Assembly (NCBI GenBank): GCA_003166335.1 | Contig: PMWA01000057.1 | Span: 11,280-56,822, forward strand | Direction of reading: 5' to 3' | Origin: Methanobacterium sp. | Lineage (GTDB): Archaea > Methanobacteriota > Methanobacteria > Methanobacteriales > Methanobacteriaceae | DNA length: 45,543 nt | In this document: positions 1-45,543 of the stretch, one piece after another | Position numbering within the stretch: position 1 is the stretch's first letter | Layout of the letters: every line of letters starts with the position of its first letter | Translations under genes and position numbers: made by a program | The notes under the pieces: generated by a model | Told to the model about the DNA's origin: nothing | Databases searched by the model: none | The model's input: only the letters and a program-made list of their open reading frames with translations

Positions 1-545
1 ATGGAACTATGTATGTGGGATCCAACGATGGGAACATTTACGCATTAAACTCTACAACAGGATCAAAGATATGGGAATATTACATGGGAAGCCAAGTTGA
101 ATCATCCCCTACCATTGATGGGAACTATTACAACTTATATGTAGGTAGTGATAATGGTCAATTTTCATGTCTAGATACTAGGACTGGAGAGAATAAATGG
201 TCAATTCAAACTGGTGCAGCCATAATATCAACTGCGGCAATTTCGGGGAATAGAACTGTATTCGGATGCAATAATGGAAATGTTTACATTCTAAATAAGT
301 ACAGTAGTGATATAGACTGGACTTTTGATCCGGGATATTATCTTTTCAATACACCATTCAGTTCATCGCCTGTAGCATATGGAAACATGACATACATTGG
401 AGGTAACGACGGCTATTTATATGCTTTGAACATTGACAAACAGACTTCTGCCACTTCAATATTCTTATATTACGAGGCAGCAATAGCAGTACTTGTCATA
501 GTCGCACTTATAACAATAAGAAGAATAAGAAATCAGAGAAAATGA
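1..545 (+). CDS. PQQ-binding-like (BamB-type) beta-propeller repeat protein, C-terminal part with membrane anchor; 5' end probably outside the window
   Basis: Repeated YVGSxDGxxYALxxxTGxxxW blades; hydrophobic C-terminal segment followed by the basic tail RRIRNQRK. Confidence 0.8.
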   Translation, partial: GTMYVGSNDGNIYALNSTTGSKIWEYYMGSQVESSPTIDGNYYNLYVGSDNGQFSCLDTRTGENKWSIQTGAAIISTAAISGNRTVFGCNNGNVYILNKYSSDIDWTFDPGYYLFNTPFSSSPVAYGNMTYIGGNDGYLYALNIDKQTSATSIFLYYEAAIAVLVIVALITIRRIRNQRK

Positions 546-930
546 AAAAAGAATTATTAAAATTTATGATGTTTGGTAAAAAAAATTAGATTAGATAATA
601 AAAATTTTTTTGTCCATCCATCATTTAATTATTTTATATTTTTTTGCGAATTTTAGAAGTTTTTTTGATATTAATTATCTACAAATTATTAATAGATAAT
701 ATAATTACTTTTAAAAAAATAACACTTTTTGTAACTTATAACAAGTTGATGCTTAAATTCTATTCAAAGTCAAAATTCATAAAATTAGGAACAAAAGAGC
801 ATAACATACTGAATGAACCATAATATGCAAAATTCGGCTTTCGATAAAGCATTTAAACTAAAAAGAAATAAAATTGAAAAAATGAATTGAAACTTTATAA
901 ATGGTTCCAATTAGAGTGGTTTTAAATTTA

Positions 931-1203
931 TTATTTACTAAGCTGTATTTCAATGGCTGAAACGTTGGTGTTTGCACCTTCATTACTAGTTATTTCTTCA
1001 GTGCAGATATCTATACCTGCGATATCCACGTCAGTTATAAATCTGTTTCTTACTATTTCCGCAACATCTACTGCTCTACTTATTGCTCTTCCTCTAGCTT
1101 TCAAAATGACTTCTGGAGCTCCTCCATTCATCTGAGTTACTACAGCTAGAACATAGTTCATTACCGGCTTGTTACCAATGTATACAACATTTTCCTCTGA
1201 CAT
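931..1203 (-). CDS. albA: DNA/RNA-binding protein Alba
   Basis: [15 protein letters not shown] and [21 protein letters not shown] signatures; GGAGGT RBS upstream. Confidence 0.97.
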
Positions 1204-1328
1204 TCACTTTACCTCCATGAAATACATTGTTTTTTTTTTAGTTTAGTAATATTATATATATGTTTGTGTGTTTTATCCTAGCTTAAAACATTATAATTTA
1301 TTTAAAAATCTGTTTACAGTTTAAAACT

Positions 1329-2513
1329 TTAATAATCTTTTAAAGTTTTTTTGATATTCTTAGCCACTTCTAATGCACCATTAAAACCTAATGTAACTGT
1401 TTGAGCATGCATAACATCAAGTAAAGGTATTTTTAATTCCCTCGATAATTCTATTTCAGCCATACCGCCTAATATTATATCAGGTTTTAGATCCTTAGCA
1501 TATTTTAAGATATCCGGATACCCTAGTTCATTAAGTATAATCGGATTTATTTTATTACGTTTAATAACTTTTTGGAGCTTATAATCTGTGTATTTACCTT
1601 CAAAATCCAAACAAATCAGAATTGGATATATACCTAATTCAGTTAGAAAATCTACTAATGCAATGGCACGTGTGGCTCCCGCGACAATTAACGCTTTTTT
1701 CCCCTTAAAAATTTTATTATATTTATTTATTTCAGTTTTAACCTCTTCTTCATCACCGATAAGAGTATAATCTTTGTTTAATGCCCTGCAAATTTGTTGG
1801 AAATAATTAGATGTGGATCTAACACCTAATGGTAATACTTCGTGAATGAAAGGAATTCCAAACTTTTTTTCCATCAATTCACAGGTACTCACACCAGAAG
1901 CTTCACACATTGAAACATTCAAAGCTGCATTGGAAGCATTTTTAATGTCTTGAAGAGTGGATCCTGAAGTTAAAACAGAAATCAAATCAATATCAAGTCT
2001 TTTGAAATAATTTTTAATATTTTTCAAGTCAGGACCTCCCCGATATTGTCCAACTAGATTTATAGATCCCTCTTTAACTTGTGGTTCATCCATCAAACTT
2101 ACAAGAACCGATAAACATTCATTATAACCTTCTATTTGGGTTCCTTCAAAGCCCCCCGAATTTATACAGATTAAATCTGCATTTACATCCGTTTTAACCT
2201 CATCCACAACCATATCTACATTTTCTCCTATTATACTACTGGCGCAAGATGTTAAAACAACTATAAGTTGAGGTGAATACTTTTTATCAACATCCTTAAT
2301 TTTATGAGATAGTTTTTCCTCCGCACCAAATACCACGTCATTTTGATCCATTTCTGTAGTTACGATTTGAACAGATCTTGAACTCCGGAGACTTAAAAGA
2401 TATTTTATGTGATAAAAACATCCTAAAGGTCCATGAATTAAAGGTAAAGCGCCTTTAATTCCTAAAACTGCCCTAACCACCCCAAACAGTTTACAAGTTC
2501 TTAAAGAATCCAT
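1329..2513 (-). CDS. Nitrogenase component 1-like oxidoreductase (NifD/NifE-like, orphan)
   Basis: C7, HGPLGC(32), TTEMDQNDVVFGAEEKL, TSC(90)ASSIIGENV, GFEG and GFNGA motifs of the nitrogenase component 1 fold. Confidence 0.85.
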   Translation of the reverse strand: MDSLRTCKLFGVVRAVLGIKGALPLIHGPLGCFYHIKYLLSLRSSRSVQIVTTEMDQNDVVFGAEEKLSHKIKDVDKKYSPQLIVVLTSCASSIIGENVDMVVDEVKTDVNADLICINSGGFEGTQIEGYNECLSVLVSLMDEPQVKEGSINLVGQYRGGPDLKNIKNYFKRLDIDLISVLTSGSTLQDIKNASNAALNVSMCEASGVSTCELMEKKFGIPFIHEVLPLGVRSTSNYFQQICRALNKDYTLIGDEEEVKTEINKYNKIFKGKKALIVAGATRAIALVDFLTELGIYPILICLDFEGKYTDYKLQKVIKRNKINPIILNELGYPDILKYAKDLKPDIILGGMAEIELSRELKIPLLDVMHAQTVTLGFNGALEVAKNIKKTLKDY

Positions 2514-2678
2514 ATTTAATCCCTATCTAATTTAATTGAATTTATTTTAATGCTCGAAATTAAATTGTTACAGAATAAAATAATTGAAATGAATTTTTAA
2601 TATAAATATGAATTTAAAAAAATAAAAAAAAGAAATAAATTGGAATTTATTAGTATTAAAAACATTAAATATAAAATT

Positions 2679-3458
2679 TTAAACTTCTACAGGGCGAAAT
2701 ATCACCACTAATCCTTCAATATTCCCCTTTTCATCTTTAATGGGTGTAACATTTCCATTTATCTGCTTCTGAGTTCCATCTTGGGATATAAGCATAACTG
2801 AATCCAAGGGGAGTACATCAAGCTCCAATGAGACATCTCTAGAATCATTCTTAACTCCTAAAATTTTGAAAACATCCTCTAAATCCATTCCAATTGCATC
2901 CTGTGCTATCCATCCAGTTAACTCCTCTGCAACTGGATTCATAAATTTAACCTGCCTCAATGAGTCTGTAGCAATCACAGCATCACTGATACTGCTTAAC
3001 ACAGCAGTCAGCCATCTCTGATGTTCTCTCAAACGTTTCTCAGTCCTATGACGGTAAAGAGTTATCTCAATAGCCGTATGTAATTCACTTTCTACAAATG
3101 GTTTTCTAATAAATCCAAATGATTCTTTAAGGATATATCCGGAAGGTTCAGTTATTTTAGCTCTTTGTACAGTGTTCTCATCACTGTATGCTGTTAAAAA
3201 AATTATCGGAAGACCAAAACGCTCCCTTATTTCTTCTGCAGCACCTATACCATCCATTTCACCTTTTAAATGGATGTCCATAAGTACAAGATCAACTGAT
3301 TGTTCTTCAACCATTTTAATGGCTGATTCACCTGAAGAAACAAGCCCAACAACTTCATAAGATGCGCTTTCCAGTCCTAATTTAATAGATTCTGCCGTGA
3401 TTTTTTCATCTTCAACAACAAGAATTTTAGCATTATTCATTTCCTCTTTCACGACCAT
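2679..3458 (-). CDS. Response regulator, receiver domain plus PAS domain
   Basis: ILVVEDE, VLMDIHL, IIFLTAYSD and KPF receiver motifs; C-terminal PAS (DAVIATD...FMNPVAEELTGW...PIKDEKGNIEGLVVIFR). Confidence 0.9.
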   Translation of the reverse strand: MVVKEEMNNAKILVVEDEKITAESIKLGLESASYEVVGLVSSGESAIKMVEEQSVDLVLMDIHLKGEMDGIGAAEEIRERFGLPIIFLTAYSDENTVQRAKITEPSGYILKESFGFIRKPFVESELHTAIEITLYRHRTEKRLREHQRWLTAVLSSISDAVIATDSLRQVKFMNPVAEELTGWIAQDAIGMDLEDVFKILGVKNDSRDVSLELDVLPLDSVMLISQDGTQKQINGNVTPIKDEKGNIEGLVVIFRPVEV

Positions 3459-3628
3459 TAATTTAACTACATATTATTAAAAAATTATTTGAATTTATAA
3501 ATAGATATAATTAACTAAAATTCTTTATTTAAAAACTATTTACCGCAGCTTATTTCTTATTTTTTTCAATAATTAGATGCTTACTTTTAATGCAAATTTA
3601 AAAGAAATAAAAAATTAGGGAGAATAAG

Positions 3629-5146
3629 TTATCTTACAATTAATATTTTGTTTATCGCATCTAAAACAGCCTCTACACTCGCCATAACTACATCTTCTAA
3701 TGTAGATCTACCAGAAGCCCTATTTCCTTCATTATCTCCCATTATGACAAACACCTCCGCCAGAGCATCTGTACCTCCAGTTATGGCCTCTATATTATAT
3801 TCTTTAAGTTCAATATCAGCAGTTTCACCAACTAAGCTTTGTATAGCATTTATAGCTGCATCCACAGGTCCAACCCCTGTTTTAGCTACACTACTCATCT
3901 TACCGTTAATATTAAGTTTAACTGTAGCAGTGGACATCACATTGTCTCCAGTCATCACAGACAATCCTTCAAGCTTTACAATCTCTTCTTTAGCCCTACC
4001 CAAAATTGTTTCTGACATAGACTTTAAATCAGCATCGGTTATACATTTACCTTTATCTCCCAGTTTTTTAACCTGATTAAAGACCCGATTAAATTGTTCA
4101 TCATCCAATTCGATTCCATACTCATCTAACTTAGATCTTATAGCATTTGCACCCGTATGCTTTCCTAAAACTATTCTGCGAGTATGTCCCACTATTTCCG
4201 GAGTTATTGGTTCATAAGTCTCTGCTTTTTGAAGAACACCATGTACATGTATCCCTGCTTCATGAGCAAATGCATTCTCTCCTACGATAGCCTTATTAGG
4301 GGGCATTTTAACTCCAGTAATCCGCGATACCAATTCTGAAGTATCAACCAGAAGCTCTGTTTTCATATTCATTTTTATGCCATATATGCTTATAAGAGCC
4401 ATTACTACTTCTTCCAGAGAAGCATTCCCTGCTCTTTCCCCCAATCCATTTATGGCTACATGTATCTGGCATGCACCGGCTTCAGCAGCACTTAATGAGT
4501 TAGCAACCGCCAGACCAAAGTCATTGTGACAGTGCACACTTATTGGAACCTTTAAATCATTTTCAAGTTTAGAAATCAAATATTTCATTGAAGCAGGAAT
4601 CATAACCCCTACAGTATCAGGCACATTTACAAAATCAACTCCTGCATCTTCAACTGCTAGGTAAACTTCTTTAAGATAATCAAATTCAGTTCTAGTAGCA
4701 TCTTCTGCTGAGAATTCTGCTATTATTCCATGATCTTTTACGTATTCTACAGCCTCTACAGACTTGTTTAAAATATCCGCTTTACTCATTTTAAGCTTGA
4801 ATTCCCTATGTAAAGGAGATGTCCCTATGAAAATATGGATGTAATCAATTCCACAACCAATGGCAGCATCTAAATCTTTTTTAAGAGGTCTTGCCAAACC
4901 ACATATTTTAGCATTCAATCCTAATTTAAGGATTTCTCGAGCTGCTTCTTTTTCACCTTCAGAAGAAACCGGGAATCCTGCCTCTATTTTATCGACACCA
5001 ATTTTATCTAATTTTTTTGCGATTCTTATCTTCTCATCCACTGTCATGGCAACTCCCGGTGTCTGTTCACCATCCCTAAGGGTGGTATCAAATATTTTAA
5101 TTGTTTCAGGTAGTTCCATGGTTTTTATAACGTTTTCTACATACAT
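3629..5146 (-). CDS. leuA: 2-isopropylmalate synthase (DRE-TIM family; citramalate synthase less likely)
   Basis: [30 protein letters not shown] and HEAGIH motifs plus C-terminal regulatory domain [13 protein letters not shown] and [10 protein letters not shown] look LeuA-like rather than CimA-like. Confidence 0.8.
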
Positions 5147-5342
5147 TAGGGAAGACCCCCATAATATTATATTATAATAATGAATTTATGAATAGAGATT
5201 TGTTAATTAAATTGATAATTAATTTTATTACATATTATATTATTATAATTTTTATTTAATCCTTTAAAAAAGTTCATTAAGTTTGATTTTTTTGTAAAAT
5301 ATTTATTTTTCCCTATCAAGACTGGTTACGACTTGATATTTT

Positions 5343-6155
5343 TTAAGTACCTATAATTAGACTTAGGAAGTCTCTGAGTCCTGGAGCTAAACCTAAAATG
5401 AATATAGCTAATTTCAACATGTTTTTTATGGTTCTATCTTCCACGTAGGTGTCTATAATGTAAAGAGCGAATAATATTACAGTTATCTTAAGCGGATACA
5501 TTACCAGTGCAGTGCCTGTTAGATTATAGAGTGCATTTGGAAGCACATGCTGTTCACTGTATCCATAAAAACTAACTGCTATAAATGTAGAGCTTGCATC
5601 AAATAGATGAGCCATTAAAACGCTTAAATTTAATTTGTCTTTGATCAAACTCCACTTATTTCTTAATATTATGAAAACTGATGATGAAAGTAACCAAGCC
5701 CCAATGACTTCGAAAAATGCAGTGAAGTTAACATGGTTTATGTTCAATATGTTGGGTATACATAGAGCTATTCCAATAATTAACATAATACGTCTGTAGT
5801 CAAAATTAGTTTTTCTCTCAATGTAAACTGATGTTAAGAGTGCTATAATGGTTATAATCCCTGTTAAAAAATAGATACCTGGAGTTACCAGTATATAAGT
5901 TAGAGGGTAGATTCCATTATCCACTAATGCTCTGGCGCTGGAGCCGAAGAATATGAATGGTATCAAGGGAATTAACAAGTCTTTAGGATCCTTTTTCAAG
6001 AATTTAAATAGTTTGATGATGAATATTACGACTATGCCCAGTATAATCCCAAAGACTACTGTGTTTAAGATAGTATACCCCGGATGGAGATAGATAAAGT
6101 TTTCTCCAATGAATTGGGATAATTGGGATAATATATCAAAATAGTAAAATACCAT
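5343..6155 (-). CDS. Archaeal integral membrane protein, DUF63-like
   Basis: About 8 hydrophobic segments; GYTILNT, AHLFDASST, YSEQHVLP and LGLAPGLRD motifs. Confidence 0.75.
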   Translation of the reverse strand: MVFYYFDILSQLSQFIGENFIYLHPGYTILNTVVFGIILGIVVIFIIKLFKFLKKDPKDLLIPLIPFIFFGSSARALVDNGIYPLTYILVTPGIYFLTGIITIIALLTSVYIERKTNFDYRRIMLIIGIALCIPNILNINHVNFTAFFEVIGAWLLSSSVFIILRNKWSLIKDKLNLSVLMAHLFDASSTFIAVSFYGYSEQHVLPNALYNLTGTALVMYPLKITVILFALYIIDTYVEDRTIKNMLKLAIFILGLAPGLRDFLSLIIGT

Positions 6156-6317
6156 ATAAGTCTAATCTGAAATTTCTAATACTAATTAATATATTATCCT
6201 AGTTTAAGTTGTAAATTCTAAATTTAATATAATTAAAAATGAGATCTATAGTATTCAAAAAATCTAAAAAAAATATATTTTTTAGATTTTCTTAAAAAAT
6301 TATAATTTAGATAACTA

Positions 6318-6974
6318 TTAAGATCTTTTAATCTTCTTTTTAATAACCTCTTTCAATATAAGTGGTAAAGGAGTCCTATTACCAAAAACATTTGTTTTAC
6401 CCGATAATATTCCTTTAATAACACTTTCAACTGAGAATTCAGCTTCTAATTCTGTTACACAGCTGCCGATTGCACCAAGAAAATGAGCATCACTAGCGCC
6501 GATTTCAGGAATCTTTCTTTTCGTTGCAAGTCTTTTAGCTCGCCAATTAGAGTATCCAAAGATGTATCTGGAGTTGAGGGTTTCGATGGCGTCAATATCT
6601 AAATCTTTAACGTAACCACACAGTCCTTCTCTGTATCTTACAAATGGATGTGGAGCTATAGCTATTCCTCCGTAACTCCTGATTTTATCAATAGTATCTT
6701 CAGGAGATAAACCCTTTTCTATCTCCTGTGTTATTCCCAGAGCCACGATATGTCCTTTATTGGTAGTAACTTCCATGGCAGGTATCACCATAAACTCATC
6801 TAAATCTTTTGCTTCCTTCATGGCTAATATTGAACCTTTTAAGGTATTATGGTCGGCGATAGCAATGGCATCTAAACCAATTTCCCTAGATTTTCTTATT
6901 ATATCCCCTGGTGATGCTGTAGCATCTCCAGAGTATCTACTGTGTATATGGGGATCTATTATCATTTTTATCAA
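6318..6974 (-). CDS. PHP-domain metal-dependent phosphoesterase
   Basis: DPHIHSRYS, IADHN, PHPF and GASDAH motifs. Confidence 0.9.
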   Translation of the reverse strand: MIKMIIDPHIHSRYSGDATASPGDIIRKSREIGLDAIAIADHNTLKGSILAMKEAKDLDEFMVIPAMEVTTNKGHIVALGITQEIEKGLSPEDTIDKIRSYGGIAIAPHPFVRYREGLCGYVKDLDIDAIETLNSRYIFGYSNWRAKRLATKRKIPEIGASDAHFLGAIGSCVTELEAEFSVESVIKGILSGKTNVFGNRTPLPLILKEVIKKKIKRS

Positions 6975-7039
6975 ATCATAATCACTTAATTATTTTTATT
7001 TAATAAAATAAAAAAAAAATTTTATAAAAATTTAATAAT

Positions 7040-8080
7040 TTAAATATTATTATTTATGGAGTTTTTATAATTAATAGCATTTATTAGACCTACAGGTCCG
7101 GCCATCATCACATCTCCTGCGGGAGCAGCGTAATGTACCTTAAAATCTGTTTTTTGAAGGATTTTCCGCTTCGGTCCCGTAGCCACAACACATTCAAAGC
7201 CATTAATTGCCTGTGTTATCCAAGCTCCATGACCGCCATCCCCATGTATCTGCTCATGAGGTAAAACACCCATTGCCAGTTTTTCAATATAATTTATCAA
7301 CTTGTTAGGCGTTAACATACCCGTGTGATGCTCGAAGACTCCTAAAATTTTACCCTCAAAAACGGAAGCTGCCAGAGTATGGCCATTTCCAATATCTAAA
7401 GCAACGTAACTATCCAAGTTCTTCACATAATCATCACAAGTAGTTCCGCATATGGCTGCGAATTTTGAATCCATTAAAACCGTATTATAACCCTTAAGGG
7501 TTCTTAAAACTGCATTCATCCGAGTAAAATAATCTGGAACAGAATTAAAATATGCAAATTCTTCAGGTCTGCGGGGAATGTCTAATTTTTCCCTTATTTT
7601 CATGAAACGAAAGTTTCTATTACCCACGCCCTGCATAAAACCATGATCTTGTACTGCAACCCCTATATAATCGAATTCCAGCTCCACATCAAATTGATTG
7701 AATGCTTCTTTTATCGCGTTCAAATCAACATCCTTAAATTCCATTTCAGATAGATCAGGATTTTTTTCTCTATTCCCTATTATTTCAACACCTAATGATT
7801 CAACGAGATTCAAATTATCGTTTATAGTTCTAGCAGAGTTTTCAGTCATAATAACTCTGTATCCTTTTTTTAAATGATTTTTTATAGCATTACTTACGGA
7901 GCCTCCGCCCATTGTTTCACCGCTTAAAAAAAGATCATTTTTATGTTTACGTATTCTCTCAGCAATTATCCGAGTTGGCGAAGGTAATACCATTTTAGGA
8001 GAGTTTTCTACAGATTCTTCTGAATCATAGAGCATTATATCCTGGGTTCCTGAACCCACATCAATTGACAAAATCTTCAT
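7040..8080 (-). CDS. DUF1786-like protein (actin-like fold, uncharacterised)
   Basis: ILSIDVGSGTQD, AVQDHG, DIGNGHT, FEHHT and DGGHG motifs. Confidence 0.75.
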   Translation of the reverse strand: MKILSIDVGSGTQDIMLYDSEESVENSPKMVLPSPTRIIAERIRKHKNDLFLSGETMGGGSVSNAIKNHLKKGYRVIMTENSARTINDNLNLVESLGVEIIGNREKNPDLSEMEFKDVDLNAIKEAFNQFDVELEFDYIGVAVQDHGFMQGVGNRNFRFMKIREKLDIPRRPEEFAYFNSVPDYFTRMNAVLRTLKGYNTVLMDSKFAAICGTTCDDYVKNLDSYVALDIGNGHTLAASVFEGKILGVFEHHTGMLTPNKLINYIEKLAMGVLPHEQIHGDGGHGAWITQAINGFECVVATGPKRKILQKTDFKVHYAAPAGDVMMAGPVGLINAINYKNSINNNI

Positions 8081-8164
8081 GTTAATATAATTGTTCTTAA
8101 TTTCATATTAAATCAATTAATTAAAAAAATAAAATTTTTTTTTTAATCCAAAAATTATTTACAA

Positions 8165-8194
8165 TGTACAAATATGTACAATAAAGGTTATAAA
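8165..8194 (+). promoter_or_regulatory. Paired TRP boxes (TGTACA-N4-TGTACA) next to the BRE/TATA of trpB2; probable TrpY operator
   Basis: TGTACA at 8165-8170 and 8175-8180, a partial TTTACA at 8158-8163, then AAAGGTTATAAA at 8183-8194; TGTACA boxes are the known TrpY sites in Methanothermobacter. Confidence 0.75.
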
Positions 8195-8303
8195 TTAGTA
8201 TAAAAATTAATAATATATACTCGTAACTATTGTCGATTCGAGACCCTAATTAAAGCTCTAAAAATAAAAGTAATAAATCAAGAAAAAGAAAAAAAGTGAT
8301 TTT

Positions 8304-9599
8304 ATGTATAAAGTTACATTACCCGAGAAGGATGTTCCAAAAAAATGGTACAACATAGTGGCTGATTTACCTGTAGAACCACCTATGCCTTCACAAACAG
8401 AAGAAGGTAAACAACTAGAAAATCTACCAAAAATATTCTCTAAAGGTGTTTTAGAACAAGAAATGTCCGCTGAAAGATGGATTAAAATCCCTAAAGAAAT
8501 AAGGAATGTTTATAAAAAAGTAGGCCGACCCAACCCCTTATTCCGCGCTAAAGGTTTAGAAGAACATCTAGATACTCCTGCCAAAATTTATTACAAACGA
8601 GAAGATTTATCACCCACCGGTAGTCACAAACTTAACACTGCGATCGCCCAAGCTTATTATGCTAAACAAGATGGTATAGAGAGGTTAACAACTGAGACAG
8701 GTGCCGGACAATGGGGATCCGCATTATCCCTAGCCTGTTGCCTGTTAGACATGGAGTGTACGGTTTACATGGTAAACGTTTCCTTCAAGCAAAAACCCTA
8801 CCGAAAAACAATCATGCAAATATATAACGGGAAAGTAATACCTTCACCCAGTAACCAAACAGAATTTGGGAAGAAAATGCTCAAAGAAAATCCCAATCAT
8901 CCGGGTTCATTAGGTATAGCAATATCAGAAGCCATAGAAGATGCATTAAAAGATGAAAAAGTTTACTACTCACTGGGTAGTGTATTAAACCATGTAATGT
9001 TACACCAAACCATTATAGGATTAGAAACTCAGAAACAATTAGAGAAAATCGAGGAATCACCCGACATTATGATTGGCTGTGTAGGTGGCGGAAGTAATTT
9101 CGCAGGCTCCACTTTCCCCTTCATTAAAGATAAAATAACTGGTGATCTAGATTGTCAATTCATTGCAGCCGAACCATCATCCTGCCCCACCCTTACCCAG
9201 GGAGAATACAAATACGATTTTGGAGATACTGCAGGTTTAACACCCCTCATCAAAATGTACACTTTAGGGCATAACTTTATTCCACCATCAGTTCATGCAG
9301 GAGGCCTGCGTTACCATGGAATAGCACCATTAGTTGCTCTTCTTGCACACGAAAAAATCATAGAAGCACGCAGCGTAAGCCAAATCAATGTTTTCGAGAG
9401 TAACCAGATGTTCGCACAAACTGAAGGAGTAATACCAGCTCCAGAAACAGGACACGCTATTAAAATAGGAATAGACGAAGCAATAAAATGCAGGAAAACT
9501 GGAGAAGAAAAAAACATTATAATTAACTTCTCAGGACATGGTTTGTTGGATCTGCAGGGATATGATGATTTCCTAGAAGGTAAATTAGAAAAGGACTAA
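8304..9599 (+). CDS. trpB2: Tryptophan synthase beta chain 2 (TrpB2)
   Basis: PKKWYNI N-terminal extension, PLP lysine motif [33 protein letters not shown] and SGHGLLDL. Confidence 0.93.
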
Positions 9600-10127
9600 A
9601 AAATTTAATTCTTCAAAACTTTTTTTTAGAAAAAAACTTTATTCTTCCAAATTACTCCTTTTTTTAAAACTTTTTTAATTTAATAAAATGTATAAAAAAA
9701 ATTTATCACTGCTTTTTTTTTAATATTATAATTATTATCTAAAAGAAAAATTACAATTTTTATAGGAACACTAAACAATAACCTATAATAATATGTTAAA
9801 ATATGTTTTTTTGAAATTTTAACATGTTTCTATACATTAATTCTCTAAAAATTAAGTTTGTATCTACTATTCTTTAAATTATAATTTATAATAATTAAAA
9901 TAAGATTTTAATTGGATTTATTAAAACATTGAAGATTTACAATTCAGCTTTTAATGAGCCGATATCTATAAATAAGATTGTTTTTAAACCCTATTTTAAC
10001 TAATATTAAGAAATTTTTAAGTTCTAATATTGGCTAAATAACGAATTTTAATAAATCTTAGAAATAGAAAATAAAACAAAAAAATATAATTAGAAAAAGA
10101 AGTTTATGCGAAAGGAAGGTGATTAAA

Positions 10128-10490
10128 ATGAAGCAAAACGTAGGCATATTATTATTGATAATAATAGTTGCAGTTGGAGCAGTAGGTGTTTGGGCTATTA
10201 GTAATATTACAAACCATAACCCCACTCTAAATTTAACTGCAACTAATAATAACACAACTAATGCCTCTACTAATTCAGCTACAAATCCAGGCAATAATGC
10301 AAATAGTGGAAGTGGAAGCAGTAGTAGTGGAAGCAGTAGTGCTGGAAGCGGAAGCAGTAGTGCTGGAAGCGGAAGCAGTAGTGCTGGAAGCGGGAACAGT
10401 GGAAGCAGCGGTGATAATGGAGGTTATGGTCTAACAGGGTCTACATATACTCCGAACACCAGTAATCCACATGGAACAGTTCCTGGTTAA
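10128..10490 (+). CDS. Small membrane-anchored or secreted Asn/Thr- and Ser/Gly-rich protein
   Basis: GGTGA RBS before ATG 10128; N-terminal hydrophobic helix, N-x-T/S sequons and GSSSAGS repeats. Confidence 0.7.
   Translation: MKQNVGILLLIIIVAVGAVGVWAISNITNHNPTLNLTATNNNTTNASTNSATNPGNNANSGSGSSSSGSSSAGSGSSSAGSGSSSAGSGNSGSSGDNGGYGLTGSTYTPNTSNPHGTVPG
10329..10391 (+). repeat. Coding tandem repeat, 3 exact copies of 21-bp GGAAGCAGTAGTGCTGGAAGC
   Basis: Read directly at 10329-10349, 10350-10370 and 10371-10391, with degenerate flanks. Confidence 0.95.
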
Positions 10491-10513
10491 ATAATTTTGG
10501 AGGCGATATTTAA

Positions 10514-11725
10514 ATGATTATTAAAAAGATTTTACCAGTATTGATAGCTATGCTTATGTTTTTAAGCATAGGTTCATCAGCGGCAGCTAATTCAACTACA
10601 GTTAATTCTACTAGTTTTAATACTAGTCAAATCAGTCAATCAGCAGGAGTTGTTAAATCCTACGTGGAGACTAATTATGGTTTACCCAACAAAGTTACTG
10701 TAGGTAATAACCAAGTAACTCAATCACAATACTTATACTTACTAACTACTGCTACTCAAAACGTAGCTAATGGTAACAAGAGTTCTATTACTCTTAGAAA
10801 TGTTTCAGCAGCGACGAATCCTCAAAGTGAAACTTTAACCAGTGGAAACATTAATGAAACACAGTATATCGCCATTGCAAAAAGTATAAACACATTTGTC
10901 ACTGCAAATGGCAGATTACCTAATTATATCTCAACACCTTTAGGAAAAATGAATTATCAATCAGCTATTTACATGTTTAGTAAAATCATGAATTGGTACA
11001 AAGAGTACAATCGACTGCCCACCACTGTTTCAGTAGAATCTTGGTATGCTCAAACGCTTGGTCCTTCAGGTCAACTAAACGGTACAGCAAAATTTAATGA
11101 AACATTACTGACTCCTAAATCAATTACTTATGGATATGTTCTTAAATTAGGTAATTTTGGTTCAGGTACAAATAAAGTAGCAATTATCGTAGGTATTGAT
11201 CCTCAAGAAGTACAAGCTCACATAGCAATGCTAAATGCTATAGAGGCTTTATCTAAATCTTTGAAAAACATTCAGATTACAGTTTTCGATATAGTGATTA
11301 ATAACGGCACAGACTATACCACAGGACGAACCGAAGGCCAATATCTAGCACAACATTATGTAGTACCCAACATTAACACTTCTTACAAGTTAGTTATAGA
11401 CGACCATGGAAATCGAGGACTTACCGGGTATCTTAATGCAGCGGGACAACCCATCAGTGAATTCCTTATGGCACCGGATCTTGATGCAACATCTTTAAAA
11501 ATAGCTAACGAAATAATTAGCTCTAAATATACAAACGGAAATTTAGTGTACCATAACATTCCTCCTGCTGACGCTACAAGTCCACCCGTTGTAACCATAC
11601 CTATAGCTGAGAAAGGGATACCAACATTAATTTTCGAGAATTACTTGGATCAAGCTAACTACGCCCAAGTATTATACGTACATGCCCTACAGTTGCTTGA
11701 AGCCGTAAACTCGGTATTAGCATAA
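10514..11725 (+). CDS. Secreted pseudomurein-binding-repeat protein with C-terminal M14-peptidase-like domain
   Basis: Signal peptide; repeats VKSYVETNYGLPNKV, INTFVTANGRLPNYI and YKEYNRLPTTV; C-terminal VGIDPQE, VIDDHGN and PTLIFENY. Confidence 0.75.
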   Translation: MIIKKILPVLIAMLMFLSIGSSAAANSTTVNSTSFNTSQISQSAGVVKSYVETNYGLPNKVTVGNNQVTQSQYLYLLTTATQNVANGNKSSITLRNVSAATNPQSETLTSGNINETQYIAIAKSINTFVTANGRLPNYISTPLGKMNYQSAIYMFSKIMNWYKEYNRLPTTVSVESWYAQTLGPSGQLNGTAKFNETLLTPKSITYGYVLKLGNFGSGTNKVAIIVGIDPQEVQAHIAMLNAIEALSKSLKNIQITVFDIVINNGTDYTTGRTEGQYLAQHYVVPNINTSYKLVIDDHGNRGLTGYLNAAGQPISEFLMAPDLDATSLKIANEIISSKYTNGNLVYHNIPPADATSPPVVTIPIAEKGIPTLIFENYLDQANYAQVLYVHALQLLEAVNSVLA

Positions 11726-11988
11726 AAAATAGATTTTAAAGATTAGTCAGCTTATTTTTTTTATTCTGACTCGTATACTTTTTTTATATTATAAAAATTA
11801 TTGTAAATTGATCTTTTGAAAAAAAGAAAGCTTTTTCGAAATATTAAAAAAATAAATATTCTTAACAAATCACATAAACTTTTTTTTTAACAAATTTTAA
11901 CGATTGGAGTAATTTATTTATATTGCTTGATTTTATAAAGATTAATATTTGTGATTCTAAATTAGCTATATTTTGGAGGATATTGAGA

Positions 11989-13215
11989 ATGTATAAGATT
12001 GGGGAAGCTTTAATTGGTGATGGTAATGAAATTGCTCATATTGATTTGGTGATAGGTGATAAGGATGGTCCTGTGGGTTCAGCTTTTGTGGAGAATATGA
12101 CTGGTCTCTCTATTGGACATACTCCTCTTTTAACTGTTATTAGACCTAACTTAATGACTAAACCAGCAACTTTAATTATACCTAAAGTTACTGTTGGTGG
12201 TTTAGTGGATGCTGATAAAATATTCGGACCTGCACAGACTGCTGTAGGTCGTGCTGTAGCTGATGCTGTGGCTGAAGGTCTTATTGATGAGAATGATGCT
12301 GAGGATATGGTAATTCTGGTCAGTGTATTTATACATCCTGATGCTAAGGATTATCGTAAGATTTATCAGTATAATTATGGTGCTACTAAATTAGCTATAA
12401 AAAGAGCATTGAATGGTTATCCTTCTATGAAGAAGATACTAGCTGAAAAGGATAGGGGTACTCATCCTATAATGGGTTTTAAGGTGGTTAAACTGTGGAA
12501 TCCACCATATTTGCAAGTTGCATTGGATCTGGATAATATAGATCAAATGGAACGTATAATTGACGACTTACCTAATCGAGAGAGAATACTCATAGAAGCA
12601 GGTACACCATTAGTTAAGAAGTTTGGTGTGAGTATTATAGGCAAGATTCGTGAACTGCGTAGAGATGCATTCATCATCGCTGATCTTAAAACATTAGATG
12701 TGGGAAGAATAGAAGTTAAGATAGCTGCAGATGAAACAGCGGATGCAGTTGCTATATCTGGGTTAGGTACTTTGGAGTCCATTCAGAAAGCTATTCATGA
12801 AGCGTCTAAGCAGGGAATTTACTCTATCTTAGATATGATGAATGTTGATAACTTTGTTGAGAAGCTGAAAAGTCTTAATTACAAGCCAGATATTGTATTA
12901 CTGCACCGTAATGTAGATTTAGAAACTTTTAAAACCGAAAAAGGCGAAAAACTTGGTGAAGTTACCGAATGGGGTAATATTAAGGAAATTAAAGAGATAA
13001 TGGGTAAAGGTAAATTAGTAGCTGTTGCTGGTGGTGTAACTCCAGATAAAATGGATCAAGCATTGGGAAGTGGAGCAGATATTATAGTTGTGGGACGTTA
13101 CATTATTGGTTCAAGAGATGTGAGACATGCTGCAGATGATTTCCTGAAATATATGCCACAGGATCCAGATACTATGAGATTAGCCTTGGAAGAGGATGAA
13201 CCCTTAGAACTTTAA
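11989..13215 (+). CDS. fae-hps: Bifunctional formaldehyde-activating enzyme / 3-hexulose-6-phosphate synthase
   Basis: [17 protein letters not shown] and FGPAQ (Fae), then [22 protein letters not shown] and VAGG (HPS); GGAGG RBS places the start at ATG 11989 rather than TTG 11923. Confidence 0.93.
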
Positions 13216-13623
13216 TAGATAATTTAATTTGAATCAGAGTTATCAGTTAAAACTATTTTCATCTAATTTTTTATACTTTTTTAGGAAAATTTTATTATTT
13301 CTTAAATACTAATCTAAATATAATTCGATTGTTTTTTGTAAAAATGTGAGGATTTAAAAAGTGATACTGGATAATAATATAGTTATAACCTCACTTTAAG
13401 GCCATTTTGATATACTTTTGAATTAAATAGTATTATTCAAATAATTACTATCCCTCTTTAGAGAATATTTTTTTTGTAAACTGTACATCAACCACAGCAT
13501 AAGAATTTGGTAACTATCCAATAACTGATTTCTCGAAATTATTTAAAATATTTTAAATATCCATAGTGTTCCATTTGACATATGATTAGGAATGTACCTG
13601 ATTGACTTTGGATTTCATTAAAT

Positions 13624-13758
13624 TTAAGGAAGTTGTGGTTTTTTTTCAACTATATGTAAAGCTTCATGCTACAGTGCCTAGCTTTCGTATTGTTCCTGAT
13701 TAATAAATTTTTCCTTTGGTAAAGCTATTACAAAATCTAAATTATCGTTCATAGCCAT
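13624..13758 (-). pseudogene. Interrupted ORF remnant with an HExxH motif
   Basis: GGTGA RBS, then MAMNDNLDFVIALPKEKFINQEQYES*AL*HEALHIVEKKPQLP* with two in-frame TAG codons. Confidence 0.35.
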
Positions 13759-14059
13759 TATTTCACCAAATATTGGACATAAATCTAATATCCAAAAGGA
13801 ATGAATCCGTCAGTCTTAAAATAATCCGATACAACACATCAACCATTAGCATCAATATGATTATTATCTTATGAACATTTGAAGAAAAGAGTATAAAAGA
13901 AGCGATTACATGGAAGTTTTAGAATTATTTAAAGAAGGAAAAATATAACTTTATCATTCATTTTCATTCTCTTAATGATTATATTTTAATTAAACATGAA
14001 AATTTCCTCATTTCTAATAAATAATCTCGAAAATATCGTTATTAACGTATTATAAAAAA

Positions 14060-14227
14060 TTATTCATTATAATGTTTCTCCAGATATTCTGATACTGCTT
14101 CTCGAATGTAGTGACTGACTGGATTTCCACCCTTCTTATCTGCATATTCCCTTAAATTATTCAGGTCATCAACTTTTAACTTGATGGTTAACTGTTGCAT
14201 CTTTATATTTTCCTTAACTTTAACCAT
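14060..14227 (-). CDS. Ribbon-helix-helix (CopG-like) DNA-binding protein, 55 aa, below the ORF-track cutoff
   Basis: Hand translation MVKVKENIKMQQLTIKLKVDDLNNLREYADKKGGNPVSHYIREAVSEYLEKHYNE; alternating beta strand, helix, GGNP turn, SxxIRxAVxEYL helix; GGTGA RBS. Confidence 0.8.
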   Translation of the reverse strand: MVKVKENIKMQQLTIKLKVDDLNNLREYADKKGGNPVSHYIREAVSEYLEKHYNE

Positions 14228-14348
14228 TAAAATCACCACTAAGATTATTTTGGTATAGATATACTATAAGATTATCATACACTTATCGAATTATAGTTAT
14301 ATAATAGATACAAGTATATAATTTTTAAAGTTTAATATACATTAATTG

Positions 14349-14377
14349 AAGTTCGTTAACTCCTCTATAACGAAGTT
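14349..14377. repeat. Imperfect inverted repeat AAGTTCGTTA-N9-TAACGAAGTT
   Basis: Arms match at 9 of 10 positions; lies between the RHH gene and the integrase remnant. Confidence 0.6.
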
Positions 14378-14397
14378 TTATTTTTATAATATATAAT

Positions 14398-14580
14398 TTA
14401 TTTTAATTTTTCTTTCTCCATTTTACGATATACTTGATCTGTAAATTGGCAGTATATCCCAAGCCTAATTCGATAGGTTTTTTGGGTAGAAGTACCTATA
14501 TCTCGATATATGAAAAAATCTTTTAAGTATTGGTCATCAAAGATATGTTTATGAAAATTTTGCAGAGTTGTGGAGTTCAT
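14398..14580 (-). pseudogene. N-terminal remnant of a tyrosine recombinase/integrase
   Basis: DDQYLKDFF...STQKTYRIRLGIYCQFT resembles the N-terminal core-binding helices of integrases; no catalytic domain follows. Confidence 0.55.
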
Positions 14581-14634
14581 AATAATATGTTCAATTTTAT
14601 ATCATTAAAAAGATAATATGGAGTTATTAATATC

Positions 14635-15240
14635 ATGATACTGGGTATATGTGGGAGTCCAAGAAAACAGGCCACTGATTACGTGTTAAGAGAAGCTTTA
14701 ACTATGTTAGAAGAGCGGAACTTTGAAACTGAATTTTATAGTTTACGTGGCAAAGAAATCGGTCCTTGTAAAAATTGTGATTACTGCATTCGTGAAGGTG
14801 AGTGCATAATGAAAGATGATATGTATGATATTTACCCTTTAATACGAGATGCTAAGGGCTTAATAATGGCCACTCCTGTTTATAATGGTGGTTTAAGCGC
14901 TCAACTTAAGGCAGTTATGGATCGCTGCAGAGCACTGGGGGCTGTGGACTTCGATTTTATGCGTTATAAAGTAGGTATGGCTATAGCCGTAGGTGGAGAC
15001 CGAATTGGTGGGCAGGAACTGGCGATTCAGCAGATAATGACGTTTTATATACTCACCGGGGCTATTCCGGTGAGTGGTGGGGCCTTTGGAGCGAATTTAG
15101 GAGCTAACTTCTGGTCTAAGGATACTTTAGACGGAGTTAAAGAGGATAAAGAAGGATTTAGAAGTTTAAGAAAGACTGTGAAAAGATTTGCCTCATTTTT
15201 AGAGAATTTTGAACTAAAAATGGAAAATAATGTTGAGTAA
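14635..15240 (+). CDS. Iron-sulfur flavoprotein (Isf / flavodoxin-like FMN reductase family)
   Basis: GICGSPRK, compact CKNCDYCIREGEC (CX2CX2CX5C), ATPVYNG and GGQE motifs. Confidence 0.88.
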   Translation: MILGICGSPRKQATDYVLREALTMLEERNFETEFYSLRGKEIGPCKNCDYCIREGECIMKDDMYDIYPLIRDAKGLIMATPVYNGGLSAQLKAVMDRCRALGAVDFDFMRYKVGMAIAVGGDRIGGQELAIQQIMTFYILTGAIPVSGGAFGANLGANFWSKDTLDGVKEDKEGFRSLRKTVKRFASFLENFELKMENNVE

Positions 15241-15337
15241 CATAATATATGACTTAAATATCATAAAAATGCAGAAATCATTGGAATTTGAATATTTAAG
15301 CTTTGTTAAATCAATTTTATATTGGAGTGTCTAATTT

Positions 15338-16033
15338 ATGAGTGGTTCAATTGAAAACCCCGAGTATCAGCTGAAAATTGGGAAGAAGTCAATAATGTTG
15401 GACTACAAAAAGTTCTTGCTTTTGAAGGGTATTAAAGAGTATGGATCCATCGCTAAAGCAACTAAAAAAACCGGTCTTCCTTATAGAACTGCTCTTAAAT
15501 ATATTGAGATACTTGAAAATCAGCTTGATACTAAGGTTGTGGTTACTCAACGGGGTGGTGCTGGTGGTGGAGGTGGAAGTCAACTTACTAGCATTGGTAA
15601 AATGGTTATAAAGGAATATTCAAAGTTTAAAAGTATTATGAAGAAGCATTTGGATGTGAATGAATTAGAAGGTTATGTAGAAGATATTGATAAGAAGAAT
15701 CGGGTTATGAATATCCGAATAAATAATATTAGGGTGATGCTTCCCATAATTGAAAATTTAAAAGTTGATGATGATGTTTTACTGTTAATTAGTCCTGATC
15801 AAATATTTATTATGTTAGAACTCCAGGAGTCAAGTGTTAGAAATATATTTGAAGGACAGATTATAGAGATGAAATTTAAAAATGAGATGGTAAGGCTTAC
15901 TGTGACTTTAGATGATGGAATTAATATGCAAGCAGATATTACTGAGTATTCTAGAGATAAACTTAATTTAAATCTTGGTAAAAATGTTTTTATAGGATTT
16001 AAAGCAGTTTCTATACCTGTAATAAAGCTTTGA
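15338..16033 (+). CDS. ModE-like molybdate-responsive regulator (wHTH plus TOBE domains)
   Basis: GSIAKAT...YRTALKYIEILE...RGGAGGGGSQLT wHTH; SVRNIFEGQI and GKNVFIGFKA TOBE motifs. Confidence 0.85.
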   Translation: MSGSIENPEYQLKIGKKSIMLDYKKFLLLKGIKEYGSIAKATKKTGLPYRTALKYIEILENQLDTKVVVTQRGGAGGGGGSQLTSIGKMVIKEYSKFKSIMKKHLDVNELEGYVEDIDKKNRVMNIRINNIRVMLPIIENLKVDDDVLLLISPDQIFIMLELQESSVRNIFEGQIIEMKFKNEMVRLTVTLDDGINMQADITEYSRDKLNLNLGKNVFIGFKAVSIPVIKL

Positions 16034-16035
16034 AT

Positions 16036-16155
16036 CTTATAACTTTTAATTTATAAGTTAGATGTTATAAGTAATAAGTAGTATGTTATAAGTTAAATGT
16101 TAAAAGTTATGAATTATAAGTTATAAGTAGTATGTTATAAGTTATGAGTAATTAG
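16036..16155 (+). repeat. Phased heptad array, consensus TTATAAG: 15 direct units (16051-16155) preceded by 2 inverted units (16036-16049)
   Basis: ttataag|ttagatg|ttataag|taataag|tagtatg|ttataag|ttaaatg|ttaaaag|ttatgaa|ttataag|ttataag|tagtatg|ttataag|ttatgag|taattag. Confidence 0.92.
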
Positions 16156-16216
16156 GTTTAAATAAGAGCTTTAATAATCATCAGGCATTAAATTATAAAA
16201 AATTATAGAATAATAA

Positions 16217-16237
16217 CTAAAAGTTATAAGTTATAAG
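16217..16237 (+). repeat. Three further heptads (ctaaaag|ttataag|ttataag) abutting the ferredoxin RBS
   Basis: Read directly; the last unit runs into GGAG. Confidence 0.75.
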
Positions 16238-16252
16238 GAGTAAATTTTTTTA

Positions 16253-16456
16253 ATGAGAATTGAAGTTGATAAAGAAAAATGTACTGGCTGTGGAATATGC
16301 AGAGAAGCCTGCCCTAAAGGACCTAAAATATGGAAAATCAATGACAAAGCAGAAGCCACAGACTTAAGATACTGCCATTTATGTACTATATGTGCCTCAA
16401 AATGTCCCCAAGGTGCTATAAAAGTTATAAGAGATGATAAAGATGAATCGGAATAA
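16253..16456 (+). CDS. 2[4Fe-4S] ferredoxin
   Basis: [12 protein letters not shown] and [12 protein letters not shown]. Confidence 0.92.
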
Positions 16457-17021
16457 ACAGTTGCAAAGGAAAACGAATGAAACAGATATCAAAATCTTAT
16501 TAAACATTGATGGAAAAGGTCAATCCCAAATAGATACTGGAATTGAATTTTTTGATCATATGTTAGAATCATTCGCCAAACATGGATTTTTTGATTTAGA
16601 AATTGCAGCTCAAGGAGACACCAGTGTAGATGATCATCATACTGTAGAAGATGTGGGTATACTTTTAGGAGAAGCATTTAAAGAAGCTTTAGGGGATAAA
16701 AGAGGAATAAAAAGAATGGCACACTCCATAGTTCCTATGGATGATGCTTTAGCAACTGTAGCTATAGATATAGGTGGTAGGAGTTACACTGTATTGAATT
16801 TAATGTTTAAAAAAGCCAAGGTTGGAGATCTTAGCACAGAAAATATGGAACACTTCTTTGAATCATTTGCTTCCTCGGGAAAAATAAATATAAATGCTAA
16901 AGTGGAAGGTGAAAACGACCATCACAAAATAGAAGCCCTATTTAAAGCCTTTGCCACAGCCTTAAAAGATGCATCCCGAATAGAACATGATACAATACCT
17001 AGCACCAAGGGTATGATATGA
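16443..17021 (+). CDS. hisB: Imidazoleglycerol-phosphate dehydratase
   Basis: [22 protein letters not shown] and [12 protein letters not shown] motifs; start (16443 or 16434) overlaps the ferredoxin stop. Confidence 0.96.
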
Positions 17022-17169
17022 AGATTCTAAAAATTTATTAAATGAATTTTTTTTAAGATTGAAAAGTGTATTCAACATTTAATGAACAAAAACTTAAGTC
17101 TCAAAAATAGATTAAGATTTATTCTCCATTATTCATATATAGTCTAAATAAAAAAAGAAATGCACACTG

Positions 17170-18369
17170 CTAAAAAGAAATTTCAAAAATTTTTCCAAAA
17201 TCTAATCCATTAATTTTTTTATGTTTATAATCCTTATGTATATTCTTTTTACCTTCAACTAATTCTTCAGATTTTATTCCATGTTTTATTGATAATGAAG
17301 CTTCAATGAAAGCTGAAAACTTATCGCAAGCCTTTATTATATTTCCATCTAGTGGGAAAAATTCTTCTTTATTATACTTTTCTTCAAGTATTGGAACTAT
17401 TTTAACTTCATTATCTACTATAATTTTATTTTCAAATTCATTTTCGGTGAAATACCGCATTTCATCATGCCATGGCTTTGGAAGTAATGGTAACAATTTT
17501 TCTTTCATTTTCTGGTATTCATATTCCTTTATTACCTCATCTAAGTTAGGGACTTTTTTTACAGGAGAAATAATATCCTTAGTCAAAACTTCAGGAAGAT
17601 CATGGAATAAACCACAATAATAATTATTATAGAATCGTTTTTCACAAATTTTACCTTTCATTTCCATGGTGCATAAGTAAGAGGCAATGGCTACGATTAA
17701 CATATGCCCTAAAACAGAAGTTTCAGGTATTCTTGGTGAATGAGCCCATCGTTTCTGGAATCTAAGTTGTCCACATAGATCTACAAATCCAAAAGATTTC
17801 TTACCCAGTGAAATCTTCTGTACACCTATGAGATCATAATGGTCTTCAATCTGGTTTTCAATATTCTCCTTAGTCTCCTCAATACCATAAATAAATGGTG
17901 CAGTATGGTAAATTATTTTGAATTCCCAATTAGTAGCCAAATAATGAGCAGCTCTTAGAATTCTTCTTTCAATATTAGTTGGTGAATTTGAAAAATATTT
18001 CTTAAAATTACCTTTAAACTGTGGATTTAAACCACTGATATCATTTTTTAACTCGTTAAAAACATGTTGATCTAGTTTATTTCTTACATCCTTATCTTCT
18101 CTCATTTTATGAAAAACGGGAGCTTTAATGTCAGTTAAAATAACTCTTTGTAGAAATTCGAAGATTCCACCTTCGATAAGAGTTTTCCAATCTATGATTT
18201 CGCCACGATCCTCTTCTAGTTTAGCAAGCACGTATGCGATAACCATTTTGTGAGCCTGTTTATCAAGTTCGGTTAATTCAACGGGGCGTATGTGATCGTT
18301 CCATCTTTGCATACTGGCTGCTTTTGTAAATCTTTCTAACAATCTGGCTATGCTAGTTTCTTTCCCCAT
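17170..18369 (-). CDS. Tandem HD-domain (YfbR-like) phosphohydrolase
   Basis: MQRWND...ELDKQAHK, LRFQKRW...SVLGHML...GLFHDLPE and ACDKFSAFIEA; probable start ATG 18369 after GGGGT. Confidence 0.8.
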   Translation of the reverse strand: MGKETSIARLLERFTKAASMQRWNDHIRPVELTELDKQAHKMVIAYVLAKLEEDRGEIIDWKTLIEGGIFEFLQRVILTDIKAPVFHKMREDKDVRNKLDQHVFNELKNDISGLNPQFKGNFKKYFSNSPTNIERRILRAAHYLATNWEFKIIYHTAPFIYGIEETKENIENQIEDHYDLIGVQKISLGKKSFGFVDLCGQLRFQKRWAHSPRIPETSVLGHMLIVAIASYLCTMEMKGKICEKRFYNNYYCGLFHDLPEVLTKDIISPVKKVPNLDEVIKEYEYQKMKEKLLPLLPKPWHDEMRYFTENEFENKIIVDNEVKIVPILEEKYNKEEFFPLDGNIIKACDKFSAFIEASLSIKHGIKSEELVEGKKNIHKDYKHKKINGLDFGKIFEISF

Positions 18370-18568
18370 AATATTACCCCAAATATTGAAATGGATAATT
18401 GAAGGTTGGAATATGTAGATTATAAGTTTAAAAAGTTTCAAATCATTTATTCGACAATAAGAATTAATAGAATCTGAAGCTAATTTATCAATCAAAAATC
18501 GGTTATTAAATTGTAATAAATAAAAAAAATAAAAAATTAGCAGTCCAATGGGACCGCATTAACTATAT

Positions 18569-19396
18569 TTATTCAGGTTTTTTCATTAATTCAGTTTTCC
18601 ACAGTGTTTGACCTTTTGCACCGTGTGGTTTTCTCATTACTGAATCGTTGGCTTTTTCTATTTCACGAGCTTCTACTGCGAGTTTTGCAGCGGCGGAGAT
18701 CATTTCATGGGCAGAGGCCACGATTGGTATGTATTTTTCCATTTCTTTGGTCATGAAACAGCCTTTTAAATCGATGTCAGCTACTTTCTGCGCGATTTCA
18801 TATGCTGCCATTGCTTTGGCTTTAGCGTATGGATTTTTGAATGCAGCAGCAGTTACAGCTACATCGGTACTTATTACCACTTTAGGTAATTCAATAGATC
18901 CGGATTCTGCAGCAGCTATTACACCATCTAAAGTTTCTTGAACGACTCGGTAAGCGCCGGTTGCTGCCAGTACTTTTATAACATCGGAGTTGAAAGACGC
19001 CATTTCAGTGGGATCTAAGAATTCTCTTCGGGCTCCGATCATAGGGTCTCCTTGAACAATAATGTATCCTAAGCCTTGTTCATCCATTTCATCTTTTTTA
19101 CCCATTCCAGGAGCGTCTCCGAGTATTATGGCTGGAACATCCATTTTTGAGAGGAGTTCCCTTGCTTTGGCCGGTCCTGGTGCACCTGGGTTTGGACTGA
19201 TGAATACAACAAAATCAGGGTCGAAGTCCATTATTTTTGGAACTGCATCTTCGATCTGTTCTGGGCTCATTTTTGCACCGGAACTTACGCCTCTAACGTC
19301 TATGTTAGGTCTGTCTGCCCTCTCGTCAAGCACTAAGTCAACGACAGGAGAGGTACCTAAATTTCCGCATTTAATAACTCCTATTTTTACTACCAT
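18569..19396 (-). CDS. mtd: F420-dependent methylenetetrahydromethanopterin dehydrogenase
   Basis: KCGNLGTS, LDERADR, SGAKM, SPNPGAPGP and DPMIGARREFLDPTEMA. Confidence 0.97.
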   Translation of the reverse strand: MVVKIGVIKCGNLGTSPVVDLVLDERADRPNIDVRGVSSGAKMSPEQIEDAVPKIMDFDPDFVVFISPNPGAPGPAKARELLSKMDVPAIILGDAPGMGKKDEMDEQGLGYIIVQGDPMIGARREFLDPTEMASFNSDVIKVLAATGAYRVVQETLDGVIAAAESGSIELPKVVISTDVAVTAAAFKNPYAKAKAMAAYEIAQKVADIDLKGCFMTKEMEKYIPIVASAHEMISAAAKLAVEAREIEKANDSVMRKPHGAKGQTLWKTELMKKPE

Positions 19397-19718
19397 TGTA
19401 TCACCAGAATTGCTATTTTTATAATCTAATAAGTATTTTTTGATTTAATTTTTAAAACAAGTTTTATATAGAAGATTTTAATTTTAGGAAAACCCTGTAG
19501 TTATGTAGCTGGATATAAGTATCTTATCTTAACTTTTGATTTAATTTTAAAACAAAGTTATGTGGATCGTTTTCATAAATATGAATTTGTTATGAAATGA
19601 ATACTAATTTTTAATACAGACATCAATTTCAAGTGTAAAAATAGGATTTTAGGGCTATGAAACCTTATTTCTTAGTAAATTTGGATATGGACAAAAAATT
19701 TGTATTTTAAGATTATTT

Positions 19719-20879
19719 TCATATTGCAGATTTAGAACTCATATGGAAAATGTTGTTAGCAAATATAAGAAGAGATATTACAGCTAAACCGTAAAAAATC
19801 CAAACTATACCATCAGTAGGTCCCGTCTCAACCCAAATCGCAGTGTGGGCCAATATAATAGCATATAATGCAGTATATGCTCCGTTAGCGATTTTTTGCG
19901 CTCTATGCATCAGTCGAAGTATCAGTCCAAGTAAAAACATTTGCACAGCAAGACCTAATGCCCCAAAATCCAGGATGGCCGGTCCAAAAATGGTGGAAGT
20001 AATACTAACAGTGGGTGTGCTTACATTATAATGATAACCTAGAACTACCTGTCCGACCGTAACTCGTGGATGTCCTCCTGTAAGAGCCTGATGGAAAAGT
20101 TCTCCACCAGTAAAGCCGGGCATGTGAACAATTTTATCAAGAACCATCATTGTGAATCCAGCCCGGTAAAAAAGTAATTGTAATGGATTTAAAACCCAAG
20201 TCTGCCATTCAATAGATTTTACTGCAATGTAACCTAGTATTACACCAATTACAGCTGCTAAAATAATAGAAAGGATTATGTATCTGGTTTGAATTCGTTG
20301 GATATAATAGGTGGTTATGATTACAGTGAATATTATAGCAAGAGCGGTTGTTCTATAGCCATCAATTGCAAACAGTGCTAAACCAATTACGAAAAGGATA
20401 TAATACCTTTTACTAGGATATTTGGCTAATAATAAGTTTAAAGCAGGGAGAAATAAAATATATGAAACCATCCACAAATCTGTGGTTGCTCTAAATTTGA
20501 GATAACCGTTTAGTAGTGGAATACCACCTAGCAAATAGAGGTTTATGGCTTGCAGTATTAAAGCTATTATTACAATTGAAAGTAAAATCCGTTCATCTAG
20601 TAGAATTTTTAATTTAGAATACCAGAATGATGGTTTCTTCTGGGTTATATTCTCTCGTTTTAAAGTTGATTTAATACCTGGGGAGTAATAGGTGATTATT
20701 TTTGGTACAGTAGCTCCAATGATAAATATTATGGTACCAAAAATCATATATATGAATGTGGTAGTGGACGCCCATTGTAGATTACGGATGTGATAATTGT
20801 ACCCCAGCATAGCCAATGCCACATAGATTGCTATAGCTACTACTATGATGTAAGGGGAGAATATATCTACTTTATCCAA
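19719..20879 (-). CDS. Polytopic membrane protein, oligosaccharide repeat-unit polymerase (Wzy-like) family
   Basis: About 10 hydrophobic segments; GGIPL, GYRT and SITSTIFGPAILDFG motifs; TTG start is uncertain. Confidence 0.65.
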   Translation of the reverse strand: MDKVDIFSPYIIVVAIAIYVALAMLGYNYHIRNLQWASTTTFIYMIFGTIIFIIGATVPKIITYYSPGIKSTLKRENITQKKPSFWYSKLKILLDERILLSIVIIALILQAINLYLLGGIPLLNGYLKFRATTDLWMVSYILFLPALNLLLAKYPSKRYYILFVIGLALFAIDGYRTTALAIIFTVIITTYYIQRIQTRYIILSIILAAVIGVILGYIAVKSIEWQTWVLNPLQLLFYRAGFTMMVLDKIVHMPGFTGGELFHQALTGGHPRVTVGQVVLGYHYNVSTPTVSITSTIFGPAILDFGALGLAVQMFLLGLILRLMHRAQKIANGAYTALYAIILAHTAIWVETGPTDGIVWIFYGLAVISLLIFANNIFHMSSKSAI

Positions 20880-20957
20880 ATTTATTAATTTAATATTTGA
20901 ATCTCCATTTTTTTTGTATAAAAGAGGTTGAATGATGTATTTATTGATAAAGATTTT

Positions 20958-22307
20958 TTAGATTTCAGCCGCATTACGAGTAAAATTAGAAGCAAATAAT
21001 GGATACGCTGCCACATGAGTGTGTATATAACTTGCCACGGTATTTTTTTCTATTAATCCATCATAATCATTTTGGATTCCTCTGCCTCTCAACATCTTGA
21101 AGGCAAATTGTGGTTTGGCTCCGTTTAAATTAACCTTAGAGTAGTGAAATTCATGTCCTCTAAATATATCTCCTTTATTTACCAGTATATTATCTTTAAT
21201 TGCTTTGGATATTATATAACTTAATGCTTGTGGTTTATTAGTCATAATAGAAGGATAATTAAACACATTACACATCTTATAATTATTTATGGATCTTGAT
21301 AGATACATTAAGCCTCCACATTCAGCATAAATGGGCTTACCTTCAAGATGAAACTTTCGAACTGAATTTAGCATGCCAATATTTGCCCCAAGTTCTTGAG
21401 CAAATATTTCAGGATACCCTCCACCTATATATAAACCATCGACATCTGGAACTTCTTCATCATGAATAGGGCTGAAATAAACCAGTTCTGCATGATTAGC
21501 CTCTAGTGCATCAAGGTTATCTTTATAGTAAAATGTGAACACCTCATCCATAGCGACTCCCAGTTTAACTCGTTTATGATTTTCCACTTTCCAAAGATCT
21601 TTTCTACCTTCCGGAAGTTTTTTTGAATCCTTCATTATCGATATAAGGATATCTAAGTCTATATGTTCCTTTACCATTTCTTTCCATTTATATATGGAAT
21701 TTTTGATAGTTTCACGCTCAACTGCAGGAACTAAACCTAAATGTCGGTCTTCCACTCTTAATGAATCATCTCTAGGCATTCCACCGATTACATCAGTTTT
21801 TGTTAGAGTTTCTATAGCTTCTTTTGTTTTAAGGTAGTGTTTCTTGTTTTTAACTTGATTCAATATCACTCCTCTAATATTTATAGTCGGATCTAATTTT
21901 TTAAATCCCAATACAACTGCCGCAGCACTTTTAACTAGACTTCTAGCGTTCATAATTAATATAACAGGAGCATTAAGAGCTTTAGCAACGGAAGCTGTGC
22001 TCCCCACTTCTCCTATTGGACTTATACCCTCGTAAAGTCCTCTTACACCTTCAATAATTCCTAAATGAGATTTTGAAATATTTAAACTTCTTTCGAAAGC
22101 CTCTCTAATCTGTGAATCATTCATGAAAAAAGAGTCTAAATTTCTGGAATTGATTCCTGTGGCTAATGTATGATAAGTGGGGTCTATGTAGTCAGGGCCA
22201 ACCTTAAAAGGTTGTACGCGATATTCTTCGGATAGAGCCCCCATTATGCCTGTAGAAATTGTTGTCTTTCCCACTGCGCTTCCAGTTCCTGCAAGGACTA
22301 TTCTCAT
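20958..22307 (-). CDS. cfbB: Cobyrinate / Ni-sirohydrochlorin a,c-diamide synthase (CbiA/CfbB)
   Basis: [47 protein letters not shown] and GHEFHYS. Confidence 0.85.
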
Positions 22308-22429
22308 ATTAATTAAATATTAGATGATTTTATTTAAATTGTACCCCAAAATAAAAGAAATTTACTTATTAAGAATATAATATATAAATATTGAATGATC
22401 ATTAATATTAAAAAATAAATTATGATAAA

Positions 22430-23554
22430 ATGAATAAAACGAAGAAGCTGGAAATTCTAGGTGAAAGTGCTAGATATGACCGGTGCAATCACATAAATTC
22501 AAGTATAGAAAGTTTTTTGAGCAGCAAAATCCCTGGTGTATACAATGCTAGCACCACCAATGGTTGTAAAGTACCATTATTAAAGGTTTTGATGACCAAT
22601 AAATGTTCTAATGATTGTCGATATTGTATTAATCATAATAAACATCAGTTTAATAGGGTGGAATTTTCACCAGAAGAGCTTACTTCACTATTTTTAGATT
22701 ATTATCAAAATAGATATGTTGAAGGATTATTTCTAAGTTCAGGAATTCCTAATGATGCAGAAAATTCCATGGAAAACATGGTGGAAGTTCTCCAAAAACT
22801 CCGTTTCGAATATGGATATAAGGGATATATACACCTTAAAATTCTTCCTGGTAGTTCTTATGATCTAATAAAAAGAGCAATGAGTTTAGCTGATAGAGTA
22901 AGTGTTAATATAGAGGCTGCTACTCCAGAAGGTCTTAGTGATCTTTGTAGTACCAAAAATTATGATACAGATATTATAAGACGTATTAATTGGATTAAAA
23001 GACTGATGAAGAGGGATGAAAATCTGACACCCTCTGGTCAAACCACTCAATTTATTGTAGGTGCTACAGATGAAACTGACCAACAGATTTTAGAAAGAGT
23101 TGATTGGTTATATAAGAAAATGGATATTAAAAGAAGTTATTTTAGTACTTTTGAGCCCATGAAACATACGCCTTTAGAATTTCGTGAAGATCCATCTCCT
23201 AAAAGAAGTCCTAGGCTGTATCAAGCTGATTTTTTACTTAACTCCTATGGGTTTAGTATGGATGAATTGGTTTTTGATGAAGAGGACAATTTAAAATTAG
23301 ATGCTGATCCTAAATATTACTCAGCATTATTCCATAAAGAGCTTTTTCCTGTAGAAATTAATGATGCTCATTATCAGGAACTTCTAAGGGTACCTGGAAT
23401 AGGTAAAATATCTGCTGCAAGAATTATCCAGAATAGGAAGTTAGGTAATTGTTTTGAAAAATTAGAAGACCTTAAAAATATTGGTGTTGTAACTAGTAGG
23501 GCTGAACCTTTTATTAAATTGAATAGAAAGTATCAAAGCACTCTTGAATTTTAG
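22430..23554 (+). CDS. Putative DNA modification/repair radical SAM protein with C-terminal helix-hairpin-helix
   Basis: [17 protein letters not shown] (CX3CX2C), [32 protein letters not shown] and [12 protein letters not shown] (HhH). Confidence 0.85.
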
Positions 23555-23596
23555 AATAATCCTCTTTTTCTATAATTTTTAATAAATATTTATTAC

Positions 23597-23692
23597 TTAT
23601 AAGTTATAAGTGATTTAGTTATAAGTTTTAAGTTAAAACTTATATCTTATCAGTGAATAAGTTACAAGTTAAAACTTAGAAATTATAAGTTA
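23597..23692 (+). repeat. Heptad array (about 13 units, consensus TTATAAG/C) directly after the stop codon of the ParA partner gene
   Basis: ttataag|ttataag|tgatttag|ttataag|ttttaag|ttaaaac|ttatatc|ttatcag|tgaataag|ttacaag|ttaaaac|ttagaaa|ttataag. Confidence 0.88.
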
Positions 23693-24091
23693 TTACAATC
23701 CTTTTTCCTCAAAGATCATCCAAATATCGGGGTATCTATCTTTTACCGCTTCCTCAATGAGTGTTGAAGCTTCATTGCTAATACTAAATTCAGGCTTAGT
23801 CTTCTTTAGAAATCTCAAAACTGCTGCAGACTTCGCAGACCATAATGAAATGCGGGGGTTTTTATGAACATCTAGAAGGACTTCATTTATAACTCCCTCA
23901 TCAAAATTTATAGTTTGAACTGAATTAACTTTATTTTCAGCTTCATCTTCTATTTTTTGAGTCTTTTCAAGTTTAGTTTTATCGGTTTTTTCCTTAACTT
24001 CTTCTTCATCCAGATAATTACTTCGTATAAGGGCATCTAATCCTTTTCCTAAAGCATTATCCGATTTTTTTCTAACATTTCTGGAGGTCAT
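23693..24091 (-). CDS. ParA partner: Spo0J-like N-terminal peptide plus predicted ribbon-helix-helix domain (candidate centromere-binding protein)
   Basis: LGKGLDALI at residues 14-22, charged linker, then RISLWS / AKSAAVLRFLKK / SISNEASTLIEEAVKDRY; start overlaps the parA stop by 4 bp. Confidence 0.7.
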   Translation of the reverse strand: MTSRNVRKKSDNALGKGLDALIRSNYLDEEEVKEKTDKTKLEKTQKIEDEAENKVNSVQTINFDEGVINEVLLDVHKNPRISLWSAKSAAVLRFLKKTKPEFSISNEASTLIEEAVKDRYPDIWMIFEEKGL

Positions 24092-24873
24092 TTATCAACC
24101 TCCAAGCATTCTAGTTTCAAAAGTTCTTCAGCAAGCTTCTGATAAGCCACTGTACCACTGCATTCATCATCATAAACTATGCAAGGTTTACCATGGCTAG
24201 GGGCTTCAGCAAGCCTTACGTTACGTGGAATAGTGGTTTTAAATATGTTCTCAGTCTCTCCAAAGTATTCCTTGACATTATTGTATACATCTCTTCCCAA
24301 ACGGGTTCTCGAATCATATAAAGTTAGAAGAATTCCTTTAATTGGTGAAGGACTGTTTAAACGAGTTTCAACTAAATCCATAGCTCTGATAAGATCTGCC
24401 ATTCCCTCCAATGCATAAAATTCTGCTTGTATGGGTATTATGACACTGTCAGAGGCCACTATTGAATTTAAAGTTAATAAACCTAAAGAGGGAGGCACAT
24501 CAATGAAAACATAATCATATTGATCATCAATTCCCTCCATAGACTCTTTTAATATGGAATGAGGACCTATTGTTTTGCTTAATTCAATTTCTGCACCACT
24601 TAAGGAAATATTACTAGGAACTAATTCTAAATCAGGGATATCTGTTTTAACGATAGATTCTTGTAGGGTATTTTGACCCGTTAAAACGGAGTATATTGAA
24701 ATGTTTTGCTCATTTTTTTCGATTCCTAGTCCAGTGGTTGCGTTTCCCTGAGGATCCATATCTATTAACAAAATTTTTCTGCCTAGAAGGGCTAAAGCAG
24801 CTGATAAATTAACTGCAGTTGTGGTTTTACCACACCCCCCCTTTTGATTTAGTATTGCAATTATTTCAACCAT
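24088..24873 (-). CDS. parA: ParA/Soj family chromosome-partitioning ATPase
   Basis: Deviant Walker A KGGCGKTT, DMDPQGNAT, DVPPSLG, PIQAEFYALEG, DSRTRL and IPRNVRLAEAPSHGKP; no N-terminal HTH. Confidence 0.95.
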   Translation of the reverse strand: MVEIIAILNQKGGCGKTTTAVNLSAALALLGRKILLIDMDPQGNATTGLGIEKNEQNISIYSVLTGQNTLQESIVKTDIPDLELVPSNISLSGAEIELSKTIGPHSILKESMEGIDDQYDYVFIDVPPSLGLLTLNSIVASDSVIIPIQAEFYALEGMADLIRAMDLVETRLNSPSPIKGILLTLYDSRTRLGRDVYNNVKEYFGETENIFKTTIPRNVRLAEAPSHGKPCIVYDDECSGTVAYQKLAEELLKLECLEVDK

Positions 24874-24897
24874 AAAAATACAATCCTCCCTATTTTA

Positions 24898-24947
24898 TGA
24901 TAAGTTCTAAATTATAAGTTATAAGTTATAATATTTATACTTTTATG
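24898..24947 (-). promoter_or_regulatory. Candidate parA promoter (BRE/TATA CATAAAAG-TATAAATA) with five heptads between the TATA and the RBS
   Basis: tgataag|ttctaaa|ttataag|ttataag|ttataat at 24898-24932; TATA-like element at 24932-24939 on the minus strand; GGGAGG RBS at 24885-24890. Confidence 0.65.
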
Positions 24948-25362
24948 ATTATTAGCTATTCGTTAATAAAAAGCATGAGGATAAATAACCGCGTCTTAGA
25001 GAGTTAAGTAAACGCCAAAATACATTTTAGGTAAGTAATTAGATATATTCTTATTTGTCAAATTTCTAATATACCTTCATATAATTTAATGAATAGAAAG
25101 ATTATTTAAATTGAATTAAAAAGAGTATTTCCCAGTAAATTAATTATAGCATTAAGTTAAATGCACCATAGCCAATATTTATTATATTTTAATTATTCGA
25201 TGCATAGGAGACTATAAATTTGATTGAATTGAGATATTATTGAAAATACACTACGACTCTATGGCCATTTTTTATCTAAACTATTGAATCATAAATAAAA
25301 CTTGCATAATTATTAAATTTCGTCAATTTGTGTAAGGGTTATTATTGTTTGGGGGAGTTTAA

Positions 25363-26775
25363 ATGGATATTACCGAAGAAATTATATTTAAAAAGTTTGC
25401 AAATGTATTTAATTTGGAATATAACAAAAAAAGAGAGGAATGGATAAATAAATGTACTTTTGAAGATAAAGAAGGAAAGAAAGAGGTAATTGAATCATTA
25501 ATACCTATGAAGCATAATAAATTGAAAAAATTAATTCAATCATTAAAAAAATCTGAATTCGAAGATCTATACATTTATAACTCCAATTATTATGAAAAAT
25601 TGGTTGATATTCCCTCTAAAGAAGAAAATGACATGGATGTGCTTGCAGATTTCGTGGGAGATTTTGAAGATAAAGATATTCTAATAAAAGATTCTAAGAA
25701 AAGTTTGACTTTTGAAATTTCTAGTCCAAGCTTAGATTTCATAATAGCATCATATGTATTTTTTATAGACAATAAGAATAGCATAAAGTCTTTAGACGAA
25801 TGTCCTGCACTATTCCAGTCCAAAGCATCAAAATTAGGGCTATTTAAAATACACACGAATTTTGAAACCCGAGAAAATATAATTAGTAGCCTCAATAAAA
25901 TAATGAATTTAGAATCTGAAAGGTATAGGGCCATAATAGATGATAGAAATAAAAAAAATTATAAAAAAATGAAATTTGAATTTGAAAATGTTTTGGTTAA
26001 TGGCCTATTTAGGAATGTTAAGACCGTGAAGATTTTATCAAAAATTGAGTTAAACCTTGATACTTTCGAAAAATTATATGATTCTTTTATATTTTCTTTA
26101 GGGTACAATATAAATATGCCAGTTTTGGAATTTAGGCACTTAAAAGAAGATATTGATTATAATCCAAGGTTAAAATTAGATGAAATTGAAATCCCAAAAA
26201 GAAGTTACATAAAAGAGTTAATATATTATTATCAACAAGCACTTTCAGCTGATAATTCTTTATTAGAATATCTATCCTTTTACCAAATTCTTGAATATTT
26301 TTATAGTATTGTAGCCCGTGAAGATTTAATGCGCAATGTAAAAGATAAACTTTCTCATCCTAATTTTTCACATACGAATGATGAGAGCATTTTACAGCTT
26401 ATAGATATTATAAGTAAAGGTAAATTTGAAGAACCGCGAGCTTTAATATTAGTTTTGAAAAGATATTTAAAATTAGATGAGCTTAAAAATGACTTGATAA
26501 ATTATTGTAAAAATGAAAATTATTTTGATTATTATATTAAAAATAAAATTAATTTTGCAGATGCCGAACCCATTAAAGAGAATAACAACAAAATAATCAT
26601 GGATACATTGTCTAATAGAATATACAATGTTAGAAATGCTTTAATTCATAGTAAAGAAGGTGAAAAAAGGAGATATGTTCCTTTTTCAGAAAATGAAAAT
26701 GAATTAAGGAAAGAGCTGCCGTTAATTAGGTTAGTTGCAGAACAAATAATAATTAATAGTTCTAAAAACATATAA
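25363..26775 (+). CDS. Hypothetical protein with C-terminal HEPN-like domain (ApeA/MauJ-like), candidate defence RNase
   Basis: YYQQAL...YLSFYQILEYFY helix and IYNVRNALIHSK (RxxxxH); very AT-rich codons; GGGGAG RBS. Confidence 0.65.
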   Translation: MDITEEIIFKKFANVFNLEYNKKREEWINKCTFEDKEGKKEVIESLIPMKHNKLKKLIQSLKKSEFEDLYIYNSNYYEKLVDIPSKEENDMDVLADFVGDFEDKDILIKDSKKSLTFEISSPSLDFIIASYVFFIDNKNSIKSLDECPALFQSKASKLGLFKIHTNFETRENIISSLNKIMNLESERYRAIIDDRNKKNYKKMKFEFENVLVNGLFRNVKTVKILSKIELNLDTFEKLYDSFIFSLGYNINMPVLEFRHLKEDIDYNPRLKLDEIEIPKRSYIKELIYYYQQALSADNSLLEYLSFYQILEYFYSIVAREDLMRNVKDKLSHPNFSHTNDESILQLIDIISKGKFEEPRALILVLKRYLKLDELKNDLINYCKNENYFDYYIKNKINFADAEPIKENNNKIIMDTLSNRIYNVRNALIHSKEGEKRRYVPFSENENELRKELPLIRLVAEQIIINSSKNI

Positions 26776-26909
26776 CTAATCAAACTACTTCATGAAGGTA
26801 GATTCAAAAGAGACAACTATACACTAACAAAATATAAAAATGAAGCCTCTTGAATAGTGGAATGATACAAACCGAGTATATTCGTTTGAAACTTCTATTG
26901 CGACTTATT

Positions 26910-27090
26910 TTATTTCAGAACATATTCAAAATTAATTTTTGAAGACTTTCTATTTTCATTCCATTTAATTAACTCATTTAACCATAAAAATTTCCTTAAT
27001 ATTTCATTTTTTTCTTCATATCTATTGATTCCAGATTTATTTTCATTTAATTGAGCCTTAAAATTTTTTATTTTCTTTTTAACGTTATCA
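26910..27090 (-). pseudogene. Probable 3' remnant of an unknown gene
   Basis: Protein-like tail ...EILRKFLWLNELIKWNENRKSSKINFEYVLK; its listed start lies inside the integrase reading frame on the opposite strand. Confidence 0.35.
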
Positions 27091-28357
27091 GATATAACTT
27101 TCAAATCATGGATTAAAGACTTAAATCCGAACACCAAAATAAGTTACTTAAATGGTTTGGCTGAATTCTGTTTAGTTAATGATATAAAACCCGATGAAAT
27201 GATAAAAACCATATATAATGAAGAAGAGCAAAGATTGCCTTCCTGGGAAAAATCTATAAATAAATGGTTTGAAGCATATGACGAGCATTGTAAAGAACAA
27301 CAACACACCAAAAAGACTAGAGATAATAGAAGGACAATAGTTAATGCATTTATAGGTTTTCATGAATTATCAACTTATTCTGAAAAAGGTAAAAGAAGAA
27401 AAACAAATGGATTTAAAGAACCCAACATCAGAAAGGCATTAACTAAAAAAGAAATAAGAAAAATGTTAAACTCATGTAGAACTTGGAAAATGAAGTCTCT
27501 AATATTAATACAAACTTCATCAGGGCTATCTATATCAGATATATTAAAATTAAAGGTAAAAGACTTTCAAAATGGTATTACAATAGTATCTGATGTAAAA
27601 TCTAGAAAAAAAAGGAGAATATGCAAGTTTCACTTAATCAGAGAGAAAACAAAAAAAAGAATTTATAACTTTTATCAACGAAGAAGCAGCGGAAGCGATT
27701 GAGAATTATTTGAAACTTGAAAGAATAGATGTAAAACCAGATGAAGCACTTTTTACTAATAAAAAAGCTTCAGGAGAACCTATACTTAGAATATCATTGC
27801 TACAAGCTTATAGGAAACTAAATAATCATCTAGGCTGGACAAACTCAGAAAAAGGGCGTTTTAGAGCTGCAACGTCACATATGATGAGGAAATTCTTTAA
27901 CACTCAACTCGTTTATGCAGGTATGCCAGAAGAAATTCGTGAACATTTCATGGGTCATGTATTAGAAAATAAAGTTAGAGATGCTTATTTCTTACAAAAC
28001 GAGGAAGAACTTCAAAAGGTATACCTTGAAAACATGGATAAAATTACAATACGTCCATTAAAGCCACCAATAACTGTATCCGAGTACAAAGAAATGAAGA
28101 ATGACCAAGAATACCTACAAAAAGAAAATGAAATACTTAAAACCGAGTTGAAAGATGTAAAAGACCTCATCAGTAACTATGATCTTACCACCGAAGACCC
28201 TAATGAAGAACTATTAAACGATAATAAGCAAATGAGTGAGGCATTATCGGGTGTAATGTTTGATAATCAAAGGCAACAATCTGAAATAAATGAATTGAAT
28301 GAATTAGTACAAAACATGGGACAAAAGTTAAAAGAATTAAAAAAGGCTTCTTCATGA
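27091..28357 (+). pseudogene. Tyrosine recombinase/integrase, frameshifted at an A8 run and lacking its start
   Basis: Removing one A at 27651-27658 joins the two ORFs as REKTKKEFITFINEEAAEAIENYLKLER; SSGLSISD, SHMMRKFF, FMGH and DAYF motifs; C-terminal coiled coil. Confidence 0.85.
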
Positions 28358-28505
28358 TTGTCTAAAAGCCCTAATAATTATTTTTTTAGCGTGCTTATAA
28401 GTTATAATATAAATATTTTATCTTTAAAAAAATGAATATTAAGCATTTCTGAATAATTATTGCAGAAAAAAAAAGTTAAAAAAAACGAAATTATTTAAAA
28501 AGAGA

Positions 28506-30341
28506 TTAGAAATTAACTCGATCCGAGAGTTTTAAAGATAATGGAAGCTTTCTAAATGGCATATTATATGTATCCTGATGTACTAGGTCAATTAACTCAT
28601 CACTACTCATTAACATTTTTTCATTGCTTTCACGAATATTAACCATTAATTGACTGCTTTCAAATTCTTTATCTCCAACTACAATCACATATGGTACCCA
28701 TTCATTTCCAGCATTCCTTATTTTTTTTCCAACTGTTTCTGGCCGGTCATCTACATCAATTCTGATATTTTGTTTCATTAAATCATCGGCCAGATGTAGA
28801 GCAAATTCTAAATGTCTCTCAGCAATTGGTAGTACTCTAACTTGTGTAGGAGAAATCCATACTGGAAACATGGGGGGTTTCTCAGCCATTTTAATCGCGG
28901 TTTTTTCAAGTAAACTACCTATAACTCTTTCAATACTGCCAGTGGGACTGCAGTGGATGATTATGGGATTTAATCCCTCTTCTTCATGATTAATGTAAGT
29001 TATACCGAATCTTTCTGCACTTTCCACGTCGATTTGGATGGTTGGGTTTTCCATTGGTCTGCCCAAATAGTCGATAGCTGCAAAATCCATTTTACAAATC
29101 CAGTAATGTTTTCTTTTTGGTAATATCTCTATAATAATTGGTTTTCCTATTATACTCTGTGCTTGGAAAACCCATTCTCGATTCTCTTTTAGGAAATCTG
29201 CTGTTACTCTCATTATAACTTCATAATTCAGTTTCAGATCATCGCCTGTTTGACTGCACATAGAAATTTGGTTGTTGAATTCCTGCATGGATTGTTCCAT
29301 ATCAGCGCATACAGTGTGCAGATCTGGCATGGTGAATCCTCTTAGTCTTTTAAGTCCAACAACTTCTCCACTTTTCTCTAAGCGGAAGCTGTAAGTTGAT
29401 AATTCATAAATTGCTAGGGGAAGGTTCTTCCAAGTTATGAAGGTGTCAGCTAATATTCTGAATGCACCAAAACAACAAGCGTATCTGAGCATAAGTTCCT
29501 TATTTTTAGTTTGCATACGGTACTGTCTTTCACCAAATTTCTCGGCATGCACCCTGATAGCTTCATCTTCCAAATCATACATTATAGGGGTTTCCACTGG
29601 CATAGCCCCTCTTTCAGTTACCAAATTATAAACATAATCTGCTAAAAGATCTCGGATAAGCTTTCCTTTTGGATACCATCTAAGATGACCTATATCTGCT
29701 GATGGCTCATAACCTGCTAAATTCTTCTCTTTCATAAGTTTAACGTGTGGAGGTTCTTCACCTGAAGATTTAGTTCTATCCAATTCATAATCAACGAGTT
29801 TTTCAAAATCACTGGTTTGATAGGGAAATTCATCCACTTTGTATAGTCTTCCTTTATTGAGGATGTGAAATTTGGATTTTTGAATATGCTGTTCTTCATT
29901 TGGTTGTGTGTCAGTTTTTTCGGGAAGAATGGTTCTAGAAAGTTCTGATAACGGATGGCCTTTACAGGAGACTTCGAAGGATTTATACCAACCAAACGGA
30001 ACTCTAGCAACATTAAGATCGTCTGCCCTTAAATGAGCCTCAATATTATGTAATATCTTTTTTGCAGCATCGGGAGAACTTAGAGATGAGCTTAAATGAG
30101 CGTAAGGATAGATCACAACATTTTCTGCACCTATCTTAGAGAAGATGTCTGCTATCTCTATTGCAGCATTTTCCACCACTGAATCGGGGTTTTTCTCATC
30201 TTCCTTTTCTACTGCCGTGAAAACAACTAATGAATTTTTAAATTCACCTTCTTTATTTTCATCATCTATTTCTTCAGCTATTTTGGTTTTAGACTTGGTT
30301 TTATATTTTATATAATCAGAATGAATTAGGAGTATTCTCAT
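28506..30341 (-). CDS. thrS: Threonine--tRNA ligase (archaeal type)
   Basis: [10 protein letters not shown] editing domain, [33 protein letters not shown] and [10 protein letters not shown]. Confidence 0.97.
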
Positions 30342-30624
30342 CTCATACCACCAGTAATTATAGTATTAATTTGATAAAATTTCTAAATAAAAATATCACT
30401 TGCTATGATATTTATATCCTATCATGTTCTATACAATTTATATTAAATGTTAAATGGTTCAATTAAATAATTTAAAATATTCATTTTAAGAACTAATTTT
30501 AAAACTAGGATAAAGAATAAATCTATTTAGTTACCATATTATCAACATATAGTAAAATAATTGTATTTAGTAATATTTTGTTCAAATTTAATAAGATAAG
30601 ATAAATTTTCATGGTGAATTTTGA

Positions 30625-32280
30625 ATGAAAAGTGACAATATTAAAAAGGGACTGCAGAGAGCCCCTCACAGATCCTTGCTTCGGGCCTGTGGTGTTACAG
30701 ATGATGAGATGGAACGACCATTTATTGGGGTGGCTAATAGTTTTACTGATATAGTACCAGGTCATATTCATCTTAATCAAGTTTCTAAAGCTGTTAAATT
30801 AGGTATAAGTGAAGCTGGTGGCGTGCCTTTTGAATTTAATACCATGGCTATCTGTGATGGAATTGCTATGAATCATGAGGGTATGCGCTATTCCTTAGCT
30901 TCCCGAGAGATTATTGCAGATACTGTTGAAAGTATGGCTCAAGCTCATCAACTTGATGCTTTGGTTCTTATACCCACCTGTGATAAAATAGTTCCCGGAA
31001 TGCTGATGGCAGTTGCCAGAGTTGATATTCCTTCCATTGTAGTTACTGGAGGTCCTATGTTACCCGGAGACTATAATGGAAAGCCTGTGAATTTAATAAC
31101 TATTTATGAAGCTGTGGGGGCAGTTTCCTCAGGAAAAATGGCGGAAGAAGAATTAGATGAACTTGAACGATGTGCTTGTCCTGGTGCAGGTTCTTGTGCT
31201 GGTCTTTTCACAGCTAACACCATGGCTTGTCTCACTGAAGCCATGGGTATGAGTTTACCTTACTGCGCCACGACACATGCTGTTTCTGCAAAGAAAATTC
31301 AAATTGCAAGGGAATCTGGAAAGCAAATTATGGGTTTATTGAATAAAAACATAACTCCTTCTAGAATAATGTCTCAAAAAGCCTTCGAAAACGCGGTGGT
31401 AGTTGATTTAGCTTTGGGTGGTTCTTCTAATAGCACTCTACATTTGCCGGCAATAGCTTATGAGTTACTGGATCAGGGAGTTAAAGTAGATTTGGATTTA
31501 TTCGAGGATTTCAGTAGGAAAATTCCACATATTGCTAGTATAAGTCCTGCAGGAGAGCATAGCATGCTTGATTTGGATAAAGCTGGTGGTATTCCTGCCG
31601 TATTAACTGTACTTGGGGATAATATTAATCAAAATGTAGTTACTTGTACTGGAAAAAGCCTTAAAGAAAATATTGAAAATGTAAAGGTTATGGATCATAC
31701 CGTTATAAGAACTTTGGATAATCCGGTTCATCAAGAAGGAGGATTAGCTATTTTAAAGGGTAATTTAGCTCCTAAGGGCAGTGTAGTTAAACAAAGTGCG
31801 GTTGATCAGAATATGATGATCCATGAAGGCCCTGCTCGAGTTTTTGATAGTGAAGAAGAATGTGTAAAAGCCATTTTCCAAGGCGAAATTCAAGAAGGCG
31901 ATGTAATTATTATAAGATATGAAGGTCCTAAGGGAGGGCCTGGAATGAGGGAAATGCTAAATCCCACTTCAGCCATATCTGGGATGGAAATTAAATCTGT
32001 AGTCCTCATAACTGATGGGAGATTTTCAGGAGGTACTAGAGGTCCTTGTATTGGTCATGTGTCACCGGAAGCTGCAGCAAACGGGCCCATATCAGTTGTT
32101 CGTGATAGTGATATTATCAGGATAGATATTCCAAAGAGAAAGCTGGAATTTGTAGTATCAGATGAAGAAATTGAAAAAAGGCTTAAAGAAGTGGTTAAAC
32201 CTCAAAGGAATGTTAAAGGCTGGTTATCGAGGTATATGAGAATGGCTAGTTCTGCAGATGAAGGAGCAGTCCTAAAATAG
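30625..32280 (+). CDS. ilvD: Dihydroxy-acid dehydratase
   Basis: [37 protein letters not shown] and [11 protein letters not shown]. Confidence 0.97.
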
Positions 32281-32289
32281 GTGGTTTTA

Positions 32290-32739
32290 ATGACTCAGAC
32301 TCAAGAAATAATAGGTTATGTAGCTATCATAATTATTGGAATAATTTTAGCTCAGCATTTGAACGTGGTGGTTTCTGGAAGTATGGAACCTGTTTTTTAT
32401 AGGGGAGATGTAGTAGTTATTGAGAAAGCCGATTTTTTAGGCTTACAAGAATTTAACACCAGCGATGTAAATGTTGGAGATATAGTAGTATATGATGCTA
32501 CATGGTTCCCTGAACCGGTTATTCACCGTGTTATATTTAAGGGCACAAGTCCTGAAGGACAGTTATACTATGTTACAAAGGGAGATAATAACCCCGGACC
32601 CGATCCGGTGGTGGTTTATCCAAACCAAATAGAGGCTAAAGTGGTTTCACTGGGTAGTACTCCAGGTATGAATCCTATAAAGATACCATATGTAGGTTAT
32701 ATCACCATTTGGATCAGAGGAATTCCTGCGTCGAGTTAA
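32290..32739 (+). CDS. Signal peptidase I (archaeal/Sec11 type)
   Basis: [20 protein letters not shown] and IPYVG. Confidence 0.92.
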
Positions 32740-32887
32740 ATAAATTGTAATTTGAATTTAAAGTAATTTTTTTGAGCATAAAATAAATGTTCTTTTATAT
32801 TACTTTTTTTATATATTATATTATAAATTGATAAAAGTAATCCGTAGAATAATATCATAATTCAATAAATGCTTTTTAGGGGATTTT

Positions 32888-34585
32888 ATGTATAGAAAAT
32901 TAGAATTAGAGATTATAAAATCAATTAAAGATGCTATTAAAACTCTAAACTGGGAAATTCCGGATAACATTCCAATAGAGCAACCTCCCCGTGATAATAT
33001 GGGAGATATCGCTACATCAGTTTCATTCGAATTAGCAAGACAACTCAAAAGATCTCCAATGGAAATAAATCAAGAGATTCTACAAGTGATGGATAAGCCA
33101 GATATATTCAAACAGGTTGAATCTATAGGTCCTTACTTAAACTTCAGAATAGATTATCAAAAATTCTCTATACTGGTTTTAAAATCGATTAATGAAAATT
33201 ATGGAGAATTAGAGAATAAAAATTTAAAGATAATATTGGAACATACTTCAGCAAATCCTAACGGCCCATTACACATTGGTCATATTAGAAATTCTATAAT
33301 TGGCGATTCATTAGCACGTATATTAATATCCGCAGGATATAATGTGGAAACTCAGTATTACGTTAATGATATGGGTCGCCAAATAGCCATGATAGTATGG
33401 GGACTTATAAAACAGGGATATGAGATAAATGAATCAGAAAAATCAGATCATGCCATTGGAAAAACCTATTTACAAGTTAATAAGGATCTGAAAGCTAATC
33501 CTAAATTTAGAAATGAAGTAGATAAATTGATGAATATATATGAAGAAGGTAATGATCCTGAAGTTGAAAACAAGTTTAAAATGGTAGTTAATAACTGTTT
33601 AGATGGAATCGAAGCCACTTCAAAGCGTCTGAAAATAAGTCATGATGCTTTCATATGGGAAAGTACCTTGATAAAGGATGGATCTGTAGATGAAATATTA
33701 AAATTACTAGAAGAACACTTACAAAAAAATGAAGTATTGTATCTCAATTTAGAGGATTATGGAGTAGAAAAGGAACTTATATTGACTAGATCTAATGGAA
33801 CATCTCTTTATTCCACACGTGATATTGCATATCATCTTGAAAAATCAAATAACGCCGATATAATAATAGATGTTCTTGGTTCAGATCATAAGTTAGCTAT
33901 TGAACAGTTAAAGATTGCATTAGAGTTGATAGGTGGAAAAAAACCTGAAGTTATATTTTATGAATTTATAACTCTACCTGAAGGTTCTATGTCTACTAGA
34001 CGAGGCATATTTATCAGCGTTGATGAATTAATGGAAGAATCCGTAGAGAGAGCTCATAACGAAATAAGGAAAAGACGAGAAGACATAGATCCTTTAATAG
34101 CTGCAGAAATAGCTGAAAAAATTGGTATTGGAGCTATAAGATATTATATCGCACGTCTTTCACCGGAAAAACATATAGTTTTTAAATGGGATGAAGCTTT
34201 GAGCTTTGAAAGAGGCTGTGCATCTATACAGTATGCTCATGCTCGGGCTTGTAAATTACTAGAGAAAGCTGGTGAATTCAAATTCTCTGGAGTTGATTTA
34301 GAAAATTTTCTATCGAATTATGATTTAGAGAGCTTTGAAATGGATTTGATCAAAATTTTATCTCGTTTTACTTCTATAATTGAGGAATCCGCTGAAAGCA
34401 GGAAAGTACATAGATTGGCACAATACAGCTTAGATTTGGCTAGTGCTTTTAACAAATTTTATAAATCAATGCCAGTAATAGGATCCGATGAGGAAGCTTT
34501 CAGACTCCTTTTAGTTGATAAATCAAGGATAACTATCAGAAACTCACTGGATCTTCTAGGTATTGATGCACCGGAATCAATGTAA
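32888..34585 (+). CDS. argS: Arginine--tRNA ligase
   Basis: [30 protein letters not shown] and QYAHARAC. Confidence 0.97.
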
Positions 34586-34632
34586 AAAAGCTTTCAATAA
34601 AGAAATTAAAGAATATTTGTAAAAATAGTTCT

Positions 34633-35949
34633 TTAGATGCTTTTTATTTCATGCATATGCTGAATTCTTTTTTCTATCAGCTTTAAAGTACCAACATCTC
34701 GGCGATGGTAGACTTCTCCCTTCACATATTGCGTTGATGCTTCACAAACCTTTTCCGCATCTGCTATATTATCATCCATCGCTACTAAAGCTAAAGCTCT
34801 TGAAGAAGAAGTATAAATTTCATTATTATTCTGATTTACGGCAGCGTAATAAATCAAAGCTCCTAACTCATTTATTTTATTTTCATTAATATTTAAAACT
34901 TGATTAGAGCCTTCAGCATTTAAAGGATATCCGTTAGGGACTATATATTTACATACCGTGGCTAAAGGCTTAAAATTAGCTGTTCGTAAAGTACCATCAA
35001 CTATATCTTCACATAAATCTACAAAACTGGAATTAATAAGAGGTAAGACATTCATAGCTTCAGGATCTCCAAATCTAGCATTGTATTCCACTAAACGAGG
35101 TCCATCATTACAGAGCATAAATTGACCGTAGAGTATACCTTTATAAGGTCCTACTTCGGTTTTAATTGCTTTTATAGTCTCTTCCATTATTTTAACAGAT
35201 TCTAAATAACTTTTTTTATCTAAAAAAGGTAATAATCCGTTTTTATCAGAATAAGATCCCATTCCCCCAGTTATAGGTCCTATGTCCCCTTCATATGCAT
35301 GAGGATGATCCTGAGCTGCAGGCATAGGAATAAGATGATCACCATCAACCAAAGCTTGGACAGTGAATTCTTCACCAATTAATCTCTCCTCGATTACTAC
35401 TCGAGCGTGTCCTCCAATTTTATTATCGATGACTTCTTTAGCATAGTTTTTAGCATCTTCAGCATCTTTTAAATGTTCTCCAACAATCTTAACACCTTTT
35501 CCACCAGTTAATCCAATGGGTTTTACTACAACATCCTTGTCGAAATCTTTTATAAATTTTCCTGCATCTTGAACGTTGTCGAATACCTTATAAACTAGTG
35601 AGCCGTTGATATTATAATCTTGGAAGAGGTTTCGCATGAATTCTTTATCAGTTTCAATACGAGCTGCTTCCTTAGTTGGCCCCACACATTTTATGCCTTT
35701 TTTTTCCAATGAATTAACTATACCTTTTTCCAATGGTGCTTCTGGTCCTATGATGGCCATATCCACCTTATTTTCCAATGCATATTTCTCGACGCTAGGT
35801 ATATCATTTTCATTTGAAATATGAAATTTTGATATCCTAGATATTCCGGGATTGTGTTTACTCATAATAGAATATAATTCTGCATCTTTAGCTATAGACT
35901 GGCAAATGGCATGTTCTCTGGCTCCAGTTCCCACTACAAGAATTCTCAT
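34633..35949 (-). CDS. purD: Phosphoribosylamine--glycine ligase
   Basis: [29 protein letters not shown] and [10 protein letters not shown]. Confidence 0.97.
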
Positions 35950-36727
35950 AAATAAATCCTCCTACAACGTCTTTTTGATTGAGATTTCTATTGTGAAATA
36001 TTTATTCTCACATATTTATAAAGAAGAATTTTAAGTGAATACATTATATCACTACAGTACAATAAATTTAGGAATATAAAAATTATTTTATTTTATTATT
36101 TTAACTTAATTTAACTTAATTAATTATATTAATTAGATCAATTATGAAGAATAAAAAAATTATAGAATTAATGTGCTTTTCGAGTTTTAATTAGAGAAAA
36201 TACGTGGATAGGTTTTTATTAATCATTAAGGCGTCCTTTATCTAAATAGATAAGTATGTTTTATTTTATATAAAATTTAAAAAAATTTTTTTTAGAATAT
36301 CGTAATTAATTAATACTATTAATAAAAACAATATTTCTCTATTATATTTAATAAATGATTATATACTGTTCATTGCATGTAAAAAGATGATAAAAGAAGA
36401 TTTAAATTAATTTTCAGCTTCTTTGGATCAGACGGAGGATTTTATAATATATCTTGAGATGAAGAAGTAGTTTTTTGATAAAAATTAATTCTATTCAAAA
36501 TAGAGAATTTTGTCAACAATTATGTAAAACCAAAAAAAATTTGATTGTAGAAAAAAATAAACATTATAGTAAGATTATGATAAATTCTATTAAAAAAAGT
36601 TTAAAGAAATTTATATGTTCCAACAGTAATAATCATGAATGTAGTGCTAAAGTAGTAGATGAAATAGTTATATAATTGATATTTATTTCACCGATTAAAA
36701 AAATAAATATTATTTAAGGTGTTTTTT

Positions 36728-38479
36728 ATGAAAGGCGGCGAAGCTATAATCAAATCATTGCAAGATCACGGAGTAGACGTAGTTTTCGGATATCCGGGAG
36801 GAGTACTTCTTCCTTTATATGATGTGATCTATGATTCTGACTTGAAACATATATTAGTAAGACATGAACAATGTGCTGCTCATGCAGCAGATGGTTATGC
36901 TCGAGCATCAGGAAAAGTTGGTGTATGCATCGGTACTTCAGGTCCAGGAGCCACGAATCTTGTTACTGGAATTGCAACTGCTTATATGGATTCTTCACCA
37001 ATAATAGCCATTGCTGGGCAGGTTGGAACTAGTTTAATTGGTAAAGATGCATTTCAAGAAGTAGACACTCTAGGAATAACTATGCCTATTACCAAACATA
37101 ACTTCCAAGCTATGAAAGCGGATGAAATACCCGGAATGATAAAAGCAGGTTTCTACATAGCCAAAACGGGTAGACCCGGCCCAATAGTTTTGGATCTTCC
37201 TAAAGATGTACAGGAGGAGGAATTTGATTATAAAAAGGATCTTAAGATAGATCTACCGGGATACAAACCAACAAAAAAAGGACATACCTTACAAATAAAA
37301 AAAGCTGCAAATTTAATTCTAGAGTCTAAAAAACCAGTAATATTAGCAGGTGGCGGTGTAATCCATTCAAAATCTTCTGCAGAACTTTTAAAACTTTCAG
37401 AACTTATAAGAGCACCTGTAACCACTACCCTAATGGGTAAAGGATCCTTCCCTGAAGATCATAAATTATCTTTGGGTATGTTAGGAATGCACGGTAGAAA
37501 GGTTGCAAATATTGTAGTGGATGAATGTGACTGCCTAATTGCGATAGGATGTCGTTTTTCGGATAGAACCACGGGTAATGTTGAAGAATTCGCAAGTAAA
37601 GCTAAAATAATCCATATTGATGTTGATCCTGCTGAAATTGGGAAGAATATTGATGTTAATGTGCCTATCGTGGGTGATGCTAAAAATACATTGACCAGTC
37701 TCATCAGGAACATTACTAATATTAAAATAAGTGCTGAAAATGTAACTAAAGCTAAAAAATGGACAGATTATATCTTTGATTTCAAAAATAATTGTATGCC
37801 ACGTCTTTCATTTGAAGATGTTCCCCTAAAACCGCAGCAGGTTATAAAAGAAATAATGGAATCAGTTGATAAAGACACCATAGTTACAACCGATGTAGGT
37901 CAAAATCAGATGTGGATGGCTCATTACTTTACATCTAAGATCCCCAGAACTTTTTTATCATCAGGAGGACTGGGAACTATGGGTTTCGGATTTCCAGCGG
38001 CCATGGGAGCTAAAGTAGCATTGCCGGAAAGTGATGTGGTTTCCGTATGTGGCGACGGGGGCTTCCTGATGGTCTGCCAAGAATTAGCTACAATAAAAGA
38101 ATATGACATACCCATAGTGGTCTGCGTTTTAGACAACCGCTACTTGGGAATGGTAGCACAGTGGCAAAAACTCTTTTATGATGGTAGAATATCTCACACT
38201 CGCCTAGGAGATGTGCCTGACTTTGTTAAATTAGCAGAAGCCTTTGGAGTTAAAGGTGAGAAAGTGGAAAGACCAGGTGAGATGAAGGAAACTCTAAAAA
38301 ATGCTTTAAATTCTGGAGAGCCTACTATTATTGATGTTATCATTGATCCGGATGAAATTTTACCGATGGTGCCCCCCGGATGTGGACTTACCGAGATAGT
38401 AGGTGAATATAAAGTGGAAAGGGAATTTTCAGGTGAAATACCCTATGTTAAACCAGCCCATGGTGGTGGGGGTGATTGA
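36728..38479 (+). CDS. ilvB: Acetolactate synthase large subunit
   Basis: [36 protein letters not shown] and GDGGF...N ThDP motif. Confidence 0.95.
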
Positions 38480-38480
38480 T

Positions 38481-38981
38481 ATGGATGAGCAGCGTAGCCA
38501 TATAATAAGTGCTTTGGTATTACATAGACCTGGTGTTTTACAACGAGTAGCGGGTCTTTTTACTAGAAGGGGGTTTAATATAGAAACTATTACAGTAGGA
38601 ACTTCGGAACAGGATGATATGGCCCGGATGACCATAATTGCTCGGGGAGATGGGAAAGTCTTAGAGCAGATAACTAAACAACTGAATAAATTAATTGATG
38701 TCATCAAAGTACGAGATTTAGAGCCTGAAAATACTGTAGAACGAGAATTATGCTTAATCAAAGTGCATGCTCCTGCAGAGCATGTAAGATCTGAAGTTAT
38801 ACAATACGCCAATATTTTCAGGGGTAGAATAATTGATGTTGGTATAGAAACTCTTACCATAGAGATAACAGGAACACCGGATAAAATAGAAGCTCTTATA
38901 GATTTGTTAAGAGTATTTGGAATTAAAGAAATTGCAAGAACCGGCCCCACAGCTATATCAAGAGGAACTAAAATTATTTAA
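38481..38981 (+). CDS. ilvN: Acetolactate synthase small (regulatory) subunit
   Basis: [37 protein letters not shown] and EIARTG; GGTGA RBS before ATG 38481. Confidence 0.95.
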
Positions 38982-39055
38982 CATTCTTTTAGATTAATAT
39001 TAAACTTAAAAAAAAAATTCGTGCTATAAAGAAAAATTTAATGGAGTAAAATAAA

Positions 39056-40036
39056 ATGTATTATGAAAATGATGTGAATATGAAAATCTTGAAGGATAAA
39101 ATCATTGCCGTAATAGGATATGGAAGCCAAGGAATGGCTCAAGCTAGAAACATGGCGGATAGTGAATTAAATATAATAGTTGGATTAAGAAAAGAGGGTG
39201 CCTCATGGAATGCAGCAAAAAATGATGGGATGAATGTTTTATCTGTCGAAGGTGCTGCCGAAGAAGCAGACATAATACATATGCTTATACCGGATGAAAT
39301 TCAGTCCAAAGTCTATCATGATTCAATTAAAGATGGATTAGAGGAAAGTAACACTTTATCCTTTTCACATGGTTACAACATTCACTATGGATACATCAAA
39401 CCACCTGAAAACATTAACATCACCATGATAGCTCCTAAAGGGCCAGGAGCAATGGTTAGACAAACTTATATTGAGGGTTTTGGTATACCTGGTTTAGTTG
39501 CAGTAGAACAGGATTTCACTAAAAACGCCCTTGATATAGCCCTTGCTATGGGTCAAGGATGTGGACTTACCCGTGCCGGAGTACTGGAGACAACATTTAA
39601 AGAAGAAACCGAAACCGATCTATTCGGAGAGCAGGCCGTACTCTGTGGAGGAGCTACAGAGCTTATAAAGGCAGGATTTGAAACCCTAGTTGATGCAGGA
39701 TATCAACCCGAGTTAGCGTATTTTGAGACTTGTCATGAATTAAAACTCATAATAGACCTGATTTACAATAATGGATTTGCAGGTATGTGGGATAATGTAA
39801 GTAACACCGCTGAATTTGGTGGATTGAGTAGGCGAGAAAGAATTATAAATCCTGAAGCTAAACAGGAGATGAAAAAGATTCTGATAGAGATTCAACAGGG
39901 AAAATTTGCTAAGGAATGGGCTTTAGAAAATCAGGCTGGAAAACCTATGTTTAATCGTTTAAGGGATATTGAAGGAGATCTATTAATTGAAAAGGTGGGT
40001 GCCAAGTTAAGAAAACTGTGTGGACTCCAAAAATAA
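39056..40036 (+). CDS. ilvC: Ketol-acid reductoisomerase
   Basis: [29 protein letters not shown] and SNTAEFG. Confidence 0.97.
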
Positions 40037-40081
40037 TTCTTAACGTCTAAAACTGTTTTCATATTATATAAGAGAGGAATC

Positions 40082-41077
40082 ATGGTTTTCGTAGGTATGG
40101 ATCATGGAACTACTGGAATTTCATTTACTATATTAAGCGAAGAAATGATCCATTTTAAAATTGGGCGGGAAAAACTTTCCAACAAAAAAGTATCAGCAAT
40201 GGAAGAACTTTCAAATAGAGTTGACATTGGTGATATAAAGCTTATGGCTATAACTTATGCTATGGGTGATGGAATAAGTGCCATTACTCCGCTGGAAATG
40301 GTGAAAAATCGGGGAGTTATATCTTTAGGTGGTGCGGGTAAAGTTACTGGTGGCGGGACCGCTGTTTACGATGAAATAAATGATTCATGCATTCCTACAG
40401 TTTTAATTCCCGGAATCCATAGGGGTCTGCCTTCTTTAGATCTCTGCTTTAAATCCGCCTATTCACACCATGCCAGTGCAGAGAAGATTAGTATTTCTTA
40501 TAATGCCTATTTAGAAACTGGTTTTAGAAATATGATAATTTCTGATATCAGTTCTAATACAGTTAGTATCCTTATTGAGGATGGTAGAATTAGAGGAGCC
40601 ATGGATGCCTGCATTGGAGCTATGGGGATAATACATGGTCCTCTGGATCTAGAAATGATTCGAAATATAGATGACGGACTTAAAACAGCTAACGAATGTT
40701 TTTCTCATGCTGGAGCTGTTAAAGTGGCAGAATTATATACTAAAGTCGATTTTGCCAAAGATAAATTGTTAAAAAGTTATCAATCAGGTGACCCTAAAGC
40801 TGAATTAGCCTTTCGCACTATGATAATGACGATAATAATGGAAATATGGGGTTTAGCTGGAATAGCAAATAAAATTGACGGAATAGTATTAACCGGCTCT
40901 ATTGGTTCTATGAATGATCCTTATAATTTTTTTGATAGTATAAAGAATAAAGTAGAAGTTCTTGCTCCTGTAGTGAAGTTACCATCCACATCGGGTAGTG
41001 TTGGAAGTTCACAAATAGCCAAAGCTGTTTATGAAGGCGAAAAAGAGATTCTAGGCATTAAAGTACTTGATTTTTAA
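40082..41077 (+). CDS. Methanogenesis marker protein 12-like
   Basis: FVGMDHGTTG, TYAMGDG, GAGKVTGGGT, YSHHASAEK, DISSNTV and HGPLDLE. Confidence 0.8.
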   Translation: MVFVGMDHGTTGISFTILSEEMIHFKIGREKLSNKKVSAMEELSNRVDIGDIKLMAITYAMGDGISAITPLEMVKNRGVISLGGAGKVTGGGTAVYDEINDSCIPTVLIPGIHRGLPSLDLCFKSAYSHHASAEKISISYNAYLETGFRNMIISDISSNTVSILIEDGRIRGAMDACIGAMGIIHGPLDLEMIRNIDDGLKTANECFSHAGAVKVAELYTKVDFAKDKLLKSYQSGDPKAELAFRTMIMTIIMEIWGLAGIANKIDGIVLTGSIGSMNDPYNFFDSIKNKVEVLAPVVKLPSTSGSVGSSQIAKAVYEGEKEILGIKVLDF

Positions 41078-41252
41078 ATAATATTTGATATAAAATCTTA
41101 ATTTTTTCTACAGTTGAAAATTATTTCCATTTTTTAGTTGATTTTTTTTATACAGTAGAATAAAAAATCGTTAATTAACTAATTATTTCTAATTATAATA
41201 TTAAATTCCTTATTATAATACTTTAAATATTTAAATAATTCTAAATATTTAT

Positions 41253-42029
41253 TTATATCAACCATTTTTTCATCAAATCCATATCAGAAGTTGAATTTAA
41301 AGTGATAGGAGTTAAAGTGGCACACTTTTCCCTTTTAAGAGTGTGCACATCGGTACCAAGATCATCATTCTCAACAGGATCACCATCAATCCAGTAATAA
41401 GGTCTCCCCCGTGGATCTAATCTTTTTTGTATATGTATTTTATACATTCTTTTACCCAATTTAGTTAATTTAATATTATTACTGTCAGGGGTAGATGGTA
41501 TATTCAAGTTTAGAAAATCTACTCCATCTGGAAGGCCTTTATTAATTATAGTCTTAGAAACCTTTCTAGTAATTTTCTGAGCGTGAGAAAAATCTAAATC
41601 CACATGACCATCATGGAATTTAATATCACCCCTAGTAACCTGAAGAGATACAGAAAGTGCAGGTACTCCATGGGCAGCAGCTTCCATAGCTGCACCAATA
41701 GTTCCAGAAGTGGTTAACTCTGACATCCCAAGATTTTCACCAATATTAATTCCAGATATCAATAAATCAGGTTTTTCTCTGACAATCTCGAATATTCCAA
41801 TAATCACTGCATCAGTAGGCGTTCCGGAAACTGAATAAGCTTCACTTCCATCCATAAGCTTAGTAGGTGTTACTCTTATAGGTTCAAAAAGTGATAGAGC
41901 ATGCCCAATACCGCTTTGTTGAGTTGCTGGGGCCACTACATTGATCTGACCCAGATCATCCGCTGCTTTCTTAGCGGCCAGGATTCCTGACGAGTTAACA
42001 CCATCGTCATTAGTAATGAGAATTCTCAT
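41253..42029 (-). CDS. surE: 5'/3'-nucleotidase SurE
   Basis: ILITNDDG, GTPTDAV, SGINIGEN and SGTIGAAMEA. Confidence 0.96.
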   Translation of the reverse strand: MRILITNDDGVNSSGILAAKKAADDLGQINVVAPATQQSGIGHALSLFEPIRVTPTKLMDGSEAYSVSGTPTDAVIIGIFEIVREKPDLLISGINIGENLGMSELTTSGTIGAAMEAAAHGVPALSVSLQVTRGDIKFHDGHVDLDFSHAQKITRKVSKTIINKGLPDGVDFLNLNIPSTPDSNNIKLTKLGKRMYKIHIQKRLDPRGRPYYWIDGDPVENDDLGTDVHTLKREKCATLTPITLNSTSDMDLMKKWLI

Positions 42030-42183
42030 GAATGAATGTATATCCTTATCCTTCAAAAAGTTTATGTGGTATAAAATAGGAACAGTTTTATGTATAAAGA
42101 ACTATTAAAGAAATAATAAAGATATTCATGACCATTAAAATGAGATTACATTTAATAAATTCATCATTCACCTCTATTCTAAG

Positions 42184-42963
42184 GTGAGCAAATTGGAAAA
42201 AACCAGACTAGTTAATTTCGTGGCCAAGATAATGGAAGAATCCGGGTTCAAAGCCTATAAGAACTTTCAAACATCTCGTCATATAATAGATATTTACGGT
42301 GTCCTACCAACAATTTTAGGAGATATCGGTGTTGTAGTGGCGGTTAAAAATTATGATGAAAGATGGGAAGTTGGACTCGATGTTTTGAAAGAAATGGAAA
42401 TGGTAGCCAAAACCGTGAAAGCATCCAAGATTGTAATATTTAGCAGCTCATATTTTACCGAGAGTGCATCTGAGTATGCAGATAAAAGAAATATAAACTT
42501 GATAAATAAAGATGGGCTGATGAAGCTTGCCAAAAAATTCTCCAAAAGAAATTCAGAAGTAGAAGGAGTTGATGAAGAAGATGAAAACACCGAAACAAGT
42601 TATATACCTTCATCATCAAGTCCTATAAATTTTTTTAACGGTAAAAAAAAGAGTTTAAATAAAGGAGGTTCTAGTAAAGGAAGTATAAACATTAGTTTAG
42701 GACCTTCTAAAGCAATTTTAAGCAATACAATAGCCCTTATTATAATCGTTTTACTTATATCTTCTTTGTTGACATATATCGTAAGCTTGAATTATAAGAA
42801 TACAGCCTATCTTGGCATGACCAAAATAATTTCTTCAGCTATATTATCATATGGACTGGTTTTACTTTTACAAAGAGATTTAATGTCATTATTAGTGAAA
42901 GGAACAATGGTATTCTTTGCATCTCTTATAATATACGTAATCCTAATTTTAATTGGAGTCTAA
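42184..42963 (+). CDS. Restriction-endonuclease-fold (Mrr-like) domain with three C-terminal transmembrane helices
   Basis: IDIYG...VAVKNY and FSSSYFTESA...NINLINKDGL pattern; hydrophobic C-terminus. Confidence 0.6.
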   Translation: MSKLEKTRLVNFVAKIMEESGFKAYKNFQTSRHIIDIYGVLPTILGDIGVVVAVKNYDERWEVGLDVLKEMEMVAKTVKASKIVIFSSSYFTESASEYADKRNINLINKDGLMKLAKKFSKRNSEVEGVDEEDENTETSYIPSSSSPINFFNGKKKSLNKGGSSKGSINISLGPSKAILSNTIALIIIVLLISSLLTYIVSLNYKNTAYLGMTKIISSAILSYGLVLLLQRDLMSLLVKGTMVFFASLIIYVILILIGV

Positions 42964-43027
42964 AAAAAATCTTTAATAATATTTAATTTTTCCTAATGAA
43001 CTTTAGAATTGTTTAAAAAAGTTATAG

Positions 43028-43099
<72 letters not shown>

Positions 43100-43166
43100 T
43101 TATTAATAAATTCACAAACTAAAAAAAATCAAATTTAATTATTATAAAAAATTTATAAATAAATTG

Positions 43167-43242
<76 letters not shown>

Positions 43243-43268
43243 ATCATTTCAGTTATGGTGTGGAAGGA

Positions 43269-43284
43269 TATATAAAGTTTTTCC
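43269..43284 (-). promoter_or_regulatory. BRE/TATA promoter of the tRNA-Val pair
   Basis: GGAAAAAC-TTTATATA on the minus strand, about 28 bp upstream of the first tRNA. Confidence 0.7.
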
Positions 43285-43491
43285 AAAAAAAATTGAACTT
43301 ATAAGAAATATTTTTTTTCTTTTTACATCTATCTTTATATGTTTTGATTAATTAATTATTGAAAATATGGTTAGTTATTATAGTTTATGTTATTAATAAT
43401 TAAATTTCTATAAATGTTAAGATGAATCTATTTATGGAATAAATTCTAATCCTATTATATTATGATTATTCTACTTATGAGTTGATAATTT

Positions 43492-44415
43492 ATGGCATTT
43501 GATGAATCAGGAAAAATATGGTTTAATGGAGAATTTGTTGATTGGATGGATGCTAATGTACACGTTTTATCTCATGTGATACATTATGGTTCCAGTGTCT
43601 TTGAAGGTATGAGGTGCTACCGTACTCAGAAAGGATCCGCAGTTTTCCGAATGAAAGAGCATGTTAAACGTCTTTTTAACTCTGCCAAGATTTATCGTAT
43701 GGAACTGGATTATTCAATGGAAGAATTCTCCCAGGCCATTATCGATACTATAAAGATTAATGAACTAGAAGAATGCTACATCCGACCAATTATATTTAGA
43801 GGATATAATGAATTAGGTATTCATCCTTTGAATAATCCGTTAGAATCTATAATAGCAGTTTGGAGTTGGGGTGAATATTTAGGTGAAGAAGCTTTAGATA
43901 AAGGAGTGGATGTAGGAGTTTCTACTTGGCGACGTATGGCTCCTGACACCTTACCCAACATGGCTAAAGCGGGTGCGAACTATATGAACTCCCAGCTGGC
44001 TAAAATGGAATCTGTACTGAATGATTATCAGGAAGCTATAATGCTGGATTATCAGGGAATGGTAAGTGAAGGAAGTGGAGAAAACGTATTCTTAGTGAAT
44101 GATGGTGTTTTATTTACCCCACCCACCTCAACATCCATACTTCCAGGTATAACAAGAAATTCAGTAATTGCACTAGCGAACGATTTAGGATTAGAAGTAA
44201 AAGAAGAGCAAATACCCAGAGAAATGCTTTACATCGCTGATGAAGTTTTTCTAACCGGTACTGCTGCTGAAATTACCCCAGTAAACTCAATTGATAAAAT
44301 ATTAGTTGGAGATGGATTAAAGGGAGAAATAACAAAGAAATTACAGAACACATTTTTTGATGTCATTAGCGGCACAGTACCTGATAATCATAATTGGTTG
44401 ACTGTTGTGGATTGA
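43492..44415 (+). CDS. ilvE: Branched-chain amino acid aminotransferase
   Basis: [35 protein letters not shown] and [14 protein letters not shown]. Confidence 0.96.
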
Positions 44416-44648
44416 TTTAGTCATATAATAGTAATTTTATTAAATCCAAATTAACATTCCATATTTTTTTTTATATTGTAGCTCAAATTTATTGAATAAA
44501 TTTAATAAAAATGCTAAAAAAACAGTTTTCGCTTAATTATCAAATTATTTAGTACACTATTTTCTCATTTAACATGTTTATTTTGTGGAAATTAATATTT
44601 TTAATAAAAAAAAACATATCATATTTTAAATAATGTAAGATAATTTGT

Positions 44649-45543
44649 TTAAAATAATTCCCGGCAAAATTCCTCTGTTTTAATTCTGATATCATCAACA
44701 GAAATCCCTTTAAGAATGGACGCCATCATTGCACCTCCGGCCCCTACACCTTCCTTGACTGATCCTTTAAGATAATTTTTGAGTCCTTCACTCTGGCATT
44801 TTTCAAATTGTGGATCCACAGCAAATATTGGTGTATCAGCAATCTGTCTTGATATATAGTTTATATCGGATGTTTCATCCTCCGCTACAAATCTGGTGGT
44901 AGCTATGGAAAGATTACTCCAATTAAATCTAGGTAACACTTCTTTAATAATCGCACATACTGCGGTCATCTGAGTACCACCAGCCAAAGTTACGGGTATA
45001 GTACAACCAGCTACAATTCCCGCCACAGCTGGGATCATGGGATCTCCCACAACTTCTACAGCTTTAAAAGGGTTTGATTTCAGTTCGCCTGCTTTAAATC
45101 CTGAAGCCTTTAATCCTGACGCTACAATATTCTGTTTCAGTTTATGTGGATTATTAGGCATGCTTCCGCTAACTTTATAATTTCCATCATAGCCCATAGC
45201 AGTTAGAACGCCCAATGCAGTGGTGGTTCCGGCGGGTGTACTTTCACCTATAAAAAGATGATCAGTTAGTTGAGAGATGGTTTCTCCCAGAATTTCACCG
45301 TTAATAAATATTTCTTCAACATTAGAAACCGCAATTCCAGTTTCTATGTTTCCACCAGGTTCAGAATTAATATTCATGTAATTTATATCCGGTTTAATTG
45401 CAGCACCAGCATCAGCCACTAAAAAAGGTATATCAGCCAGTTCTAGCGAAGCTTTAGTTATCACAGCCGGAGTTGGGGCTACTACACCGTCAATTATGGT
45501 TCGAGGTATCTCCTTAAGACTTCGGGTTTCTCCATGCATTACT
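44649..45543 (-). CDS. cobT: Archaeal nicotinate-nucleotide-dependent phosphoribosyltransferase (CobT-like); 5' end probably outside the window
   Basis: PTPAVIT, GESTPAGTTTA, VGDPM, LAGGTQM and VKEGVGAGG. Confidence 0.8.
   Translation of the reverse strand, partial: VMHGETRSLKEIPRTIIDGVVAPTPAVITKASLELADIPFLVADAGAAIKPDINYMNINSEPGGNIETGIAVSNVEEIFINGEILGETISQLTDHLFIGESTPAGTTTALGVLTAMGYDGNYKVSGSMPNNPHKLKQNIVASGLKASGFKAGELKSNPFKAVEVVGDPMIPAVAGIVAGCTIPVTLAGGTQMTAVCAIIKEVLPRFNWSNLSIATTRFVAEDETSDINYISRQIADTPIFAVDPQFEKCQSEGLKNYLKGSVKEGVGAGGAMMASILKGISVDDIRIKTEEFCRELF

Follow-up and report, generated by a model that had tools for sequence, protein, structure and literature searches.

Chromosome partition in Methanobacteria is of interest, since these archaea reportedly have no Smc and the genome considered here has no ParB. 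PMC7055376 reports Smc in 0 of 72 Methanobacteriales. Likewise, no Smc scored over the cut-off in our source genome, a Methanobacterium sp. assembly (99.4% complete). No match to PF02195 (ParB_N) that would indicate a ParB/Srx CTPase domain was found in that genome or in the adaptor protein described below; a control search with PF02195 was positive in 10 of 14 genomes.

The window analysed here is a 45,543-nucleotide stretch of this genome. It contains a ParA-type gene and a small partner gene bracketed by 7-bp repeats. An earlier note, made from the sequence alone, proposed an undescribed chromosome-partition system at this place. We ask what the system is, where its sites lie and how it would work.

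An overlapping parA-segB operon

Both genes are on the minus strand. The first one, segA/parA (24088-24873), encodes a Soj-type deviant Walker-A ATPase of 261 aa without N-terminal HTH. The second one, segB (23693-24091), overlaps it by 4 bp and encodes a 132-aa protein composed of a ParB-type peptide, a linker predicted to be disordered and a SegB-homologous, putative RHH domain, with a putative role as centromere-binding adaptor. The two-gene operon of the earlier note is borne out, and so is its ParA without HTH, whose translation contains DSRTRL and IPRNVRL and has no N-terminal extension. In relatives also, segB lies directly downstream of a ParA-type ATPase gene, and thrS and a radical-SAM gene flank the operon in most of them. 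The operon is covered by RNA-library contigs, which carry no information on transcription, strand or level.

For comparisons, 51 main loci were retained out of 58; seven (L014, L017, L035, L037, L041, L048 and L058) were dropped, since parA or segB was missing, cut, broken or unparsed in them. In the window, segB faces a convergently oriented radical-SAM/HhH gene (22430-23554; TIGR03916, putative DNA modification/repair). Of the 51 loci, 48 have a convergent gene after segB, and where inspected it is usually this radical-SAM/HhH gene. segB appears split in genome G050 (L058), parA was not found in L014 (G291) and is split in L007 (G208), and segB of a type 3 paralogous operon (see below) is interrupted in L094 (G082). 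These broken or missing components may be assembly errors.

The ATPase matches AAA_31 (E 1.6e-65) and is 52% identical to Bacillus Soj. The bacterial ParA of PDB 8RAY aligns over residues 3-254 (E 3.4e-69), Sulfolobus SegA (7DUT) over residues 4-163 (E 1.6e-17) and delta with E 3e-12. No second Soj-like ParA was found in the source genome. As the match is full length with bacterial ParA and partial with SegA, the ATPase is not of the SegA type, and the locus was therefore classed as a SegAB variant. The signature lysines K11 and K16, the catalytic aspartate D40 and the DNA-binding residues R189 and R217 are found in 50/50 ParAs; R238 is replaced by T in 12 of them.

The partner is a SegB homologue

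Neither Pfam nor NCBIfam has a family for the partner, and the ESM Atlas returned solely unnamed Methanobacteriota clusters. A PDB search identified S. solfataricus SegB (7DUV, E 3.6e-10; 7DV2, E 1.7e-8) and gave no sequence match to omega or ParG. Because the partner is a homologue of SegB and segAB of M. thermautotrophicus and of Methanobacteriales already appears in PMC5120986 and PMC12139799, the system cannot be called undescribed, as the earlier note had it. The monomer model is weak, with a pLDDT of 67, no strand formed and low pLDDT for residues 26-60. With this model, SegB was the top Foldseek hit at an E-value of 0.26, and the superimposition on SegB gave a Z-score of 2.5 and an rmsd of 3.4 over 51 residues.

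In the alignment to 7DUV, W56, S57 and the dimer-dimer residue P72 are kept. K52 becomes R80, and three DNA contacts differ (K75 to S103, R78 to N106 and K81 to S109). The roles of the SegB residues, as well as the K52 to R80 change in euryarchaea, are those given in PMC8682754. A changed base contact would fit a changed site. The segment KNPRISLWSAK agrees at 8 of 11 positions with the published SegB signature, K/R-D/N-P-K/R-I-G/T-V/L-WS-Y/P-P/E (PMC12139799), with S for G/T and AK for Y/P-P/E; Methanobacteriales are still counted as SegB members in PMC12139799. In six loci (L052-L057; genera g5, g11, g13 and g17), the linker is expanded to give proteins of 173-256 aa. In these genera, the promoter arrays are longer and more degenerate.

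A ParB-type tail on SegB and a conserved pocket in ParA

Codons 14-22 of segB (24026-24052, minus strand) encode LGKGLDALI. A search with SegB residues 1-40 against longer proteins retained 0 of 17 candidates; since a 40-residue query built around a 9-residue motif is weak, ParB N-termini were compared directly instead. The motif is near-identical to the N-termini of Bacteroides and Listeria ParBs, and the same motif starts the four ParBs compared (Bacteroides, Listeria, Bacillus and Sphingopyxis). In M. xanthus ParB, residues L11, R13, L15, L18 and I19 bind and activate ParA (PMC12462528). L14, K16, L18, L21 and I22 of SegB have the same spacing, and LG.GL..LI is present in 51/51 main-locus SegBs. 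The hybrid adaptor suggested by the earlier note is supported.

The residues of the peptide pocket were mapped through the ParA alignment to 8RAY. Y61, E97, L130, L167 and L172 are found in 50/50 ParAs, and I96, L132 and L135 are hydrophobic throughout the 50. At the sub-site of R13, two acidic residues are lost (E82 to S62 and D110 to S90), and the equivalents are mostly non-acidic in relatives. According to PMC12462528, S. solfataricus SegA differs in the region of this pocket.

Heptad arrays in the window

The repeat unit is TTATAA followed by G or C, so that TAA-S-TTA cores abut. The promoter array (24898-24934; TRF 24900-24931, 4.6 copies) has about 5 heptads between a putative TATA box and the ribosome-binding site, and is a candidate segS and operator. 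The 3' array (23590-23692; TRF 23597-23693, 13.6 copies), also a candidate segS, lies where the radical-SAM gene and segB converge, between their stop codons. The distal satellite array (16037-16149; TRF 16.1 copies) is located between a ModE-like gene and a ferredoxin-hisB pair. The distant array of the earlier note is thus confirmed, and a further doublet is found just upstream of the ferredoxin gene (16217-16237; TRF 16221-16237, exact 13-mer at 16224).

The note had described these arrays as TTATAAG. TRF does find them, but the unit is rather TTATAA plus G/C and the copies are degenerate. TTATAAG alone under-called the 3' array and was replaced by an S-spacer model for array scoring. When up to one mismatch is allowed, 12 cores are counted in the 3' array, spread over three phase blocks, against 9 in the distal array, all in one phase, and 3 in the promoter array. 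TTATAAG has 42 matches in the window, one of them at 28394-28401, versus 21.3 +/- 4.9 in 100 shuffles, none of which reached 42. All 6 exact TTATAA-S-TTATAA 13-mers of the 2.49-Mb genome are at window positions 16114-28407, versus 1.7 expected genome-wide (order-4 Markov), whereas control 13-mers with an A/T spacer gave 6 versus 5.7 expected. Copies with one mismatch (49 versus 37 expected) are mostly scattered. The two strongest in-phase arrays of the genome, with 9 and 5 cores, are both in the window; two regions elsewhere reach 4.

Two isolated words resembling the origin box (see below) are present at window 19627 and 20570 (C119:30906 and 31849); they are not beside heptads and are likely due to chance. 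Another tandem repeat of the window (10307-10406, period 21/42) is coding and Ser/Gly-rich, within a 123-aa ORF that precedes a gene for a pseudomurein-binding protein.

An island is inserted into the promoter array

Upstream of the operon, a 3.5-kb island (24935-28394) has a GC content of 0.268 versus 0.326 for the window. This region, which is outside the partition system, contains a 470-aa MauJ/HEPN-like gene, with a weak PADLOC match to DzbB (E 3e-7), and a tyrosine integrase split in two ORFs, with Phage_integrase matches below cut-off on 27157-27702 and 27710-28357. It is bounded by a 16-bp direct repeat, with the left copy at 24919-24934 and the right copy, which marks the end of the island, at 28395-28410. 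In relatives, thrS is directly upstream of parA and the sequence continues like the 28395 copy. In public sequencing runs X1 and X3, loose ends at 24934 read an island-free junction. The island was inserted into the promoter array of segAB, where it has taken the place of the native upstream promoter sequence. The two units at 28395, which the earlier note counted among the arrays, are thus an integration scar, and an independent centromere at this position is rejected.

Sites flank the operon and cluster near the likely origin in most relatives

A pair of cores is present within 250 bp upstream of the operon in 47 of the 51 main loci, and within 250 bp downstream in 35, all 35 between convergent genes. 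In AT-rich background windows, a pair was found in 1 of 1370. This comparison answers the co-occurrence check proposed in the earlier note; genome G001 has the operon without an array. In G027, no exact 13-mer is found near the operon, and pairs with one mismatch are located upstream. Co-occurrence of operon and arrays across the class is supported, and so is a chromosomal module made of ParA, RHH adaptor and centromere.

The wider distribution was followed across 15 genera, in 30 near-complete genomes (29 of them single-contig, plus G002), which are related, so that counts are non-independent. Their 204 exact 13-mers form 129 clusters, of which 40 are at the operon, in 28 of the 30 genomes. 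Another 50, in 22 genomes, are satellites located 2.5-100 kb from segB, versus 7.7 expected if uniform. The remaining 39 are more than 100 kb away, 12 of them in G243. Scattered single 13-mers are at chance level in AT-rich genomes, where a reversed control gave up to 8 matches. Among the satellite sites checked, most lie between genes and beside a gene start. At the position of the distal array, pairs are found in 18/18 loci of the same genus and in 0/12 loci of other genera, which have satellites elsewhere. The near-origin position is kept, while the neighbouring gene is not.

The median distance from segB to the best cdc6 is about 41 kb in these genomes, and segB lies within 5% of the genome from it in 27 of 30, six wrap-around values resting on rounded genome sizes. 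The exceptions are G001 (about 202 kb), G003 (about 286 kb) and G086. In the source genome, cdc6 is on a different contig from segAB, so that origin proximity is seen only in relatives. Repeats adjacent to cdc6 are called here origin boxes. Converging arrays of these boxes lie upstream of the best cdc6 in G028, G025 and G036, a fourth genome being examined without upstream DNA. The best cdc6 also has origin-box arrays in G069, G049, G024 and G007. A single origin was reported for M. thermautotrophicus (PMC4010727).

G001 is a special case. Its operon has no heptad array, and six perfect 27-bp palindromes are found 31-94 kb away (G001:C1:1073572-1098067, in L067 and L068, where boxes converge over 25 kb; the sixth site is at L069:4449). 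An origin box is located 22-28 bp to one side of five of the six palindromes, with shared flanks. Conversely, five of the seven exact origin boxes of this genome are beside the heptad palindromes, and none is within 35 kb of cdc6. This is possibly a dispersed origin fused to centromere sites. The GC and gene-direction skews of G001 have their peaks near 560 and 1220 kb, away from the box-heptad cluster. Overall, the box-heptad composite is found in 9 of 329 genomes. In eight genomes of genus g5 (L118-L125), an origin box adjoins heptad pairs. In four of the loci it is part of a multi-box array, with no cdc6 in the locus; three others have one box only, within the region upstream of segAB, and L125 has a single box much like theirs. 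No heptad pairs were found in the cdc6-adjacent origin-box arrays of seven genomes.

Repeat, tail and pocket change together in paralogous operons

Some genomes have additional parA-segB operons of types 2 and 3 (L059-L066 and L077-L108), with their own repeats, which provide a natural control. In type 3, the SegB strand is PRISFW and the tail GGLG.DMG.ML. TAA-S-TTA occurs there at 8-bp spacing in 17/17 loci versus 0/51 main loci, the locus with the broken segB (L094) being left out; 9 of the 17 also have one 7-bp pair. In type 2, the strand is PRLAFW and the tail SRSPLQER. TAAA(A/T)A-S doublets are present in 9/9 loci, with neither TAA-S-TTA pattern. In the ParA pocket, Y61 becomes R in both types, E97 becomes Q or Y, and L167 becomes E or I. 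A change of repeat is thus accompanied by a change of tail and pocket. Eight of the loci had been seen before the patterns were chosen, and, since each type is one clade, the comparison amounts to two events, not 26.

In complete g10 genomes that carry all three systems, the distance to cdc6 is about 700 kb for type 2 and about 780-970 kb for type 3, and the two are on opposite arms. Near type 2 operons, a perfect 7-bp microsatellite of 11-15 copies matches the type 2 repeat unit (L059:5858-5962, L060:3543-3619 and L061:7437-7523).

Distribution and earlier literature

Of the 301 genomes of the class, 284 have SegB, as do 215 of the 223 good genomes and 30/30 genera. A profile search with SegB retrieved 291 representatives at 50% identity, many with the LG(K/R)G tail. 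Outside the class, matches come from an Archaeoglobaceae archaeon, a Methanotrichaceae MAG, a MAG titled Micrarchaeota and a Methanohalobium plasmid; several have no tail. In the phylum of G329, only 12 of 301 genomes match, and one of them (locus L210) combines the tail with the same upstream heptads. Other SegB homologues outside the class (L128-L130 and L221) have other heptad-like repeats upstream, with three copies in one MAG. L131 was a false match. A mainly mobile origin was rejected, since viral contigs gave 1 locus and plasmids 1 record. Our ParA tree has four bacterial rows and is without Sulfolobus and Thermococcus SegA; hence it gives no direction of transfer.

To our knowledge, SegAB has been studied in Sulfolobales only. 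PMC5120986 lists M. thermautotrophicus among segAB carriers. The preprint PMC12139799 includes 22 euryarchaeal SegBs and proposes a transfer into the ancestor of Methanobacteriales; there, a "scarcity" of SegAB in Euryarchaeota is used to argue for transfer from Sulfolobaceae. The near-universal presence in the class (215/223) conflicts with this argument. As reported in PMC12284271, the sole published euryarchaeal site search, in Thermococcus sibiricus, found nothing near segAB, and the supplement of that paper contains a reviewer remark that the motif does not seem to apply to Euryarchaea. In agreement with the earlier note, which was not aware of any account of the cis sites, no description of the sites or of a ParB-type tail on SegB was found in the searched, mainly open literature; Fig. 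S12 of PMC8682754, on site conservation, may bear on this point. The operon is published, while the centromere, the origin-proximal layout, the ParB-type tail and the paralog code appear to be unpublished.

A model for segregation and its alternatives

We propose that the locus is the Methanobacteria form of SegAB, with segS as centromere, a bacterial-type relay and probable autorepression. Taken together, these elements have a probability of roughly 0.7 in our estimate. SegB dimers would read the 7-bp TAA-S-TTA cores via the RHH strand and polymerise along abutting cores. Protein-DNA patches would then form at the promoter, behind the operon and at satellites within about 100 kb, which corresponds to the origin region in most genomes. 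Each SegB would display its LG(K/R)GL..LI tail on the disordered linker, and the tail would dock in the conserved pocket of nucleoid-bound ParA-ATP dimers to trigger hydrolysis. New origin regions would be driven apart as in bacterial ParABS, but through a type Ib-like RHH adaptor and without CTP clamp or Smc. The promoter array is probably also the repressor site of the operon, autorepression being plausible from its overlap with the promoter. Judged from sequence comparisons, SegB very likely binds the arrays, which are very probably the centromere of segAB. A role of segAB in segregation is likely, and the bacterial-type relay somewhat less so. Speaking against the proposal are the two acidic residues lost at the R13 sub-site and R238 replaced in 12 ParAs, the three altered DNA contacts of SegB, the 39 clusters far from segB, and the exceptions seen in G001, G003, G027, G050 and L014.

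The same sites could instead support a Sulfolobus-like mechanism without relay, where segregation would rely on bridging and compaction by SegB and on a SegA figure between sisters. Both SegB and its proline at the dimer-dimer contact are shared with Sulfolobus, the CTP clamp domain is absent, and a bipolar model is presented in PMC12139799. However, the ATPase is far nearer to Soj than to SegA, and pocket and peptide are conserved here while the pocket region differs in S. solfataricus SegA (PMC12462528), so that we regard this mechanism as unlikely. A simpler view, in which SegB would only repress segAB and a few neighbours, is suggested by the promoter array between the TATA-like box and the start and by satellites that are mostly intergenic, beside a gene start, among those checked. 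This view is improbable in light of the 35 arrays located between convergent 3' ends, of the six perfect 27-bp sites of G001, whose operon has no array, and of satellites that track the near-origin position and not gene identity.

Soj acts on DnaA. By analogy, ParA might act on Cdc6 or on the origin, the arrays tethering it nearby for control of replication initiation. The proximity of segB to the origin and the nine genomes with the composite are consistent with such a role, and the G001 boxes, of which five out of seven flank palindromes and none is within 35 kb of cdc6, add some weight to it. Yet the composite is absent from 320 of 329 genomes, the cdc6-adjacent box arrays of seven genomes have no heptad pairs, and origin use was unchanged by segAB deletion in Sulfolobus as reported in PMC12858884. 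We consider this role quite improbable. Finally, TTATAA resembles a TATA box, and in AT-rich genomes scattered single 13-mers are no commoner than by chance; the repeats might be AT-rich by-products, such as TATA-like sequences or terminators, or else be bound by some unrelated protein. The specificity of the G/C spacer and of the 7-bp phase, the background of 1/1370 and the change of repeat with the SegB paralog make this hardly credible.

A broader reading can be built on the proposed SegAB model. Origin segregation would be chimeric, with a bacterial ParA and a ParB peptide on an archaeal RHH heptad reader and neither Smc nor CTP clamp. SegB would follow a modular code, in which a central A-S-T core has flanks that vary, units are spaced by 7 or 8 bp, and peptide and pocket match. 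Some species would have up to three systems without cross-talk, placed at the origin and along both arms of the chromosome. In the G001 lineage, centromere sites would have been fused to Cdc6 origin boxes, thereby coupling initiation to segregation, and the tailed SegB, also found outside the class, may be older than the Sulfolobus form. As a combination this remains tentative, with the odds somewhat against all parts holding together.

Partition in methanogens becomes directly testable with a defined site, an origin-proximal map and a named activating peptide. The sites might also be used to stabilise methanogen vectors.

Comparison with known partition systems

The S. solfataricus site derived from ChIP is TCTAGA-S-TCTAGA, with core AGA-S-TCT (PMC12284271), and the Saci site consists of three 7-bp repeats, [AGNGTNN]3 (PMC12139799). 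The system described here shares with SegAB/segS of Sulfolobales (PMC8682754, PMC12284271, PMC12139799) an overlapping segA-segB operon and a homologous C-terminal SegB domain, here putatively RHH. In both cases, a 13-bp site made of two palindromic hexamers around one G/C is clustered at the operon, and the host lineage has no Smc. The hexamers are TTATAA here and TCTAGA there, and long intergenic arrays on both sides of the operon replace mostly intragenic sites. Methanobacteria, which unlike Sulfolobales are rod-shaped, have a single origin, a Soj-type ATPase and a ParB-type tail.

With bacterial ParABS (Soj/Spo0J; M. xanthus 8RAY; PMC12462528), the similarities are a ParA about 50% identical with its peptide pocket, the LG(K/R)GL..LI activating motif and near-origin sites. 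In contrast, there is here no ParB/Srx CTPase domain or HTH and no Smc, and an RHH domain is the predicted reader of heptads, instead of a 16-bp parS.

HpaAB of Haloferax volcanii also combines a euryarchaeal ParA with a predicted RHH adaptor, but HpaA, which groups with MipZ, acts in a polyploid cell and on a secondary chromosome (PMC13722703).

Type Ib plasmid systems (delta/omega of pSM19035, ParF/ParG of TP228) have, as is predicted here, a small RHH adaptor with an N-terminal activating tail and iterated short sites flanking the genes. The omega sites are heptads. Unlike these plasmid systems, the Methanobacteria one is chromosomal and class-wide (284/301), and lies between thrS and a radical-SAM gene in most relatives.
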